From an uncultured Gemmatimonadales bacterium (GTDB taxonomy: Bacteria; Gemmatimonadota; Gemmatimonadetes; Gemmatimonadales; GWC2-71-9), in assembly GCA_963795085.1 (NCBI GenBank), contig CAWCFX010000006.1:320001-384000 (forward strand): a DNA stretch of 64,000 nt. Direction: 5' to 3'. The notes under the pieces were generated by a model. The model worked only from the letters and a program-made list of their open reading frames with translations. It had not been told where the DNA came from and made no database searches. The position numbers and the translations under genes were made by a program. This document shows, in pieces, positions 1-64,000 of the stretch. Position 1 is the stretch's first letter. Each line of letters opens with the position of its first letter.

Positions 1-2
1 AC

Positions 3-1118
3 CTGGAGAGATACCGGGGCACCCTGCAGGGGAAAGCGGTGCTGGCCACGCCCCCCGCGGTGATTGACCTGGCGCCACTCACAAATGGCGTCCCCCGGCG
101 TTCCGAGGCGGAACTCCAGGCGCTGGAGCGGACCGTGATCGCCCCGGCCCGGCCCCCGGCCCCACGAACCGCCCGCCACCCCGACCTGCTTACGGCGGAA
201 GAGAAGCTGGCGTTCTACCAGGCCGAAGGGGTGGCCGCCGTGCTGCAGTCGGAGAGCGGATGGCTCGGCGCGGTGCGCGGCTTCGCCCGGCCGGGGGCCC
301 GGCAGGACCAGTGGTCGCGGGCCGGCATCCTCGCCTCGCCGGTGATCGTGGCGGTCACGCCGGAGCACTACAACCGGATGTATCGCATCCTACAGCGGGG
401 CATTCCGGTCACGGTCCAGCTGGAAGTCCGGAACCGGATCGGAGAGCAGGTCGAGCAGGCCGTCAACATCACCGCAGAGATCCCGGGGCGCGACCTCCGG
501 GACGAGATCGTCATGATCGGGGCCCACTTCGATACCTGGCACGCGAGCCCCAACGCCAGCGACAACACCTCCGGCGTCGCGGTGGTGCTGGAGGCGATGC
601 GGATCCTGAAAGCCGTGGGGGCCCAGCCCCGGCGCACCATCCGGATCGCGCTCTGGGCCGGCGAAGAGCAGGGGTTGTTCGGCTCCCGGGCGTACGTGAG
701 GAAGCACTTCGGCGATCCGGGCGATTCCACCACCGGGGCCCGGCCGGCGCACCGGAAGCTGTCGGTGTATTTCAACCAGGACTACGGGGCGGGCCAGTAC
801 CGCGGGATCTATCTCCAGGGCAACGAGTCTGCCCGGACCATGCTGGCCGCATGGATGGAGCCGTTCCGGGACATGGGGATGACGGTGGTATCGAACCAGA
901 GCGTGGGCAGCACCGATCACGTGGCATTCGACGAGGTGGGGCTGCCCGGCTTTCAGTTCCTGCAGGACCGCATACCGGGCACTGGCGGGCACACCAACCT
1001 GGACTTCTATGACACCATCCAGGCCGAGGACCTGATGAAAAACGCGGTAATCATGGCGGCCTACGCCTGGCACGCGGCCAACGCGGACGCGCTGATACCC
1101 CGGAAGACCAGCCCCTAG
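3..1118 (+). CDS. M28 family peptidase (carboxypeptidase Q-like), 5'-truncated by window edge
   Basis: GAHFDTW, ASDNTSG, GEEQGLFGS, STDH and GHTNLD zinc-peptidase motifs; frame open from window start. Confidence 0.85.
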   Translation: MERYRGTLQGKAVLATPPAVIDLAPLTNGVPRRSEAELQALERTVIAPARPPAPRTARHPDLLTAEEKLAFYQAEGVAAVLQSESGWLGAVRGFARPGARQDQWSRAGILASPVIVAVTPEHYNRMYRILQRGIPVTVQLEVRNRIGEQVEQAVNITAEIPGRDLRDEIVMIGAHFDTWHASPNASDNTSGVAVVLEAMRILKAVGAQPRRTIRIALWAGEEQGLFGSRAYVRKHFGDPGDSTTGARPAHRKLSVYFNQDYGAGQYRGIYLQGNESARTMLAAWMEPFRDMGMTVVSNQSVGSTDHVAFDEVGLPGFQFLQDRIPGTGGHTNLDFYDTIQAEDLMKNAVIMAAYAWHAANADALIPRKTSP

Positions 1119-1948
1119 CCGGGCGGCGGCAGCGCCTGGCCGCAGCGCTTGCAGTGGCGGGCGTCGCGGTCGTGGCCCCTTAACCCGCACTGGCCGCAGG
1201 TCCGGGCCTCGTACTCCTGGCGGACCGCGGCGCCGATCTCCACGGTCACGATGCCGGTGGGCACCGCGATAATGGCGTACCCCATGATCATGATCATGGC
1301 GGCCAGGCCCTGCCCCAGGGGCGTATGGGGCGCGATGTCTCCGTAACCCACCGTGGTCAGCGTCACGATCGCCCAGTACACGCTGGTCGGGATGCTGGTG
1401 AACCCGTTCGGGGGCCCCTCCACCAGGTACATCATGGAGCCGAGGGTGACCACGAGCGTGAGCACTCCCGCGATGAACACGGTGATCTTGTGCCGGCTGG
1501 CCCGCAGGGCCCGCATCAGGACCGCGGCCTCGGTGACGTAATTGGCGAGCTTGAGCACCCGGAAGACCCGGATCAGCCGGAGGGCGCGGACGGCGAGGAG
1601 GGCCTGGCCGCCGGGAAGCACCAGGCTCAGGTAGGTCGGCAGGATGGCCAGCAGGTCCACCACACCGAAGAAGCTGCGGGCATAGCCGGCGGCGCTGGGC
1701 GAAATCCAGAGCCGAAGCAGGTACTCCACCGTGAACACGGCGGTAAACAGGTACTCCACGATGCGGAGCCAGCGCCCGTACCCCTGGCGGATGGCCGGCA
1801 CGCTTTCCACCATTACCACCGCCACACTGAGCACGATCAATGCGATCAGCGTGACATCGAACGCCTTACCCGCGGGGGTATCGTGCCCGAAGACGATCCG
1901 GTGAATCCGGGTTCGCAGCGTCACTTCCGGCGTGGTTCGATCGGGCAT
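1115..1948 (-). CDS. Voltage-gated potassium channel / ion transporter
   Basis: TTVGYGD filter, S4-like RALRLIRVFRVLK, multiple TM helices, C-terminal CxxC pairs. Confidence 0.92.
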   Translation of the reverse strand: MPDRTTPEVTLRTRIHRIVFGHDTPAGKAFDVTLIALIVLSVAVVMVESVPAIRQGYGRWLRIVEYLFTAVFTVEYLLRLWISPSAAGYARSFFGVVDLLAILPTYLSLVLPGGQALLAVRALRLIRVFRVLKLANYVTEAAVLMRALRASRHKITVFIAGVLTLVVTLGSMMYLVEGPPNGFTSIPTSVYWAIVTLTTVGYGDIAPHTPLGQGLAAMIMIMGYAIIAVPTGIVTVEIGAAVRQEYEARTCGQCGLRGHDRDARHCKRCGQALPPPG

Positions 1949-1968
1949 GGAAGCTCCGGGGCGCGAGG

Positions 1969-2538
1969 TCAGCCCACCGGTACGATGGCCAGCAGGTCCT
2001 GGAGGGTCCGGTCCAGCTCACCCCAGAGCGCCGGCGGGGTGCGGCCGACAAATCCGTCCCGCAGGGATCGATAGTACCAGAGGGTCCCTTCCCGGCCGCC
2101 GGCAAAGCGGTCCCACAGCGGCTCTCCCAGGGAACGGTAATCACCCAGGATGGCCCGGAGGTTGTGAACCTTGTCCGCCAGCGAGACGAGAAGGGCATCG
2201 GGGTCTTTGTGCGGCAATTGCGCGAGGTAGGCCTCTTTCCGGGCCCGCCAGGGCGGCTTGGGAACGCGGTCCGCATCCGAGCAGGCCAGGACGATGGCGG
2301 CAACCCGGTCACCGAAGCGGGCGCGGATCTCCGCCAGGGTGGACTGGCCGCCCTGGTCCTCGACCGCGTCGTGCAGGAGGGCCGCGATGGCGATGTCTTC
2401 GTCGGCCCCGTGCTCAATGGCCAGGCTGGCGACCGCCAACAGGTGGCTGAGGTAGGGGATCCGGGTGCCTTTCCGGACCTGTCCCGCATGGAGCCCGGCG
2501 GCATATCCGAGCGCGGCGGCAAAGCGAGTCCAGCTAAT
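1969..2538 (-). CDS. HD-domain protein, RelA/SpoT hydrolase-like (Mesh1/small alarmone hydrolase type); probable ATT start
   Basis: RKGTRIPYLSH, ALLHDAVED, LADKVHNLR motifs; start placed by GGAGG and overlap with upstream stop. Confidence 0.8.
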   Translation of the reverse strand: MSWTRFAAALGYAAGLHAGQVRKGTRIPYLSHLLAVASLAIEHGADEDIAIAALLHDAVEDQGGQSTLAEIRARFGDRVAAIVLACSDADRVPKPPWRARKEAYLAQLPHKDPDALLVSLADKVHNLRAILGDYRSLGEPLWDRFAGGREGTLWYYRSLRDGFVGRTPPALWGELDRTLQDLLAIVPVG

Positions 2539-3958
2539 CCTCGTCCTCCGTCTCGTCGACCTCGTCTTCCTCCCGGGTAGCGCGCTCGCCGGCGCCGATT
2601 TCCCGCTCCGCCAGCAGCTCGATGAAACGCCCGAACACCTGGATGCCGTCCCAGAGCTGCTGCAGGTCCAGTTTTTCGTTGGGCGCGTGCAGCCGGTCAT
2701 CGTGGAGACCGATGCCGGTCAGCAGGACCGGGGCCCCGCTCTTCGCCAGCTCTGTCACCACCGGTATGGACCCCCCGGCCCGGACCCGTACCGGCGCCTG
2801 GCCCACCACCGACTCGAAGGCCTCGTCGAGCACCTCGAATACCGGGTGGTCAAGGTCCATGTGCACCGGTTCGCCGCCGTGCAGCATCGTCACCTCGACG
2901 TCCGCCCAGTCGGGCGCCTGGGCCAGGACCTCGCGGCGCAGCTGCTTCTCGACCTTGGCCCGGCTCTGGTTGGGCACCAGGCGAAGGCTCACCTTGGCCG
3001 TCGCCTGCGAGGGGATCACCGTCTTGGCCCCATCGCCGACAAACCCGCCCTTGATGCCGTGGATCTCGAAGGTGGGCAGGGCCCAGATCCGCTCGAACAC
3101 CGAGTGCTCCTTCTGTCCGGTGAGCGCCCGGGCAGTGACCTCCTCCTCGGTGAACTTCTTCTTGTCGAAGGGCAGCTTTTTCCAGCTCTTGAGTTCCGCC
3201 TTCGATGGCTCCTTCACCGGCTTGTAGAGGCCCTTGATCCGGATCCGGCCATCCTCGTCCTTGAGCGACGTGAGGATCCGGATGAGCGTCTCGATGGCGT
3301 TCGGGGCCACCCCGCCGAACGACCCCGAGTGCAGGTCGGTCTGCAGGGTCCGCACCGAGATCTCGGCGTAGCACATCCCCCGCAGCCCGGTGTACACCGC
3401 GGGCCAGCCCGGGGCATAGTAGGACATGTCGCAGACCAGCACCGCGTCGGCCTGGGCCCGCTCCGGCTCATTCTCCAGCAGCTCGAAGATGGCCTTGCCA
3501 CCGCACTCCTCTTCGCCCTCGATCAGCCAGCGCACGTTGACCGGGGGCTTGCCGTCCCGGTCCAGCACGGCCTGGTACGCCTTGAGCAGACAATAGACCT
3601 GGCCCTTGTCGTCCGCCGCACCCCGCGCGAACACCTTGCCGTCCCGGACCGTGGCCTCGAAGGGGGGCGTCTCCCATAGCTCCAGGGGATCGGGCGGCTG
3701 GACATCGTAATGGCCGTAGATGAGGAGCGTGGGCTTACCGGGGACCGCGGGACTTTCACCCCACACCACCGGGTGGCCGTTCCCCTCCAGCATGGTGGTC
3801 TGGCAGCCCAGGCTCCGAAGATGCTCGGCTACCCACTCGGCCGCCCGGCGGGTATCGGCGTTCCGGTCCGGCAGCGTACTAACCGAGGGGATGGCCAGGA
3901 ACTCCTTGAGCTCCGCCAGAAACTTGTCCCGGTTCTTTTCAATTATGGAGGAATCCAT
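2534..3958 (-). CDS. M20 family dipeptidase
   Basis: YGHYDVQP, RGAADDKGQ, GEEE, DLHSG, HAPNE motifs; start at MDSSII. Confidence 0.92.
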   Translation of the reverse strand: MDSSIIEKNRDKFLAELKEFLAIPSVSTLPDRNADTRRAAEWVAEHLRSLGCQTTMLEGNGHPVVWGESPAVPGKPTLLIYGHYDVQPPDPLELWETPPFEATVRDGKVFARGAADDKGQVYCLLKAYQAVLDRDGKPPVNVRWLIEGEEECGGKAIFELLENEPERAQADAVLVCDMSYYAPGWPAVYTGLRGMCYAEISVRTLQTDLHSGSFGGVAPNAIETLIRILTSLKDEDGRIRIKGLYKPVKEPSKAELKSWKKLPFDKKKFTEEEVTARALTGQKEHSVFERIWALPTFEIHGIKGGFVGDGAKTVIPSQATAKVSLRLVPNQSRAKVEKQLRREVLAQAPDWADVEVTMLHGGEPVHMDLDHPVFEVLDEAFESVVGQAPVRVRAGGSIPVVTELAKSGAPVLLTGIGLHDDRLHAPNEKLDLQQLWDGIQVFGRFIELLAEREIGAGERATREEDEVDETEDED

Positions 3959-4138
3959 GGGAGACGGGCGGTGAGGGTGATGAGACGACAGCGGTCCGCG
4001 CGGGCAGCGACCGGCGTGCAGCGTGAACATAACCCGGGGCTGGCCGGTCCGCACCCTGTCCCCGCGCCCCGGGGGGTTCGCCAAACTCCGGGCATCCCAG
4101 CCCCTAGCGCGTCGCCCGTTGGGCGATACATTGGCGCC

Positions 4139-5233
4139 ATGTTCACCACCGCGCAGTTCCGGGTTTTCACAAGCGAGCCGGAAGATAAAGTCCTGGTGCG
4201 ACCCCGCCACCTGCTGCGCGACGGCGATCGCACTCAGGCCGAGGCGGCTTACCTCGAGGTCCTGGACCGGGAACCGGGGTTGAAAGCCGCGTGGGCGGAG
4301 TACTTCCAGTTGCTTCGGGCCGAGGGGCGGTTCGACGATGCTCTGGCGCTGGCCGACCGGGCCATGGAGCAGTTTGGGGCCGACGCCTTTTCCGGCGCGC
4401 TCAAAGGTGCCGCGCTGGTGGAAATGGGGCAGCTGCGATCAGCCATCACGTTTCTCCAGGCTTCGGCCGAGCAGGATCCGGATTTCGGAATGGTCTGGCA
4501 CGAGATGGGCTACGCCGCCTGGCGGCTGGGCGAACACTCCCATGCGCTGTTGGCCCTGGACCGTGCCTTCGCGCTGGATCCCCGCAGCGGGACGCTGCAT
4601 TTGCGGGGCAAGATCCTGCGGACCTCGGGGCAGTTCATGGCGGCGGAGGTCGCCTTTGCCGCGGCGGCCGAGGCGGCTGAATTCACCGAGCAGCGAACCG
4701 AGGCCGAGCGCCAGATGGCCATCACTCGCCGGTACGCGCACGTCGGCCGGCGCCCGGCCGATGTCGCTCCCCCGGAACGCTGGTTCGCGGAGCACGGGAC
4801 CGTCTTCCTTGGCGCGGGGCCGGGCAGCCCCACCCCGCCGGAGGCCTCGCTGGAGGCGTTAGCCAGCCTGGCCCGCCAGCAGGTCTGGCGGTTCACCACC
4901 CTCATGGCGGCCGATGACTGGCCTGGCTGGGCGACCCTGGCCCGGCTGCTCAACCTGCCGGTGGAGAACGAACTGCGGCCTGCCTTCGGGATGGTCCCCC
5001 TGGTCGTCAGCCGCCGGCCTGACACCGGGAATCCGCGCTGGACCAGCGGGATCCGCTCGGTGAGCGGGGCCGGCGCCGGCCTTGGGTTTGTCCTGGAGCA
5101 GCACCCCGAACAGCCGCCCGCCGACCTCGCCATCGGGCTCCTGGGATCCCCGGGCACCCGGCTGGACCTGGCCGCCGCGGGGGCCGCCTGCCAGCACACC
5201 GACGCCCGGATCTCCCACCGCCGCCTCCGCTAA
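4139..5233 (+). CDS. Tetratricopeptide-repeat protein with uncharacterised C-terminal domain
   Basis: Ala/Leu-rich helical repeats (AYLEVLDREP, ALDRAFALDP); start at MFTTAQ. Confidence 0.7.
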   Translation: MFTTAQFRVFTSEPEDKVLVRPRHLLRDGDRTQAEAAYLEVLDREPGLKAAWAEYFQLLRAEGRFDDALALADRAMEQFGADAFSGALKGAALVEMGQLRSAITFLQASAEQDPDFGMVWHEMGYAAWRLGEHSHALLALDRAFALDPRSGTLHLRGKILRTSGQFMAAEVAFAAAAEAAEFTEQRTEAERQMAITRRYAHVGRRPADVAPPERWFAEHGTVFLGAGPGSPTPPEASLEALASLARQQVWRFTTLMAADDWPGWATLARLLNLPVENELRPAFGMVPLVVSRRPDTGNPRWTSGIRSVSGAGAGLGFVLEQHPEQPPADLAIGLLGSPGTRLDLAAAGAACQHTDARISHRRLR

Positions 5234-5299
5234 GCGTCCGCGGCAACCTTCGGTGATGCCGGTCTATCCAAGGGGCAGCCCCCCCAATCGGAGACCGAC

Positions 5300-6364
5300 A
5301 TGACTCGAGTGACCCTGCTGGCCGGCATGGCGCTGTGCGCCGCCGGTGCCCCCCTCCATTCTCAATCGCCGGAACGCTTCATTCTCAACGGCAACCGAAT
5401 CGCCATCTACAACATCGCCGGAAGGGTGACGGTGGGCCCCGCCGCCGGCAGCGCGGTAACCGTGGAAGTCACCCGGGCCGGTGCTCACGGCCGGCAACTG
5501 CGGGTGGATACCGGCGACATCGAGGGGTTCGCCACCCTGCGAGTCATCTATCCCGCCGGGGACATCCAGTACCAGGAGAACAACTGGAACGGTCAGACCC
5601 AGTTGCAGGTGCGGAGCGATGGCACCTTCGGTCAGGGCGGCGATTGGCGGGAACGAGACCGGGGGGAGCGGGTCCGGGTCAGCTCCCGGGGGGGCGGTGT
5701 GGACGCCCATGCCGACCTCCGGATCGGGGTGCCCGCCGGGAAAAACGTCAGCGTCTATCTCGGGGTCGGCGCGCTCACGGCTTCCAACGTCCAGGGTGAC
5801 CTCCGGCTGGATGCGTCCGCGGCCAACATCAGCGTGGAACGGCTGAAGGGAAGCATCGACCTCGATACCGGATCGGGAGATATCACGGCGGCCGGCATGG
5901 AGGGTGATGAATTGAACGTGGACACCGGGTCCGGCGACGTCCGGGTCACTGGCGCCAGCGGCCGCACCATCACCATCGACACCGGGTCCGGCGAAGTTAC
6001 CGGATCCGACATCACCGCGAACAGCCTGGATGTGGACACCGGATCCGGAGGTATCGACCTGACCGGGGTGCGCGCCCGCATTCTCCGCATGGACACCGGC
6101 AGCGGGGACATCAGCGTGGGCCTGCTGGGCGACACCGAGTTGATCGAGATTGACGCCGGGTCTGGCGATGTCACCGTGGGGGTGCCGGCGGGATTCGGGA
6201 GCGCGGTGAACCTGTCCACGTCCAGCGGAGATCTGCGGACCGACCTGGAGATCCAGGTGACACGGCGGAGCCGGGAGCACCTGGTGGGCCGCATCGGGGA
6301 CGGACAGGGACGGATGGCCATCGAAACCGGTTCGGGAGACATTCACATCCGTTCCTCCCGATAG
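5300..6364 (+). CDS. Secreted DUF4097 beta-strand repeat (adhesin-like) protein
   Basis: Signal peptide; repeated DTGSGD(I/V) units. Confidence 0.85.
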   Translation: MTRVTLLAGMALCAAGAPLHSQSPERFILNGNRIAIYNIAGRVTVGPAAGSAVTVEVTRAGAHGRQLRVDTGDIEGFATLRVIYPAGDIQYQENNWNGQTQLQVRSDGTFGQGGDWRERDRGERVRVSSRGGGVDAHADLRIGVPAGKNVSVYLGVGALTASNVQGDLRLDASAANISVERLKGSIDLDTGSGDITAAGMEGDELNVDTGSGDVRVTGASGRTITIDTGSGEVTGSDITANSLDVDTGSGGIDLTGVRARILRMDTGSGDISVGLLGDTELIEIDAGSGDVTVGVPAGFGSAVNLSTSSGDLRTDLEIQVTRRSREHLVGRIGDGQGRMAIETGSGDIHIRSSR

Positions 6365-6373
6365 CCGGCGGGA

Positions 6374-7462
6374 TCAGGGCGCGGGAGATTCCGCCAGCGC
6401 CCGTTCGAGCGCCGCGTAGGCACTGTCGCCCTCGAGGCCGATGACCAGCCGGCCCAGCGAGGCGACGGCCGAATCCACCCGGGTGCCGTTCCGCTGGTAC
6501 CAGGCCTCGAACAGGTGCAGCCGGTCCCGGTAGATCCGGGCCGCGATGATCTGGGCGTTGTTGATCGGCCGCTCCGAGAGCCGGCCGACCCGATAGGTGA
6601 GGAGCCGGCTTCCGACCGGGCCCTCCAGCTGCCGGCGGGCCCAGACGGCGATCTCCGCCCGGCCGCTGATGGCCGCGGCGGAGTCCGGCTCGCGGTAGAG
6701 CGAGTCCAGCCGGGCCGCCAGGTCCCGGTAGTATTCGCCCAGCACGATCTCATCCTGCCACCGGGCGGCCGCCCGGCCGGCCGTCGCGGTATCCCCCCGC
6801 TCCCGAAAGAAGGCTTCGGCCCCCCGATAGCCCACCATCTGCGCGAAGCTCTCGTTGAAGGGGGTGGCGCTCTTCACGTACAGGGTATTGTGGGCGATCT
6901 CGTGCAGCACCAGCGCGGCCAGTTCCATGGTGTCCCGGCTCATCGCCGTGGACAGCAGCGGGTCGTTGAACCACCCCAGGGTGGAAAACGCCGCCGACGG
7001 GCGGAGATAGACGTCGTACCCCTCTCCCTCCAGCTTTTCCGCCGCGCGCCGCGCCATCTCGAAATCGAAGAAACCCTTGTAGGGGACCCGCCCTACGATG
7101 GGATACTTCCAGAGATGGGGACAGAGACAGTTCTTGGGAGATGCGGAAAGCACCAGCAGCAGGGTGTCCCGCCCAACGTCGGTATAGGCGGTGTAGGTCT
7201 CCCGGGCATCGAGGCCCAGCCGGGCCGCATAGTCCCGGGCGTCGAGCACCATCTGGAGGGAGGCGCGGGTGGTAGAATCGGTCTTCGGATTGGCCACCAG
7301 CCTGGCGATATCTGCGCGGGCCTGGAGGATCCGGGTTTCTTCAATCCCGGCCCGGGTGAGGTAGCGGACGTCCTCACTCGCGACATACGCCGTGGTGTAG
7401 CCGAGGAGGAGGGCACCGACGACAATGAGGAACATGCGGAGGACTCTACGCTTCCGGATCAT
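6374..7462 (-). CDS. Putative zinc aminopeptidase (DUF2265/Aminopep type)
   Basis: HEIAH...NESFA gluzincin motif; PYKGFF, AFSTLGWFNDPL; N-terminal TM helix. Confidence 0.85.
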   Translation of the reverse strand: MIRKRRVLRMFLIVVGALLLGYTTAYVASEDVRYLTRAGIEETRILQARADIARLVANPKTDSTTRASLQMVLDARDYAARLGLDARETYTAYTDVGRDTLLLVLSASPKNCLCPHLWKYPIVGRVPYKGFFDFEMARRAAEKLEGEGYDVYLRPSAAFSTLGWFNDPLLSTAMSRDTMELAALVLHEIAHNTLYVKSATPFNESFAQMVGYRGAEAFFRERGDTATAGRAAARWQDEIVLGEYYRDLAARLDSLYREPDSAAAISGRAEIAVWARRQLEGPVGSRLLTYRVGRLSERPINNAQIIAARIYRDRLHLFEAWYQRNGTRVDSAVASLGRLVIGLEGDSAYAALERALAESPAP

Positions 7463-7534
7463 TGGTCATCAGCCATTGGTAATCGGTGAATAATAGCGCC
7501 TGGACCAATGACCAATAGCGGATGCCCCACGCTC

Positions 7535-8413
7535 TTACGGCGTCCACCGCACCCCCACCCGGTGCACCTCGCCGCCGAGCCCCTGCCGTTTCTGGTAGGC
7601 GTAGTCGAGCCCGGCCCGGCCAAGCAGAATTCCGCCGCCGTAGGTCCAGGGTGATTGCCGGCTCGCCGCCGACTGGCCGCCATGCCCCGCCCGCACTACC
7701 ACGCCGACTCCGCTGATCACGGCGCCGGCCTCGACGCCGACGACGGTGCGGCGCGCCTGGTGCTCGGTCCAGATGGTCTCGATGGTGCCGAGCAGGCGGG
7801 CGGTGGTCTGGGGATCGGTGAAGTTCATCATGAACCCCAGCCGGTACCGGGTGGGCAGGAGCAGCGGATCGCCCGAGATGCGGTTCTCGCCCACATTCTG
7901 CACGCTGAAGCCGATCGCCGCGATGTCGAAGAGGGCAAGGGCCAGCCCGGCATCGGCGGTCATGGCGCGGCTGACCCGGCCGGTGGTGTCCTCGCTGGCC
8001 ACGTACTTGGCGGAACTCCCCAGCGCGATCAGTCCGAAGCGATAGACCGCCGACCCGACCCACATGAGGTTGGAGCTGATGGCCGCGGAATCGGTAAACT
8101 GGATGTAGCTTCCGCCGCCGCCCAGGTTGAAAGGGCCGAGGCGGAGCGCAGCCGAGGCGGAGCCCTGCACCGTCTTGTCGGGATAGTACTGAAAGGATCC
8201 TTCCAGGCTCAGCAGTTTCATCGGTGCGAGCCCGGCGGGGTTGCTGAAGACGGATCCCGCGTCTCCGATCAAGGCCGCCCCAGCCCCGGCCATGGCGGCT
8301 TGCCGCACCGACGCAGGGAGACTCAAGACCAGAGGCGGCTCAGTGTTCTGCTGGCCCCGGAGCCCCGGTGCCGTCAGGCTCACCAGCAAGGGGGCCAGCC
8401 GCCATGCCCTCAC
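7535..8413 (-). CDS. PorV/PorQ-like outer-membrane beta-barrel protein
   Basis: Signal peptide, R-AAMAGA / FSNPAGL N-terminal motif, LDYAY...HRVGVRW C-terminal strands. Confidence 0.65.
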   Translation of the reverse strand: MRAWRLAPLLVSLTAPGLRGQQNTEPPLVLSLPASVRQAAMAGAGAALIGDAGSVFSNPAGLAPMKLLSLEGSFQYYPDKTVQGSASAALRLGPFNLGGGGSYIQFTDSAAISSNLMWVGSAVYRFGLIALGSSAKYVASEDTTGRVSRAMTADAGLALALFDIAAIGFSVQNVGENRISGDPLLLPTRYRLGFMMNFTDPQTTARLLGTIETIWTEHQARRTVVGVEAGAVISGVGVVVRAGHGGQSAASRQSPWTYGGGILLGRAGLDYAYQKRQGLGGEVHRVGVRWTP

Positions 8414-10065
8414 TGAATTCTCACCACGGCCAGCCGGGGAACCAGGGAGGAGAAACCGTTATCGCCTTTGAGCTGGAGGTCTAGGGGAGCCCCATTGGCC
8501 CCCTGGATTACCAGGACATGCTTGCCCGATCCGCCCCGGAGAAAACCGGTGCTGGCGTAGACTCCGGTGGTAATACTGTCCGGTTTGAGCGGATAGGAGG
8601 CCCCCAGCGACTGGAAGGTGGCCTTGAGGTCCCAGCTTTTATAGCGGAGCCGGCCCGTGGGGTCGAGGAAGGCCCCTATCTGCTCCGCGTAGTTGGCCAT
8701 CTGCCATTGGCCCACCAGCTGGTCAAAGGCCTGTCCCGTGACAGCGGCGACATTGACGGCGCCCACCTGACTGGTCCGCACCAGGCTGCGGGTCAGGTCG
8801 GTGCCGAGGATGGTGTCGGCGGCCTCCTGGTCGGCCAGCCAGCGCACGAAGAGCCACGAGGCGCCGCGCTCCCGAAGCGTGCCGAACGAAGGCGCCGGAT
8901 AAACCAGGAACGACAACTGTGGATTGGTGAGATAATCGAATCCGTTGCTCAGGTTGCTGAAGGCGAACTGGTCGAGGCAGCCGTTGAAACCGGGACACTG
9001 GGCATCGGGAATCTGCCGACCCGCCAGTTCTTCGGCGAAGTGGGACAACCCCTCGTTCAGCCAGGTCTGCTCCGCGCTGCCTCCTCGCACCAGCACGTGC
9101 TGGTTGAAGCTGATCATGTGCTGCAGTTCGTGCACCAGTACCGGCGGCAGGTTGTCGAAGACAAAGTCCTTGCTGGCGGCGCAGCTGGCCGCGGTGGGGT
9201 CCGGCACCAGGCCGTAAAAGACCTCGCCGCCGTTGGAGTTGGGATCGCTGACCAGGTCCAGCCCGAAGAAATAGCCGAGGATGATGGAGCCGTCGCTGCA
9301 GGTCCCGCTCAGGTCATTCACCGCGTCGGTCAGCAGCACCACCACCACGCCGTTTCCGTCAAGATCGGATTCCCGGCCGAAGGCGGTCGTGTCAATCTCG
9401 TACAAGTTGGGCGAGGGACCGTCGAAAAGTGCCCCCAGCGAATCAATGTCCGCCTGGGTCAGCCCGCCGGCGGGCACCGTGTTGTCGAGATAGATGGCTC
9501 CCCGGGGGCCCACGAAACGGGCGGTCGCGGCCACGTTCACGAAGCTGTTGGACCGGCAGTTGACGTCCCCGCAGACCTTGAACGTGTCCTGGGACCCGAC
9601 CACCGGCGGCAACCGGCGCAGGGCACTGGCGGCGGGGAGGCGGTTCGAGGCGTCGCGGGAGAGTTCCCGCTCCCGCTCCCGCAGTCCGGCATGGAAACTG
9701 GCCGCCCGGCTGGCGGGCGCCGCCGGAGAGAAGTCCGGTCCGGCTGCCGGGGGAACCGCCGAGGCGACCGACTGGGTACTGAACGCGAAGGGGCCGGTGA
9801 CGCCGGTCTGGGTCTCGGATCCGGCCCCGGAATAGGCCACCACCAGGTGCCGGGCCCCACCCCCGCCGGCGGCCGGCAGCCGGATGCAACCCGCGTTGAC
9901 CGTGGCGCTTAACACCACGGACTCGCCCGGATTGAGCGAGACCGGGGTGCTGGCAGTGCAGTCCACCCCAGGCTGGATCGGCGAGGGACCCGGATCGGAG
10001 CAGGCCACAGCGGCCAGCGCAACCAGTGCCAGGGCCGGGGAAAGGCGGCGGCAAAAGGGCTCCAC
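8410..10065 (-). CDS. Lipoprotein zinc metallopeptidase (M30/hyicolysin-like)
   Basis: Lipobox AVAC; HELQH and WLNEGLSHFAE motifs. Confidence 0.75.
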   Translation of the reverse strand: MEPFCRRLSPALALVALAAVACSDPGPSPIQPGVDCTASTPVSLNPGESVVLSATVNAGCIRLPAAGGGGARHLVVAYSGAGSETQTGVTGPFAFSTQSVASAVPPAAGPDFSPAAPASRAASFHAGLRERERELSRDASNRLPAASALRRLPPVVGSQDTFKVCGDVNCRSNSFVNVAATARFVGPRGAIYLDNTVPAGGLTQADIDSLGALFDGPSPNLYEIDTTAFGRESDLDGNGVVVVLLTDAVNDLSGTCSDGSIILGYFFGLDLVSDPNSNGGEVFYGLVPDPTAASCAASKDFVFDNLPPVLVHELQHMISFNQHVLVRGGSAEQTWLNEGLSHFAEELAGRQIPDAQCPGFNGCLDQFAFSNLSNGFDYLTNPQLSFLVYPAPSFGTLRERGASWLFVRWLADQEAADTILGTDLTRSLVRTSQVGAVNVAAVTGQAFDQLVGQWQMANYAEQIGAFLDPTGRLRYKSWDLKATFQSLGASYPLKPDSITTGVYASTGFLRGGSGKHVLVIQGANGAPLDLQLKGDNGFSSLVPRLAVVRIQ

Positions 10066-10123
10066 GAATGGCCTCGAATGAAAGGTGGGGAAACAGCTCT
10101 AAAATAAGGCGCCACAACAGCTT

Positions 10124-10152
10124 TTGACAATTCTACCACCGGCGGATAGCTT
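10124..10152 (+). promoter_or_regulatory. sigma70-type promoter of dnaE operon
   Basis: TTGACA-N17-TAGCTT. Confidence 0.7.
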
Positions 10153-10218
10153 CCCACAGAGGAAAGCGGGAACCCTCTCCGATTCCCCGCGGAATCCCAC
10201 GGCCATACAGCTTAACGA

Positions 10219-13200
10219 ATGTCTTTCGTCCATCTCCACACCCATAGTGAATTTTCCCTGCTGGACGGAGCCAACCGCATCCCGGAGCTGGTCAGCCACG
10301 TCAAGAAGCTGGGGATGGACAGCCTCGCCGTCACCGATCACGGCAATCTCCACGCCGCCTGGAGCTTCTACGAGGCGGCCCGGGCCCACGGCATCCGGCC
10401 AATCCTGGGTTTCGAGGCGTACCTGGCCTTTGGGCCACGGACCGCGCAGGCCCGGCCCCAGTGGGCCCCCGCGGCCTACAGCCACCTGGTGCTGCTGGCC
10501 CAGAACCAGGCCGGCTACAAGAACCTGATCCGGCTCTCGTCTATCGGCTTCACCGAGGGGTTTTACCGCCGCCCCCGGATCGACAAGGACGTGCTGGCCC
10601 AGTACTCCGAGGGGATCGTCTGCCTGGCGGCCTGCCTCTCGGGCGAGGTGGCCCTCTGGCTTCGGCAGGGCAAGCTGGACGAGGCGAAGAAATCCGCCGA
10701 GTGGTTTGCCACCACGTTTGGGAAAGACCGGTTCTGGCTCGAGATCCAGAAACACGGGATCCCGGAGGAGGACCTGGTCACCGAGGGCATGCTGCGGCTG
10801 GGCCGGGAACTGGGCATCGGCGTGGTGGCCACCAACGATGCCCATTACCTCCGCCGGGAGGACGCCGAGGCGCATGATGTGCTCCTCGCCATCGGCACCG
10901 GCGCCGACCTGGACGACCCCAAGCGATTCCGGTTTACCGGGCAGGAATCCTACGTCAAGTCGGAAACGGAGATGCGGGAGCTGTTTCCGGAGCACCTGGA
11001 GACGCTGGAAAACACCCAGGCGGTCGCCAACCTCTGCGAGTTCAGCTTCGAGAAGAAGTACTTCCTGCCCCAGTTTCCCCGGCCCAAGGACTACTCGGAC
11101 GACGCAACCCTGCTGGCCGATCTCGCCACGGCGGGGACCGAAGTGCGGTACGGCACTCCGCTGCCGGCCCCGGTCCGGGAACGCCTCGAGTTCGAGCTGG
11201 GCGTGATCAACACGGCGGGCTACGCCGGGTATTTCCTGATCGTGCAGGACTTCATCGCGGCGGCGCGGGCCCGCGGCATCCCGGTGGGGCCGGGCCGCGG
11301 TTCCGCCGCCGGCTCGATCGTCGCCTATGCCCTCGGCATCACCAACGTGGACCCGCTGAAGTTCGACCTTCTCTTTGAGCGGTTTCTCAACCCCGAGCGG
11401 GTGTCCATGCCGGATATCGACGTGGACTTCTGCTTCGAGCGGCGGGGCGAGGTCATCGAGTACGTGCGGGAACGCTATGGGCGGGAGAGCGTCGGCCAGA
11501 TCATCACCTTCGGGACGTTGAAGGCCCGGGCCGCGCTCAAGGACGTCGCCCGGGTGCTAAAGATCCCGCCCGGGGAAGCCGACAAGATCACCAAGCTGAT
11601 TCCTTCGGGCCCCGCCTACAGCCTCACCATCAGCGAGGCCATGAAAAAGGTGGACGAGCTGCGGGACCTGGCCCGGGAGAACCCGCTCTACCGCCGGCTG
11701 GCTGATCTCGGGTCCCGGATTGAAGGCATCTCCCGGCATGCCTCGGTGCACGCGGCCGGCGTGGTGATCGCCCCGGGCCCCCTTTCCGATTATGTGCCGG
11801 TCTGTACCGCCCCCACCAAGGGCGCCGGGCAGACCGCGGGGGGCGAGGACGCGATCATCACCCAGTACGACATGGTCGCGCTGGAGAAGGTCGGCATGCT
11901 CAAGATGGACATGCTCGGCCTCAAGACGTTGACGGTGATCCACGATGCCGTGCACATGGTCAAGGACCGCCACGGCACCGCGCCGGACATGGACGCCCTC
12001 GGCGAGTTCGACGATCCCGCGGTCTATGCCCTGCTCCGCCGGGGCCGCACCAGCGGGGTCTTCCAGTTCGAGTCGCCGCTGGCGACCGAGACGCTCCGCA
12101 ACATGAAGTGCGACCGTTTCGACGACCTGGTCGCCTCCAACGCGCTGCTGCGGCCGGGCCCGCTCGACACCGGGATGCACCTGGTGTTCATCAAGCGGAA
12201 GCTGGGCCAGGAAGAGGTCCGCTACCCGCACCCCTCGCTCCGGGAAGTGCTGGAGCCGACCTATGGCGTCATCACCTACCAGGAACAGGTGATGCGGATC
12301 GCCAACATCATCGCCGGGTTCTCGCTCGCCGAAGCCGACGTGCTGCGGAAGGCGGTCGGCAAGAAGGACGCGGAGCTGATCAAGAAGGAACTGGGCAAGT
12401 TCGTGGAGCGGGCGGTCGCGCTCAAGATCGACCGGCGGCTGGCCGAGGACCTCGCGGGCCAGATCGAGACCTTCGGCCGCTACGGCTTCAACAAGTCGCA
12501 CTCGGTGGCCTACTCGGTCCTGAGCTACCAGACCGCCTGGCTCAAGACCCACCACCCGGCCGAGTTCATGGCGGCGCTGCTCAGCTCGGAAATCGGCAAC
12601 ACCGACAAGGTGGTCCAGTACATCAACGAGGCCCGGGAACTGGGGCTCGAGGTGCTGCCCCCCAGCGTCAACGAGTCGGGCTTCAAGTTTACCGTGGTGG
12701 GCGAGACCCGGATCCGGTTCGGGCTGGGTGCGGTGCGAAACGTGGGCTGGGGCGCCATCGAATCCATCATCCACGCCCGGCACGAGGCGCCCTTTACCAG
12801 CCTGACCGACTTCGTCGAGCGGATCGACCTGCGACTCTGCAACAAGCGGGTGCTGGAGTCGCTGGTGGCGGCCGGGGCCTGCGACGCCCTGGGGGGGCAC
12901 CGGGCCCAGATGGTCGCAGCCCTTGATGCGGTGCTCGCCGAAGCGCAACTTCAGCAGCAGGAACGGGACGCGGGGCAGGCCTCGCTCTTCGGGGAGGCGC
13001 TCCCGGTGGCCCAGTCCCGCGGGGCGGTGCTGCCGGAGATTCCCGACTGGTCCGAGGCCGAGCGGCTGACCCGGGAAAAAGAGGTGATCGGCTTCTTCAT
13101 CTCGGGCCACCCGCTGGAGCGGTTCCGCCACGAGGTCGAGCTGTTCGGCAGCCGGACCACGGCGACCCTGGGCGAATGGAGCGAGCACCAGATCACCGTG

Positions 13201-13704
13201 GCCGCCGTGGTCACCATGGTGAAGCGGCAGATCTCCAAGAAGACCGGAAAGGAATATGCCCGGCTGGTGGTCGAGGATTTCCACGGCACCGCCGAAGCGC
13301 TGGTCTTTCCCGACGCCTGGGCCAAGCTCAACCAGGTCATCCGGGAGGATGTCCCGGTGCTGCTCACCGGCGGCTTCAGCCCCCGGGACCGGGGCGAGGA
13401 GCGGGCGCCGTTCGTGGTCGAGGGGGCCTCCCCGCTGGACCAGCTCAAGGGCTCGGGGGCGATCGGGCTGAGCCTCCGGTGGCGGACGCCCGAGGCGCCC
13501 CCCTCGGAGCAGGTCCGGGCGGCGGTGGCCCTCTGCAGCAAGCACCCGGGACCGGTCCCGCTCTATATTGAATGGTCTGACGGCAATGGCGAATCCCTGC
13601 GTCTCCGCTCCCGGCGCGTCCGGGTGGCGGCCGACGATGACCTGCTGCAGGGTCTGCGCGACCTCCTGGGGCCGGTCTCCGTGTCCTACGTCAAGGCGGG
13701 ATAA
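10219..13704 (+). CDS. dnaE: DNA polymerase III alpha subunit
   Basis: PHP domain HLHTHSEFSLLDG, GRGSAAGS, PDIDVDF, FNKSHS; C-terminal OB fold. Confidence 0.98.
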   Translation: MSFVHLHTHSEFSLLDGANRIPELVSHVKKLGMDSLAVTDHGNLHAAWSFYEAARAHGIRPILGFEAYLAFGPRTAQARPQWAPAAYSHLVLLAQNQAGYKNLIRLSSIGFTEGFYRRPRIDKDVLAQYSEGIVCLAACLSGEVALWLRQGKLDEAKKSAEWFATTFGKDRFWLEIQKHGIPEEDLVTEGMLRLGRELGIGVVATNDAHYLRREDAEAHDVLLAIGTGADLDDPKRFRFTGQESYVKSETEMRELFPEHLETLENTQAVANLCEFSFEKKYFLPQFPRPKDYSDDATLLADLATAGTEVRYGTPLPAPVRERLEFELGVINTAGYAGYFLIVQDFIAAARARGIPVGPGRGSAAGSIVAYALGITNVDPLKFDLLFERFLNPERVSMPDIDVDFCFERRGEVIEYVRERYGRESVGQIITFGTLKARAALKDVARVLKIPPGEADKITKLIPSGPAYSLTISEAMKKVDELRDLARENPLYRRLADLGSRIEGISRHASVHAAGVVIAPGPLSDYVPVCTAPTKGAGQTAGGEDAIITQYDMVALEKVGMLKMDMLGLKTLTVIHDAVHMVKDRHGTAPDMDALGEFDDPAVYALLRRGRTSGVFQFESPLATETLRNMKCDRFDDLVASNALLRPGPLDTGMHLVFIKRKLGQEEVRYPHPSLREVLEPTYGVITYQEQVMRIANIIAGFSLAEADVLRKAVGKKDAELIKKELGKFVERAVALKIDRRLAEDLAGQIETFGRYGFNKSHSVAYSVLSYQTAWLKTHHPAEFMAALLSSEIGNTDKVVQYINEARELGLEVLPPSVNESGFKFTVVGETRIRFGLGAVRNVGWGAIESIIHARHEAPFTSLTDFVERIDLRLCNKRVLESLVAAGACDALGGHRAQMVAALDAVLAEAQLQQQERDAGQASLFGEALPVAQSRGAVLPEIPDWSEAERLTREKEVIGFFISGHPLERFRHEVELFGSRTTATLGEWSEHQITVAAVVTMVKRQISKKTGKEYARLVVEDFHGTAEALVFPDAWAKLNQVIREDVPVLLTGGFSPRDRGEERAPFVVEGASPLDQLKGSGAIGLSLRWRTPEAPPSEQVRAAVALCSKHPGPVPLYIEWSDGNGESLRLRSRRVRVAADDDLLQGLRDLLGPVSVSYVKAG

Positions 13705-13707
13705 CTG

Positions 13708-14670
13708 ATGGCGACTGCGTATACGCTGGAATTCGAGAAGCCCCTCCAGGAACTGGAACGGCAGATCGAAGACCTCAAGCGCATCGGCACCGAGCGATCC
13801 ATGGACATCGACGGCGAGCTCGCCGCCCTGCAGACCCGGCTGGAATCGCTACGGGACGAGATCTACCGCAACCTCACGCCAATCCAGCGGGTGATGGTGG
13901 CCCGGCACCCCCGGCGGCCCTACAGCCTGGACTACCTGAGTTCGATCTTCACCGATTTCATCGAACTCCACGGCGACCGGCTCTACCGCGACGACCCCGC
14001 CATCGTCGGCGGCTGGGCCAGGCTGGACGGCGTCTCGGTGATGGTCATCGGCCACCAGAAAGGCCGGGACACCAAGGAGAATCTCAAGCGCAACTTCGGC
14101 ATGGCCCACCCCGAGGGCTACCGCAAGGCGCTCCGGCTGATGCACCTGGCGGCCAAGTTCAACGCCCCGATCATCACCCTGATCGACACGCCGGGTGCCT
14201 ATCCCGGGCTGGGGGCCGAAGAGCGGGGACAGTCCGAAGCGCTGGCCCGGAACATCGTGGAGATGGCGTCCCTGGCCACGCCCTGCGTGGCGGTCGTCAT
14301 CGGGGAGGGAGGCTCCGGCGGCGCCCTGGCCCTCGGGGTCGCCGACCGGATCCTGATGCTGGAGAACTCAGTCTATTCGGTGATCTCCCCCGAGGGCTGC
14401 GCCGCCATCCTGTGGAAAGACGCCGCCCAGCGGGAGCGGGCCGCGGACGCGCTCAAGCTGACGGCCGAGGACCTGATCCGCTTCAAGGTGATCGACGAGA
14501 TCATCCCGGAGCCGCCCGGCGGCGCCCACCAGGACCCCGAGGCCACCGGCGAAGCGCTGCGCACCGCCCTGATCCGGCACCTCACCGAGTTGCGCAAGGT
14601 CAAGCCGGAAAAGCTGGTGCGCCGGCGGGCCGACAAGTTCGCGGGAATGGGTGCGTTTACGGAGGCGTAG
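13708..14670 (+). CDS. accA: Acetyl-CoA carboxylase carboxyltransferase alpha
   Basis: [38 protein letters not shown]. Confidence 0.97.
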
Positions 14671-14751
14671 CCCGGTATCATTCGCCGATCGGCGATCAGT
14701 CATGGGCGCATGACTGATCCATGCAATTCTGTCATCGTCAAAGCCTACCCC

Positions 14752-15801
14752 ATGCAAACCGTCGAAGTCCGCTTCAAGGGCAACCGCAAGGCCTTCTTCT
14801 CCTGGGAGAACGAAGCCGAGCCGCTGCATCTCGCCGAGCCGGTGATCGTCGAGGCGGAGCGGGGGCTGGACTTTGGCCGGGTCAACAGCGTGGGGGACAC
14901 GGCCGAGAAGAAATGCACCAGCTGCGCCACGGGGTGCGGCACCGGCGAGGGCGAGAAGGCTGCCCCGGTCGTGCGGCCGGTGGCCCGGCGGGCCAGCCAG
15001 GAGGAGATCCGTACCGCCAACGAGCTCCGCAAGAGCGAGGAAGAGGTCCGCCGCAAGGTCATCGCCCGGGTGCAGGAGCACCAGCTCCAGATGAAGGTGA
15101 GCGACGCCGAGTGGCAGTGGGACCGCAACAAGCTCACCGTGTACTTCACCGCCGAGAAGCGGGTGGATTTCCGGGCGCTGGTACGAGACCTGGCGTCCCA
15201 GTTCCGGACCCGGATCGAATTGCGGCAGATCGGGGTGCGGGACGAAGCCGCCCGGCTGACCGGGGTGGGCCGCTGCGGCCGGGAATACTGCTGCTCCACC
15301 TGGCTGACCGAACTGAGCCCGGTCAACCTGAGCCTGGCCAAGGACCAGCATCTGTCGCTCAACCCGCAGCAGATCAGCGGCGGCTGCGGGCGCCTGCTCT
15401 GCTGCCTCAAATACGAGCACGACTTCTACGTCACCGCCCGGCGCCGGTTCCCCAAGGAAGGAAAGACCCTGACCACCACGGTAGGCCCCGAGAAGGTGGT
15501 CGCGGTGGACATCTTCCGCGAGCGGGTGTTCCTCCGCCATGAAGAACATGGTCCCCGCATCATCACCCTGGTGCAGCTCAAGGAGGAACTGGAGAGCGCC
15601 GGGAGCGAACCGCTTCCGGTGCTCGATATCCGTCCGGCGCCCTCGACCCCGCGGGAACGGCCAGCAGACGCCGCGCCGCCCGAACCGGCGCCCCCGGCGG
15701 GGGCAGCCCCCCGGCGGCGGCGACGGGGCCGCCGGGGCCGGGGCGGCGGCGGTGGCGGTGGCGGTGGCGGCGCGAACGGTGGCCCCGCCAGCCAGAACTG
15801 A
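14752..15801 (+). CDS. ricT: PSP1-domain protein RicT/YaaT (alternative start 14710)
   Basis: RVDFRALVRDLA, RIELRQIGVRDEA, CGREYCC, CGRLLCCLKYE. Confidence 0.9.
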   Translation: MQTVEVRFKGNRKAFFSWENEAEPLHLAEPVIVEAERGLDFGRVNSVGDTAEKKCTSCATGCGTGEGEKAAPVVRPVARRASQEEIRTANELRKSEEEVRRKVIARVQEHQLQMKVSDAEWQWDRNKLTVYFTAEKRVDFRALVRDLASQFRTRIELRQIGVRDEAARLTGVGRCGREYCCSTWLTELSPVNLSLAKDQHLSLNPQQISGGCGRLLCCLKYEHDFYVTARRRFPKEGKTLTTTVGPEKVVAVDIFRERVFLRHEEHGPRIITLVQLKEELESAGSEPLPVLDIRPAPSTPRERPADAAPPEPAPPAGAAPRRRRRGRRGRGGGGGGGGGGANGGPASQN

Positions 15802-15828
15802 ATTCTCTCCTCCACCGGGATTTCCACG

Positions 15829-17355
15829 TTGCCCAAGTTCTACATCACGACCGCTATCGACTACTCCAACGGCGACCCGCACCTCGGCCATGCGCTCGAG
15901 AAAGTGGGGGCCGACTGCATTGCCCGGTATCGTCGGCTCCGGGGCGACGAAGTGCATTTCGTGATGGGCATGGACGAGCACGGCCAGAAAGTCGTCAACA
16001 CCGCGGAGGCCGAAGGGGTCCCGGTTCAGCCCTGGGTGGACCGGTTGTCGGAGCGCTTCGAAGGAACCTGGCGCCGGCTGCACTGCTCCCCCGACGACTG
16101 GATCCGGACCACCGAGCCGCGGCACAGCGCGGCGGTCATCGCCCTGCTGGAGCGGATCATGGCCCGGAGCCCGGACGATATCTTCCTGGGGGAGTACGAA
16201 GGGCTCTACTGCGTCGGCTGCGAGGAGTTCAAGGCGCCGAACCAGATCGTGGACGGCCGCTGCATCGAACATCCCAGCCTCGACCTGGTTCCCACCCGGG
16301 AATCCAACCACTTCTTCCGGCTCAGCCGGTACACGGGGGTGCTGCTGGACCTCATCTCGTCGGGCCGGTTCGTCGTCGAGCCGGAGATCCGCCGCAATGA
16401 GATTCTCCGGCTGCTGCAGGACGGGCTCACCGATATCTCGATCTCTCGCGTGCGGATTCCCTGGGGCATTCCCTTTCCCGGGGCGCCGGAGCACACGGTC
16501 TATGTCTGGTTCGACGCCCTGATCAACTACCTCTCCGCCGCCGGGTTTCCCGGGGAGGGGTACCAGCGGCTGTGGCCGGCCGACCTTCACGTCATCGGCA
16601 AGGGCATCACCCGGTTCCACTGCGTCATCTGGCCGGCCATGCTGCTGGCGGCCGGGGTCGAGTTGCCGAGGAAAGTCTGGGCCCACGGCTACGTGCAGTG
16701 GGGCGGCAGCAAGGTCTCCAAGACGGCCGGGGTCGCGGTGAGCATCGACGAGGCCGTCGCGCGGCATGGCGCCGATGCGCTCCGCTATTTCCTGCTGCGC
16801 GAAGTCGGGTTCACCAACGACGGGGACTTTACCTGGGAGCGGTTCGACGAGCGGTACACCGCGGACCTCGCGGACGGCTTGGGCAACCTCGCCTCCCGCT
16901 CGCTCCAGATGATCGTCAAGTACCGGGAGGGCAAAGTCCCCGGCCGGGGCGAGGCTTCCCGGCTGGACCAGGCGGGGGATGAGTCGGTCCGGCGCTACGC
17001 TCAGGTTATGGATGGGTTGGAGCTCAAGGGCGGGGCGGAGGCGATCGGCGACCTGGTCACGGCCGCCAACCAGTATATCGTTCAGAGCGCCCCGTGGAAT
17101 CTGGCGAAAGCTGGCGAAATGCGGGAATTGGACCTGGTCCTGGGGTCCCTGGCCCGCTGCCTGGAACGGCTGGCCATCCTGAGCTACCCGTACCTGCCGG
17201 AGAAGGCGGCCCAGCTGTGGGCGTCCATGGGCAACCCCGGGCCCCTGGACCAGGTGCGCTGGGCCCGGGTGCAGGCCCCTGCGCCGTACGGCCAAGTGGT
17301 GCGGAAGCCAGAGAATCTCTTTCCCAAGCCGGCCCCGGCCCAGCCAACTACTTGA
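15829..17355 (+). CDS. metG: Methionyl-tRNA synthetase (short form, no C-terminal EMAP domain)
   Basis: YITTAIDY, HLGH, GMDEHGQK, YVWFDALINY; TTG start. Confidence 0.95.
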   Translation: MPKFYITTAIDYSNGDPHLGHALEKVGADCIARYRRLRGDEVHFVMGMDEHGQKVVNTAEAEGVPVQPWVDRLSERFEGTWRRLHCSPDDWIRTTEPRHSAAVIALLERIMARSPDDIFLGEYEGLYCVGCEEFKAPNQIVDGRCIEHPSLDLVPTRESNHFFRLSRYTGVLLDLISSGRFVVEPEIRRNEILRLLQDGLTDISISRVRIPWGIPFPGAPEHTVYVWFDALINYLSAAGFPGEGYQRLWPADLHVIGKGITRFHCVIWPAMLLAAGVELPRKVWAHGYVQWGGSKVSKTAGVAVSIDEAVARHGADALRYFLLREVGFTNDGDFTWERFDERYTADLADGLGNLASRSLQMIVKYREGKVPGRGEASRLDQAGDESVRRYAQVMDGLELKGGAEAIGDLVTAANQYIVQSAPWNLAKAGEMRELDLVLGSLARCLERLAILSYPYLPEKAAQLWASMGNPGPLDQVRWARVQAPAPYGQVVRKPENLFPKPAPAQPTT

Positions 17356-17565
17356 CAGTCAAATAGTTATACGCGTCATTCCGGCCTTGACAGGGCCCCG
17401 TTCCGCCTGCAATTTGTCCCCGCCTCCTCGGCATTCCCGGATCGTCAACACCGTCCGACCCGCTGGCTGCTTTTCGCGGCGCTGCTTTTGCCACACTCAG
17501 CACCGTTGCCGCCTCTCCGCAGGCCTGTCGCCGGGTCCCATCGCAGCACATGCTAGAGAACGCTT

Positions 17566-18480
17566 ATGACCAAACGCCGCTGGACGTTCGTCGTTTCTCC
17601 CCCAGGCTCGGGGGCCTCGAAGGTTTTCGAGTTCTCGACCCGCGCCCTGAAGGTGGCGGGAGGAGCGACGTTGATCGCCACCCTGGTGGCGTTGCTGCTG
17701 GGCTATTCCACGTTCTCCCGGTCGCTGCACCTGAGCCACGCCAACGCCGTCGAGCGGGAAAATTCCGAACTGAGCACCGAGATCGCCCGGCTGGGCGGCC
17801 GCATCGATTCACTGTCCGATACCCTGGACGCCATTGCCGTCCGGAACAGCCGGATCCGGCTGCTGGCCAATCTGGAGCCGATCGATCCCCAGGTCCTGAT
17901 GGCAGGCATCGGCGGCCCGGAACGGCCGGGCCCGGAGGCGCAGACGGCGACCGCCCGTGAAACAGCCCGCGTGAAGGTCGACCTGAACGCGCTGGTCCGG
18001 CGGGCCAACCTGCTGGCCGCCTCCTTCAAGGAAGCGGGGGACAGCCTCCAGTCGCACCGGGAGCGCCTCGCGGCCACCCCGTCCATCATGCCCACCCAGG
18101 GCTGGCTCTCCAGCGCTTTCTCCCGGATGCGGGCGCACCCGGTGCTGCACATTTCGCGGCCCCACGAAGGCATCGACGTCAGCGCCCCGCAGGGCGCTCC
18201 CATCGAAGCGCCGGCCAACGGCACGGTGCTCCGCGCCGGCTGGGAAAATGGCTACGGCAATGTCATCGAAATCAACCACGGGTACGGGGTCGTCACCCGG
18301 TTCGCGCACGCCTCGAAACTGCTGGTCGGCCGCGGGCAGCGGGTCACCCGCGGGGAGCGGGTTGCCCTGGTCGGCTCTACCGGCCTGGCGACCGGCCCCC
18401 ACCTGCACTACGAAGTGCACGTCAATGGCCGTCCCGTGGATCCCCTGCGCTACGTGCTGCCGGAAGCCATCGTCGACTGA
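17566..18480 (+). CDS. M23 family metallopeptidase with TM and coiled coil
   Basis: HEGID and GPHLHYEV motifs. Confidence 0.92.
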   Translation: MTKRRWTFVVSPPGSGASKVFEFSTRALKVAGGATLIATLVALLLGYSTFSRSLHLSHANAVERENSELSTEIARLGGRIDSLSDTLDAIAVRNSRIRLLANLEPIDPQVLMAGIGGPERPGPEAQTATARETARVKVDLNALVRRANLLAASFKEAGDSLQSHRERLAATPSIMPTQGWLSSAFSRMRAHPVLHISRPHEGIDVSAPQGAPIEAPANGTVLRAGWENGYGNVIEINHGYGVVTRFAHASKLLVGRGQRVTRGERVALVGSTGLATGPHLHYEVHVNGRPVDPLRYVLPEAIVD

Positions 18481-19540
18481 CCCCGCGGCGCGCCCCCGCC
18501 AGCCAGCGCAGTTCCTGCCCAACCGCGCGGCCCAGGGCCTTCGTGATGGTCCAGGCCGGCGCGCCTCCGGTAAAGGCCGACGCGATCGCATAGAGAAACC
18601 GGGGGGAAAACCTGGCCCGGTTGCCGATGGCATAGACCGGCGCCCAATGGTCAGGCTGAAACTTGGCCTTGAACGCGTCCAGCCCGTCGAAGTCATAGAA
18701 CCGGCGTCCATGCGCCCGCACCCATCCGAACACGCCTTCCATCCACCACTCTGACGGCACCGCCGGCAACACGGCGCGACGGGACAACGGCGCGAGTCCC
18801 AGCGTGACATACCCGGCTCCGTCCACCACCATCCGGCTGGCCGCCGCTTCGATCAGGCTCTCCGACACTCCGTTCGGGGCGCCGGGCGCTCGGACCACCT
18901 GCTCGATGAGCCATCCCCGACGCGCCGGCACCGGGCTCGCCACCAGGAATCCGAGCACCGTGTCTCCCCGTTCTGCCACGAAGACCATTCGGTCTTCCGG
19001 GTGCGAAAGGGTCTCGGGCTCCACGAGGAAATGCAGCGCGGGGAGGCCCCGGGTGCCCAGCCATCCCCGGAGAACCGCCTGGAGGCGAGGATTGTCCCGG
19101 ACCAGGCCTGAGGGCCAGCAGGCGATCCGGATCCCCTTGTTCCGGGCCCGATGCAGCTGCGCCCGGAGGGACGCGTGCCGGTGGATGTAGCCGGCCAGGT
19201 TGGCCGGTTCCCAGGCCGGCTGGCCGCCGAGGACCACGGTGCAATGATGGGGCAGGAGCGCGCTCAGCTGCTGCAGCCGCTCCTCCGCGCCGAAGTAGCA
19301 CACCAGGTCCCCGTGGTCCCGGGCCACCCCTTCGAACTCGGCCACGACATCCGCCAGCCGTTCGGGCCGCGCCACCGGCGCCCCGGCCACCACCCGCACC
19401 CCGGCGTGGCGCACGTACCCCACCAACGCATCACCCCGGGACGCGAACCAGTGCGCGATCCCGGGGTTGATGATCTGATACGCCGTGCTGTTCCACCCAT
19501 GCTGAAGGATCAGGCCGCGGGCCCGTTCCGCCGAACTCAC
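18422..19540 (-). CDS. Stand-alone DUF2156 aminoacyl-phosphatidylglycerol synthase (MprF C-terminal) domain
   Basis: APNGVSESL, LGLAPL, YDFDGLDAFKAKFQP; no TM flippase domain. Confidence 0.85.
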   Translation of the reverse strand: MSSAERARGLILQHGWNSTAYQIINPGIAHWFASRGDALVGYVRHAGVRVVAGAPVARPERLADVVAEFEGVARDHGDLVCYFGAEERLQQLSALLPHHCTVVLGGQPAWEPANLAGYIHRHASLRAQLHRARNKGIRIACWPSGLVRDNPRLQAVLRGWLGTRGLPALHFLVEPETLSHPEDRMVFVAERGDTVLGFLVASPVPARRGWLIEQVVRAPGAPNGVSESLIEAAASRMVVDGAGYVTLGLAPLSRRAVLPAVPSEWWMEGVFGWVRAHGRRFYDFDGLDAFKAKFQPDHWAPVYAIGNRARFSPRFLYAIASAFTGGAPAWTITKALGRAVGQELRWLAGARRGVSRRWLPAARSAGDPRDGH

Positions 19541-19576
19541 GACCGGGTCACCGGCCGCGCTCCACGAAACGAATCC

Positions 19577-20146
19577 TCAGAACTGGACTTTGGGAACTTC
19601 CTCCGCTCCGGCCGTGGTCTCGAAATACTTCCGGGGCGCGCCATGGCCGAACATCTTGGCGGTCAGGTTATACGGAAACCGACGGATATAGGAGTTGAAC
19701 GCCTCGACCGACGCATTGTAGTCCTGCCGGGCCACCGAGATCCGGTTCTCGGTCCCGGTCAGTTCATCCTGCAGCTGCAAGAAGTTCTGGTTGCTCTTGA
19801 GTTCGGGATAGGCCTCTGCGATGGCCAGGAGGCGGGACAACGGCGCCGTGAGGGCCGCGTTGGCCTCCGCCATCTCCTCGACACTCCCGGACTGGACCGC
19901 GCCGGCCAGCCGGCCGCGCGCCTCCGCCACCCGGATGAAAATGGTGGATTCCTGCTGGGCGAACCCCTTGACCGTCGCCACCAGGTTGGGAACCAGGTCG
20001 GCCCGGCGCTGCAACTGAGCCTTGATGTTGCCCTCGGCCTTGTTGACGTTCTCGTCCAGCGTCTGGATCGTGTTATAGCCGCAGCCGGTCGCGAGCAGCA
20101 GCACCATGGCCGTCAGCGGCAACCTGAACGATCGTGACCGTGTCAT
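19577..20146 (-). CDS. lemA: LemA family protein
   Basis: QRRADLVPNLV, EAYPELKSNQNF, TENRISVAR. Confidence 0.95.
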   Translation of the reverse strand: MTRSRSFRLPLTAMVLLLATGCGYNTIQTLDENVNKAEGNIKAQLQRRADLVPNLVATVKGFAQQESTIFIRVAEARGRLAGAVQSGSVEEMAEANAALTAPLSRLLAIAEAYPELKSNQNFLQLQDELTGTENRISVARQDYNASVEAFNSYIRRFPYNLTAKMFGHGAPRKYFETTAGAEEVPKVQF

Positions 20147-20862
20147 TCCTCAGCTCCCAGTTGAAGTTCGTCCACCTGCGTTACCGTCCGCTCGACGGCC
20201 GAAAGATAGCCCTCGAACCGCTCGCGCGGGCACTTCCACCCGGCGTCGGCCCGGTGTGCCGCGATCTCCTGCAGGATTTCGGCGTCGAAGCCGGCCACTT
20301 CGCCGGCCCGGGCCAGGACCTCCGCGAAGCTGGCGGGCACCGGGTGGCCGGTCAGGACCAGCAGGCCGCGATAGAGTACCGCAATGGTCGCGATGCTGTG
20401 GCGGGCGATGTCGCCCAGGCTCTGGGGATCCCGCTCGCTGGGAACGAAGGCCTGCCGCAGCCGGTTGAGTTTGCCCCGGAATTCGCGTTCCAGCGCCCGG
20501 CGCAGGTCGCTCCGGCGGGCCGACATCTCCGCCACGGGGTCAGCCCCCCGAAGGACCCGGTAGGCCGTCTTCATGTCCGTGATCTCCACCGGGAACACGT
20601 CGCCGGCCCGGCGCCACTCGGCGCGCGTCATGAGCAGGGGGGGCGGTCGTTTCCGGCTGACCCACGCGGAGAAGGGCGGCTCCAGGCTGAGCAGCACCGC
20701 CGGGGCCAGGCTTTCCAGCACCAGCATGAGATTGATGTCCGAGAAGCCGGCGACGTGCTCGCCCCGCACCACCGATCCGTACAGTACCGCGCTGTACCCG
20801 GGGCCCGCCGCCGCATCGATCTCCGCCAGGAACGGCTCCACCACTTCTGTCGTCAGGCTCAT
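20143..20862 (-). CDS. Nucleotidyltransferase-fold protein (LemA/TPM-associated)
   Basis: LYGS...SDINL Pol-beta motif; DVFPVE. Confidence 0.8.
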   Translation of the reverse strand: MSLTTEVVEPFLAEIDAAAGPGYSAVLYGSVVRGEHVAGFSDINLMLVLESLAPAVLLSLEPPFSAWVSRKRPPPLLMTRAEWRRAGDVFPVEITDMKTAYRVLRGADPVAEMSARRSDLRRALEREFRGKLNRLRQAFVPSERDPQSLGDIARHSIATIAVLYRGLLVLTGHPVPASFAEVLARAGEVAGFDAEILQEIAAHRADAGWKCPRERFEGYLSAVERTVTQVDELQLGAEE

Positions 20863-21701
20863 CAGAAACGTCCTCCCGCGCCACCGCCGCTGAATCCTCC
20901 GCCACCCCCGAACCCGCCAAACCCGCCGCCGCCGCCGAACCCGCCACCACCCCAGCCCCCGCCCCCACGCCCCCCGCCGCCCATCCCTCCCCAGAATATC
21001 CCGGGGCCGAACAACCCGCCCCGCCGGCGCCGACCCCGCCCGCCCCGGCCTCCACCTCCCGACCGCAGGATCAGGATCACGATAATCAGGATGACCAGCG
21101 GCACCATCTGGCCGAGGGGATTGCGGTCGGCGGCGGGCCGCCGCGCCAACTCCGGAGCCGCAGCGGTGAGCGCCGAATCGGTGACCCCATATCCGGCAGC
21201 GATCAGCGCGGCCAGCGCCCGGACCCCTGTCAGCGCGGCTGGGCCATAGCGCTCCCCGACGAGGTCGGGGCGCATCAGTTCGCGCACCTGTCCCGCCTGC
21301 CCGTCGGTGACCATCCCTTCGATCCCCTGCCCCGTCGCAATGAAGATGGCACCGGTCCCCGGCCGGCCACCCTGCCGAGGCACGATCAGCAGCACCACGC
21401 CGTTGTTACGGCGGGAGTCTCCCACCTCGGCCCGGGCTCCCACCCCCCAGGCCCGGCCGATTTGGAGCGCGACATCGCTCTCCGGATAATCGCCGATGGT
21501 GGGAAGGGTGACCACGGCGATCTCGGCGCTGGTGGCGCTCCGCAACCGCCCGATCAGGTCGGTGGCAGCGGCCGCGGAGGCCGGATCGATAATACCGGCC
21601 ACGTCGGTGACGAGACCGGCGGGACGGCCGGGGAACAGCCCAGTGATGCCGGAGCCCTGTCCCTGGGCCGGAAACGCCCCCGTCAGTTGTAGCAGCAGCA
21701 A
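20862..21701 (-). CDS. TPM domain protein with Gly-rich tail (start uncertain)
   Basis: EIAVVT, WGVG, NGVVLLIV, IATGQGIEG; ends FSGGGAGGRF. Confidence 0.85.
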   Translation of the reverse strand: MLLLQLTGAFPAQGQGSGITGLFPGRPAGLVTDVAGIIDPASAAAATDLIGRLRSATSAEIAVVTLPTIGDYPESDVALQIGRAWGVGARAEVGDSRRNNGVVLLIVPRQGGRPGTGAIFIATGQGIEGMVTDGQAGQVRELMRPDLVGERYGPAALTGVRALAALIAAGYGVTDSALTAAAPELARRPAADRNPLGQMVPLVILIIVILILRSGGGGRGGRGRRRRGGLFGPGIFWGGMGGGGRGGGGWGGGGFGGGGGFGGFGGGGGFSGGGAGGRF

Positions 21702-21765
21702 CAGCCCGATAGCTTTGGGCCACCCGGTGCGCCCGTGCCGGCATGGGCCTGGACTGACCTGCGAG

Positions 21766-22503
21766 ATGACTGTGCCGAAGATCGCTCTCATTGCACTCCT
21801 GCTGCTGGCCGCCTGCGAACAACCGGCCGTGACCGTTCGCGCCAGTGTGCCGCGGCTGGACGGCGGCACGGCGCCATTGCCGGACCTCGAACTGATTGCG
21901 CTGCCCTATGACCGGGACAGCGTGCTCGCCACGCTGGAGGCGAAGGCCTCTCCCCGGCCGCACACCAGGGAACTGGACAGCCTCTTTGCGCTCTGGCGGG
22001 ATCCGTTCGTCCGCTTCGCCGCCGCCACCGGGAGGAGCCACCAGCTGCGAGATTCACTCGCCTCCCTCAAACAACAACTGGACTCCCTCCCGCGCAACTC
22101 GGCGGACTACACGGCGCGCTATCAGAGCTTCGGAAGGCTCACCGACACGCTCGCCGCCGTGACCGATTCCGGCGAAAAAGCCCGTCTCCAGCTCGATCGG
22201 CTCCGAAAGACCGTGCTCCCCGCGATCGACTCGCTGCGCCGAATCGTGACGGAGTGGGAAAATAGCACCTTCCGCGAGTATGAAGACATTGTGCGGCGGC
22301 TGGGCGAGCGGCGGGCCCCGATCGCGGCCCGCACCGGCCCGGCGGGCCAGGCGACGATCACGCTGGGCCCGGGAGACTGGTGGATCTACGCCTGGGCCTG
22401 GGACGAGGGCGATCCCTACTCCCGCTGGTACTGGAATGTGCCGGTGCGGGGAGACGATGTGGTGCTGGACGGGACGACCGGGAGAAAAAGACCGCAGTAC
22501 TGA
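21766..22503 (+). CDS. Hypothetical lipoprotein
   Basis: Lipobox LLAAC; coding-like composition; upstream of DsbA-family gene. Confidence 0.7.
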   Translation: MTVPKIALIALLLLAACEQPAVTVRASVPRLDGGTAPLPDLELIALPYDRDSVLATLEAKASPRPHTRELDSLFALWRDPFVRFAAATGRSHQLRDSLASLKQQLDSLPRNSADYTARYQSFGRLTDTLAAVTDSGEKARLQLDRLRKTVLPAIDSLRRIVTEWENSTFREYEDIVRRLGERRAPIAARTGPAGQATITLGPGDWWIYAWAWDEGDPYSRWYWNVPVRGDDVVLDGTTGRKRPQY

Positions 22504-22506
22504 GAA

Positions 22507-22569
22507 GTGCAGCGTGCAGAGTGCAGCGTGCAGCGTGCAGGGTGCAGAGTGCAGCGTGCAGCGTGCAGC
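22507..22569 (+). repeat. Tandem heptamer (GTGCAGN)x9
   Basis: Nine consecutive units read directly. Confidence 0.95.
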
Positions 22570-22599
22570 GTGGATCCAGGATAATGGGGGAGGGAACCA

Positions 22600-23265
22600 A
22601 TGTCTCGAGTATTTGTGTTTTCCGCGTCGGCGGTGGTGCTGGCTGGGGTTTTTCTGCTGACCCGGCCCGGCGCCGGCACGCCGGGGGTGCCGGACAGTGT
22701 GGCTACGGGGGACACCCTGGACCTCTTGATCGCCCAGCGCAGCAAGGGATCGCCGGCGGCACCGATCGCGGTGTTCGAGATGTCCGATTTCCAATGCCCT
22801 TTCTGCCGCCGGCATGCGCTGGAGACCTTTCCCGACCTGGACCGGCGCTATATCCAGACCGGCAAGGTCCGGTGGACCTTCGTCAACTTTCCCATCCCCG
22901 AGATTCACCCCAATGCTACGGCCGCGGCGGAGTTCAGCATGTGCGCCGCGAAGATTGGCAAGTTCTGGCCGGTGCACGACCTGATTTTTGAGCACCAGGA
23001 TGCCTGGAAGTCGCTGGGAGACCCGGGGCCCTTCCTCATCGGGCTGGCTGACTCGGCCGGCATCCGGCGGGGGGATATCCTGCCCTGCCTGGAGAATGGA
23101 GAAACGCGGGAATTGGTCCGGACCGAGGCGGAGGAGGTGGCGCGGGTGGGGATTCAGAGCACCCCCACCTTCGTGATCGAAGGGAAACTGCTCCGCGGCG
23201 CGGCGCCGCTGGAGGTCTTTACCGCGATCTTTGATTCGATCTACGCGGCCCGGACCGGGGACTGA
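22600..23265 (+). CDS. DsbA/thioredoxin-fold protein
   Basis: SDFQCPFC active site; STPTF cis-Pro loop. Confidence 0.9.
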   Translation: MSRVFVFSASAVVLAGVFLLTRPGAGTPGVPDSVATGDTLDLLIAQRSKGSPAAPIAVFEMSDFQCPFCRRHALETFPDLDRRYIQTGKVRWTFVNFPIPEIHPNATAAAEFSMCAAKIGKFWPVHDLIFEHQDAWKSLGDPGPFLIGLADSAGIRRGDILPCLENGETRELVRTEAEEVARVGIQSTPTFVIEGKLLRGAAPLEVFTAIFDSIYAARTGD

Positions 23266-23268
23266 CGC

Positions 23269-23514
23269 TCAGCTGGGACGTTCTTCGTGAACCAGGTGAC
23301 TGCGCTGCTCGATCATCAGTTCAAGACCCGCCACGATCACCGAGCACAGCTGCGCCTGGGTTACGCCGCCACTGATGGAAAGAAACTCATCCAGGGGACG
23401 GCCCGCCCGCAGGTGCCCCACCAGGCTGGCGATGGGGATACGGGTGCCCCGGATGACTGGAATGCCGTCGATGATTCCTGATGTCCGCAGGTTGGTGAGT
23501 TCGTCCTGTGTCAT
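23269..23514 (-). CDS. DUF433 domain protein
   Basis: GIPVIRGTRIPI motif; GGAGG upstream of ATG. Confidence 0.8.
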   Translation of the reverse strand: MTQDELTNLRTSGIIDGIPVIRGTRIPIASLVGHLRAGRPLDEFLSISGGVTQAQLCSVIVAGLELMIEQRSHLVHEERPS

Positions 23515-23618
23515 AGCGCGCCTCCGCCAGTCGGGTATGCCGGTGACCGGGTTCCCCTGCAATAGGGGGCACCGGACCCGTCATGGCAAGACCGTGGCGG
23601 CGGGGGGCCGCCGTGGCG

Positions 23619-24356
23619 TCATCGCAGGGATAGAAACACGTCGTACAGCGCGTGAGTCCAGGCGGCGATGCCGAACCCGCGCAGCAGGTAGAGCCCGCTG
23701 AACAGCACCCCCGCGATAGCCCGGAAGGTGAAGGAGTTGAGCTCCAGCGGGTCGCCGTAGGGGCCGATATAGTGAAACGCCGAGAAGACCAGCGCGCCCA
23801 CCACCGTCGCGACGATGCCCGCCACCACCGGTTTCCAGCCCAGCAGCAATCCCGCCCTGGCCAGCGCCGCTACCAGCAGGACCCGGAACAGGAGTTCCTC
23901 GTAGAGTCCCGCCCCCAGGGAGATCATCAACTGCGTCGGCAGGTTCATCCGCTCGATCGCGGTCTGGGACGCCACAGTATAGAGCGTGCCGTGCAGCAGC
24001 AGGGAGGTCAGCGACGCCGCCACAAAGCCGAAGAGCAGGGCGTAGATGCTGGACTCCGCCAGCATGCCGAGGAAGAGCCGGGGCGACAGTTCCCGGCCCG
24101 CGCGCTTCCAGTCCCGGTAGGCCAGCACCAGCAGCGTCCCTACCAGGAGAACTCCGAACGCCACGACACCCCGCCGGCCACCCATGGCGATGAACACGCT
24201 CTTCATCAGCACGTCGGCCCCGTTCCGAACGCCGGCGATGGCGTCGCCCGAGAGCGCGAAGGCGAGCACCTCGTAGAGCAGGAGCAGGGGGATGGCGAAG
24301 AGGAGACTGTACCGGGGGGCCCGGGTGAGGGACCAGTAACGGGGAGCGGGAGGCAT
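23619..24356 (-). CDS. CPBP (CAAX/Abi) intramembrane metalloprotease
   Basis: EELLFR, FSAFH, HALYD motifs. Confidence 0.9.
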   Translation of the reverse strand: MPPAPRYWSLTRAPRYSLLFAIPLLLLYEVLAFALSGDAIAGVRNGADVLMKSVFIAMGGRRGVVAFGVLLVGTLLVLAYRDWKRAGRELSPRLFLGMLAESSIYALLFGFVAASLTSLLLHGTLYTVASQTAIERMNLPTQLMISLGAGLYEELLFRVLLVAALARAGLLLGWKPVVAGIVATVVGALVFSAFHYIGPYGDPLELNSFTFRAIAGVLFSGLYLLRGFGIAAWTHALYDVFLSLR

Positions 24357-24435
24357 TGATGGAGGATAAGGGGGCAAGGGGGCACGCGGGCAAGGGGCCC
24401 GCAGCCCGTGGGTCTGGGGCTAGGCTTTTCGCCGA

Positions 24436-24464
24436 TTGATCTCCTCGCCCGAATCTGGTACTTT
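24436..24464 (+). promoter_or_regulatory. sigma70-type promoter with extended -10
   Basis: TTGATC-N17-TACTTT preceded by TG. Confidence 0.6.
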
Positions 24465-24520
24465 CTCTGCGAAGTCAGATTTCTGCCCTATGTTCCACCT
24501 TTTGCGAAGGAGGTGATCCA

Positions 24521-24583
24521 TTGTCTAGTGAGAGTTGCATCGCAGGCTCGAATCGGGCAAACGGTCGCCTGGTAACGCGCTAA
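24521..24583 (+). CDS. Candidate 20-aa peptide MSSESCIAGSNRANGRLVTR
   Basis: TTG start 7 nt after GGAGG within a 14-nt anti-SD complement. Confidence 0.3.
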   Translation: MSSESCIAGSNRANGRLVTR

Positions 24584-24634
24584 CCGATACGAAGCGCAAT
24601 CGAGAGCGACGCGTTTTCGAGCTCGATGCCAACA

Positions 24635-24672
24635 GAAGGCGCCATTCACCTCCGGGTGGGTGGCGCCTTTCA
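24635..24672 (+). terminator. Terminator-like hairpin
   Basis: GAAGGCGCCATTCACC-TCCG-GGTGGGTGGCGCCTTT, 16-bp stem with G-U pairs; short U tail. Confidence 0.6.
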
Positions 24673-24731
24673 CTTCCCCCCAGCCAACCGGCCCCCTTGC
24701 CCCCACTTCCCGTCCCGGCCACCATTCCCCC

Positions 24732-26027
24732 ATGCGCCCCTCGTTGCTCTACCGTGCCGGCCTGGCGCTCTCCCGGCCGCTGATCCCGCTGGCCGGGCTG
24801 CTGAGCGCCAAGATCGCACGGGGCCACCGGGCCCGGGCCGGGGCGCTTGGGCGGATGGAGACATGGGGCCGCACCCAGCGCGACCCGTCTCGCCCCCTGG
24901 TCTGGTTTCATGCCCCCTCGGTGGGCGAGGGACTGCAGGCGCGCAGCGTCCTGAGCCGGGTCCGGCTGCGGCATCCCGAGTGGCAGACGGTGTACACCCA
25001 TTTCAGCCCCTCGGCCGAGCGATTCGCCGAGGGCATCGGCGCGGACCTCGCCGATTACCTGCCCTACGACGGCATGTCCGCCGCCCGCCGCCTGCTGGAG
25101 TCGCTGCGGCCCACCGTCCTGGTGTTCACCAAGCTCGACCTGTGGCCGGAACTCGCCACCGCCGCCCGGAACCGCGGGGTGAAGGTGGTGCTCGTCGCGG
25201 GCACCGTGCGGCCGAAAAGCAGCCGGCTGCGCTGGCCGGCCCGGCGGCTCATCCGGCCCGGGTATCGAGCGCTCGATGCGGCCCTGGCCATCGCGGAGGC
25301 CGATGCCAAACGGCTGGTGACGCTGGGGGTGCCGTCCGGGGCGGTGAAAGTGGTGGGCGACCCCCGCTTCGACAGCGTCCTCGACGTGGTCCGGTCGGTC
25401 CCCCCCGATGACCCGATGAAACGGTTCGGGAGAGATGCCGTGACCCTGGTCGCCGGCTCGACCTGGCCGGGCGATGAGGCCGTCCTCCTCGATGCCTATG
25501 CCCGGCTCCGGGTGCACCGGCCGGATGCGCGCCTCATCCTGGTCCCTCACGAGCCGACCACCGCTCACCTGAGCGGGATCGACCGCATGGCCAACCGGGC
25601 CGGCCTGCCGGCACCGGTACGGTTGAGCTCGGCGGGCGGACCGGTCCCCTTCCTGGTGGTGGACCAGGTCGGATCCCTGGCCCGCCTCTATGGCGGCGGG
25701 GCGATGGCATACGTGGGCGGCGGGTTCCACGGCCAGGGGCTCCATTCGGTGCTGGAACCCTCGGCGTGGGGCATTCCCTCGGTGTTCGGCCCGCGATGGA
25801 CGGAAAGCCGGGATGCTTCGCTACTGCTGGAAGCCGGTGGGGCGGAAGCGCTGGCGGAACTGGGGAACTACGAAGCGGCGGAGGCCCTGCAGGCCCTCTG
25901 GGAGGACTGGATCATCAATGAGGTCCGGCGCAAGGCCCAGGGCCGGAAAGCGCTGGCGGTGGTGCAGAGCGGCGCCGGTGCCGCCGACCGCTCCGCCGAC
26001 CTGATCGAGGAGGTCATGCGCCACTAA
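24732..26027 (+). CDS. waaA: 3-deoxy-D-manno-octulosonic acid (Kdo) transferase
   Basis: WFHAPSVGE, GDPRFD, AGSTW, LVPHEP, HSVLEP. Confidence 0.92.
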   Translation: MRPSLLYRAGLALSRPLIPLAGLLSAKIARGHRARAGALGRMETWGRTQRDPSRPLVWFHAPSVGEGLQARSVLSRVRLRHPEWQTVYTHFSPSAERFAEGIGADLADYLPYDGMSAARRLLESLRPTVLVFTKLDLWPELATAARNRGVKVVLVAGTVRPKSSRLRWPARRLIRPGYRALDAALAIAEADAKRLVTLGVPSGAVKVVGDPRFDSVLDVVRSVPPDDPMKRFGRDAVTLVAGSTWPGDEAVLLDAYARLRVHRPDARLILVPHEPTTAHLSGIDRMANRAGLPAPVRLSSAGGPVPFLVVDQVGSLARLYGGGAMAYVGGGFHGQGLHSVLEPSAWGIPSVFGPRWTESRDASLLLEAGGAEALAELGNYEAAEALQALWEDWIINEVRRKAQGRKALAVVQSGAGAADRSADLIEEVMRH

Positions 26028-26030
26028 CCC

Positions 26031-26065
26031 CCCTCAGTTCTCACCTCTCACTTCTCACTGCTCAC
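26031..26065 (-). repeat. Tandem heptamer (GTGAGNN)x~5 between convergent genes
   Basis: Minus strand gtgagca gtgagaa gtgagag gtgagaa ctgaggg. Confidence 0.7.
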
Positions 26066-26452
26066 CTACTGCACTGCGACTCCCTCGATCGACACGCTCC
26101 TCGGTACCACCAATCCCGCCGTCAGCGCCGTGATCAGGAGGTCGCTCCACCGGCTGCGGATCCTGATCCGTACGTCGGCCAGCGCCGACCGGCCGACCAG
26201 CTGCGAGGCCAGGATCCTGTCCACCGCGGGCTTCTTCAGACTGGCCAGGCCCCAGAGTCCGAACACGGCGTGGGTATTGACGGTGAAGGCCTCGCCCACG
26301 GGACGCTGCCCCGCCGTTGAGGAGAGCGTCACCGGGACGCCTAACGATGTGGCATCAATGGTGGTCGAACAACCGCCCAGCAGCAGGGTCGCGGCCAGGT
26401 ACAGCGCAGGGGCCGGAGAGCTGGTGCTTCCGGCCCGGAAGAGGCGTCGCAT
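26066..26452 (-). CDS. Small hypothetical lipoprotein
   Basis: Lipobox LGGC; start MRRLFR. Confidence 0.7.
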   Translation of the reverse strand: MRRLFRAGSTSSPAPALYLAATLLLGGCSTTIDATSLGVPVTLSSTAGQRPVGEAFTVNTHAVFGLWGLASLKKPAVDRILASQLVGRSALADVRIRIRSRWSDLLITALTAGLVVPRSVSIEGVAVQ

Positions 26453-26463
26453 GGAGTCCAGGG

Positions 26464-27108
26464 TCAGAGTCCGGGAAGGTTGAGGCCGTAATGCACGCCG
26501 ATGCCAAAGACGCTGACGCTGCTGCCCTCGGACCTGACAACATCGTAGGCGGCATGAAAGCCCAGCCCGCTCAGCAGGTTCAGTTCGACCCCGCCACTGA
26601 TTCCGAATTCGGAATCCGTCTCGGCGTCGATCCCGGTGCCCGACACACGGGCGATATCGATGCGCGGGGCAATCCAGGGCTTGATCCCGATGAGGGTCGT
26701 GGGGATCCGTGCCGAGAAGCTCACCCCGATGGGGAACCGCCAGAGGGAGAGGTCGGAGATCTTGGTCCGGGAGGCTCCCGCCTGGGCCGTCACCGCGAAG
26801 GGGATGAGGGGTCCCCCAAAGAGCTTGAGATTGGCGGTGCCCCCGACAGAGGTCAGGCCGTCGAAGCCATCGGGCGTCCACCGCGACACGCTGGCCGTCA
26901 CGCCCAGCGGGCCCAGGCCCACCTTGCCTGTTGCGCCGAACGCCGTGCCGCCGCCCGCCTCGTCGTTAGGAAACCCGACGTCACCAGCGATGGTGAGGCC
27001 GGTCGAGACCCCGCTGTTGATGACCGGGAGCCCTGGATTCTGGGCCCGGGCGGTGACGCTGTATCCCAGGACCAGCGCACCAAGGACGACGAGGTGGGAA
27101 CGACCCAT
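26464..27108 (-). CDS. Hypothetical outer-membrane beta-barrel protein
   Basis: Signal peptide, amphipathic Gly/aromatic strands; GGAGG upstream. Confidence 0.7.
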   Translation of the reverse strand: MGRSHLVVLGALVLGYSVTARAQNPGLPVINSGVSTGLTIAGDVGFPNDEAGGGTAFGATGKVGLGPLGVTASVSRWTPDGFDGLTSVGGTANLKLFGGPLIPFAVTAQAGASRTKISDLSLWRFPIGVSFSARIPTTLIGIKPWIAPRIDIARVSGTGIDAETDSEFGISGGVELNLLSGLGFHAAYDVVRSEGSSVSVFGIGVHYGLNLPGL

Positions 27109-27152
27109 GCTACCTCCGGGAGGATAGGGAATTGGCTGGGGGAATGTAAACG

Positions 27153-27346
27153 ATTGAGGGAATTGAGGGAATGTTGAAATTGAGGGAATTGAGGGAATGG
27201 GGAAATTGAGGGAATTGAGGGAATGGGGGAATTGAGGGAATTGAGGGAATGGGGGAATTGAGGGAATTGAGGGAATTGGGGTAGTTTCAATTCCAACATT
27301 CCCTCAATTCCCCCATTCCCTCATTTATTCCAACCTTCCCTCAATT
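27153..27346. repeat. 9-mer (A)TTGAGGGAA tandem array followed by inverted copies
   Basis: Direct copies about 27153-27280, complementary TTCCCTCAA copies about 27286-27346. Confidence 0.92.
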
Positions 27347-27348
27347 TA

Positions 27349-27966
27349 CTACCTCGTAAAGCTCACCCCCAGGCTGATCCCGTCGTAGTCGCCCAGGCCG
27401 GCCCCCAGCCGGGCATCGAGCCGGGGGCTGAACTGGATGTCAACGCCCAGTCCGAGGCCGAACTGGATGTCGTCCTGGGTGTCCCCGAAGGTCGGAACCA
27501 GCACCGGCTCGAAGTACGGGACGAAGGTAGTCTTGGTGCCTTCCAGGTTGATCCGGCGTCCCAGGCTGAACCCGATGGGAATCAAACCGATGGAGGCGTC
27601 GCTGGCGAATACGCCGCCGATTCCTATGGTGAGGGCGCCGTCGAGCGGGAAGACTTCGGTGGCCCGGAGCACCCGCATCCGGACATCGATGCCGGTGATG
27701 AAGAAGGTGGTGCCGGGCCCGTTGGGGGTATCGGCATCGTTGTCGCCGATCCCGGCCCGAAAGCCGAAGTCGAGGGGACCCCGCCCGGCCCGATACATCC
27801 CTTCGAGGGTGAACCCGGGACCGGGGTCGGTGAAGAATATCCCCAGCTCCGTGGTGCGGAATGCCTTGACCGGCGCAAGAAAAACCGGCGTGCCGGTTGT
27901 CTGAGCCTGAGCGCCAGACGCGGCCACGCCGGTCATGATAAGCAATAGACTGAGCCTACGTAACAT
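27349..27966 (-). CDS. Hypothetical outer-membrane beta-barrel protein
   Basis: Signal peptide AQA; ends GISLGVSF; overlaps atpC end. Confidence 0.7.
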   Translation of the reverse strand: MLRRLSLLLIMTGVAASGAQAQTTGTPVFLAPVKAFRTTELGIFFTDPGPGFTLEGMYRAGRGPLDFGFRAGIGDNDADTPNGPGTTFFITGIDVRMRVLRATEVFPLDGALTIGIGGVFASDASIGLIPIGFSLGRRINLEGTKTTFVPYFEPVLVPTFGDTQDDIQFGLGLGVDIQFSPRLDARLGAGLGDYDGISLGVSFTR

Positions 27967-28215
27967 GGGCCTCTCCCGAGACGTGTTCCGCCACTACCCG
28001 GACCGCGTTGTTGACGACCTGCAGGAAGCCGCCATCGACCTGGAACCGGTTCTCCGAACCCGCATGCCGGACGACGAGCGTCCCGCGACCAAGGAGAGTC
28101 ATGAACGGAGCGTGGTTGGGCAGGATACCGACCTGCCCGTCATAGGCGGGCGCGATGACCGCGTCCGCCTCGCCATCAAACATAGAGGCTGCTGGTGAGA
28201 TGACCGTAACGTGCA

Positions 28216-28216
<1 letters not shown>
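27956..28216 (-). CDS. atpC: ATP synthase F1 epsilon (short, 86 aa)
   Basis: GQVGILPNHAP, GGFLQV; follows atpD. Confidence 0.93.
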
Positions 28217-32175
<3,959 letters not shown>

Positions 32176-32216
32176 AGGTATGCGGTGACGGTTCAGAAGA
32201 GGGTTGAGTGCCTAGC

Positions 32217-32251
32217 TTGTGAAAAATATCACAATCTAGAACGGACCGCAA
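32217..32251 (-). promoter_or_regulatory. atpA promoter overlapped by a Rex/CRP-like palindrome
   Basis: TTGTGAAAAATATCACAA at 32217-32234; minus-strand TTGCGG-N17-TATTTT. Confidence 0.7.
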
Positions 32252-32354
32252 CAGAGGGCTACAAGATACACCGCCTCCCCCGGGGAAGCGACCGCCACGC
32301 TCCGGCCGGCATAGTCAGCGTAACCCCATATCTGATCGGGAGATGAGCGGAAGA

Positions 32355-33122
32355 CTAACCCCGGCTTCTGGTGTTGCCACGGGCGAACAGGCCCAGCACG
32401 CCCCGGGGCCCGGCCCGGGGCAGTTGCTGGGCACCCATTCCCGCGACCCGACGGGCGGTCTCGCTCAGGTGGCTCGAGGAAGCGAAGCCGAGGATCCGGG
32501 CCACACCGCCAGCGGAGTAGCCGGGATTGCCGAGCAGTTGCGCGGCGCAGGCGATCCGGGTCAGGTCGATCACCCGCTTCAGATTGGGTGCTCCGCCGGC
32601 GCCGAACTGCCGGGACAGGTGCTCCCGGCTCACGTTGAAGCGGCGAGCGACGTCCTCGGTGCGGGCCGGCTCCGCGACGTTCACGAGCAGGTACTCCCAC
32701 ACGTCGCGCTGCAACGGTTCCGAGAGGCGCAGCACCCGGGGCGCATCGGCCATCAGCCGGCGCCGCTCGGCGCTGAGGGAAACCCGGCCGATCATGCCGC
32801 CCAGGGCCGCATCGTCCACCCCCTCGACCGCCACGGCGACACCGGCCCGGCAGCAGCGCTCCAGCACCTCGCCGTCATCGGGCCGGAAGGGCGCGAACAT
32901 GAGGCGCGGGATGCCCGGAAACCGGGTGAACAGGCTGGCCATCTCGGAGGCCTGCGCCACCCGGGGGGCGGTCACGATCGCCTCGACCACCCGGGTCTCC
33001 AGCAGCCGGGCGAGTCCGGCGGGCCCCCGGCAGGATGCGACCCGGGGGCCTTCGCGGGGAACCGCCCGCCGCAGCGCGACAATGCCCCGGCGGCTCTCCA
33101 GGAGCGCGGCGATGACGGCCAC
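32355..33122 (-). CDS. AraC family transcriptional regulator
   Basis: VSREHLSRQF and VARILGFASSSHLS helix-turn-helix motifs. Confidence 0.88.
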   Translation of the reverse strand: MAVIAALLESRRGIVALRRAVPREGPRVASCRGPAGLARLLETRVVEAIVTAPRVAQASEMASLFTRFPGIPRLMFAPFRPDDGEVLERCCRAGVAVAVEGVDDAALGGMIGRVSLSAERRRLMADAPRVLRLSEPLQRDVWEYLLVNVAEPARTEDVARRFNVSREHLSRQFGAGGAPNLKRVIDLTRIACAAQLLGNPGYSAGGVARILGFASSSHLSETARRVAGMGAQQLPRAGPRGVLGLFARGNTRSRG

Positions 33123-33124
33123 CG

Positions 33125-33625
33125 CTACTCCAGGCGGATTACGGGAGTGGAATCGGGCTCCGGCCGGGGACGGCCGGCGCCCACCGCGACCAGGGTGCGG
33201 GCCATTTCGCCGGCCCGGCGCAGCACCCCCCGGGCATTGTCATAGCTCAGGGTCTGCACCGCCTCCTCGTAGGTGCACCAGGTGCATTCGGTGATGCCCT
33301 CATCCTGCTGCGGCAGCGGGTCTCCCGCCGGGCTCTCGACCAGGAAAAAATGACAGTACTTGTGAATGAACTTGCCGCGGAACCGGAAATACCAATCGAT
33401 GATCCGGATGGGCCCCTGGACCGTCAACTGCTCCAGCCCGGTCTCCTCCCGCGTCTCCCGCAGGGCCGCCTCGGCCGGCGTTTCGTCCGCTTCGAGGTGA
33501 CCCTTGGGGAATCCCCAGTTGCCGTAGGAGTCCCGGATCAGGAGAAAGCGCACGATCCCCTCCGGCGACCGCCGGAAGACGATCCCGCCGGCGCTGACCT
33601 CCCTGACCGCTTTCCGTTTCGCCAT
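33125..33625 (-). CDS. NUDIX hydrolase (Ap4A hydrolase-like)
   Basis: PKGHLEADETPAEAALRETREETG Nudix box. Confidence 0.92.
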   Translation of the reverse strand: MAKRKAVREVSAGGIVFRRSPEGIVRFLLIRDSYGNWGFPKGHLEADETPAEAALRETREETGLEQLTVQGPIRIIDWYFRFRGKFIHKYCHFFLVESPAGDPLPQQDEGITECTWCTYEEAVQTLSYDNARGVLRRAGEMARTLVAVGAGRPRPEPDSTPVIRLE

Positions 33626-33640
33626 CAACACCCTCTACAG

Positions 33641-33667
33641 TGGCAGTGAGCAGTGAGCGGTGAGCGG
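33641..33667 (+). repeat. Tandem heptamer (GTGAGCN)x3-4
   Basis: tggca gtgagca gtgagcg gtgagcg. Confidence 0.6.
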
Positions 33668-33735
33668 GCTGAAGGACAGTGCCGTCTCGGGGAGTGCCCG
33701 CCGCGAGGCCGGTTGGCCGCTCATGCCTGCCGCAG

Positions 33736-34743
33736 CTAAAAAACCGAGAACTTGAAATACTTCCGCGGGTTCGCCTGGATGTCGGTCAGCAGCTGCCGCA
33801 TCTGGATGACGGTGGCCGTGGTTTCCCGGTACAGCGTCGAGTCCGCGGTCAGGAGGCCCAGGGTGCCCCGCCCGGACTGCATCCGCCGCAACAGCGTGTC
33901 GGCGGTCGTGAGTACCCGGATGAGGCTGGCTTCGTTGGACCGCACGGCCGCCATGAGGGCGCGCAGGTCGGCGGACGCCTGGCGGAAATCGCCGGTGGCG
34001 TCCCGTCCGGTATTGAGAATGTCGGCCAGCTGGCCGGCGCTGGTGGCCGAATCCACCCGCGCCAGGGTGTTCTCGAGGCTGCGCGAAGCGCCGGTGAAAT
34101 GCCCGCTGGACGTGGCGAGGTTGCCGGTGACCCGGTCCAGCCGGCCGGTCTGCTGGTGGGTGAACTCCTCGAGCTTGGCCACGGTCTGCGCGAAATCGCG
34201 GAGGGTGCCGCGCAGGTCCTGCACCGCGGCGGAGTCGAACGCGGTCTCTACCCGGTCGGCCAGTGCGGCGATGTCGCCGGCGATCCGGCCGGCCTGGGCC
34301 GTCAGTTGCCCCACGTCGGGCAGGGTCGCCCCGGGCCATTCCCCCCCGCCGGGGCCGGCGGCTTCGGCCAGCATCATCCGGAGCGAGGGATCCTCCTGGG
34401 GGATATCCCCGGAGACGATACCGGCCTCCCATTCCCCGAACAGGCTGCTGGACGCCGCGATCACGACGGGCCGCGCGGGCAGCTCCACGTCGGTGCGTAC
34501 CCGGAGATCGGCTTCCACCCAGTTATCGCTGGCCAGCCGGATCTGCTGGACTCGGCCGACCTTGACGCCGCGGAGGGTGACCGGGGCACCCACGCCGAGG
34601 CCGCCAACGGTGCGGAACCGGGCGGTATATACCTGCTCCAGCTTCCCGATGCTGGCGTCGCTCAGCCAGAGCGCCGCGGCGATGACGCCGGCCAGAGCCA
34701 GCAGCACCGCGAGGCCGACGAGAAACTCGTTCTTATGCCTCAT
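33736..34743 (-). CDS. mlaD: MCE/MlaD family protein
   Basis: N-terminal TM, GLGVGAPVTLRGVKVGRV, ends ANPRKYFKFSVF. Confidence 0.9.
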   Translation of the reverse strand: MRHKNEFLVGLAVLLALAGVIAAALWLSDASIGKLEQVYTARFRTVGGLGVGAPVTLRGVKVGRVQQIRLASDNWVEADLRVRTDVELPARPVVIAASSSLFGEWEAGIVSGDIPQEDPSLRMMLAEAAGPGGGEWPGATLPDVGQLTAQAGRIAGDIAALADRVETAFDSAAVQDLRGTLRDFAQTVAKLEEFTHQQTGRLDRVTGNLATSSGHFTGASRSLENTLARVDSATSAGQLADILNTGRDATGDFRQASADLRALMAAVRSNEASLIRVLTTADTLLRRMQSGRGTLGLLTADSTLYRETTATVIQMRQLLTDIQANPRKYFKFSVF

Positions 34744-35537
34744 GGGATAGCGCGCCGCATCGGAACCTCCGAAGGATCAATGGCGAACGGCTGATGGCTC
34801 ATGGCTGCACCGGGTTCCGGCCGGCCTTCGAGAAACTGCCGCACCACCGGGTCCGCCGACTCCTGCATCTCGGATACCGTCCCCTCCTGCCGGATGGTGC
34901 CCTCGAAGAGCATGGCCATCCGGTTGCCGACGGTGTAGGCGCTGCGGAGATCATGGGTGACCACGACACCGGTGACCCCGAGCTCGCCCTGGGTACGGAG
35001 GATCAGCTGATCGATGATGGCCGAGGTGACCGGGTCGAGACCGGTGGTCGGCTCGTCGTAGAGAATGTAGCGGGGGGACATGGCAATCGCCCGGGCGATG
35101 CCCACCCGTTTTCGCATGCCGCCGGAGAGCTCGGCGGGATACCGTTCCTCCGATCCCTGGAGATCCACCATCCGGAGGCTGTCGCGTACCCGCTGCTCGA
35201 TGGTATCGGGGTCGAGCTTCCGCTTGCGGAGTCCCAGCCGGAGATTGTCGGCCACGGTCATTGAATCGAAGAGGGCGGCGAACTGAAAGACAAAGCCGAT
35301 GTCGCCCCGGAGCGCCACCAGCTCGTCGCGGGAGCGGTCGTCCACCGCCCGCTCGTCCACCAGGACCCGGCCCGCATCCGGCGAGAGCAGACCGCAGATC
35401 AGCTTGAGCGCCACGCTCTTCCCGGTCCCGGAATAGCCGAGGATGACCGTGGTCTGCCCATCGGGGATCACCAGGTCCAGCCCGCGGAGCACTTCCCGGT
35501 CGCCGAATCCCTTGTGGACGGCCTCAAGGCGGATCAC
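34740..35537 (-). CDS. mlaF: ABC transporter ATP-binding protein, MlaF type
   Basis: GYSGTGKS, LSGGMRKRVGIARA, YDEPTTGLDP; GTG start. Confidence 0.92.
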   Translation of the reverse strand: MIRLEAVHKGFGDREVLRGLDLVIPDGQTTVILGYSGTGKSVALKLICGLLSPDAGRVLVDERAVDDRSRDELVALRGDIGFVFQFAALFDSMTVADNLRLGLRKRKLDPDTIEQRVRDSLRMVDLQGSEERYPAELSGGMRKRVGIARAIAMSPRYILYDEPTTGLDPVTSAIIDQLILRTQGELGVTGVVVTHDLRSAYTVGNRMAMLFEGTIRQEGTVSEMQESADPVVRQFLEGRPEPGAAMSHQPFAIDPSEVPMRRAIP

Positions 35538-36295
35538 AGCAGCACCACGGCCCAGAAGGCATCGAGCACCAGGATGGCCATGCACCCCAGGACCACCGCT
35601 TTGGTGGTGCCCCGGCCCACCCCTTCGGCACCGCCCTCGGTCCGAAGCCCCATGATGCAGCCCATCAGGGTGACGGCCCCGCCGAAACTGGCCGCCTTGA
35701 CCAGGCCAAACCAGATGTCCTTGAACTGGTAGAAAAGCCGGATGCCCTTGGCGAACTCGGGGTTGGACAGGTCCAGCAGGTTGACGGCGGTGATCCAGCC
35801 GGCGGCGATCCCGGTGAGCATCGCGAAGGCGGTGATGATGGGGAACATCAGCACCCCCGCCAGCACCCGGGGCACCACGAGATAGGAGTGGGGGTTGAAG
35901 GCCAGGGTCTCGAGGGCGTCGATCTGCTCGGTCACCTTCATGGTGCCGACTTCCGCGGCGATATTGGCACCGACCCGGCCGGCGAGGGCCAGCCCGGTGA
36001 GCACCGGCCCCAGTTCCATCATGATGGTCTTACCGACCAGGGCGCCGACGAACGACCGGGGCACCGCGCCAGTGAAGATGTAGCTGGACAGCAGGGCGAG
36101 GACGATGCCGGTGAAGACGGCGATGAACAGCGCGATGGGGATGGAATCCACGCCCAGGCGCCTCATCTGGCCGATGAGCAGAGGACCCCAGGTAGAGATG
36201 TCGGAAGCAGCGCGAGCGGAATCCGCCGCGGCCCGCCCAATCCGGCGCACTGCTCCGGACAGGCCGCTCGGCTGCCGAGCCAGGGCGTACGTCAC
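35534..36295 (-). CDS. mlaE: ABC transporter permease, MlaE type
   Basis: ELGPVLT, AEVGTMKVTEQIDAL, GGAEGVG. Confidence 0.93.
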   Translation of the reverse strand: MTYALARQPSGLSGAVRRIGRAAADSARAASDISTWGPLLIGQMRRLGVDSIPIALFIAVFTGIVLALLSSYIFTGAVPRSFVGALVGKTIMMELGPVLTGLALAGRVGANIAAEVGTMKVTEQIDALETLAFNPHSYLVVPRVLAGVLMFPIITAFAMLTGIAAGWITAVNLLDLSNPEFAKGIRLFYQFKDIWFGLVKAASFGGAVTLMGCIMGLRTEGGAEGVGRGTTKAVVLGCMAILVLDAFWAVVLL

Positions 36296-36330
36296 GGATC
36301 AAAGGTACGGATTGGAGAGAGGAGTGTAAA

Positions 36331-36413
36331 GAGTACTGAGTACTGAGTGCTGAGTGCTGAGTACTGAGCGCTGAGTTCACTACAATGCGCGCTGCACTCT
36401 GCACTCTGCACTC
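36331..36413. repeat. Heptamer arrays (GAGTACT-type x~6; CTGCACT x3)
   Basis: Read directly between mlaE start and sigma stop. Confidence 0.85.
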
Positions 36414-36417
36414 CCCC

Positions 36418-37442
36418 TCAGGCCGCGAAGCTGGCCAGGGCCCGGCCGACCTCCCCTTCGCGGAGGCGGCGGAGGGCACGGTCGCGGAGCTGCCGCACCC
36501 GTTCCCGGGTCACCCCCAGCATCCCGCCGATCTCTTCGAGCGTGTGCTCCCGCCCCCCGTCCAGCCCGAAATAGAGCCGGAGAACCTTGGCATCGCGGGG
36601 GGGAGGGTGGTCAGGGCGTGCCGGATCTCATCGGACAGGAAGCGGTCCATTGCCGCGTCTTCGACGTTGCCCTGCCCTTCGGCGACGAACCGGTCGATCA
36701 TGGAACGGTCGCCCTCGGGGTCGAGCGGCGCATCCAGCCGGATCTCCGCGGTATTGAGCTGGGCCAGCGACTGGACCACGTCCACCGCCAGCCCGGTGGA
36801 GTTGGCGATCTCCTCTGGGGTGGGCTCCCGTCGGAGTTCTTGCCGAAGGGCTTCCGCGGCGCGCACGATGCGGGAGAGGTCGGCGGTGCGGTTGAGCGGC
36901 ACCCGGACGGTACGGCCCTGCCGGGCCAGCGAGGCGAGGATGGCCTGCCGGATCCACCAGACAGCGTACGAAATGAACTTCACCCCCATGTCCGGGTCGA
37001 ACTTCCGGGCGGCGGTCAGCAGCCCCACGTTGCCCTCGCCGATCAGGTCGATCAGGGCCAATCCGCGGTTCTGGTACTTCTTGGCCACCGAGATCACGAA
37101 CCGGAGGTTACGCTTGACCAACTCCTGCATGGCCTCTTCGTCACCGGCCCGCACCTTGCGCGCGATCGCGATTTCCTGCGGCTGGGAGAGCAGCGGGGTC
37201 TTGCTGACCTCGAAGAGGTACTGGTCCAGGATGTCCTTATCGGCCTCGTACACCCCCAGCGACCTGGCGGTCTCGCGCTTGCGCGCACGCGGCTTCCGGG
37301 CCGGGCCGGACTCCTGGAGGATTTCGTCCAGGGTGAGGTCATCGGCATACCGGAACGGGGCGGCCGCCGAACCGGCGGGTGCCGGGTCGGGAACCACGGA
37401 TTTCGGGGGGACAGGGGTGTCAGCCGGTTTCTTTTTTTTCAT
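36418..37442 (-). pseudogene. RpoD/SigA-family sigma70 factor with a 1-nt frameshift in a C7 run (sequencing error or real)
   Basis: Regions 1.2-3 (NLRFVISVAKKY, YAVWWIRQ) in one frame; region 4 (HTLEEIGGMLGVTRERVRQ) in the shifted frame, ending TGA at 36418. Confidence 0.88.
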
Positions 37443-37499
37443 GTATCCAGGGGAATCCTCCAGGCCCGCAAAACATCCTGCAAAAAAGCGGCCCAATGC

Positions 37500-37528
37500 T
37501 TGACACTCCTGCGGGCGAGGACTAGCTT
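37500..37528 (+). promoter_or_regulatory. sigma70 promoter of tRNA cluster
   Basis: TTGACA-N17-TAGCTT. Confidence 0.7.
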
Positions 37529-37575
37529 GCCGTGCTGCTTTGCGACCTCATAGTACGGGGGCGCGACAATATAAT

Positions 37576-37648
37576 GGGGGCGTAGCTCAGTTGGGAGAGC
37601 GCGTGAATGGCATTCACGAGGTCAGGGGTTCGATCCCCCTCGCCTCCA
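37576..37648 (+). tRNA. tRNA-Ala(GGC)
   Basis: Cloverleaf, G3-U70 pair, anticodon GGC. Confidence 0.97.
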
Positions 37649-37710
37649 TTAGGTCGGACGGGCGGACCGGCACCAGTGCTCACGCTGGTCGCCGAAGGAT
37701 CAGGGCTCAG

Positions 37711-37739
37711 TTGCCAACGCTCGGGCGGGACGCTAGAAT
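37711..37739 (+). promoter_or_regulatory. Internal sigma70 promoter before tRNA-Gly
   Basis: TTGCCA-N17-TAGAAT. Confidence 0.65.
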
Positions 37740-37747
37740 CCCGGCAC

Positions 37748-37820
37748 GCGGGAATAGCTCAGTTGGTAGAGCACAACCTTGCCAAGGTTGGGGTCGCGGG
37801 TTCGAGTCCCGTTTCCCGCT
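37748..37820 (+). tRNA. tRNA-Gly(GCC)
   Basis: GCGGGAA acceptor stem, anticodon GCC, U73. Confidence 0.97.
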
Positions 37821-37925
37821 CTTCGTACCGGCGGACAGGCAGCCAGCCTCTCCAGCCGGGCTTGAAAAGTTCAGGGTGTAAAGTCCGTCGGTTCGCCAGT
37901 TCGGCCGTTCAGCTTTAAGAAACGT

Positions 37926-37999
37926 CGCGGGGTGGAGCAGTCTGGTAGCTCGCCGGGCTCATAACCCGGAGGTCGTGGGTTCAAATCCCACCCCCGCTA
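37926..37999 (+). tRNA. Initiator tRNA-fMet(CAT)
   Basis: Unpaired C1, GGG/CCC in anticodon stem, CAT. Confidence 0.96.
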
Positions 38000-38006
38000 T
38001 AAAAAG

Positions 38007-38081
38007 AAGTACTGAGTGAGGAGTACTGAGTACTGAGTCGATGCCCGACCCTCAGTACTCAGTACTTTTGTCTCAGTACTT
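38007..38081. repeat. AGTACTG heptamer inverted-repeat hairpin in tRNA spacer
   Basis: agtactgag x3 ... ctcagtact x3. Confidence 0.85.
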
Positions 38082-38091
38082 TGTACTTTTG

Positions 38092-38165
38092 GGGCGGTTA
38101 GCTCAGTTGGTTAGAGCGCCACGTTGACATCGTGGAGGTCACAAGTTCGAGCCTTGTACCGCCCA
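38092..38165 (+). tRNA. tRNA-Val(GAC)
   Basis: Cloverleaf, anticodon GAC. Confidence 0.96.
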
Positions 38166-38179
38166 TTCCGATTCACCAG

Positions 38180-38253
<74 letters not shown>

Positions 38254-38283
38254 TTGTAATCGAAGGGATTAAGGACCGGCCTG

Positions 38284-38331
38284 CCTCAATTCCTTCAATT
38301 CCTTCAATTCCCTCAATTCCCTCAATTCCCC
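38284..38331. repeat. 9-mer CC(T/C)TCAATT-type tandem x~5
   Basis: Same family as the 27153-27346 array. Confidence 0.85.
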
Positions 38332-38332
38332 A

Positions 38333-38406
38333 GGGTCCTTAGCTCAATTGGATAGAGCATCTGACTTCGGATCAGAAGGTTGGGGGTTCGAGTCCCTCAG
38401 GGCCCG
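38333..38406 (+). tRNA. tRNA-Arg(TCG)
   Basis: Cloverleaf, anticodon arm TCTGA-CT-TCG-GA-TCAGA. Confidence 0.94.
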
Positions 38407-38439
38407 CTCCATTGCAGATTGGAGATTGCGAAAACTCCT

Positions 38440-40401
38440 TCAGACCAGCCTTCCCAACGCGTCTTCCACCGCCCGCAACAACTGGTCCGGCGTCATCGGC
38501 TTCTTGAGGACCTGGACGTGCCTGTCCCCCGTATCGTCCAGTTGCACCCGGTCATGGAGCCCCGAGACGTAGATCACCCGGGGCGCCAGGTGCTGCTCCC
38601 GGATCCGGGCGCCCAGCTCCTCTCCCCGCATTCCCGGCATGATCAGGTCAGTCACCACCAGGTCGAATGGCCCCCCGGTGCGCAATAGATCCAGGGCCGA
38701 GTCGCCGTCCGATGCCTCCGTCACCCGGTACCCGGCGCTGTCCAGGGCCCGCGCAATGACGGAACGGACGCCCTCGTCGTCATCCACCACCAGAACCGAC
38801 CGGGCCGGCCGGGGCCGCTCCTCGTGCCGGGGCTTCGGGGGAGCCGGAGCCGGGGCCGGGCGGTCCGCCGCCGGAAGCAGTATCCGGAAAGTCGTACCAT
38901 CCAGAGGGACGCTGTCCACCCAGACATACCCGTTTGACTGCTTGATGCTGCCGTGGACCATGGCGAGGCCGAGTCCGGTGCCCTTGCCGACGTCCTTGGT
39001 GGTGAAGAACGGCTCGAACACGCGTTCCATCGTGGCCCGGTCCATGCCGGCGCCGTTGTCGCTCACGGCGACCATGGCATACTCGCCGGGCGCGACCACC
39101 TCCCGGGAACCAGGCGGCAGGTAGGGATCCCCGATGGTGACGTCCTGCGTCGCGATCAACACGTGACCGCCTTCCGCGATCGCGTCGCGGGCGTTGAAGA
39201 CCAGGTTCAGGAGAACCTGTTCCAGCTGGTCCGGATCGGCCAGCACCGGCTTCAGGCGCTGGCCCAGGTGGACATGGAGAGAGCCCTTGTGCTCGAGCGC
39301 CCGTTCCAGGGCGGTCAGCATGTTGCTGACGACCGCGTTCAGGTCCACCTCGCTGGTCCGCAGGACCTGCCGGCGGCTGAAGGCAAGCAGCTGGGTCGTG
39401 ATGCCGGAGGTCCGCTCGGCCGCCCGCCGGAGTTGCTCGACGTCCTCCCTTACCACGGGGGGGAGATCTTTGCGCCGAAGGATGAAATCGGCGCATCCCA
39501 GCACCACCGTCATCTGGTTGTTGGCCTCATGGGCGACGCCCCCCGCCAGGCGTCCCACGGACTCCAGCCGCCGGATTTCCTGCTGCTCCTCTTCGCTGGC
39601 CTTCTGGTCGGTGATATCCATGGTCACCGCGGCCAGCCGGGCACCGGCCTCCCGGGTGCGAAAGGTCTTGACCTGGGTGGAGAGCCAGCGGGGCGAACCG
39701 TCCTCCCGGTTAATCCGGAAACTGATGAAGTGCATGGCCGCGTCGGCACGCGCCCGTTCCAGGGTTTCCTCCAGAACCGGCCGGTACGCGGCATCCACCC
39801 GGCCGAGCAGTTGTCCCAGCCGGTCAATGGGACGCTGCCCCTCCACTCCGAAGAGTTGAAACACATGGGGGTCCCCCGTGACCACGTCGGCTTCGGGGTC
39901 CCACAACCAGGTGCCGACCCCGGTCGCGTGGAGCGCCATCTGCCGGCGCTCTTCGCTTTCCCGGAGGGCGAGGTCGGTCGCCAGCCGGCCCTCGACCTCC
40001 CGCTTGAGGGCATCGAGCTGCTCGTTGAGACGGTGGAACCCCTCCACCCCCGCGGCGCGCGGCCGAAGCCGGAGCAGGATGCCTTGCGGCGGCCCGCCGT
40101 TCGAGCCGGTGATGGCGGCGCCATCGATCCGCAATGGAAGCGGGCTGCTGCCTGGCCGATGAAACGCCAGCTGCCCCGGCAACAGAGATCCGGTCCGTCC
40201 GCACCGTTCCAGGTAGCCCAGGACCTTCTCGGCCGACTCGTCCACCAGCCCGGCCAGCGGCTGGCCCCGGAGTGAGGCGGATGGGCGGCCCAGCAGGGAG
40301 GCCGCCGAGGCGTTTGCCTCCACGATCCGTCCGTCGTATGACACGATGAGGGTGGCTTCCGGCAGGCAGGCAAGCAGGTCCTGATACAGCGATGCGGTCA
40401 C
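38440..40401 (-). CDS. Hybrid histidine kinase (PAS-PAS-HisKA-HATPase-REC)
   Basis: [30 protein letters not shown]-terminal receiver; GTGA overlap with upstream gene. Confidence 0.92.
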
Positions 40402-40934
40402 GACGCCTGTACGTACACTCGCCCGTTGGCTTGCTGGGCGTCCCGGGTGGGCGCGAGGTACACCACCACCCGGCACCCCGGATGGCCTTCGGCAATCGTC
40501 TCCTGGAGCTCGACCTTGGCGTAGCCCAGGTTGTCCGCCGCGATGGCGCCAAACACGTTGGACGTCATCATGCACATCGAGGGGCGGCCGATCACCTTAT
40601 CCCCGAAGGGGCAACGCCGGTTGCCGAGGACGATTTTCGTCTCGTCCTGCTCGATGACGTAGAAATCGCCCTCGATCCGCCGTTTGAGGTCCACCAGGAC
40701 CTCCGCGACCTGTTCCTGGTCCAGGTGATCCACCCGGAGCGCCGTGCGGTAGGCGGCGTTGATCGAGTCGCCCATGGACTGCCCGACCAGGGCGACAAAC
40801 CCGGCCGCCTCATCCAGGCCGACCACGTCCTCCAGGGTCCCGGCGAGTTCGCGGATCAGGGTCCGCATGAAAACATCCCGGTCCAGCGGCACCGTGGCCC
40901 GCTCGACCGGGGAATGCACAGGCAGGGGAGGCAT
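40398..40934 (-). CDS. Methanogen output domain 1 (MetOD1, V4R-like) protein
   Basis: CPFG...CMMTSNVFG...TIAEGHPGC pattern. Confidence 0.8.
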
Positions 40935-40963
40935 GACAGGCTACTTCCGGGTGCCGGTTCGGG

Positions 40964-41740
40964 TCACGCCGCAGTGGCCTGGTAATACGACCGGGCCCGG
41001 TCCAGGATGTCCTCCGCGACCTCCTCGAGGTTCGCCCGCAGCCAGATGACGGTCGCCTCGGCGGAGGGCAGCGAGGCCCAGGCGGGGCGGAAGGTGGACT
41101 TGATCAGGAGCCGGATGCCGTGGGCCCGGTTGCCCAGCACCTCGTCCATCGCCCGGTTCAGGGCCTCACCAAGGTTTTCATCCACCGGGTGCATGTGGGT
41201 ATGGGTGCAGAGCACCGAATCGAGCGTCTCCTGGCTGAAGTCCCGGCTGAACACGTCGATCGGATAGCCGCAGTAGAGGCTGAACGGCGCTGCTTCGATC
41301 AGCCGGTTCCAGTATTCCTCCAGGCGGATCGCGGCGGGAATCCGGTTCTGTTCCCACAGGATGCCGACCATTTCGCCGTAGGCCCGGACCCCGGTGTGGC
41401 CGTTTCGCTGGTGCAGGTCGCGGAGGGCCGACCCGACAACACTCTCGAACCGGAGCCAGTCGGGCTCGCCGTTGACCATGAGCCGGCCCAGGGTTTCGGC
41501 CGCGTCAAGGAACAGGGCCACCCCGTTCTTCCTGGCCTGGGCGAAGCCGGGGCTGGCAGCCAGTTCCCGCATGAGGGCCTGGTTGTGTTCCGGCGTCGCG
41601 ATGACAAGGATGCCTTCGCCCGCCTCCAAACCCTGAGCCAGGTAGCGGCCGACGTTCCGGACCAGTAGATCGCTATCCCCCCCGTACATGTGGACCATGT
41701 GCCTGGGGGCAACGAAGTTGTCGATTTTGAGTGTGGTCAT
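40964..41740 (-). CDS. MEDS domain protein
   Basis: HMVHMY, VRAYGEMV, AAIRLEEYWN, LYCGY. Confidence 0.88.
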   Translation of the reverse strand: MTTLKIDNFVAPRHMVHMYGGDSDLLVRNVGRYLAQGLEAGEGILVIATPEHNQALMRELAASPGFAQARKNGVALFLDAAETLGRLMVNGEPDWLRFESVVGSALRDLHQRNGHTGVRAYGEMVGILWEQNRIPAAIRLEEYWNRLIEAAPFSLYCGYPIDVFSRDFSQETLDSVLCTHTHMHPVDENLGEALNRAMDEVLGNRAHGIRLLIKSTFRPAWASLPSAEATVIWLRANLEEVAEDILDRARSYYQATAA

Positions 41741-41927
41741 GGCGGGACCTCCCTGAACCGGCGCCTTCTATGGACTGCATGCGAACCTGCCTTCAATCTA
41801 TCGACTTCGCCGGGCAGGGCAAGAAAGCCGGACCCGCCCCGGCTCCGGGGCCGGAAGTGATTGCAGGTCTTGCAGTAACCGCTTCCCAATGTCGCACGGG
41901 CTGGTTACATTCCCCGCCCTTCCGAGA

Positions 41928-42001
41928 CGGGGCGTAGCGCAGCCTGGTAGCGCGCTTGCTTCGGGAGCAAGAGGTCCCGGGTTCAAATCCCGGCGCCCCG
42001 A
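41928..42001 (+). tRNA. tRNA-Pro(CGG)
   Basis: CGGGGCG acceptor stem, anticodon CGG. Confidence 0.96.
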
Positions 42002-45000
42002 TTCTTCACCCTCACCGCACCAGATTCTCGACGGTCCGCCAGTTGTTCTCCCACCGCCGCGACCAGTTGGCCGGCGGTAAACGGCTTGGCCAGGAACGGC
42101 GAGCCTTCTGGCACCAGTCCCCGCATCACGATCTCGTCACCCGCATACCCGGATGTGTAGATCACCGACATCCCGGGATGGCTTGCGCGGAGTTGCTCGC
42201 TCAGCTGGCGTCCGTTCATGCGCGGCATGACCACATCGGTCAGCACCAGGGCCGGCCGGAGGCCTTCCTCGACCAGCCGGAGCGCCTCAGCTCCATCGGT
42301 GGCCGCCACTGCATGGTACCCCTCCATTTCGAGTGCCCGCACCGCCAGCAACCGCACGGCCGGTTCGTCTTCTACGATGAGCACGGTAGTCTGAGGCCGG
42401 GGCGGATGGGCGGCCGGCTCCGGTGCGCCGCCGCTTCCCTGCTCCCCGGCCCCGCTGGCCTCGGGCCAGTAGATCGTCACCGCGGTCCCCTTCCCTGGTT
42501 CGCTCCGGATCTGGATCTCGCCGCCGTGCTGCTTGACGATGCCGTACACCATGGAGAGACCCAGGCCGGTGCCCTGGCCCACCGCCTTGGTGGTATAGAA
42601 CGGCTCGAAGACGCGGGCCACCGTCTCGGAGGACATGCCGTGCCCGGTGTCGGTCACCCGGAGCATGACGTAGTTGCCCCGGGCCGCCGGCTCCCCACTC
42701 GCCGTCGGTTCGCCGCCGCTGAGGGCGACGTCGTCCACTTCGATCGTCACCTTGCCGCCGGTCTCCATGGCATCCCGCGCGTTGGCCACCAGGTTGATCA
42801 GCACCTGCTCGACCTGGGCCGGATCCACCATGGCCCGGCCGATGGAGTGCCGAGGCGGAATTTCCAGCGACTTGTCGCTTCCCAGGAGATGAGCCAGCAC
42901 CGGCCGGAGGTCGTTGGCCAGGCTGTGCAAGGCCACCACCCGGGGCTGCGACACCTGCCGGCGGGAGAACGCGAGCAGCTGCTGGGTGATCCGGGCCGCC
43001 CGTTCCCCCGCCTGGAGCACCAGCTGGAGGTCCGGGGCCTGGGGATGCTGCGAGCCCAGCGCCTGCAGCGCGAAGTTCGCGAACCCCAGCACGGCGGTCA
43101 TCTGGTTGTTGACCTCGTGGGCCACGCCGCCCGCCAGGGTGCCCACGGTCTGCAGCCGCTGGGCATCCCGCAGCTGGCGCTCCCGCCGGCGCTCTTCGGT
43201 GACATCCCAGAGAATGGCGACCCCGGCGGTGATCTCCCCATCGGCGCTCCGGACCGGCGCGGTGTTGGCGACCATTTCCCGCCGCCGCCCATCGGGAAAC
43301 TCGATCCGCAGCACGGCATTGGTCACCGTTTCGCCGCGGGTCAGCGCCCGGGTGAGGGGCCACTCCTCGACCGACAGCGGCTCCCCGTCCTGGGTCACCC
43401 TGAGCCGGCCGGAATCTCCCACTTTGCCGGCGGAAAGAAACTCGTCCCCCAGCACCTCGCCGGCCTTGGCGTTGGCGAAGAGCATCCGGCCGGAGGACGC
43501 CTCGGCAATGAGGATGGCCAGCGGGGATTGCTCCAGCACGGTGAGCAGACGGCTCCGCTCCAGGTCCCGGGCACTGGCCAGGTCCATGGCGGCCCGGCGG
43601 GCGATGACCAGTTCGGTCACGTCCACCCCGGAGACCAGGATCCCGGTGATGGCGCCCGTGGTGTCATGCATCGGGTGGTACACGAAATTGCAAAACCGCT
43701 CCTCGGGTGCCGCCCCCGGTGTGGCTTGCACCATCACCGGCAACTCATTCCCGACAAATGGCTCGCCGGTCTGGTACACCCGGTCCAACAGTTCGAAGAA
43801 CCCCTGGCCCGCGATCTCGGGAAGCGCCTCCCGGACCGGCAAACCCACCAGGTCGCGATTGGCGGTCACCCTGCCGTACGCCGGATTCACCAGGTCGAAG
43901 ACGTGCTCGGGCCCCCGCAGCACGGCGAGGAACGAGGGGGACAACGCAAAGACCCGTTCCAGCTGGTCCCGCTCCGCCCGCTCGGCCTCCCGCCGGCTGC
44001 GGGCCAGCGCCAGGTGGGAGCCTACCCGGGCCAGCAATTCCCGGCCGGTAAACGGCTTGATGAGATAGTCATCGGCCCCTTCGTCCAGCGCCGCCGAACT
44101 GGCCTCCTCTCCCGCGCGGGCGGAGAGCAGGATGACGGGGAGGGCGTGGGTTCGGGGGGCGCCCCGGAGAGCGCGGAGCAACCCGAACCCATCGAGGCGG
44201 GGCATCATGACGTCGGTCAGGACCAGGTCCGGCGGATCGGCAAGCGCCGACTGCAGGGCGGCTTCGCCATCGGCCACCGTCGTGACCCGCCAACGGGTGC
44301 CCAGCAGCCGGGCCACGTATTCCCGCATGTCGGTGTTGTCATCGGCCAGCAGGATGCGTGGCCTGTCCCCGTCCTGGCCGGCGATGGCGCGGTCGGCGGG
44401 CGGCTCCACGCTGCTGATTCCCTCCGGGAGCCACCGGCTGGCCTCTTCGAGGAACGAGGCCGCTCCGTTGCCGGATGGGGCCGAGGCCTCGCCCGCGGCG
44501 ATCCGCTCCGGGGGCAGATGTGCGCGGCCGCGGGGGAGCCGGATGGTGAAGGTGGTTCCGGATCCCAGCTGGCTGGCGACGCTGATCTCGCCACCCTGGA
44601 GTCGCACCAGTTCCTGCACCAGGGCCAGGCCGATGCCGGTGCCCTCCTGGGTTCGGCCCTGCGCCCCCTTGACCCGGTGAAATCGTTCGAACACGTGGGG
44701 AAGGTCCGCGGGGGGAATGCCGGTGCCGGTATCCGCCACCGTAACGACCACGTTGTTGCCTTCGGTCCGCAGCGAGACCGTGATGGACCCCGCCAGCGTG
44801 AACTTGAAGGCATTGGAGATCAGGTTCAGGATCACCTTCTCCCACATGTCGCGGTCCACGAACACCGGCTCGGGGAGGGGATCGGCCGCCACCACCAGCG
44901 AGAGCCCGGCCCGTTCAATGGCCGAGCGGAACGTGCTGGCCAGGTCGGCGGTGACGGCCGCGAGGTCGGTCGGCTGGTAGGTGCCCTCGATCCGGCCGGC

Positions 45001-46258
45001 CTCGATGCGGGAGAAATCGAGCAGGGTGTTGACCAGGCGGAGCAGCCGGAGCCCGTTGCGGTGGGCCATCTCGAGCCGCTCCCGGTGCGCGGCGCCCAGG
45101 GGCACCGCCGTATCGGCCAGGGCATCCTCGACGGGTGCGAGCAGCAGGGTGAGCGGGGTCCGGAACTCGTGGGAAACATTGGAAAAGAAGATGGTCTTGG
45201 CCTGGTCCAGTTCGGCCAGGGCCTGGGCGCGGCGCCGTTCCGCTTCATAGGCTTCGGCATTCGCCACCGCCGTAGCGATATGGCCGGCGGCCAGCTGCAG
45301 GAAGCCGCGATAGTTATCGTCCAGCGCGCGCCGGGAGCTGATGCCCGACACCAGGAACCCGGCCGGCTTCTCCTGCCCGGAGCCGCTGATGGGCAGCACC
45401 ATCGCCTGGTGGGGAGGATCAGGCCACGGACCCCCCGGCAGGCCGGGCTGGACGGAAGGCGGCAATTCCACGACCCGGCTGGCCAGGTCGGCCGCCACCG
45501 CGGCCAGCGGCCAGGGGTTGTCCGGGTTCTGCAGGCCGATGGACGCCCAGGCCGCCGGCGGCTCGGCTGGAGAACCCCACCGATTCGACCAGCTGCACCT
45601 GCTCGCCCGAGTCATCGAACAGATAGAGGAGCGCGAACGGTATATCGGACGGATTCCGGCCCAGGGCCGCCGCCGCCAGCTCGCAGGCCTCCGGTACGGT
45701 CCGGGCCAGGCTGGTGTTGGCGCCCAGTTCCCTGAGGGTCAGCAGCCGCCGCTCGGCCAGCACCCGCTCGGTCGTCTCGGTGCAGGTCACCAGCACACCG
45801 CCGACCACGCCTCCTTCGGCCGGAATGGCGCTGTAGGAGAAGATGAAATAACACTCTTCGACGTAGCCGTTGCGGTCCAGCGGCAGGTGCTGGTCTTCCC
45901 GGGTGGTAGCCTCGCCAAGGCTCATCACCCGGTCGAACATGGGCCCGATGAAGTCCCAGATCTCCGCGAAGGTGGCCCGGGTACTGATACCCAGCGCGGC
46001 CGGGTGCTTGGTGGTACCCAGGATGGGGCGATAGCCGTCATTGTAGATCTGGATGTACTCGGGTCCCCAGGCGATGTACATGGGGAAGCCGGTCGCGAGC
46101 AGTACGCCGACGGCGGTGCGGAGGCTCTGGGGCCAGGATTCAACCGGGCCCAGGGGGGTGGCAGCCCAGTCGTGGGCTCGGATCAGCGCCCCCATGGCGC
46201 CGCCGCCGGCCAGCATCGGGGTGGCGGGTTGCGGAGGCCGGGGACGGTCAGGGGGCAT
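41983..46258 (-). pseudogene. Large double hybrid kinase (PAS-like/GAF-HK-REC-PAS-PAS-HK-REC) with a frameshift near 45570
   Basis: N-terminal ORF (DWAATPLGPVESWPQSL) and C-terminal ORF (SHEFRTPL; AHEVNNQ; two receivers) join by a frame change inside the GAF region. Confidence 0.85.
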
Positions 46259-46403
46259 GCGAGTCCAGGGAAGCCGGGGAATCGGTGACGACCTGCGCCA
46301 CCCCAACCTAACGCCAGCCGCCGCGGGCACTCAAGTGATCGGGTGATGGCGCATCCGGGCTTGATTCCGGGGGCGCTCGGGGCGACATTCCCACCCCGAA
46401 TTG

Positions 46404-46477
46404 GGGTCCGTAGCTCAGCTGGATAGAGCGCTTGCCTCCGGAGCAAGAGGTCGCGCGTTCGAATCGCGCCGGGCCCA
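46404..46477 (+). tRNA. tRNA-Arg(CCG)
   Basis: Cloverleaf, anticodon CCG. Confidence 0.96.
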
Positions 46478-46497
46478 TGTGCGGCAAGGGGGCAAGA

Positions 46498-46634
46498 GGG
46501 TCAGTGGGTCAGTGGGTCAGTGGGTCAGTGGGTCAGTGGGTCAAGTGGGTCAGTGGGTCAGTGGGTCAGTGGGTCAGTGGGTCAGTGGGTCAGTGGGTCA
46601 GTGGGTCAGTGGGTCAGTGGGTCAGTGGGTCAGT
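46498..46634 (+). repeat. Tandem octamer (GGGTCAGT)x17
   Basis: 17 units; unit 6 carries a 1-nt insertion. Confidence 0.97.
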
Positions 46635-46722
46635 GCGAAGGTAGTGCCCCGGGGAGCTCCGCTCGTCGGGGCATCTTGCCTTCTGCCCGCTCCGATTCCG
46701 CTGTCGGGGAACGAAACCGCGC

Positions 46723-46932
46723 TCACGGCCCCTCGAGAACCAGAAGAAGCACCAGCAGCGCGCTAAAGGCACCGACGACAAGCAGCAGCACCTTCCCCGC
46801 GTGCAGGCCTGAGGACAGGTTGACGCCGTCTTTCGGCGCCGACCCGTTCCCGCCCACCTGATTCACGGCGGAAGTGGCTGCCCGAGTCGTCACTGCCGGC
46901 CGCGCGGCCGGCACGCAGGAGGCCACAAGCAT
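46723..46932 (-). CDS. Possible small membrane protein or lipoprotein
   Basis: VASC and a C-terminal hydrophobic helix; start uncertain. Confidence 0.3.
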   Translation of the reverse strand: MLVASCVPAARPAVTTRAATSAVNQVGGNGSAPKDGVNLSSGLHAGKVLLLVVGAFSALLVLLLVLEGP

Positions 46933-46949
46933 AGCCAGGAGAAGAAGTC

Positions 46950-47300
46950 TCAGAACGCGCTTCCGATCAGCGCCCCCAGCCCGCCGCCCACCGCGCCTCC
47001 GATCAGCACCAGCCGTAACGGCGAATCGCTGCACTGGTTGTCCACCGCCTCGCAGAAGACATCGTACAGGAGCCATCCCGCCACGGCCCCGATGGCGGTC
47101 CCGATGACGAGTCCGGTTATGGTGGGCCTGCTGATATCGCCTCGTCCGGCGGCAACATCCTCACCGGGGACGGAGCCGCCGCGCGGAGCCTCCCAGTGGG
47201 ACACCGCCGCCATGCGGGGAAACCCGGCCATCGCCGCCTGACCCAGGAGCGGCTGCGAAACACAAAGGAGGGAGAGCAGCGCGACGGGAATTGTCCTCAT
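46950..47300 (-). CDS. Small secreted/membrane protein with glycine-zipper helices
   Basis: Signal peptide; GxxxG-rich helices flanking C-x5-C; GAGGA upstream. Confidence 0.6.
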   Translation of the reverse strand: MRTIPVALLSLLCVSQPLLGQAAMAGFPRMAAVSHWEAPRGGSVPGEDVAAGRGDISRPTITGLVIGTAIGAVAGWLLYDVFCEAVDNQCSDSPLRLVLIGGAVGGGLGALIGSAF

Positions 47301-47442
47301 GGAGTCCTCGCTCGGGGGAAAGGCCTGGACTGAATCGTACGGCGGCCGGGATCGTGCGGCCACTCCGGCCGCCCGGAGCGTGATCTACTGTCTGCTCGTG
47401 ACCCCGCCGTGACCGCAGGCGGCCGGTGTAGATTGAAACGCG

Positions 47443-49308
47443 ATGCCCGCCCCCGACCCCCCGACTCCGCCGCCTCGCGCCCGCTTCTGGAAGCAGCTGG
47501 GCGGCATGCGCCGCGGCGCCCGCCGCATGGTCCGGGTCCCCACCACCGCCGCCATCGGTACCTGGCACGGCCTGGTGGACCGGTTCAACGGCTTCGGCTT
47601 CAGCGAAAATTCGATTCTCCTGGGGTTCGGGGTCGCGGTGGGCGTGGGCGGCGCGCTCGGGGTCGTCGCCTTCTACAAGCTCATCGACCTGGCCTTCGCG
47701 GTCTTCTACCGCTGGCCGGAAAGCCGCCTCTTCTCCCGCACCGACCTGCTCGCCTACCGGCCGCTCCTGACCGGCGCCGGCCTCTTCACCGCCTGGCTGT
47801 TGATGAAACGCCTGGGTCGAGGCCACGACGGGATGACCGTCCCCGACGTGCAGCTCGCCGTGGCCCGGCGGAACGGCGACCTCCCGGCCCAGCCCGCCCT
47901 GGCGCGCACCGCCGCCAGCGCGATCACTATCGGCAGCGGTGGCTCCGCCGGCAGCGAAGGGCCGGTTGCCGTGCTGGGCGCCGCCATCGGCTCCTGGCTG
48001 GGCCGGGCCTTTCACTTCGAAGGCGGCCGCACCAAGGTCCTGGTCGGCGCCGGCACCGCCGCCGGGATCTCGGCCGCCTTCAATGCACCCCTCGCCGGCG
48101 CCTTCTTCGCGCTGGAAGAGATCATGGGCAACTTCTCCGCCCGCGCCTTCCCCGCAGTCGTGGTGAGCAGCGTCGTGGCGGCGGTGGTCTCCCGCGCCTT
48201 CTTCGGCAACCATCCCGCGTTTCCGATTCCCGACGAGTACGGCTACACCCTGGTCCGCGAAGTGGCCGTCTTCTATCCCCTCCTCGGCGTCGTCGCCGGC
48301 GTGGTCTCGGCCCTGTTCGTCCGGGTCTACTTCCGGTCCGGCGAGTGGATCGAGCGGCTGCGCCTGCCCCCTGCCCTGGTGCCCTGGCTGGGCGGCATCC
48401 TGGTCGGGGTCCTGGTGTACGTCTCCGGCGGGATCCTGGTGGGATACGGCCACCTCGCGGTCCACCTGGAGGTATTCGGGCGGATGGCCTGGTGGGCATT
48501 GGGGCTGCTGGCGCTCGGCAAGATCGCGGCGACCGCGCTGACCCTCAACAGCGGCGGCTCGGGCGGGGTGTTCACCCCCTCCATGTACATCGGGGCGGCC
48601 ACCGGCGGCGCGTTCGGGGTGGCGCTCACCCAGCTGTTCCCGTCCCTCAATCTCCGACCCGAAGCCTATGCCCTGGTCGGCATGGGGGCCCTGATTGCGG
48701 GGGCCACCAACGCCCCGATCACCGGCATCCTGATCGTCTTCGAGATGACCAATGACTACGCCATCGTCCTTCCCCTGATGCTGACGACGGTGATCGCCCA
48801 CTTCGTGGCCCGCCGGCTCGAGCCGGATTCGCTCTACAGCGGCTGGTTGCGCCGCCGGGGCGAGCACCTGCAGCATGGCACCGACCAGGACGTGCTGCGG
48901 GCGCTGCGGGTGAAGGACGCCTTTCAGCGCGATCCGGTCGTCTTCCGGGCCGGTGACACGGTCGCCACCATGCTGGGCCAGCTGGGCTCCGCCGACCAGG
49001 CGACCTTTCCAGTGGTGGATGCCGAGGGAACCCTGCTGGGAATGGTGACGACGCCGGACCTGGGAAGAATCGCGCGGGACCAGCATGAGCTGACCGGTGT
49101 ATTGCTCGCGGTGGATGTGGCCACGCCGACCGAGACGGTGACGCCGGAAGACGACCTGCTGGAGACCATCCGGCGGCTGGGTGTCCGCGGCGCCACGGCG
49201 CTGCCCGTCGTGGATGCCGGCACGGGACGGTTCGTGGGGGTGGTCACCCGGTCCCACATCCTTCGCATCTACGAGCGGGCGCTGACCGGGGCGAGTGCGA
49301 TTCGTTAG
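47443..49308 (+). CDS. ClC chloride channel/antiporter with tandem CBS domains
   Basis: GSAGSEGP, FNAPLAG, GGVFTP, C-terminal CBS pair. Confidence 0.93.
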   Translation: MPAPDPPTPPPRARFWKQLGGMRRGARRMVRVPTTAAIGTWHGLVDRFNGFGFSENSILLGFGVAVGVGGALGVVAFYKLIDLAFAVFYRWPESRLFSRTDLLAYRPLLTGAGLFTAWLLMKRLGRGHDGMTVPDVQLAVARRNGDLPAQPALARTAASAITIGSGGSAGSEGPVAVLGAAIGSWLGRAFHFEGGRTKVLVGAGTAAGISAAFNAPLAGAFFALEEIMGNFSARAFPAVVVSSVVAAVVSRAFFGNHPAFPIPDEYGYTLVREVAVFYPLLGVVAGVVSALFVRVYFRSGEWIERLRLPPALVPWLGGILVGVLVYVSGGILVGYGHLAVHLEVFGRMAWWALGLLALGKIAATALTLNSGGSGGVFTPSMYIGAATGGAFGVALTQLFPSLNLRPEAYALVGMGALIAGATNAPITGILIVFEMTNDYAIVLPLMLTTVIAHFVARRLEPDSLYSGWLRRRGEHLQHGTDQDVLRALRVKDAFQRDPVVFRAGDTVATMLGQLGSADQATFPVVDAEGTLLGMVTTPDLGRIARDQHELTGVLLAVDVATPTETVTPEDDLLETIRRLGVRGATALPVVDAGTGRFVGVVTRSHILRIYERALTGASAIR

Positions 49309-49322
49309 CCGAGAGGATCCGT

Positions 49323-49799
49323 ATGCAACTCTTTGAAAGCTGGTCCAGCATGGGATTTACCCTGCTGGCGGGCAGCATCGCTTACGCAGCACTGGTCATC
49401 TTTCTCCGGGTATCGGGCAAGCGTACCCTGGCCAAGCTCAATGCCTTCGACCTGGTCGTGACCATGGCGCTGGGATCGACCCTGGCCTCGATCCTCACCT
49501 CCGACACCCTTCCCCTCGCCAATGGCATTCTCGCCCTGGCCGTCCTGATCGGCATGCAGTACGGCGTTGCCTGGCTCGGCGTGCGGGCGGAGTGGTTCCG
49601 CCGGCTGGTGCAGAGCGATCCAACGGTGCTGGTGAAAGACGGGCGGTTGCTGGAAGGAGCCCTGCGGAGCGCCCGGATCGGGCCCGAGGAGGTGCGGGCG
49701 GCGGTCCGGCAGGCGGGAATGGCCGACGTCTCCTCGGCTGAACGTGTCGTCCTCGAGACTGACGGATCGCTGAGCGTGGTCCGGGGCCGCCAGGCCTGA
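49323..49799 (+). CDS. DUF421 (YetF-like) membrane protein
   Basis: SGKRTLAKLNAFD; VLETDGSLSV. Confidence 0.9.
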   Translation: MQLFESWSSMGFTLLAGSIAYAALVIFLRVSGKRTLAKLNAFDLVVTMALGSTLASILTSDTLPLANGILALAVLIGMQYGVAWLGVRAEWFRRLVQSDPTVLVKDGRLLEGALRSARIGPEEVRAAVRQAGMADVSSAERVVLETDGSLSVVRGRQA

Positions 49800-49804
49800 T
49801 GGAC

Positions 49805-50065
49805 CTACTTCCCTTTTAGCACCATCCATCGGTCCACCGCGGCGTCCACTCGGGCCATGCGATGGGAATAGTCCTCTCCGGGTTCGAACTCGACGGGGAT
49901 ATCCTCGCCGTGGTTGACCTGGATGAGAAACCGGTAGGGCCCGGTGGTGGGGAGGGAGGCGGCCACCGCGCGGTGCGCCGCCATTTCTCCGATACGGGCG
50001 GTCACCCGCAGGCCCTTGAGATCCAGCCCACCGGAGAAAAACGCCAGGAACTCCTTGTCGGTCAT
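49805..50065 (-). CDS. Hypothetical protein
   Basis: Short ORF with coding-like composition downstream of the OCD-family gene. Confidence 0.5.
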   Translation of the reverse strand: MTDKEFLAFFSGGLDLKGLRVTARIGEMAAHRAVAASLPTTGPYRFLIQVNHGEDIPVEFEPGEDYSHRMARVDAAVDRWMVLKGK

Positions 50066-50150
50066 GCCATACAGCCGGGTCAATGGGGAACATGGCCTGC
50101 ACCAGCCAGCAACCGACGGCGCGCCTGCCGGCTCGGCAATCGGGAGAGCC

Positions 50151-51149
50151 CTAAAGGGTAATCGCCTCGCCGCCCAGAGCCACCTCGGTGCCCAAACCCA
50201 TCTCTCCCGCCTTCTCACAGGCATAGCGGGCCGCCGCGATATCCTCAACCGCAATCCCCTGGGACTTGAACAACGTCACGTCCCCGGTTGACCGCCGCCA
50301 CGGGCGGGCTCCACCGGCGATCTCGCCCAGTTCAGCCTCGATATGGCCGGCGGTGATGATCCCTTCCCGAATCGGGATAATGATGTCGCCCGCTTCGTTG
50401 AGCGCAGATTCCCTCAGGTCCACGAACAGCCGGGCCCGGGCCACCAGGGCAGAATCCACCTCCCGATGGCGGGGTATGCTGGAGCCGACCACGTTGAGAT
50501 GGGCACCCTCGGCTACCCACCCGCTTTCGAGGATCGGGTCCCGGGCTGCCGTCGTAGTGCACACAATATCGGCGCCGGCCACCGCCTCCTGGACGGTGCC
50601 GCAACATTCGGCCCGCAGGCCGAACCGGGTTCCGATGATGCCGGCGAGGCGCTCCGCCCGCTCCGCCGTACGATTCCACAACCGAAGCCGGCGAATCGGA
50701 CGCACCGCCAGCATCGCCTCGGCATGGGCCAGGGCCTGGGTGCCGGCTCCCAGAATCGCCAGGTCTCCGGCACCGGCGGGCGCCAGCAGGTCGGTGGCCA
50801 ATCCGGAGACGGCGGCGGTCCGGATGGCGGTGATGGCGGTGGCGTCGAGGACGGCGAGCAGCGTCCCCCGCTCCTCTTCGAAGAGGAGCACGGCGCCCTG
50901 GTGGGAATCCAGCTTCGTCCCCGCATTGGCGGCGAAGATGGTGAGCACCTTGATGCCCAGCGCGCGCGCCGGCCCCAGGTACCCCGGCATGAGCGCGAGA
51001 ATACCTCGGCGGGAAGGGGTGGCAATGTGGGTGCGGAGCGGTTGCACCGCGTCCCCGCGCGCCAGCGCCGCGAGCGTGTCGCGCATCAGCTGGATGCAGG
51101 GGCCCATGGGCAGGGCCCGCACCACGTCCGCCTGAGAGAGAACGATCAC
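50151..51149 (-). CDS. Ornithine cyclodeaminase/mu-crystallin family protein
   Basis: TAIRTAAVS, GAGTQA, FKSQGIAVED. Confidence 0.92.
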   Translation of the reverse strand: MIVLSQADVVRALPMGPCIQLMRDTLAALARGDAVQPLRTHIATPSRRGILALMPGYLGPARALGIKVLTIFAANAGTKLDSHQGAVLLFEEERGTLLAVLDATAITAIRTAAVSGLATDLLAPAGAGDLAILGAGTQALAHAEAMLAVRPIRRLRLWNRTAERAERLAGIIGTRFGLRAECCGTVQEAVAGADIVCTTTAARDPILESGWVAEGAHLNVVGSSIPRHREVDSALVARARLFVDLRESALNEAGDIIIPIREGIITAGHIEAELGEIAGGARPWRRSTGDVTLFKSQGIAVEDIAAARYACEKAGEMGLGTEVALGGEAITL

Positions 51150-51415
51150 ACGGGGGTGTCACCGGTGCCGGTAAAACGAACCAGCAACTGGCTGGCCCGG
51201 GTGTCCACCGTCACCCGCTCCACCGCGATCGGGAAGGTCCGGCCGTCTTCCAGTTCCAGCGTCAGCCGGTCGCCAGGCAGGACGGCCGTGTCGGACGTGA
51301 GGCGCACTTCCCCCCACCACCCGTCGAGACCGTCTTCCCGCCGCTGGTCCGGAGCCAGGCTGACCGCCACCCCGGCCGCGATTGTGTCCGTGAGATGAAA
51401 AATCTTGCCAATCAT
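51146..51415 (-). CDS. Hypothetical small beta-rich protein
   Basis: GTGA overlap with OCD-family gene. Confidence 0.6.
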   Translation of the reverse strand: MIGKIFHLTDTIAAGVAVSLAPDQRREDGLDGWWGEVRLTSDTAVLPGDRLTLELEDGRTFPIAVERVTVDTRASQLLVRFTGTGDTPV

Positions 51416-51552
51416 GAATCAGGTCCCGGGTAACTGGACGGGCTCTGGCAGAGTTCACCCGCCGCAAGACCAGCTTACTTAATCGCGGCCGGGAAAAAAT
51501 GCGAGGGCCGGGCCCTCATTGAACGGACGGCTGGGTCGCCTATCTTTCGGGG

Positions 51553-52698
51553 ATGCCCCTTCAATCCCGGGTTCACCCGATCCGGCGCACGGCGCTGGTG
51601 CTCGCGCTGGCCAGTATCGTAACCGGTTCAGGCCTGTCTGCGCAGTCGGGGCTGGACCGGCTGGTGCCGCCGAGCCCGACGCCCGCAGGGTTCATCCACG
51701 ATGGAGGCCCGGTGCTCTCCGCGGCCGACCTTTCCGGTCTCAACGCCCAGGTTACCGCTCACCAGGCGGCCGGGCGAGGCGACATCGGAGTCGCCATTCT
51801 CCGGGACATCGGCGACTACCCGCCCTACGAGGTCGGTCTCGCGATCTACCGCAGCTGGCGGATCGGCTCGGTGGATTCGATCGGATCGGCGAGGCGGGAC
51901 CTGGGCGCCCTGCTACTCGTCGTGCCCAAGGAGCTGGCCCCCGACGGAAAAGGCCAATGCTGGATCACGACCGGGCTCGGCGCCGAGGCCTACCTTACGG
52001 ACGCGGAAGCGGGCGCCATCTGCCGGGAAGCGATCATTCCCCGGCTCCGGGAGCAGGATTATGCCGGGGCGGTTCGCGCCGGTATTGATGAGATCGGCGA
52101 GCGGCTGTCCGGGCTGCCGCCGGGATCGGTCGCCTCCACCTCCGGCCAACCCGGCCCATCCGGCGGGGTGCCGGGCGGCCTGATCGCGCTCCTGTCGGTG
52201 GGGGGCGCGGGTGCCGGCGCCGTCGCGCTGGTGCGCCGCAAGCGGCGCAAACCCCGGCTCTGCCCCAACGGCCACGGCCGCATGACCCGGCTGTCCGAGT
52301 CCAGTGATGATGCCGCGCTGGCCGCCGGCCAGTTGCTGGAGGAACAGATCAAGTCGGTGGACTACGACGTGTGGGAATGCCCGGTGTGCCGGGAGCGGCT
52401 GGTGCTGCGGTACAAGCGCTGGTTCACCAGCTACAGCGAATGTCCCCAGTGCAAGTTCTGGACGGTCAAGAGCACAAACCGCACGGTGGTTCCCGCCACC
52501 CGGCTGGCCGGTGGTCTCGCGGAGGTCACCCGCCGGTGCCGGCAGTGTAAGTTCGAAGATGTCCGCCAGCATGCCACCCCGCGGATCACCTCGTCCAGTT
52601 CCTCCTCGGGGTCGGGCGGTGGTTCGTCGTCCTCCGGCGGCAGTTCTTTTGGCGGGTCGGGCAGTTCGGCGGGCGGCGGCGGCGGTTCGTCATATTGA
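51553..52698 (+). CDS. TPM domain protein with C-terminal zinc ribbons and Ser/Gly tail
   Basis: TPM motifs (TGLGAE), TM helix, CPNGH/CPVC/CPQC/CRQC. Confidence 0.85.
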   Translation: MPLQSRVHPIRRTALVLALASIVTGSGLSAQSGLDRLVPPSPTPAGFIHDGGPVLSAADLSGLNAQVTAHQAAGRGDIGVAILRDIGDYPPYEVGLAIYRSWRIGSVDSIGSARRDLGALLLVVPKELAPDGKGQCWITTGLGAEAYLTDAEAGAICREAIIPRLREQDYAGAVRAGIDEIGERLSGLPPGSVASTSGQPGPSGGVPGGLIALLSVGGAGAGAVALVRRKRRKPRLCPNGHGRMTRLSESSDDAALAAGQLLEEQIKSVDYDVWECPVCRERLVLRYKRWFTSYSECPQCKFWTVKSTNRTVVPATRLAGGLAEVTRRCRQCKFEDVRQHATPRITSSSSSSGSGGGSSSSGGSSFGGSGSSAGGGGGSSY

Positions 52699-52719
52699 CA
52701 TGGAAAGGATGCAACCCCG

Positions 52720-54144
52720 ATGATCCTCAAGCGCTTCTACGATCCCAAGCTGGCCCAGGCCAGCTACCTCATCGGCTGCGGCAAGACCGGCGAATCGGTG
52801 GTGTTCGACGCCAACCGGGACGTCATGCAGTACATCCAGGCGGCCGCCGCCGAGGGGGTGCGGATCACCCACGTGACCGAGACCCACATCCATGCGGACT
52901 TCGTCTCCGGCAGCCGGGAGCTGGCCTCGCGGACCGGGGCGAAGCTGCTGCTGTCCGATCATGGCGGGGCGGACTGGTCCTACCGGTTCGCCGGGGAGGC
53001 CCATGCCCAGATGCTCCGGGACGGGGGCGAGTTTTTTGTCGGCAAGGTAAGACTCCAGGTCATCCACACGCCGGGGCATACCCCGGAGCATATCACGTTC
53101 CTGGTCACCGATACCGCCGCCGCGGACGCTCCGATCGGGGCGATCACCGGAGACTTTGTGTTCGTGGGGGATGTGGGCCGCCCCGATCTGCTCGAAAAAG
53201 CGGCCAACGTCAAAGGCACCATGGACCAGGCGGCCCGGCAACTGTTCCAGAGCCTGCAGGCCTTCAAGTCCCAGCCCGACTACCTCCAGATCTGGCCCGG
53301 CCACGGCGCCGGCTCGGCCTGCGGAAAGGGGTTGAGCGCCATCCCGCACAGCACCGTGGGCTACGAGCGGATGTTTAACTGGGCCTTTGCCGTCACCGAC
53401 GAGAGCAGGTTCGTGAAGCAGGTTCTGGAGGGCCAGCCGGAGCCACCGACTTATTTCGCCGAGATGAAACGGATCAACCGGGACGGACCCCGGCTGCTGG
53501 GCGACTTTCCCGCCCCGGCCCAGGTCCCCGCGGCCCGGCTGGCCGAGCTGCTGAAGGAGGCCGTGGTGATCGACACCCGCCCGGCCGGAGAATATGCGGC
53601 CGGCCACGTCGCGGGTACGCTCAATCTGCCGCTCAACAAGTCGTTCACCACCTGGGCCGGATGGCTGGTACCGTACGACCGCGACATCTATCTCATCGCC
53701 AAAGATGAAACCAGCCGGGAGAAGCTGGACGAAGCCATTCGCGACCTGGCCATGATCGGGCTGGACCGGGTGGCTGGTTACATGGCACCCGATGAGGTGA
53801 TGGCGTGGGCGCAGCAGAACGGCGGGCTGGCGACCATCAGGGAGGTGGCCACGGCCGAGGCGGCCCGGCTGGCCAACGGCACGGCGACGATCCTCGATGT
53901 GCGGAACGATGCGGAATGGGAAGCCGGCCATGTTCCCGGCGCGACCCACATTCCGCTGGGACATCTCGCTGCGCGGCTGGACGAACTGCCCACCAGCCGG
54001 CCCGTGGTGGTGCATTGCCAGGGCGGCGCCCGGTCGGCTATCGCCGCGAGCGTGCTCCGGGGCCACGGGTTTACCGACGTGGCCAACCTGGTGGGAGGGT
54101 TCCAGGCCTGGGAAAAGGAAGGCCTGCCTACGTCAGGCGGGTGA
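52720..54144 (+). CDS. MBL-fold hydrolase fused to two rhodanese domains (persulfide dioxygenase-like)
   Basis: THIHADF, TPGHT, GDFVFVGDVGRPDL, PGHGAGSACG, HCQGGARS. Confidence 0.92.
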   Translation: MILKRFYDPKLAQASYLIGCGKTGESVVFDANRDVMQYIQAAAAEGVRITHVTETHIHADFVSGSRELASRTGAKLLLSDHGGADWSYRFAGEAHAQMLRDGGEFFVGKVRLQVIHTPGHTPEHITFLVTDTAAADAPIGAITGDFVFVGDVGRPDLLEKAANVKGTMDQAARQLFQSLQAFKSQPDYLQIWPGHGAGSACGKGLSAIPHSTVGYERMFNWAFAVTDESRFVKQVLEGQPEPPTYFAEMKRINRDGPRLLGDFPAPAQVPAARLAELLKEAVVIDTRPAGEYAAGHVAGTLNLPLNKSFTTWAGWLVPYDRDIYLIAKDETSREKLDEAIRDLAMIGLDRVAGYMAPDEVMAWAQQNGGLATIREVATAEAARLANGTATILDVRNDAEWEAGHVPGATHIPLGHLAARLDELPTSRPVVVHCQGGARSAIAASVLRGHGFTDVANLVGGFQAWEKEGLPTSGG

Positions 54145-54994
54145 GGATCGCCGCCGCGAACCGCGCCGGCGCCTCCGCATGGTGGCGGAGAAACAGGTCG
54201 GGTTCGATCATCTCCAGCTCCATCAGCCGCACCCCGCTCGCGCCATCTACCAGGTCCACCCGCGCGTAGAGCCAGGGGAACCGCACGACCTCCAGGACGC
54301 GCTCCGCCGCGCCGAGGACCCGCGCAGGAGGCATGCCGGGGGCAGACGTCCCCCCGTACTCCTTCTGCACCCGGAAGTCCCCGCGGGCCGGCAGCTTGAG
54401 GGCGGAGTGGCTGAGCTCGCCCCCCAGAAAGACCACCGACCACTCCCCCCGGACGATGGCCTCCTCGAACTCCTGGACCAGGACCGCCCCCCGCTCCAGC
54501 ATCGCGGTGAACTGCGGCTGATCGGCCGGCGCGGATTCGGGCGTGGTCGTCCAGGTGAGAAACGCGGTGGCCGACATCGCGGGTTTCACCACCGCGCGCC
54601 GCCACCCATGCACGGCGAGCAGGTCCGGCAGGCTCGCGCGCTCGCCCCGCTCGAGCCAGGCCGTCGGCGGTGTCGCGATACCGCGGGTGGCGAGTTCCTG
54701 CAGGTAGTGCTTGTCCATGTTCCAGCGAACCAATGCCGGCGGATTCCACAGCCGGTCGCCGGCCGATTCCCGGGCGGCCAGCCAGGCCGCGAACTCGTCG
54801 GTGCGCTTGTGATAGTCCCAGGTGGAGCGTAGCACCAGGAGATCGAAGTCTCCCCACGCGACCGAAACATCGTCCCAGGCCAGCGGCTCCACGGTATGCC
54901 CGTCTCGGCGGAGCCGCCCGGCGCCGAGCCGGTCGTCCTCGGTGAGCGCGGGCATGCCGGCGTAGGTCACCAGCCCGATGCGCGCGTCAGCCAA
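54128..54994 (-). CDS. ATP-grasp protein (RimK/glutathione synthetase-like)
   Basis: RSTWDY, NMDKHYL, VVKP, DFRVQKEYGG, YARVD, MELEMIEP. Confidence 0.85.
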   Translation of the reverse strand: MADARIGLVTYAGMPALTEDDRLGAGRLRRDGHTVEPLAWDDVSVAWGDFDLLVLRSTWDYHKRTDEFAAWLAARESAGDRLWNPPALVRWNMDKHYLQELATRGIATPPTAWLERGERASLPDLLAVHGWRRAVVKPAMSATAFLTWTTTPESAPADQPQFTAMLERGAVLVQEFEEAIVRGEWSVVFLGGELSHSALKLPARGDFRVQKEYGGTSAPGMPPARVLGAAERVLEVVRFPWLYARVDLVDGASGVRLMELEMIEPDLFLRHHAEAPARFAAAILTRLT

Positions 54995-56351
54995 TCCAGA
55001 CGCTCTTGATGTTGACGAATTCGCGGATCCCGAACTCGGACAACTCCCGGCCGTAACCGGACCGCTTGATCCCGCCGAAGGGCAGCCGGGGATCGGACTT
55101 TACCTGGCCGTTGACGTGGACCGCGCCCGCTTCGATGTCCGCCGCCAGCCGCTCGGCCCGGTCCCGGTCTTCCGTCCAGAGCGAACAGCCCAGCCCGAAG
55201 CTGGAAGTGTTGGCCAGCCGGATCGCGTCGGCCTCATCCCGGGCCCGGGTCACCGCGGCGACGGGCCCGAAGGTTTCTTCGTCAAACGCGGTATTCCCCG
55301 GCCCGGTACCCACCAGGATGGTGGGCGGGTAGAAGGCGCCTTTCCCCTCCGGCAACCTCCCACCCAGCGTCAGCGAGGCACCCTCGTTCACCGCGGCCTC
55401 GACCTGCCGGTGCAGGTCGTCCCGGAGGTCGGTACGGGCCTGGGGACCCACGGCCATGCCGCGGTCCAGCGGGTCGCCCATGGTCCGGGTCGCCATTTCC
55501 CGGTGGAACATCTCCAGGAACCGGTCGAAGACCGGCGCCACGGCGATGAACCGCTTGGCGGCGATGCAGCTCTGCCCGCTGTTGACCAGCCGGGCATCGG
55601 CGGCGACCCGGGCCGCCCGCTCCAGGTCGGCGTCCTCGAGCACGATGAACGCGTCGCTTCCGCCTAGTTCAAGGACCGTCTTCTTGAGGTGGCGGCCGGC
55701 CTGCTCTGCGACCTTGATCCCCGCCTGCTCGCTCCCGGTAAGCGTCGCGGCCACGATCCGGGGATCGGCAATGATCCCGGCAACGGCGCCGCTCCCGACA
55801 AGGAGGGTCTGGAACACTCCCCCGGGAAACCCCGCCCGGCGGAACACCTCTTCAATGTCCAGCGCGCACCGGGGTACGTTGGAGGCGTGCTTCAGGATGC
55901 CGGTGTTGCCCGCCATGAGCGCGGGCGCCGCGAAGCGGAGCACTTGCCAGAAGGGAAAGTTCCAGGGCATGACGGCGAGGATGGGGCCCAGCGGATCGAA
56001 CCGGACAAAGCTCCTGGCCGCGTCGGTGTCCTTCACCTGGGGCGCGAGGAACGCTCCGGCTTGATCGGCGTAGTAGTCGCAGACCCAGGCGCACTTCTCC
56101 GCCTCGGCTTCGCCCTGGGCGATGGGCTTCCCCATTTCCAGCGCCATGGTGCGGCCGAAACGGGCCTTGTCCTCCCGGAGGACCGCGGCAGCCTTCCGCA
56201 TCAGGTCGGCTCGGCGGGGCATGCCGGTCCGGCGCCATTCCTGGTACGCCGCCTGGGACCGGGCCAGGGCGGCCTCGATATCGGCGGGGCTGGCCTCGGG
56301 AAACTCCTCGATCAATTCGCCGTTGGCGGGGTTCGTCGATGTAATGGCCAT
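54987..56351 (-). CDS. NAD-dependent succinate-semialdehyde dehydrogenase (aldehyde dehydrogenase family)
   Basis: PWNFP, LELGGSD, GQSC, EETFGP, PFGGIKRSGYGRE. Confidence 0.92.
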   Translation of the reverse strand: MAITSTNPANGELIEEFPEASPADIEAALARSQAAYQEWRRTGMPRRADLMRKAAAVLREDKARFGRTMALEMGKPIAQGEAEAEKCAWVCDYYADQAGAFLAPQVKDTDAARSFVRFDPLGPILAVMPWNFPFWQVLRFAAPALMAGNTGILKHASNVPRCALDIEEVFRRAGFPGGVFQTLLVGSGAVAGIIADPRIVAATLTGSEQAGIKVAEQAGRHLKKTVLELGGSDAFIVLEDADLERAARVAADARLVNSGQSCIAAKRFIAVAPVFDRFLEMFHREMATRTMGDPLDRGMAVGPQARTDLRDDLHRQVEAAVNEGASLTLGGRLPEGKGAFYPPTILVGTGPGNTAFDEETFGPVAAVTRARDEADAIRLANTSSFGLGCSLWTEDRDRAERLAADIEAGAVHVNGQVKSDPRLPFGGIKRSGYGRELSEFGIREFVNIKSVWIG

Positions 56352-56356
56352 GGGCG

Positions 56357-56680
56357 TCAGCTGTGTTGATCGCGCAGTCGCCCGAGAGTACTGTCGATCA
56401 AGCGGGTCAGCTTGTCCGCGGCGCCATCGACCGCCTGGCCCGTGGTCGCAGCCTGGTGGGTGACCGCGACCGGTTGCCGGCCCTGGAGACGTGCTTCCAT
56501 CATGCAACGGATGTCCTCGGTGCCACTCTTCTCGCTGCTGTTCTCATCGCTCAGGTGCACTTCCACCCGCGTGATCTGATCGCTGAACCGGCTCAACACG
56601 CTCTCCACGGTGGCGCCGACCTCGGCGACGAGCGTTGCATGGCCTTCGATATTGTGATCGGTATTGACCTGGATCTGCAT
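56357..56680 (-). CDS. HPF/RaiA family ribosome-associated protein (short form)
   Basis: MQIQVNTD, ITRVEVHLSDEN, CMMEARL. Confidence 0.88.
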   Translation of the reverse strand: MQIQVNTDHNIEGHATLVAEVGATVESVLSRFSDQITRVEVHLSDENSSEKSGTEDIRCMMEARLQGRQPVAVTHQAATTGQAVDGAADKLTRLIDSTLGRLRDQHS

Positions 56681-56818
56681 ATTGGTCTCTGGTTGTGAGA
56701 ATGAGGACTCACTGCCCCCAAGTGGCCACGTCGATGGCCATGGCTGGAAATGACAACCGAAACGTCAGCCATGCAAGGCTGCGTTACACGTGCGGGCTGG
56801 ATGGTCCATCCGCCGGGG

Positions 56819-57283
56819 CTAGCGAGCCTGTTCTCCCCCCGACTCCAGGGCCTGGATCAGCGCTTTCATCTCCCCGATTTCCCGGACCTGGGCTGCCACG
56901 ATGTCATCGGCCAGTTTCCGGACCCGCGGGTCGGAGATATGGGCGCGGGTACTGGTCAGGATCGCGATCGAGTGGTGGGGAATCATCGCTTTCATGTACG
57001 AGACGTCTTCCACCGTCTCCTGGCCGCGCACCAGCCAGAGCGCCAGGAAGAATACGAGCGCGCTGCCGGCGATAATGCCGGTATTTATCCGCCGGTCGGT
57101 GTACATCTTCAGCATGAACAGCAGCATGACCGCCGCCATGACCGCGCCCATCAGGAGCGCCATGTAGGCCCGGGTCTCGCTGAAGAAGATATGGTCCGCG
57201 GAGTACGTGTTGAGGTACATCAGGAGAAACATGATGCCGGTGGCGGTGGCGATCATGGCAAAGAAGCGTGGATAGGGCTTCAT
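56819..57283 (-). CDS. DUF305 (CopM-like) membrane protein
   Basis: MIPHHSIAI...QVREIGEM; three Met-rich TM helices. Confidence 0.85.
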   Translation of the reverse strand: MKPYPRFFAMIATATGIMFLLMYLNTYSADHIFFSETRAYMALLMGAVMAAVMLLFMLKMYTDRRINTGIIAGSALVFFLALWLVRGQETVEDVSYMKAMIPHHSIAILTSTRAHISDPRVRKLADDIVAAQVREIGEMKALIQALESGGEQAR

Positions 57284-57455
57284 CGGACATCCTCTCTCGA
57301 AAAGAAGCTTGGCACGGGAGTGATGGTCCACGGCACTGCCGCGCGACGACGGAGCCGCTGGACCGGAATGGCTCCGAAGGGTTCCATCATGCTCAATGGG
57401 GATATCAGAGTCTGTGCCCCGGGGCACACCGCGGCGTGATTTCTGGACCCGGGTA

Positions 57456-58421
57456 CTACCCCACGCGGCCGCCAGGGACGTCAGGGATCCCGGTCGCGCC
57501 GATGCCCTTCCGGCGGAGTTGACCCAGTCCCTTCATGCCGGTGAGCGCGATCCCGATGGCCAGGACCGGCAGGACCTGGACGGCCTGGAGGGCCAGCCCG
57601 GCTGCCAGCGCGGAGGAGAGTGGAATGCCGAACTGTTCCATCACCAGGATCATCGAGCCCTGGAGTACCCCGACATTGCCGGGGGTGAGGCGAAGGAGTC
57701 CCGCGGCGTTGGCCGCGACGAGGGCGCTCAGCGAAATCGAGATATCGACCGGGATATGGGTCGCCGCGATGGTCCAGTGGAATGCCGCCCACTGCAGGAG
57801 CCAGTTGAGGCAGGCCAGCGCGACCGCGGCCACCATCCCGAAGCGATCGGTCGAGGCCACCATTTCGATCAGGGGGCCGCGCCAGCGGCCCAGGTTCCGG
57901 GAGCGAATGCGGTCCCAGGGCAGTCGCCGGTACCCGAGAAACACGGCACCGGTCGCCAGGCCGAGGCCGAGACCGATGAGACTGGCGGCGGGAAACGGCG
58001 GCGCGACGATCAGGGCCGCCGCCAGGAAAACAAACAGCGAGACAATCTCCACGAACCGGGCCAGAATCAGGGACCCGCCCGCCGCGGCCATCGGGACCTC
58101 GTCCCGCACCGCCACCATTTTCGCGCGCGCCACGTCCCCGCTGACGGATACCGAAATGCAGGACAGGGCGGCGCCGACGAAGGTGGCGAATTGGACCGTG
58201 ACCAACCGGACCGGCGCCAGCCGCCGCAGGAACACGTGCCACTCGGCGCCCTTGATTGCCAGGGAGACGAGGTGGGCCAGCGCCGCGGCGGCGAGGAGCA
58301 GCCAGTTCGAGGTTTCCAGGGCGGCCAGCGTCGCGGCCCAGGGAAAACCTATTCCGAAATGGATGGCGAACCCAAGGGCAGCCAGTACCAGGCCCGCCAG
58401 TGCCCAGCGGCGCCAGCTCAC
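57456..58421 (-). CDS. Lysylphosphatidylglycerol synthase TM (flippase-like, UPF0104) protein
   Basis: GDVAR and TPGNVGV motifs; about 8 TM helices. Confidence 0.82.
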   Translation of the reverse strand: MSWRRWALAGLVLAALGFAIHFGIGFPWAATLAALETSNWLLLAAAALAHLVSLAIKGAEWHVFLRRLAPVRLVTVQFATFVGAALSCISVSVSGDVARAKMVAVRDEVPMAAAGGSLILARFVEIVSLFVFLAAALIVAPPFPAASLIGLGLGLATGAVFLGYRRLPWDRIRSRNLGRWRGPLIEMVASTDRFGMVAAVALACLNWLLQWAAFHWTIAATHIPVDISISLSALVAANAAGLLRLTPGNVGVLQGSMILVMEQFGIPLSSALAAGLALQAVQVLPVLAIGIALTGMKGLGQLRRKGIGATGIPDVPGGRVG

Positions 58422-58486
58422 CGGGTCGAACGCAGTATGGAGATAAGCACCCGGGCAAGATAATCTCGCTCGCCCGGAGCCCGCGT

Positions 58487-59794
58487 CTAGTGTTTCATCG
58501 TGGACTCCGCCGGCATCACCCGGAGGTAGAGCGCCAGGCCGGCGGGGGTGCGGGTTCCGTAGGCCGCTTCCAGGGCGGCGGGGATCCGGCTCACCCCGAC
58601 TCTGCCCCCAAGCCCGAAGCTGGCCTGCCCAATCCGTCCGATCTCGCGGAGCATGCCCGCAGAAATGCTGTAGATGTCAAAGCCGTCCGCTCCGGCGCCG
58701 GCGACCTGGAGATCCTCGGCATCCTTCTGTACGAAGCTGGCCCGGCCGAAGATGTTGTACTTCCCGGTGTGGAGGTTGGCCTCGAGCACGGCGCTGTGCT
58801 CGAAGGCGTCCTCACCCGCGTGCCGGTTGGCGCCGTAGATGAGGGATGCCGAGAGATGGCCGGTCCGGGTCGGCTTGACGTGCATGATGGACGCGCCGAT
58901 CCGGTCCTGGGAGACGTCGGGCTCCAGTTCCTCGGGTGACTTGAGAAACCCGTACGAGGCGCTCATCGCCCAGGTGGACGACGGGTTGACCGTCAGCCGG
59001 CCGCCGTAGGAGTCCAGGGGGCGAAAGTCGAAATTGGTGCGTTCTTCGTCCGGCTCCCGGCCGTTGAATACGGTGCCTTCCAGCTTCCAGGTCCGGGTGA
59101 AGACCCCGGCCGTCACGACGCCGAAGGTGATGTGGGTGGCATCCTGCCAGTGGTGCGCCAGGGTGGCCAGCGGGTCCCCTTCCGCGGAGGCGCGGTGCAT
59201 GAACGCGACCGGGCCGATCGCCGGCTCGCCCACCGGCGCCAGGTAGAGCGAGACTCCGAGGTGCTTCGACACCGGCCTTTCGTACATGGCGGCGATTTCC
59301 ATGAACAGATCGTGGGGATGCTGGCGGTCCACCAGCGGGCGCCCCCGGTAGGCTTCGCCGGACTGCAGCAGCAGGGGATAGCCGCTCCCGCCCAGGGTGT
59401 AGGGTTCCAGGCTGAGCATGCCGTGGAGATGCAGCAGCCCGCCGCCCAGCGGGCGCATCGCCATGACCATGCCCCAGTTGGTGCTGCCGACCTGGGTGTC
59501 ACCGCGGGGCCCGCCCTGGTGATTGTAGATCAGGAAGGCCTGCCCGTGGACCATCATGCTCCATTGCCCGGCCATCCAGTGCCAGGCGTTCATCGGCGAG
59601 GCATCGGGGAGCCAGCTGGTGCCGGACCCCATGCGGGTATGGGGAATGCCGAGGGGCCCGTCCAGGCCGGGCATCGGGGTGGCGGTCTCGCCCGCCATGT
59701 TGTGTTGTTCATGCTGCGCCCGCAGGGAGCCGGGCAGACCTCCCAGGAGCAGCAACAGCGCCGCCATGCGGGCGGGCGTTGGTGAGATTTTCAC
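58487..59794 (-). CDS. Uncharacterised His/Met-rich outer-membrane beta-barrel-like protein
   Basis: Signal peptide, QHEQHNM, GSGTSWLP, DRQHPHDLFME, HHWQDATH; GTG start with GGAGG. Confidence 0.75.
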   Translation of the reverse strand: MKISPTPARMAALLLLLGGLPGSLRAQHEQHNMAGETATPMPGLDGPLGIPHTRMGSGTSWLPDASPMNAWHWMAGQWSMMVHGQAFLIYNHQGGPRGDTQVGSTNWGMVMAMRPLGGGLLHLHGMLSLEPYTLGGSGYPLLLQSGEAYRGRPLVDRQHPHDLFMEIAAMYERPVSKHLGVSLYLAPVGEPAIGPVAFMHRASAEGDPLATLAHHWQDATHITFGVVTAGVFTRTWKLEGTVFNGREPDEERTNFDFRPLDSYGGRLTVNPSSTWAMSASYGFLKSPEELEPDVSQDRIGASIMHVKPTRTGHLSASLIYGANRHAGEDAFEHSAVLEANLHTGKYNIFGRASFVQKDAEDLQVAGAGADGFDIYSISAGMLREIGRIGQASFGLGGRVGVSRIPAALEAAYGTRTPAGLALYLRVMPAESTMKH

Positions 59795-59796
59795 AG

Positions 59797-59848
59797 GACC
59801 CTCCAGACCGAAGTTGAACGAAGAACGCGAGGCTCGATCAGGAGAGTC
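59797..59848 (-). promoter_or_regulatory. SD-sequestering stem-loop overlapping the leader ORF stop
   Basis: GACTCTCC-T-GATCGAG pairs with TTCGGTC-T-GGAGGGTC. Confidence 0.65.
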
Positions 59849-60173
59849 GTTGAGGTGGCGGCGAGAGTGGCGGGATATGGTGGGATATCAGCACCCGGAC
59901 CGGTGTGGCAATCCGGGCTGGCCCCGGCAGGGCTGCCGGGGCCGGCGTCGCAGCACCGACGGCGGGGGAGTGCGCGAGACATCCGGCATGGCCGGCGCAT
60001 TCCACCGGCGGACAGTGCTGGCAGTCATCCGGAGCCGGGGCCACCATGCCCTGGCCGGCGCCGGAGTCCGAATGCCCCGAATGGGGCGATGCCGCCTGGA
60101 CACAATGGTCGGCGGCCGCAGCCGGCAAGGGCGGCCACGAAAGGAGGCTCAGCAGGAGCATGACCAGCTTCAT
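59838..60173 (-). CDS. Secreted Cys/His-rich leader protein with polyproline C-terminus (CutF/CruR/DUF2946-like)
   Basis: Signal peptide, CQHCPPVECAGHAGC, ends PPLSPPPQRLS; ATGA overlap with csoR. Confidence 0.7.
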   Translation of the reverse strand: MKLVMLLLSLLSWPPLPAAAADHCVQAASPHSGHSDSGAGQGMVAPAPDDCQHCPPVECAGHAGCLAHSPAVGAATPAPAALPGPARIATPVRVLISHHIPPLSPPPQRLS

Positions 60174-60478
60174 CGGGTGTTCTTGTACATCAGGTCCACC
60201 AGCTCGTCATACATCGACTCGGCTTCCTCGTTCCCGACCCGGATGGCCGAGGTGGCGCAGTGCTTGAGATGGTTGCGCAACAACTCCCGGCCGACCGCCC
60301 GGAGCGCTTCCTGGACCGAGCTGATCTGGGTCAGGATGTCGGCGCAGTAGCGGTCCTCCTCTACCATCTTTTGCAGCCCCCGGACCTGGCCTTCGATCCG
60401 GCGCAGCCGCTTCAGATTCCGGTCGCGGAGATCTGGTTCAACGGCGACGGCATGGCGGGGTTCAGGGGTGCTTTTCAT
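60170..60478 (-). CDS. csoR: CsoR family metal-sensing repressor
   Basis: RLRRIEGQVRG, RYCADIL, HLKHC (C-H-C Cu(I) ligand pattern). Confidence 0.93.
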   Translation of the reverse strand: MKSTPEPRHAVAVEPDLRDRNLKRLRRIEGQVRGLQKMVEEDRYCADILTQISSVQEALRAVGRELLRNHLKHCATSAIRVGNEEAESMYDELVDLMYKNTR

Positions 60479-60584
60479 GCAACGCCTCCTGGTGCCCATC
60501 AGGAGCGACGGGCGTTGGTAGTGTCCTTGTTCCTCGTTCCGAGGCGCCTGCCCCACCCACCCGGTTTGCGCCCATCTCCATCTC

Positions 60585-60826
60585 GGCGCCTCGAACTTCG
60601 ACGTCCGACGGCGCCTGACGCTCGCACCCGGTTGTGCGCGCGTATCCACCGCGTCGCCTCAACTCTCCGAGGCGCATTAACGCAGAGGGCGCCGGGGAAA
60701 ATCACGAGATCGCAAGGCTACAAAATCATCTTCTGCCATTCTGCGATCTCTCAGTCGGTTCAGCGCTCTCGGCGTTAAGGCGCCTCGGACTTCGACGGTC
60801 CGGTGGTGCCTGACGCACGCACCCCG
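60585..60826. repeat. REP/BIME-like mosaic: two ~47-nt palindromic direct repeats flanking a ~100-nt inverted repeat
   Basis: Copies at 60585-60630 and 60779-60825; TTAACGC...GCGTTAA at 60677-60778. Confidence 0.7.
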
Positions 60827-60836
60827 AAGAAAAGCA

Positions 60837-63200
60837 TCAAGCCTGGCTCGCCTTCAACCGCCGCAACCGCAGGCTGTTCCCCACCACGCTGACGCTGCTG
60901 AACGCCATTGCGGCGCTGGCCAGAATGGGACTCAGCAGCAGCCCGAACGCAGGGTAGAGGATACCGGCGGCCACCGGGATCCCCACCACGTTGTAGATGA
61001 AGGCCCAGAACAGGTTCTGCTTCATGGTCCGCATGCTGCGCCGGGACAAGTGAATGGCCCGGACCACGCCGGCCACGTCCGGCCGCATCAGGGTGATGTC
61101 GCTCGCCTCCCGCGCGACGTCCGTCCCGCTGCCCATGGCGATCCCCACGTCCGCCTGGGCCAGCGCGGGCCCATCGTTGATACCGTCGCCCACCATCGCC
61201 ACGACCTCGCCCCGCTCCTGGCGACGCTTGATCTCGGCGACTTTGCCCTCCGGCGTGACCCCGGCCACGACCTGCTCCACTCCGGCTTCCCGGGCGATGG
61301 CGCGGGCCGTTCGCTCGTTGTCTCCGGTGACGATGAGGGTCTTGAGCCCGAGCTGCTGGAGGCGGGCAATGGCCTCCCGGCTACCCGGCTTGATGGGGTC
61401 CGCCACCGCGATGAGCGCGGCCAGCGACCCGTTCAGATTGACGTACATGGGAGTCTTCCCCTCATCCGCCAGCCGTTCCCAGTCCGCCCGTGCCTCCTCC
61501 ACGGCGACGCCGTATTCGGCCATCAGGCCGGCGTTTCCCACCGCCATGGCCACACCGGACACGATGCCGGTGGCTCCCTGCCCGGTGACCGAGTTGAAGT
61601 TCTCCGGTTCCGCCAGCGGCAGGCTCCGCTTCTCAGCCTCCGCCACGACGGCGGACGCAAGCGGGTGCTCGGAACGGGATTCCAGCGAGGCGACCAGCTC
61701 GAGCACCCGGTTCTCGGTCCACGCCGCACCACGCACCAGGATATCGGTGACGGCAGGTTTCCCCTCGGTCACCGTCCCGGTCTTGTCCAGCACGACCGTG
61801 GTCAGGGAACCGGCCCGCTGCAGGGCCTCGCCGCCCTTGATCAGGATGCCCCACTGGGCGCCCTTGCCGGTCGCCACCATGACCGCGGTGGGAACGGCCA
61901 GGCCCATCGCGCAGGGACAGGCGATGATGAGTACCGCCACGGCCGCCGCGAACCCGCGCACCAGCGGCGCTGTGGGGTCGAGCAGGTACCACGCGACGAA
62001 CGTCGCGATGGCGATCGAAATCACCACCGGCACGAACACCGCGCTGATCCGGTCGGCCAGGCCCTGGATCGGGGCCCGGCTGCCCTGGGCTTCCCGCATC
62101 AGCTTCACGATCCGCTGGATGGTGCTGTCGGCGCCGAGGGCGACGACCCGGACCTGGAGCGCCCCGGTGCTGTTCATGGTTCCACCCGCGACCCGGTCGC
62201 CCGGACCCTTGGCCACCGGCATGGACTCCCCGCTCAGCATGCTCTCGTCCACGGCGCTGCCGCCGGTGGTCACCTCGCCGTCCACCGGGACCCGTTCACC
62301 CGGGCGGATCACCACCACGTCCTCCAGGCGGACCTCGTCGATCGGCAGATCGCGCTCCTGCCCGTCCCGGATCACCCGGGCCGTCCCCGGCTGCAGCGCG
62401 ATCAGGCCGCGCAGCGCCACCGAGGTCTGCCGCTTGGCCCGGGCTTCCATCGCGTTGCCCACCAGGATGAGGCCGATAATGATCACGATGGCCTCGTAGT
62501 ACACGTCCGGCGGCACCCCATGGGAGAGAAAGAACCCGGGGAAAAAGGTGGCGGCCAGGGAGAAGACAAAGGCCGCCCCGGTTCCCACCGCGATCAGCGT
62601 GTTCATGTCGGCGGCATGATGGCGGAAGGCGTTCCAAGCACGAGTGTAGAAATGCCGGCCGGCCCAGCCCATGATGACCAGCGTGATCGTAAGCAGGACC
62701 CCCAGGAGGACGCTGCGATCCAGCGCGTAGAGCCAGGGAAGGGCCCGCTCCAGCGGTGGAGTCAGGCTGTGCATGGCCCACCGCATGAAGGGGTCGCTGG
62801 TGGCGGCACCGTGCTCGCCGCCCGCCATGAGCGGCATGGAGAAGAGCATGGCGATGGCTGCCGCCACCAGGCTCACCACCGCCTTCAGCCGGTATTCCCG
62901 GAACTCCTCCTGCTGCGCCAGGTCGTGCGCCTCCTGGTCCTCCACCGCGGTCCGGCCTTCGACCGGCAGCTCGGCACCATACCCGGTGGCCTTCACCGCC
63001 TCTACCAGCCGGTCAGGCGAGGTCGTCTCGGGATCAAAGGTGATGGTGGCGTTGGAGGTCATCAGGTTGACCGTCGCGTCCGCGACCCCGGGCGTGCGGA
63101 CCAGCGCCTGCTGCACGTGAGCCTGGCACCCGGCGCAGGTCATCCCGCTGACGGGGAGCGTCACCGTAGCCGGCGGTTTCTTCGTCTCAGTTGGCATCAT
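60837..63200 (-). CDS. copA: Copper-translocating P1B-type ATPase
   Basis: GMTCAGC HMA domain, CPC, DKTGT, SEHP, GDGIND, YN and MAFSS motifs. Confidence 0.96.
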
Positions 63201-63578
63201 TCACTCCACGATGAGCTTGCCCCGCAGCATGCTCATGCCACAGGTAAACTCAAAGGTGCCCGGCGTGTCCGGAGTGAACTCAACGGCGGTCTGCTGGTAT
63301 GCCGGGAGAAACTTGCGGATGCCGAAATCGGGGAAAACGATCTCTTCGCTGCAGCTGGACGTTTCCTGGCGGTCAAAGGTCAGCCGAACCGGCTGGCCCT
63401 GCTTCACGCGGATCACGGCGGGATCGTACCCGCCAAGCACGGCAATCGTGGCGCGCTGGATACCGCGGTCCCCCGCCTCGGCAACCGCCGCCTTGCGCCC
63501 CGCCAGGAAGAAGTACCAGTTGACCCACAGAATGGCGGCGGCGCCGCCGATCAGAACCATCCATTGTATCCCTGTCAT
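63201..63578 (-). CDS. Membrane-anchored cupredoxin domain protein (CupA-like)
   Basis: GGYDP, SSCSEEI, FTCGMSM. Confidence 0.9.
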   Translation of the reverse strand: MTGIQWMVLIGGAAAILWVNWYFFLAGRKAAVAEAGDRGIQRATIAVLGGYDPAVIRVKQGQPVRLTFDRQETSSCSEEIVFPDFGIRKFLPAYQQTAVEFTPDTPGTFEFTCGMSMLRGKLIVE

Positions 63579-63588
63579 GGCCTGCTCC

Positions 63589-63636
63589 TATACCCTGGTG
63601 GGGTATATACTACGATACCCCCACCCCCTATGTCAA
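63589..63636 (-). promoter_or_regulatory. CsoR operator(s) and promoter of the copper operon
   Basis: TATACCC-N5-GGGTATA palindrome; second C-tract site 63615-63631; TTGACA-N18-TAGTAT on minus strand. Confidence 0.8.
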
Positions 63637-63769
63637 GCCCAGCTTCAAGACCCCGGCCCCGCACCCCACCCAGCGTGAGGAGCGTCACTCCGCTCTGCCG
63701 AGGACTCGTGCATTGTCTGGAACAGCAAGCCCGAACTCCAGATGGCCCTCAACCACTTGGCGAGGCTCT

Positions 63770-64000
63770 ATGCCCAGGAAAGACCAGGACGAGAATACTT
63801 CCGCACCCTTTGTCCGGATGGATCCGGAGCAGCGCAGGCAGTTCGAAGAGGGAGGTCCGCTCAAGCACGAGGACGACCGGGTGACCGAAGTGGAGTTCGA
63901 CGCGGATGACCCCCGGGACGAGGACCGCATGGGCCGCCATGCCCAGCCGGAGAGCGAGGAGTTGCGGGAGGAAAAGGCGGCGGAGGTCGATGAGTCGGGG
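63770..64000 (+). CDS. Acidic hypothetical protein, 3'-truncated by window edge
   Basis: GAGG then ATG; open frame MPRKDQDENT...DESG to window end. Confidence 0.55.
   Translation, partial: MPRKDQDENTSAPFVRMDPEQRRQFEEGGPLKHEDDRVTEVEFDADDPRDEDRMGRHAQPESEELREEKAAEVDESG

Follow-up and report, generated by a model that had tools for sequence, protein, structure and literature searches.

Between a membrane protease gene and waaA, the window (the whole 64,000-nt stretch of Gemmatimonadales DNA that was analysed) probably contains an autonomous gene of about 200 nt (about 24471-24672, + strand) for a small mRNA of the rre kind, in which contact of the RNA with the ribosome and translation-coupled turnover, not the peptide, would be under selection. 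The element is the Gemmatimonadota counterpart of rreB and rreR, and such RNAs have so far been described only in Alphaproteobacteria. Its parts and the flanking genes are the following.

23619-24377, - strand: CPBP/Rce1-like membrane protease gene, upstream and divergent (Pfam PF02517, E = 2e-10)
24436-24441, + strand: -35-like hexamer TTGATC, read from the sequence, with a 17-nt spacer to the -10-like hexamer
24459-24464, + strand: -10-like hexamer TACTTT, read from the sequence, three of six bases agreeing with the consensus
24485-24488, + strand: leader motif GCCC, kept in alignments A1 and A2
24495-24503, + strand: leader CCACCUUUU, which partly mimics the 16S tail, folding onto the Shine-Dalgarno sequence (SD) at 24508-24515 in the minimum-energy fold
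24507-24520, + strand: extended SD AAGGAGGUGAUCCA, perfectly complementary over 14 nt to the 16S 3' tail of the same genome
24521-24583, + strand: mini-ORF with a UUG start (TTG 24521-24523), 20 codons (MSSESCIAGSNRANGRLVTR) and the stop UAA (TAA 24581-24583)
24534-24542, + strand: 5' strand of P1, GUUGCAUCG, partner 24624-24633
24546-24552, + strand: 5' strand of P2, GCUCGAA, partner 24616-24622
24555-24570, + strand: conserved box GGGCAAACGGUCGCCU, nearly invariant in 52 sequences, its 3' half forming P3
24564-24568 and 24606-24610, + strand: P3, GUCGC/GCGAC, its 3' strand just 5' of the 3' strand of P2
24577-24597, + strand: apical hairpin P4, GCGCU (24577-24581)/AGCGC (24593-24597), the ORF stop lying at its 5' edge
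24616-24622, + strand: 3' strand of P2, UUCGAGC, partner 24546-24552
24624-24633, + strand: 3' strand of P1, CGAUGCCAAC, partner 24534-24542
24635-24670, + strand: GC-rich terminal hairpin of 16 bp, presumed intrinsic terminator, 3' flank UUUCACUU
24732-26027, + strand: waaA (Kdo transferase), downstream (Pfam PF04413, E = 1e-39), its ATG at 24732 in frame with ORF 24660-26027

Judged from its sequence, the locus appears to be a gene for a free-standing folded small RNA, and the gene architecture fits. A first-pass annotation made from the letters had named the promoter TTGATC-N17-TACTTT, a perfect 14-nt complement of the 16S 3' end partly folded back on CACCT, the TTG-started 20-codon ORF, a set of nested stems (P1, GCTCGAA/TTCGAGC, GTCGC/GCGAC and GCGCT/AGCGC) and the 16-bp terminal hairpin. 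We found all of them at the positions listed above, the complement being exact when compared with the genome's own 16S, and the pairing with the leader appearing in the minimum-energy fold. As deduced from the -10-like hexamer, the transcript would start near 24471. A strict consensus scanner for promoters and terminators returned 0 sites within 24200-24900; the terminal hairpin was not called because its U tract is weak (the 3' flank, TTTCACTT, contains no clean U tract). The best -35/-10 pair ends 32-35 nt 5' of the SD in 21 of 52 relatives, and 44 nt 5' of it in the window. The leader motif GCCC could pair with GGGC of the conserved box, and since both are invariant, covariation is uninformative on this point.

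The 14-mer at 24507-24520 reads AAGGAGGTGATCCA in DNA letters, and the 16S rRNA of the host genome ends in ...CUGGAUCACCUCCUUU. It occurs once in the window, as compared to 0.01 times expected from shuffles, and at three sites in the 3.9-Mb genome, i.e. in the 16S gene, at one coding-region site, and at 24507-24520, which is the single intergenic site. The complement amounts to 15 nt if a G-U pair is counted, and the U of the UUG codon does not extend the duplex. Measured against the 16S tail of the window genome, its length in the 52 relatives was 11-18 nt, mostly 13-14 nt, with 11-13 nt in 31 of them and at least 16 nt in only 4.

The element proved to be conserved in relatives. Matches were found with blastn in 16 of 61 close genomes, while a model of the 5' half (R1) matched 66 of the 151 genomes sampled from the phylum, with one copy per genome, and a pattern search over this set matched 64. 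The genomes matched by R1 include several complete ones of family f2 (G057, G138, G166). A full-length model (R2) aligned end to end with all 52 distinct sequences. About half of the sampled genomes gave no match, among them all 7 from one genus in the same family and all 18 from families f10-f12. This patchy presence indicates that it is dispensable or has diverged.

The folding z-score was -4.4 for the + strand and -2.4 for the - strand. In the R2 alignment, which was fitted to the model structure and hence favours that structure, 87.8% of the cells were paired, versus 70.3% in shuffles and 32-45% with slid partners. P2 was paired in 94.2% of the cells, with changes on both sides at 7 of 8 pairs, and the terminator hairpin in 96.8%, with changes on both sides at 15 of 15 pairs. 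In P1 (GTTGCATCG at 24534-24542 and CGATGCCAAC at 24624-24633 in DNA letters), the individual pairs were formed in 64-86% of the sequences, and all eight showed changes on both sides. Covariation among the 52 distinct sequences extends to P2, the terminator and most of P1. The partner strand of P3 was present in 52/52 sequences, and the apical region of P4 varied in length and sequence. When the closing stem was assessed in a cruder duplex test of self against non-self partners, the outcome was modestly positive, the sequence's own partner outscoring every unrelated one in 11 of 52 cases (mean z = -1.7); GC-rich targets of 135 nt yield strong chance duplexes, and the test was replaced by the model-based pair counts. 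The 3' strand of the rod adjoins the terminator stem without overlapping it.

The SD is predicted to be masked. In the minimum-energy fold the leader letters CACCTTTT (24496-24503) pair back with AAGGAGGTG, and this leader/SD helix was paired in 84.8% of the cells across relatives, with one-sided changes only. The whole box can alternatively pair with AGGUGAUC..UUGUCU, i.e. the 3' half of the SD and the first two codons, start codon included (helix S1). The fold energy was -84.0 kcal/mol at the minimum, -79.0 kcal/mol with S1 enforced and -74.8 kcal/mol with the SD and start codon unpaired, so that, for the window sequence, 9.2 kcal/mol are needed to open the latter. In 0 of the 52 minimum-energy folds were the SD and start codon unpaired. 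No compensatory changes were found for S1 in the 52 sequences, its two strands being nearly invariant, and the two sequences with a GUG start break one of its U-A pairs without compensation. In our model, S1 is therefore kept only as an energetically close alternative fold.

The closest published parallels are the small mRNAs rreB of Bradyrhizobiaceae and rreR of Rhodobacterales, described as carrying an extended SD by Hahn et al. (2016, RNA Biol 14:1353; PMC5711450). The paper reports that rreB has a 17-nt SD, that it co-sediments predominantly with 30S subunits, that it is translated weakly owing to the extended SD and the GUG start, and that its RNA is stabilised once the start codon is removed (PMC5711450). 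Its authors define an rre gene by a perfect 16S complement of at least 16 nt (16-17 nt) that extends into the start codon by one base (PMC5711450), a length that the window element does not attain, since its complement is 14 nt long and the first base of its start codon lies outside the duplex. The window element shares with rreB and rreR an SD extended over the free 16S tail and a single copy per genome; judging from its promoter-like motifs and presumed terminator, it may also be a small free-standing transcription unit with its own promoter and terminator, as they are. A non-AUG start 7 nt after GGAGG, followed by UCU as second codon, is common to them, as is a tiny ORF with a peptide conserved only within the clade; the short ORF of the rre definition, kept within the clade at optimal spacing, is thus present here with UUG instead of GUG. 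Part of the extended SD lies in a conserved hairpin in rreB and rreR and, by prediction, also in the window element, where the masking helices show one-sided changes or none. A GAUCGCC element pairing with a downstream GGCGRUC-like strand is found in the rreB folds and likewise in P3 of the window element.

Several differences should also be mentioned. Besides the phylum (Gemmatimonadota versus Alphaproteobacteria), they concern the start codon and length of the ORF (UUG and 20 codons versus GUG and 14 or 18 codons) and the masking of the SD, which would involve the upstream CCACC leader or the GGGCAA..GRUCGCC box in the window and involves an internal GUCACCUC in rreB. There is no detectable similarity between the peptide of the window ORF and those of rreB and rreR. 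Furthermore, 30S binding, weak translation and start-codon-dependent decay are results obtained with rreB only.

Against the Rfam model RF01867 (CC2171, a Caulobacter sRNA and the MSHC... type of rre gene), the whole element scored 23.5 bits (E = 0.005), compared to a gathering cut-off of 75 bits. The model aligned end to end with the element, from a 5' box AAGGAGGUGAUCCA-KUG-UCU through a closing long-range stem to the terminal hairpin, the posterior probability being low in the middle. True CC2171 members from our scan (L043, L044 and L060) scored 88-97 bits, and none of the tested Gemmatimonadota, rreB-type or rreR-type loci reached the cut-off. At the gathering threshold, Rfam gave no match in the whole window. 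In the converse direction, R1 reached rreB- and CC2171-type loci at marginal E values (4e-4 to 9e-3). A GAUCGCC-type box was present in 33 of 114 listed loci picked by SD and start alone, as compared to 7 and 3 in two control windows; because it was found in only 33 of these 114 loci, the shared box is not universal. The scores underlying homology with the alphaproteobacterial loci are marginal, and the resemblance could be a convergence on the same ribosomal target. A pattern-scan match in Gimesia (L066) was discarded, as it had no hairpins or terminator and seemed to be a chance hit within or next to a gene.

No strong Rfam hit was thus obtained, 6S RNA included: within 24300-24800, at E values up to 10, only CC2171 and a chance sul1 fragment came up. 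A riboswitch was also rejected, as Rfam gave no match at its gathering threshold in the window and the neighbouring genes are not conserved. The view of the first-pass annotation that the transcript is unannotated stands, but the element is not of an unknown kind, since this kind was published as rre in 2016. CC2171 itself has been seen by Northern blot in Methylorubrum and is described as being of unknown function (10.1101/2022.01.24.477521). A literature search in which subscription journals were thinly covered revealed no functional follow-up of rre or CC2171 and no report outside Alphaproteobacteria.

The working that we propose is as follows. In the free RNA, the SD would be masked by the leader CCACCUUUU or by the internal box GGGCAAACGGUCGCCU, which resembles the 16S tail, and the remainder would fold as a long rod (P1-P2-P3-P4) followed by the terminator hairpin. 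Pairing of AAGGAGGUGAUCCA with nearly the whole free 16S 3' tail would cause the RNA to dock on the 30S subunit far more tightly than an ordinary mRNA, and docking would bring the weak UUG codon, which follows GGAGG at a distance of 7 nt, into the P site. Reading of the 20-codon frame through P1, P2 and the box would unfold the rod, while the great length of the SD duplex and the lack of an AUG start would hold translation low. The 30S binding, the weak translation and the ribosome-dependent decay in this scheme are inferred or borrowed from rreB. The 30S-binding RNA and the gated small-peptide mRNA that had been proposed at first pass as separate readings would both fit published rreB, and the conserved start, frame and stop also appear to fit both.

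The ORF could be imagined to be an ordinary small-protein gene, the product of which would be the 20-residue peptide, the SD, the UUG and the folds merely tuning expression and mRNA stability. The start codon lies exactly 7 nt after GGAGG in 52/52 relatives, being UUG in 50, GUG in 2 and never AUG; the first in-frame stop falls at codon 17-22 in 52/52 (TGA in 23, TAA in 17, TAG in 12), and insertions and deletions come in threes. The distance from start to box is 35, 38 or 32 nt, six sequences deviating by +3 or -3 nt, which by our count reflects four or more independent events. Within the type, the peptide can be recognised by the pattern MSS...[R/W]A[S/N][D/G]R, and Hahn et al. regard RreB and RreR as small proteins that are conserved (PMC5711450). 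However, in the five codons of the box, which encode the best-conserved stretch of the peptide, the third positions are invariant (including those of GCA and GAU/GGU, in a genome of 67% G+C), whereas three second positions and one first position vary, the second-position changes altering the residue (S/N, D/G and R/L). This looks like a constraint on the letters as RNA, the reverse of selection at the protein level. Residues 3-11 vary freely, tracking the covarying helices, and the peptides of the 11-, 14- and 20-codon types of Gemmatimonadota, of rreB, of rreR and of CC2171 are mutually unrelated. Pfam gave no match for the peptide and three overlapping ORFs (the best, DUF4218, with E = 0.14, being far below the cut-off), and synthetic RreB and RreR were unstructured according to Hahn et al. 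(PMC5711450). We consider a small-protein gene unlikely. The opposite possibility, a purely non-coding RNA that would soak up or park 30S subunits or free 16S tails, with a frame that is incidental and never translated, agrees with the fact that the invariant parts are the 16S complement and the RNA boxes and not the peptide, that the SD is always masked in the predicted folds, and that the extended SD and GUG start suppress translation of rreB (PMC5711450). It is still less probable to us than a small-protein gene, as it leaves the exact spacing of the start codon, the narrow range of the in-frame stops and the changes in multiples of three unaccounted for; in frame +1, the stops lie anywhere between codon 0 and beyond codon 60. 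In addition, rreB is weakly translated and its stability depends on the start codon, its overexpression in B. japonicum caused no growth phenotype, and ribosomes are argued to far outnumber the rreB RNA (PMC5711450).

The first-pass annotation had also suggested an attenuator for waaA, i.e. a ribosome-dependent leader governing read-through into the downstream gene. Like trpL-type attenuators, the element is a structured RNA with a short ORF and a terminator hairpin, the fold of which translation would remodel; the waaA ATG follows its end at a distance of 61 nt on this strand, and since it sits between divergent genes, some gene is always downstream in the sub-lineage. The neighbourhoods do not bear this suggestion out. 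At the 44 loci scanned, waaA adjoined the element in 14; it was downstream and co-directional in only 3 of these, all in the window's genus, and upstream and divergent in 11, in which the element faces the CPBP gene. Relative to CPBP and waaA, the element is thus inverted in the window's genus as compared to other genera. At a congener locus (L002), the next gene downstream encodes a methyltransferase and is convergent, and the neighbours of distant members are unrelated (kinase, YceI, M50B, DUF1761, CYTH). The element is independent of its neighbouring genes. Unlike trpL-type attenuators, it also has no run of regulatory codons in its peptide, and no antiterminator alternative is evident, as the 3' strand of the rod does not overlap the terminator stem; its SD is far longer than attenuators such as trpL need. 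Hahn et al. likewise describe no conserved genomic context for alphaproteobacterial rre genes (PMC5711450). An attenuator therefore appears to us the least probable of all, and very improbable indeed.

A broader proposal, which we consider rather improbable, is that rre-type RNAs form one ancient cross-phylum class, in which the RNA would be the effector and would act as a three-strand switch at free 16S tails. Such a class would comprise Alphaproteobacteria, about half of the sampled genomes of one Gemmatimonadota class, and at least one Planctomycetaceae MAG. Binding of a free, mature tail would make three strands swap partners: the genuine SD, the GGGCAA..GRUCGCC box as an internal copy of the 16S tail, and the 3' strand of P3, which resembles an SD. 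In this way the RNA would signal or buffer the supply of idle 30S subunits, or check their 3' ends, and the translation that it allows would destroy it.

To return to the rre-type small mRNA that we favour, pairing with the entire free tail of 16S rRNA is known for only a few bacterial RNAs, and rre mRNAs belong to these. That a distant second phylum has this design too speaks for strong selection on the contact with the ribosome itself. The comparison separates fixed parts (the 16S complement, the non-AUG start, the second codon UCU, the GRUCGCC box and the closing rod) from free ones (the peptide, the apical region and the neighbouring genes), and it yields a concrete partner-exchange model that is open to mutagenesis. 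It also adds one unannotated gene to Gemmatimonadota genomes, and calls for caution, as such loci are easily misread as the leader of the next gene or as a riboswitch. If the three-strand switch were true, the element would represent a new kind of ribosome-directed riboregulator, not a small-protein gene.

The element is a candidate small-RNA gene on the + strand at about 24471-24672. Reading the sequence directly, we found in place the promoter, 14-mer, CACCT-side leader, TTG frame, stems and hairpin described in the first-pass annotation. The features of the element and its neighbors are as follows.

24436-41, + strand: -35-like TTGATC, read in the sequence
17-nt spacer, + strand: between TTGATC and TACTTT, read in the sequence
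24459-64, + strand: -10-like TACTTT, read in the sequence
24496-503, + strand: leader CACCTTTT, predicted to fold back at minimum energy on the Shine-Dalgarno sequence (SD) that complements the 16S tail
24507-20, + strand: extended SD AAGGAGGTGATCCA, a 14-mer, read in the sequence
24521-24583, + strand: UUG-started frame, translating to MSSESCIAGSNRANGRLVTR
24534-24633, + strand: four nested stems (predicted fold)
24635-70, + strand: terminal hairpin of 16 bp (predicted fold)
23619-24377, - strand: CPBP/Rce1-like gene, divergent, upstream of the element
24732-26027, + strand: waaA, downstream of the element

The perfect complementarity to the 16S 3' end claimed for the 14-mer is exact in this organism, because the 16S gene of the same genome, which we inspected, ends in ...CUGGAUCACCUCCUUU. 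The window contains a single copy of the 14-mer (0.01 expected) and the 3.9-Mb genome contains three, i.e. in the 16S gene, the element and a coding region (contig C1 near 647497, - strand, context ...GGCAAGGAGGTGATCCAGATG...), the last being probably a chance copy or an internal SD-like site. The predicted fold of the + strand beat shuffled sequences with z = -4.4 (-2.4 for the - strand). Both the 14-mer match and the fold exceed chance. A consensus promoter/terminator scanner called neither signal in the element region, and the U tract after the terminal hairpin is poor. Elsewhere in the window, eight tRNA genes lie on the + strand at 37576-38406, 41928-42001 and 46404-46477, six of them clustered in about 830 bp.

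The proposal of an unannotated transcript withstood the Infernal search of Rfam, which gave no strong match to a known family and zero matches at the gathering threshold. A permissive search gave one sub-threshold match to the element, to the Caulobacter sRNA CC2171 (RF01867; E = 0.005; 23.5 bits, below the 75 required by the family cut-off), with an alignment that holds in the terminal hairpin as well as in the AAGGAGGUGAUCCA-KUG-UCU box. A weak match to sul1 RNA inside waaA (24767-24797; 19 bits vs a cut-off of 36.2, E = 0.4) was taken as chance.

The design of the element resembles in kind that of the alphaproteobacterial small mRNAs rreB and rreR, as described by Hahn et al. 2016 (PMC5711450), but its complement is 14 nt, whereas the criterion published there is 16-17 nt. 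According to that source, rreB of Bradyrhizobiaceae is 165 nt long, is complementary to the 16S tail over 17 nt and has 14 codons starting with GUG, and rreR of Rhodobacterales has 18 codons; rreB is mostly found on 30S subunits and ribosomes, its GUG start and long SD make its translation weak, and replacement of the start codon stabilizes it. Its overexpression gave no growth phenotype there, and the authors termed its function elusive. In the literature, searched mostly outside subscription journals, we found no functional follow-up of rre or CC2171 and no report beyond Alphaproteobacteria.

A pattern scan in which each species was represented by a single genome gave at least 120 loci, including exactly the peptide types of that source, MS..KRCHLAGIAR, MSRVILERGVGTV.. 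and MSHCHQ.., of which the last alone reached the CC2171 cut-off (88-97 bits). Among the 80 loci listed with titles, the majority were from various orders of Alphaproteobacteria, while Gemmatimonadota accounted for at least 14 and planctomycetes for two. Of these two, L066 looks like a chance match and L029 (a Planctomycetaceae MAG; about 1501-1518, - strand of the locus) looks genuine from its sequence, an rre-like gene outside the two other groups: it combines AAGGAGGUGAUCCAG with a frame of 10 codons that starts at GUG, and also contains a long hairpin and an intrinsic terminator that is clean and carries a U tract. The sequence links between the element and the alphaproteobacterial rre genes are weak; that they share descent is likely but unproven.

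The element is conserved beyond its source genome, as blastn, a model of its 5' half (R1) and a pattern search all indicated. Blastn found it in 16 of 61 close genomes. R1, built from 18 sequences and run on 151 genomes sampled from the phylum, matched 66 of them, once per genome: 33/72, 8/31, 5/6 and 15/16 in families f1, f2, f6 and f7, respectively, and 0/18 in families f10-f12. The pattern search, run on these 151 genomes too, matched 64 and brought in six further plausible carriers, for about 72 carriers in all by our count; these tallies take in G098 and G132, two genomes flagged as unpublished, from which no sequence was taken. At least three ORF types occur in the phylum, with 20, 14 and 11 codons, the shorter two being detected by R1 at E = 8e-8 to 7e-4. 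One Gemmatimonadota genome (G104, contig C1) contains 11 copies of GGAGGTGATCCGGTGGCT. They look like the beginning of a gene that has a long Shine-Dalgarno sequence and is repeated and perhaps mobile, and they have no relation to the one rre locus in G104.

For the window's type we gathered 52 distinct sequences from all collected loci with a regular expression (SD, start codon three bases later, conserved box within 75 nt) that left out non-matching loci. The box is a nearly invariant 16-nt element, GGGCAA-R-CG-R-UCGCC-N. RNAalifold predicted stems P1 and P2 and the terminator from nine close sequences, with compensatory changes at 15 of the 48 predicted pairs. A full-length model (R2) aligned end to end in 52/52 sequences and also gave six partial opposite-strand matches to the hairpin. 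In the R2 alignment, which is fitted to the model and therefore biased toward its structure, 87.8% of cells were paired (70.3% in shuffles, 32-45% with partners slid). Covariation was seen there as double changes in P2 (7/8 pairs; 94% paired) and the terminator (15/15 pairs; 97% paired); P1 was 64-86% paired, and the leader hairpin on the SD was 85% paired with one-sided changes only.

The 3' half of the box forms P3 with the segment directly 5' of the P2 3' strand in 52/52 sequences (-7 to -18 kcal/mol). In an alternative helix, S1, the whole box could pair with AGGUGAUC..UUGUCU, i.e. the SD 3' half, start codon and codon 2. Predicted energies in the window are -84.0 kcal/mol for the minimum (leader hairpin plus rod), -79.0 for the S1 state and -74.8 with SD and start free. 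S1 is the minimum-energy state in 11/52 sequences, and SD and start are free in 0/52 minimum-energy folds. The two common variable positions of the box are neutral to S1 (an internal loop; R opposite U). Two observations speak against S1: a G/U variant breaks one of its pairs in three sequences, and a U-A pair is lost, uncompensated, in both sequences that start with GUG. The 11-codon type has the same SD-box complementarity a few bases from the start, which is consistent with S1. The SD core of rreB is hidden by an internal GUCACCUC, whereas in the predicted folds of the element this is done by the leader or S1; GGAUCGCC of rreB pairs downstream, as P3 does here. Leader GCCC (24485-24488) may also pair with box GGGC (24555-24558), the box 5' half being bulged from the rod, as a candidate pseudoknot; both are invariant.

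The start codon is UUG in 50/52 sequences and GUG in two, at constant spacing, and all 52 reach their first stop in frame 0 at codon 17-22 (TGA 23, TAA 17, TAG 12); stops in frame +1 are scattered, and in 42/52 frame +2 ends at codon 1. Start codon and box are 35 nt apart in 46 sequences, 38 nt in five and 32 nt in one, and every indel in this interval (at least four independent ones by our own count) is a multiple of three. In the five box codons, the third positions are all fixed; variation is confined to three second positions and a single first position. Peptide residues 3-11 track covarying helices, the peptides of separate ORF types bear no relation to one another, and a Pfam search of the peptide matched no family. 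The comparison of peptide with structure conservation called for in the first-pass annotation came out divided: frame, start and stop are kept, but the peptide-coding letters look RNA-constrained. We conclude that fixed-length translation is selected, whereas the peptide sequence itself probably is not. That the peptide is the product, as the kept frame would allow, is unlikely in view of the codon and peptide patterns. Also quite unlikely is a 30S decoy that is never translated; the retained frame, start and stop speak for translation.

An attenuator of the next gene, proposed for waaA in the first-pass annotation, is very improbable. The flanking ORFs of 44 loci were searched against Pfam. 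waaA adjoins the element in 14 of them and is downstream and co-directional in just three (the window, L003 and L004), all from the source genus; in the other 11 it is upstream and divergent, and the element then faces CPBP wherever the downstream family was identified. Relative to both neighbors the element, with promoter and hairpin, is therefore inverted in the source genus. It resembles a self-contained module that has flipped locally (23619-26027 compared with L005, L006, L008, L016, L023, L138, L140, L144 and L156). Another locus of the source genus, L002, has a convergent cyclopropane-synthase-like gene downstream, and the neighbors in other lineages are unrelated (Ser/Thr kinase with YceI or DUF481, M50B peptidase, DUF1761, CYTH). 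In 21/52 sequences a promoter-like -35/-10 pair stops 32-35 nt before the SD; eight had none by our criteria. The element behaves as a self-contained gene, not as a waaA leader. The waaA/CPBP neighborhood is common to the 20-codon and 11-codon types (the latter MSTESRVACG., L026 and L093; also L148, L138, L144 and others), and for this reason the two seem to have diverged from a single ancestral locus.

We consider it probable that the element is an rre-type small mRNA that docks on the 30S subunit by forming a 14-nt duplex with the tail of the 16S rRNA; here 30S binding, weak translation and decay are assumed by analogy with rreB. The docking site would be masked in the free RNA, as the modeled folds suggest, docking would permit only weak initiation at the UUG, and reading of the 20-codon frame would remodel the RNA, probably turning it over.

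Follow-up and report, generated by a model that had tools for sequence, protein, structure and literature searches.

The window analysed here, the whole stretch of 64,000 nt within which all positions are given, carries on its minus strand a copper cluster in which a short open reading frame (ORF) separates csoR from the gene of a porin-like protein. The first gene of the cluster encodes a small cupredoxin-like protein (63201..63578; PF13473 Cupredoxin_1, E = 6e-20) and lies beside a promoter-like TTGACA-18-TAGTAT element at 63636-63607. It is followed by copA (60837..63200), a copper-exporting P-type ATPase bearing an HMA domain at its N-terminus (PF00122, PF00702, PF00403), which scores 605 bits against TIGR01511 (cut-off 397) and contains the CPC and DKTGT motifs, and by csoR (60170..60478), of the copper-sensing transcriptional repressor family (PF02583, E = 2.8e-29; 101.8 bits, cut-off 22.8), which also matches the RicR-like model NF052430 (E = 7e-28, under its cut-off). 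In systems already described, copper induces both csoR and copA; no inverted repeat that could act as a CsoR operator was detected upstream of csoR at a seed of 6 and a length of 10. The ORF of 111 residues (60173..59838), referred to below as the leader, and the gene of the 435-residue barrel protein (58487..59794) come next, and are followed by two genes of contextual interest only, encoding an LPG_synthase_TM-family membrane protein (57456..58421; PF03706, E = 1.9e-23) and a membrane protein with a C-terminal DUF305/CopM-like domain (56819..57427; PF03713, E = 3.9e-10; NF049983 CopM, E = 3e-11, under cut-off). The ATG of the leader and the stop codon of csoR share four nucleotides (ATGA, 60170-60173). 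The coupling to csoR described in the first-pass annotation of this DNA is thus real here, but it is local to this genome: no PF02583 protein was present among 137 ORFs selected from 18 other loci (±7 kb), and a locus of the same genus (L015) has a different gene upstream.

The N-terminus of the leader, MKLVMLLLSLLSWPPLPAAAAD, resembles an export signal over residues 1-22 (60108..60173), with Lys2, a hydrophobic core of 11 residues and an AAA/AD sequence, as judged by eye; the aligned position is hydrophobic in 11 of 11 members of the same subtype. Cysteines at positions 24, 51, 54, 59 and 65 give the arrangement CQHC-x4(PPVE)-C-x5(AGHAG)-C, and histidines occupy positions 23, 31, 34, 53, 62, 68, 98 and 99. 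The pair His23-Cys24 (60102-60107) lies upstream of a Cys/His cluster, C51-Q-H53-C54-P-P-V-E-C59-x5-C65 (59979..60023), and Cys24, Cys51, His53, Cys54, Pro55, Cys59 and Cys65 are invariant in the alignment of 11 sequences of the subtype (A2). The protein ends in PPLSPPPQRLS followed by TGA (59840-59838). Within this tail the PPP at residues 105-107 (59853..59861), succeeded by QRLS and the stop codon, is also invariant in A2 and forms a putative translation-pause site. The leader has a GC3 of 0.75, compared with 0.79-0.90 for the neighbouring genes, and a single-sequence search of a protein database with it gave no match, not even to the leader itself, which suggests that it has probably not been called as a gene.

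The last 2.7 codons of the leader, its stop codon and five further nucleotides (59833..59848) form the 5' arm of a predicted hairpin, GACUCUCC-U-GAUCGAG. The 3' arm (59797..59812), UUCGGUC-U-GGAGGGUC, includes the barrel gene's Shine-Dalgarno (SD) sequence, GGAGG (59800-59804), placed 5 nt upstream of the GTG start codon at 59794. The stem comprises 15 base pairs, arranged as eight and seven pairs (three of them G-U) on either side of a U/U mismatch, and encloses a loop of 20 nt, the gap between leader and barrel gene being 43 nt. Both the ORF, with its signal-like N-terminus, Cys and His residues and proline-rich tail, and the SD-sequestering stem had been proposed in the first-pass annotation; the former is evident in the translation and the latter was recovered as described by folding and arm pairing. 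In the window, the SD pairs with the 3' window of the leader at a probability of 1.0. The energy of the fold is unremarkable (-26.2 kcal/mol over 111 nt, z = -1.44), 17 of 200 shuffled sequences folding equally well. The duplex between the leader 3' end and the SD window has an energy of -23.5 kcal/mol, a value reached in 1.5% of 200 dinucleotide shuffles and, within the locus, in 3.6% of other windows; C-rich proline codons naturally complement GGAGG and inflate chance pairing, and the shuffles preserve this composition. A role for the hairpin as an intrinsic terminator was considered and rejected, as no run of U follows the stem and no terminator was called there. An Rfam scan of 58300-61000 found no known RNA family over the hairpin; the lone match in this region was a sub-threshold hit to the M23 sRNA on the opposite strand (23.5 bits, threshold 41.2).

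Homologous loci place the leader in a family of its own. Locus searches returned nine loci from a genome collection and 11 from a metagenome collection, all at no more than 61% identity, and the loci compared here were taken instead from whole-genome searches. A search upstream of barrel homologues for ORFs of the same kind, suggested in the first-pass annotation, was positive: of the 36 Gemmatimonadota loci that could be assessed, 25 have a leader with the Cys motif and a PPP tail ahead of the barrel gene and 11 do not. These relatives were gathered as ORFs upstream of barrel homologues, and their alignment then served as a search profile. They fall into three subtypes that align over their full length in hhalign (A2 versus A3, 92%, E = 6.6e-7; A2 versus A4, 93%, E = 3.4e-7). 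Searches with the subtype profile matched 22 called proteins, as well as 282 cluster representatives at E ≤ 1e-3, 117 of these at E ≤ 1e-10. PPP lies within the final 14 residues in 150 of 165 proteins of the family, the tail consensus being PPTPPPQ-x-x-[AS], and is followed by exactly four residues in 117 of 150 leaders, as it is in the window. The distance from CxxC to PPP is 52 residues in 105 of 150 leaders and 51-53 in 144 of them (50 in the window), a statistic that is partly circular, since the retrieval profile itself contains both motifs. Identity in the segment that separates the two motifs is only 21-30% within the subtype, but the length of this segment is fixed, which points to a spacer rather than a folded domain. 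A comparable fixed spacing, of 45 residues, is reported for DUF2946 leaders, where altering it impairs regulation (PMC9426467).

The SD-sequestering stem recurs in these loci as well, built from the last codons and stop codon of each leader and with different sequences, a recurrence for which the first-pass annotation had proposed to look. Of 26 loci, 19 reach a mean probability of at least 0.5 for pairing of the SD with the leader 3' window; among the 19 loci whose gap is 100 nt or less, 18 do so. These counts come from loci that are related to one another and not independent. Compared with dinucleotide shuffles, the corresponding duplex is the stronger one (p ≤ 0.05) in 14 of 25 loci. The architecture is kept while the arm sequences differ between subtypes: subtype B retains a 15-bp outer stem, and a change of stop codon between UAG and UGA is compensated by the 3' arm in two of nine sequences. 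In the loci of subtype C with long gaps (120-480 nt), on the other hand, the stem is mostly absent, so that the mechanism is not universal. It is by its recurrence in related loci, and not by its energy, that the hairpin stands above chance. Judged by these sequence comparisons, the 111-residue ORF is probably a genuine regulatory leader peptide, CutF-like in its build.

The protein encoded downstream has a signal peptide and contains 21 His, 20 Met and no Cys among its 435 residues, with a Met/His-rich N-terminal stretch. It matched no family in Pfam or NCBIfam, and a profile of it found no PDB sequence at E ≤ 10. Homologues are nevertheless abundant, with at least 7993 homologous clusters; among the 120 homologues listed, a single one carries the Pfam domain PF07642 (BBP2). 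The first-pass annotation had described the target as barrel-like and as neither a multicopper oxidase nor an obvious TonB receptor, and structure prediction, which it had also advised, agrees with this description by yielding a porin-like model. The AF2 model (pLDDT 76, pTM 0.79) has 17 DSSP strands, the first two of which are readable as one, and retrieves 244 PDB chains at E ≤ 0.001 in Foldseek. The best structural matches are general 16-strand porins (OmpF, Omp32, BpsOmp38) and OprD/Occ channels (E = 8e-9 to 5e-7), with query-normalized TM scores of 0.33-0.52 at a sequence identity of 6-12%. The order of strands and loops suits a 16-strand barrel whose loops 2 and 3 are long, as in porins, and the protein models as a 16-strand porin-like fold of an unannotated family. 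Invariant columns of the barrel alignment (A1) include His159, His161, His200, His214, His215 and His221 together with Asp and Glu residues in the two longest loops, and the motifs DRQHPHD, HHWxDxTHI and FNGREPDE are invariant. Neither these motifs nor the Met/His-rich N-terminal extension are porin features, and the protein, unlike porins, has no Pfam porin match.

PcoB and CopB, which are encoded in copper-resistance clusters, are outer-membrane copper-resistance barrels whose N-terminal region is rich in Met and His, and the window's protein resembles them in these three respects. It differs from them in matching no Pfam family, CopB included, at E ≤ 0.1, and in its larger, porin-like model. 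The genetic neighbourhood is also of copper type elsewhere. In four of the 18 loci (L070, L077, L079 and L081) the next gene after the leader-barrel pair, in the same orientation, encodes a TIGR01511 copper ATPase whose N-terminus is His-rich, and in a further one (L074) such an ATPase lies nearby. A multicopper oxidase and a DUF305 protein occur in L071, and the cytochrome-oxidase copper-insertion genes SCO1 and CtaG lie beside the barrel locus L068. In the most likely reading, the barrel forms an outer-membrane channel lined by His residues, which would let periplasmic copper leave the cell.

[quoted passage not shown] The leader of the window, whose N-terminus looks signal-like, shares this layout, down to the pairing of the downstream SD in a stem-loop that is reachable by a ribosome at the Pro motif. 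It departs from CutF in having CxHC-x4-C-x5-C in place of CxxxC and a porin-like barrel in place of a Tat-exported multicopper oxidase as its target, in the overlap of the anti-SD with the leader's own stop codon, in its translational coupling to csoR and in its phylum, Gemmatimonadota. CruR (Bp2923) of Bordetella pertussis, the prototype of DUF2946 (PF11162), is likewise encoded by an upstream ORF and combines an export signal and a CXXC motif with a C-terminal motif that contains Pro, resembles an arrest sequence and lies shortly before the stop codon, and its target is an outer-membrane protein of copper homeostasis (PMC9426467). Its RAPP motif, 45-residue spacing, 162-nt intergenic region, Rho-dependent termination and copper-dependent repression, with no reported effect of EF-P (PMC9426467), contrast with PPPQ, a spacing of 50 residues (family mode 52), a gap of 43 nt and an SD-sequestering stem in the window.

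No sequence relationship to the CutF family was detectable with the DUF2946 HMM and a RAPP-type profile, which stood in for the CutF sequence itself. The HMM (gathering score 23.7 bits) did not match the leader even at E ≤ 10, gave no match at E ≤ 0.01 in the genome of the leader and matched none of 114 subtype relatives at the same threshold; only relatives of subtype C approach the gathering score (23.5 bits for L006 and 22.8 bits for L031). In hhalign, A2 aligned with a profile of nine RAPP-type proteins from the same phylum (A7) at 44.6% over 20 signal-peptide columns only, and A3 aligned with it at 0.8%. Canonical RAPP leaders thus occur in Gemmatimonadota, as a family different from that of the window, and the link to CutF and CruR is one of architecture only. 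The CXXC metal-binding motif of DUF2946 proteins has its counterpart in C51-Q-H-C54, an invariant C-x-H-C in A2, while the tail lacks RAPP and reads SPPPQRLS, with PPP as in CutF, and the spacing of 50 residues (family mode 52) lies outside the approximately 45 (within 1-2) of DUF2946, as in a ruler of another length. In architecture, the leader is of the CutF-like kind, yet a variant that falls outside both the DUF2946 model and the RAPP leaders. Of the filters used by Ozturk et al. (2023) to define CutF-like clusters, among which CopL of Xanthomonas and Stenotrophomonas is also considered, it passes those for a length below 150 residues, for PP among the last 15 residues and for a same-strand downstream gene within 1000 nt; the N-terminal signal that they also ask for is represented by a signal-like segment recognized by eye (PMC9973294). 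Their lists were seeded with CutF in jackhmmer and are dominated by Pseudomonadota and Bacteroidota, and the neighbouring genes were classed by Pfam (OEP, RND, CusF, TonB, PCuAC, HupE and NosZ), a scheme with no place for a barrel outside Pfam; two small supplements of that article, distinct from its full CutF-like list (File S1), mention neither Gemmatimonadota nor Acidobacteria (PMC9973294). Literature searches found no article joining DUF2946 with a Gemmatimonad, none on Gemmatimonad copper resistance involving the outer membrane and CsoR, and nothing related from 2023 onwards on DUF2946 with an outer-membrane copper porin.

The reading that we favour, with a probability of roughly 0.6, is that the leader is built like CutF but belongs to a separate, unannotated family of soil bacteria, that a copper-dependent pause at PPP frees the SD of the barrel gene and that the barrel is a copper channel. 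In the scheme that we infer, which comprises the pause, copper as its ligand, the direction of the response and the function of the channel, the leader would be translated straight after csoR by way of the ATGA overlap and exported while still being translated. Once the ribosome is at PPP (residues 105-107), the Cys/His cluster, 50 residues upstream, would just have left the tunnel and the translocon on the periplasmic side, and copper bound there would delay release from the polyproline pause. As the stem begins 7 nt past the first base of the third Pro codon, a paused ribosome would cover the first bases of the 5' arm and hold the stem open, leaving GGAGG free for translation of the porin-like barrel. 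Without metal, the leader would be completed quickly, the stem would re-form and the barrel would stay low. Rising cytoplasmic Cu(I) would meanwhile relieve CsoR repression of transcription, so that CsoR and leader together would make the barrel dependent on both cytoplasmic and periplasmic copper signals, and the barrel would be the way out of the cell for copper that P1B ATPases have moved to the periplasm. By analogy, this mechanism is the one already published for CutF.

Several other explanations were weighed against this scheme. Because the stop codon lies within the 5' arm, any terminating ribosome would open the stem, and simple translational coupling could then explain the hairpin with no metal sensing at all. 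The small protein might accordingly be a stable periplasmic or membrane-anchored metal-binding partner of the barrel, such as a chaperone or plug, with the hairpin serving only to couple translation and fix stoichiometry and with no metal-dependent pause; its five conserved Cys and several His residues could bind metal in the mature protein, and leader and barrel are inherited as a pair. The poorly conserved inter-motif sequence of fixed length is, however, the pattern of a spacer, and it is hard to see what the invariant PPTPPPQ-x3-stop at the very C-terminus would do in a mature protein. CutF, moreover, is reported to be degraded after export (PMC9973294). These points make a stable partner unlikely. 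The same anatomy could also work with the polarity of CruR, copper relieving the pause or otherwise lowering expression, in which case the barrel would be a copper-uptake pore that is shut when copper is plentiful. The Bordetella system shows that this anatomy can yield the opposite copper response, its Cys and C-terminal arrest motifs down-regulating an outer-membrane importer (PMC9426467), and the SCO1/CtaG neighbourhood of L068 and the long intergenic regions of subtype C, which resemble the 162 nt of cruR, could be read in this way. Yet the pair sits behind the copper-inducible csoR and copA, and for copper to switch transcription on but translation off would be self-defeating; furthermore, the SD is hidden by a stem as in CutF, a 43-nt gap leaves no space for a Rho-loading site and a copper-exporting-type ATPase is the next gene of the same operon in four of 18 loci. 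A CruR-like polarity is thus quite unlikely here.

The ligand itself may be questioned, since the conserved residues of the barrel are His, Asp and Glu rather than Met and Cys, as might suit a switch that reads, and a channel that carries, another thiophilic metal (silver, zinc, cadmium or nickel). Every recognizable neighbour is nevertheless of copper type, including CsoR, CopA, the cupredoxin, the TIGR01511 ATPases and the multicopper oxidase, and a metal other than copper appears improbable. The low GC3, the single-sequence search that failed to recover even the leader and the modest z-score of the fold would all suit a chance frame in GC-rich DNA, with a hairpin that is fortuitous or stabilizes the mRNA. 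This reading was rejected as very improbable, being contradicted by the comparative data: Cys, His and Pro columns that are invariant and a spacing that is fixed across hundreds of proteins, the placement of the ORF ahead of the barrel gene, kept in 25 of 36 loci, and the 4-nt overlap of its start codon with the csoR stop codon.

CutF and CruR embody a principle, shown in two Proteobacteria, by which a peptide that is still being synthesized and exported reads periplasmic copper and halts the ribosome that is making it. The favoured reading would extend this logic to little-studied soil phyla, by way of a leader family that domain models and gene callers have missed, and the very clean C-terminal signature and fixed ruler would make this family a good test case for the distance between a metal site and the peptidyl-transferase centre. 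To our knowledge, the outer-membrane step of copper export is poorly understood beyond the Cus and Pco systems, and the barrel family, which is very large, lacks annotation and is linked genetically to copper ATPases, is a concrete candidate for this step. A bolder and rather doubtful proposal is that the 435-residue barrel founds a new class of outer-membrane copper-egress porins in Gemmatimonadota and Acidobacteriota, with 16 strands, an invariant His/Asp cluster in the constriction loops and an N-terminal Met/His arm that captures copper, which would act downstream of P1B ATPases and be gated in translation by an arrest peptide of DUF2946-independent origin that reads periplasmic copper with a 52-residue ruler spanning tunnel and translocon. 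If true, such a porin would explain how periplasmic copper is cleared in these diderms. A search of sequencing runs for the locus, with no RNA run among its matches, gave four DNA matches of small share, from one soil study.

The gene cluster of the window lies on the minus strand, as do all of the genes discussed here, and comprises a cupredoxin-like gene (63578..63201), copA (63200..60837), a noncoding gap of 358 nt (60479-60836), csoR (60478..60170; PF02583, E = 2.8e-29), a putative leader ORF of 111 codons (60173..59838) and, 43 nt beyond the leader stop, the GTG start of the gene encoding a 435-residue barrel-like protein (59794..58487). Genes for an LPG_synthase_TM-family membrane protein (58421..57456) and for a membrane protein ending in a DUF305/CopM-like domain (57427..56819) follow downstream. 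The lone σ70-like promoter match in 56500-64000 (TTGACA-18-TAGTAT, 10/12; 63607-63636, minus strand) lies upstream of the cupredoxin-copA pair and carries little weight, since shuffled sequences average 0.8 such matches. A repeat search at the settings used (length 10) gave no recognizable CsoR-operator-like inverted repeat in the copA-csoR gap. Inspection by eye of 60487-60505 (minus strand), just 5' of the csoR ATG, revealed CUCCUG and CAGGAG, a possible 6 bp stem with an 8 nt loop which would take in the AGGAGG Shine-Dalgarno (SD) sequence of csoR itself and which the length-10 search did not report.

The first-pass annotation had proposed that the 111-residue ORF is a copper-sensing leader peptide, the 3' end of which sequesters the SD sequence of the barrel gene. 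Each leader element that it named was confirmed, namely the hydrophobic N-terminus, His23-Cys24, a Cys/His cluster (C51-Q-H-C54-PPVE-C59-AGHAG-C65), the proline triplet 105-107 and the tail PPLSPPPQRLS, and the stem was likewise as described, with a 5' arm (59848-59833) that includes the TGA stop, a 20 nt loop and a 3' arm (59812-59797) that includes GGAGG, 5 nt ahead of the barrel GTG. Taken alone, leader and hairpin are not beyond chance: the 111 nt fold has a z-score of -1.44, with 17 of 200 shuffled sequences folding equally well, and the GC3 of the leader (0.75) is lower than that of the neighbouring genes (0.79-0.90). The protein database search did not return the leader's own sequence, and gene calling has therefore probably missed the ORF. 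The argument depends on related loci, compared below.

As the first-pass annotation anticipated, small Cys/Pro ORFs recur upstream of barrel homologues. With L050, from genome G212, set aside, 36 of 38 Gemmatimonadota barrel loci were assessable (L018 and L047 have too little upstream DNA), and 25 of these carry, just upstream on the same strand, a small ORF with a hydrophobic N-terminus, at least three cysteines and a PPP or PPPP run 1-5 residues ahead of the stop; this number includes an ORF cut by a contig end (L017) and an 86-residue ORF that is the weakest case (L048). Other genes precede the barrel in the remaining 11 loci (L022, L026, L040, L045, L054, L059-L062, L066 and L067). The leaders fall into three subtypes: A, to which the leader of the window belongs (HC...CxHCPxxxCxxxxxC...PPTPPPQxx[AS]), B (...SYLAPPLSPPPQA) and C (...CCxAxxxC...APEPPPPKA or PPPRV), which align end to end in hhalign (A versus C, 92%, E = 6.6e-7; A versus B, 93%, E = 3.4e-7). 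The subtype A profile retrieved 22 called proteins from a 5.8-billion set, all unnamed and without a Pfam family, and 282 representatives at E ≤ 1e-3 (117 at E ≤ 1e-10) from a 1.84-billion representative library. In 165 of the proteins retrieved, PPP falls within the last 14 residues in 150, and the spacing from CxxC to PPP in proteins with both motifs is 52 residues in 105/150 and 51-53 in 144/150, a tightness that is partly built in, as the retrieval profile itself contains both motifs. The spacing is 50 in the leader of the window and in three others; four residues follow PPP in 117/150, as they do in the window. Since length is conserved while identity within subtype A is only 21-30%, the segment between the motifs resembles a spacer.

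To follow the hairpin, 26 loci with a leader were folded over a segment that begins 45 nt ahead of the leader stop and ends 12 nt beyond the best-supported start of the barrel gene; three of the loci have no SD-like motif at that start. In most short-gap loci the last leader codons and the stop form the 5' arm and the SD sequence lies within the 3' arm: CUCUCC-UGA-UCGAG pairs with UUCGGUC-U-GGAGGG in the window, CGCC-UAG-UC with GACUAGGAG in most of subtype A, CCUCAAGCC-UAA-GUCG with CGACUUUGGCUUGAGG in subtype B and CCCAGAGUC-UAG with GACUCUGG in two subtype C loci. The SD sequence is paired with positions -15 to +12 around the leader stop at a mean probability of at least 0.5 in 19 of the 26 loci, and in 18 of the 19 with a gap of at most 100 nt and a recognizable SD sequence, counts that come from loci that are kin and not independent; in the exception, L042, it pairs with proline codons further upstream. 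The duplex between the leader 3' end and the SD sequence is more stable than in 200 dinucleotide shuffles in 14/25 loci and than other windows of the same locus in 12/25 (p ≤ 0.05 in both), proline codons being inherently anti-SD-like. RNAalifold yielded an eight-pair consensus for nine subtype A sequences, with two pairs changed on both sides where the stop is UGA and not UAG, and a largely invariant outer stem of 15 pairs for six subtype B sequences. The SD-sequestering stem recurs in most short-gap loci, but folding mostly gave no such stem in the long-gap subtype C loci (120-480 nt), the start codons of which are uncertain.

The barrel protein matched no family in Pfam or NCBIfam, yet at least 7993 of the 8000 candidates scored are homologous 90% clusters. 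Its named homologues are 'hypothetical proteins' from Gemmatimonadales; it is single-copy in its own genome and present in 11/60 genomes of relatives and in 77/401 of the phylum, a tally that counts G000 and the unpublished G212, on neither of which any claim rests. At 0.99 the ESM Atlas lists no clusters other than 'hypothetical' ones, from Gemmatimonadota and Acidobacteriota; a cluster from Verrucomicrobiota that carries a heavy-metal-binding domain (PF19335) scores 0.92 and is a lead only. An AlphaFold2 model (34-sequence alignment; pLDDT 76, pTM 0.79) is all-β from residue 70 and has 16 strands when DSSP strands one and two (70-75 and 78-93) are counted as a single strand. The strands are joined alternately by short turns and by long loops (128-165; 190-222, which includes a short helix at 202-205; 244-261; and further). 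General porins have the same alternating topology, loop 3 constricting the pore, and porins and OprD/Occ channels were the best Foldseek matches in the PDB (E = 8e-9 to 5e-7, TM-score 0.33-0.52, identity 6-12%). The invariant columns of the barrel alignment are concentrated in the two longest loops and at their edges (Asp156, Gln158, His159, Pro160, His161; His200, Arg201; His214, His215, Asp218, Thr220, His221; Phe243, Gly245, Arg246, Glu247, Pro248). Residues 27-110 contain six His and eight Met, and there are homologues with far longer Met-rich N-terminal extensions.

Genomic neighbours were surveyed within 7 kb on either side of the barrel in 18 loci, where 137 of 207 selected ORFs (at least 80 residues, GC3 ≥ 0.72), those nearest the barrel, were scanned against Pfam at E ≤ 1e-6. 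In four of these loci, the gene directly after the barrel, in the same orientation, encodes a P-type ATPase (L070:8317-10488, L077:4840-6906, L079:4745-6853 and L081:8310-10493), with gaps of about 4-45 nt or overlaps by ORF calls, and another is nearby in L074; all five score above the TIGR01511 copper-ATPase cutoff (574-607 bits versus 397), and a leader is present in all five loci (L042, L065, L049, L043 and L058). The four that directly follow the barrel have long His-rich N-termini, a CP[H/S] motif in place of CPC and no HMA domain at E ≤ 1e-6, and in this they resemble CopB-type (P1B-3) pumps. Elsewhere, a multicopper oxidase and a DUF305 protein (L071; compare the DUF305/CopM-like gene downstream of the barrel in the window), SCO1 and CtaG (L068) and efflux components (L083 and L076) lie near the barrel. 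The proposed coupling of the leader to csoR holds in the window, where the csoR stop and the leader ATG overlap by 4 nt (ATGA), but it is particular to this genome, as there is no CsoR-family protein among the 137 scanned ORFs.

This kind of switch is already known. CutF of Rhodobacter capsulatus, a DUF2946 member, combines a Sec signal with CxxxC and with PPP at the C-terminal end, EF-P relieving the stall (10.1101/2025.02.05.636593; PMC9973294), while CruR of Bordetella pertussis combines CXXC and RAPP at a 45-residue spacing, the alteration of which in DUF2946 proteins impairs regulation, and acts through Rho-dependent termination, copper repressing expression; its partners include TonB receptors and PepSY proteins, and it occurs mostly in Proteobacteria (Roy et al., PMC9426467). 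RAPP/RGPP arrest peptides are treated more broadly elsewhere (PMC12992588). The leader of the window is CutF-like by anatomy and fits the rule-based filters of Ozturk et al. (PMC9973294) in length, proline position and distance to the next gene, with an N-terminus that looks signal-like by inspection; their list of 5334 CutF-like proteins is drawn chiefly from Pseudomonadota and Bacteroidota and sorts the neighbouring genes by Pfam family. It is not a demonstrable DUF2946 member, because PF11162 gave no match to it at the thresholds used and because canonical RAPP-type leaders of the phylum have no profile similarity to subtype A past the signal peptide (44.6%, 20 columns). They have none to subtype C (0.8%), relatives in which fall 0.2-0.9 bits short of the PF11162 cutoff (L006, 23.5; L031, 22.8). 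At E ≤ 0.01, PF11162 matched nothing in the whole genome of the window and none of 114 subtype A relatives; canonical CXXC...RAPP leaders exceed the Pfam cutoff in 4/151 genomes of the phylum and match at E ≤ 0.01 in 21/151. Such DUF2946-type leaders, with CxxC and RAPP plus 3-4 residues, occur at L086-L104 (e.g. L086:1357-1737:+, L087:1489-1851:- and L094:1462-1812:+). In the literature searched, leaving aside the CutF-like list of Ozturk et al., we found no description of a non-DUF2946 leader family that ends in PPTPPPQ-x3-stop and keeps a 52-residue ruler, of such leaders in Gemmatimonadota, of an anti-SD sequence overlapping the leader's own stop codon or of a very large porin-like target family that lacks annotation and is linked to copper ATPases.

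The findings are most economically explained by a translational switch of the CutF type ahead of a copper-related outer-membrane channel, placed in the window within a CsoR-controlled unit. The first base of the stem lies 7 nt past the first base of the third proline codon, and a ribosome whose P site holds Pro-Pro and whose A site holds Pro covers about a dozen nucleotides 3' of its P site; when held at PPP, it would therefore invade the outer stem by approximately its first six pairs, the partners of AGGGUC, and would free most of the SD sequence. The near-constant four residues after PPP fit a fixed distance from pause to stem. Fifty-odd residues from the Cys cluster to PPP approximate the span of exit tunnel plus translocon, the same argument as made for CutF and CruR. 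Copper would turn the barrel on, a direction suggested by the way the stem hides the SD sequence, by the neighbouring csoR and copA genes and by the operons that include an ATPase; by analogy with the polarity of CruR, it is possible that copper instead lowers barrel expression. We put the full statement of a switch comprising leader, pause, stem opening and copper-induced expression at a probability of about 0.6, and we consider it likelier that the stem simply couples leader and barrel in regulation, whatever the ligand or polarity. The predicted fold, conserved histidines and gene linkage suggest that the barrel is a channel, putatively working in the export direction.

Other upstream ORFs were also observed. 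In two leaderless loci (L045:315-1343 and L060:72-1256, oriented coordinates), the same-strand gene upstream encodes a protein of 340-390 residues with a Cys- and His-rich tail (..C.RHC...H..C and ..HC.HHH....C) that ends shortly ahead of the barrel; this protein may serve as an alternative sensor or as a fused one. Barrel homologues also occur in Acidobacteriota MAGs, where small Cys/His ORFs lie 5' of the barrel (L008:2354-2908, L009:2292-2837, L011:2484-2891 and L014:2224-2682, plus strand); their C-termini have no proline run and carry conserved tails (...PLPPAELRV, ...SPLQLSLRI, ...PPLRTSPLRI and ...DPLSVSLRI) that may represent a different arrest or end motif.
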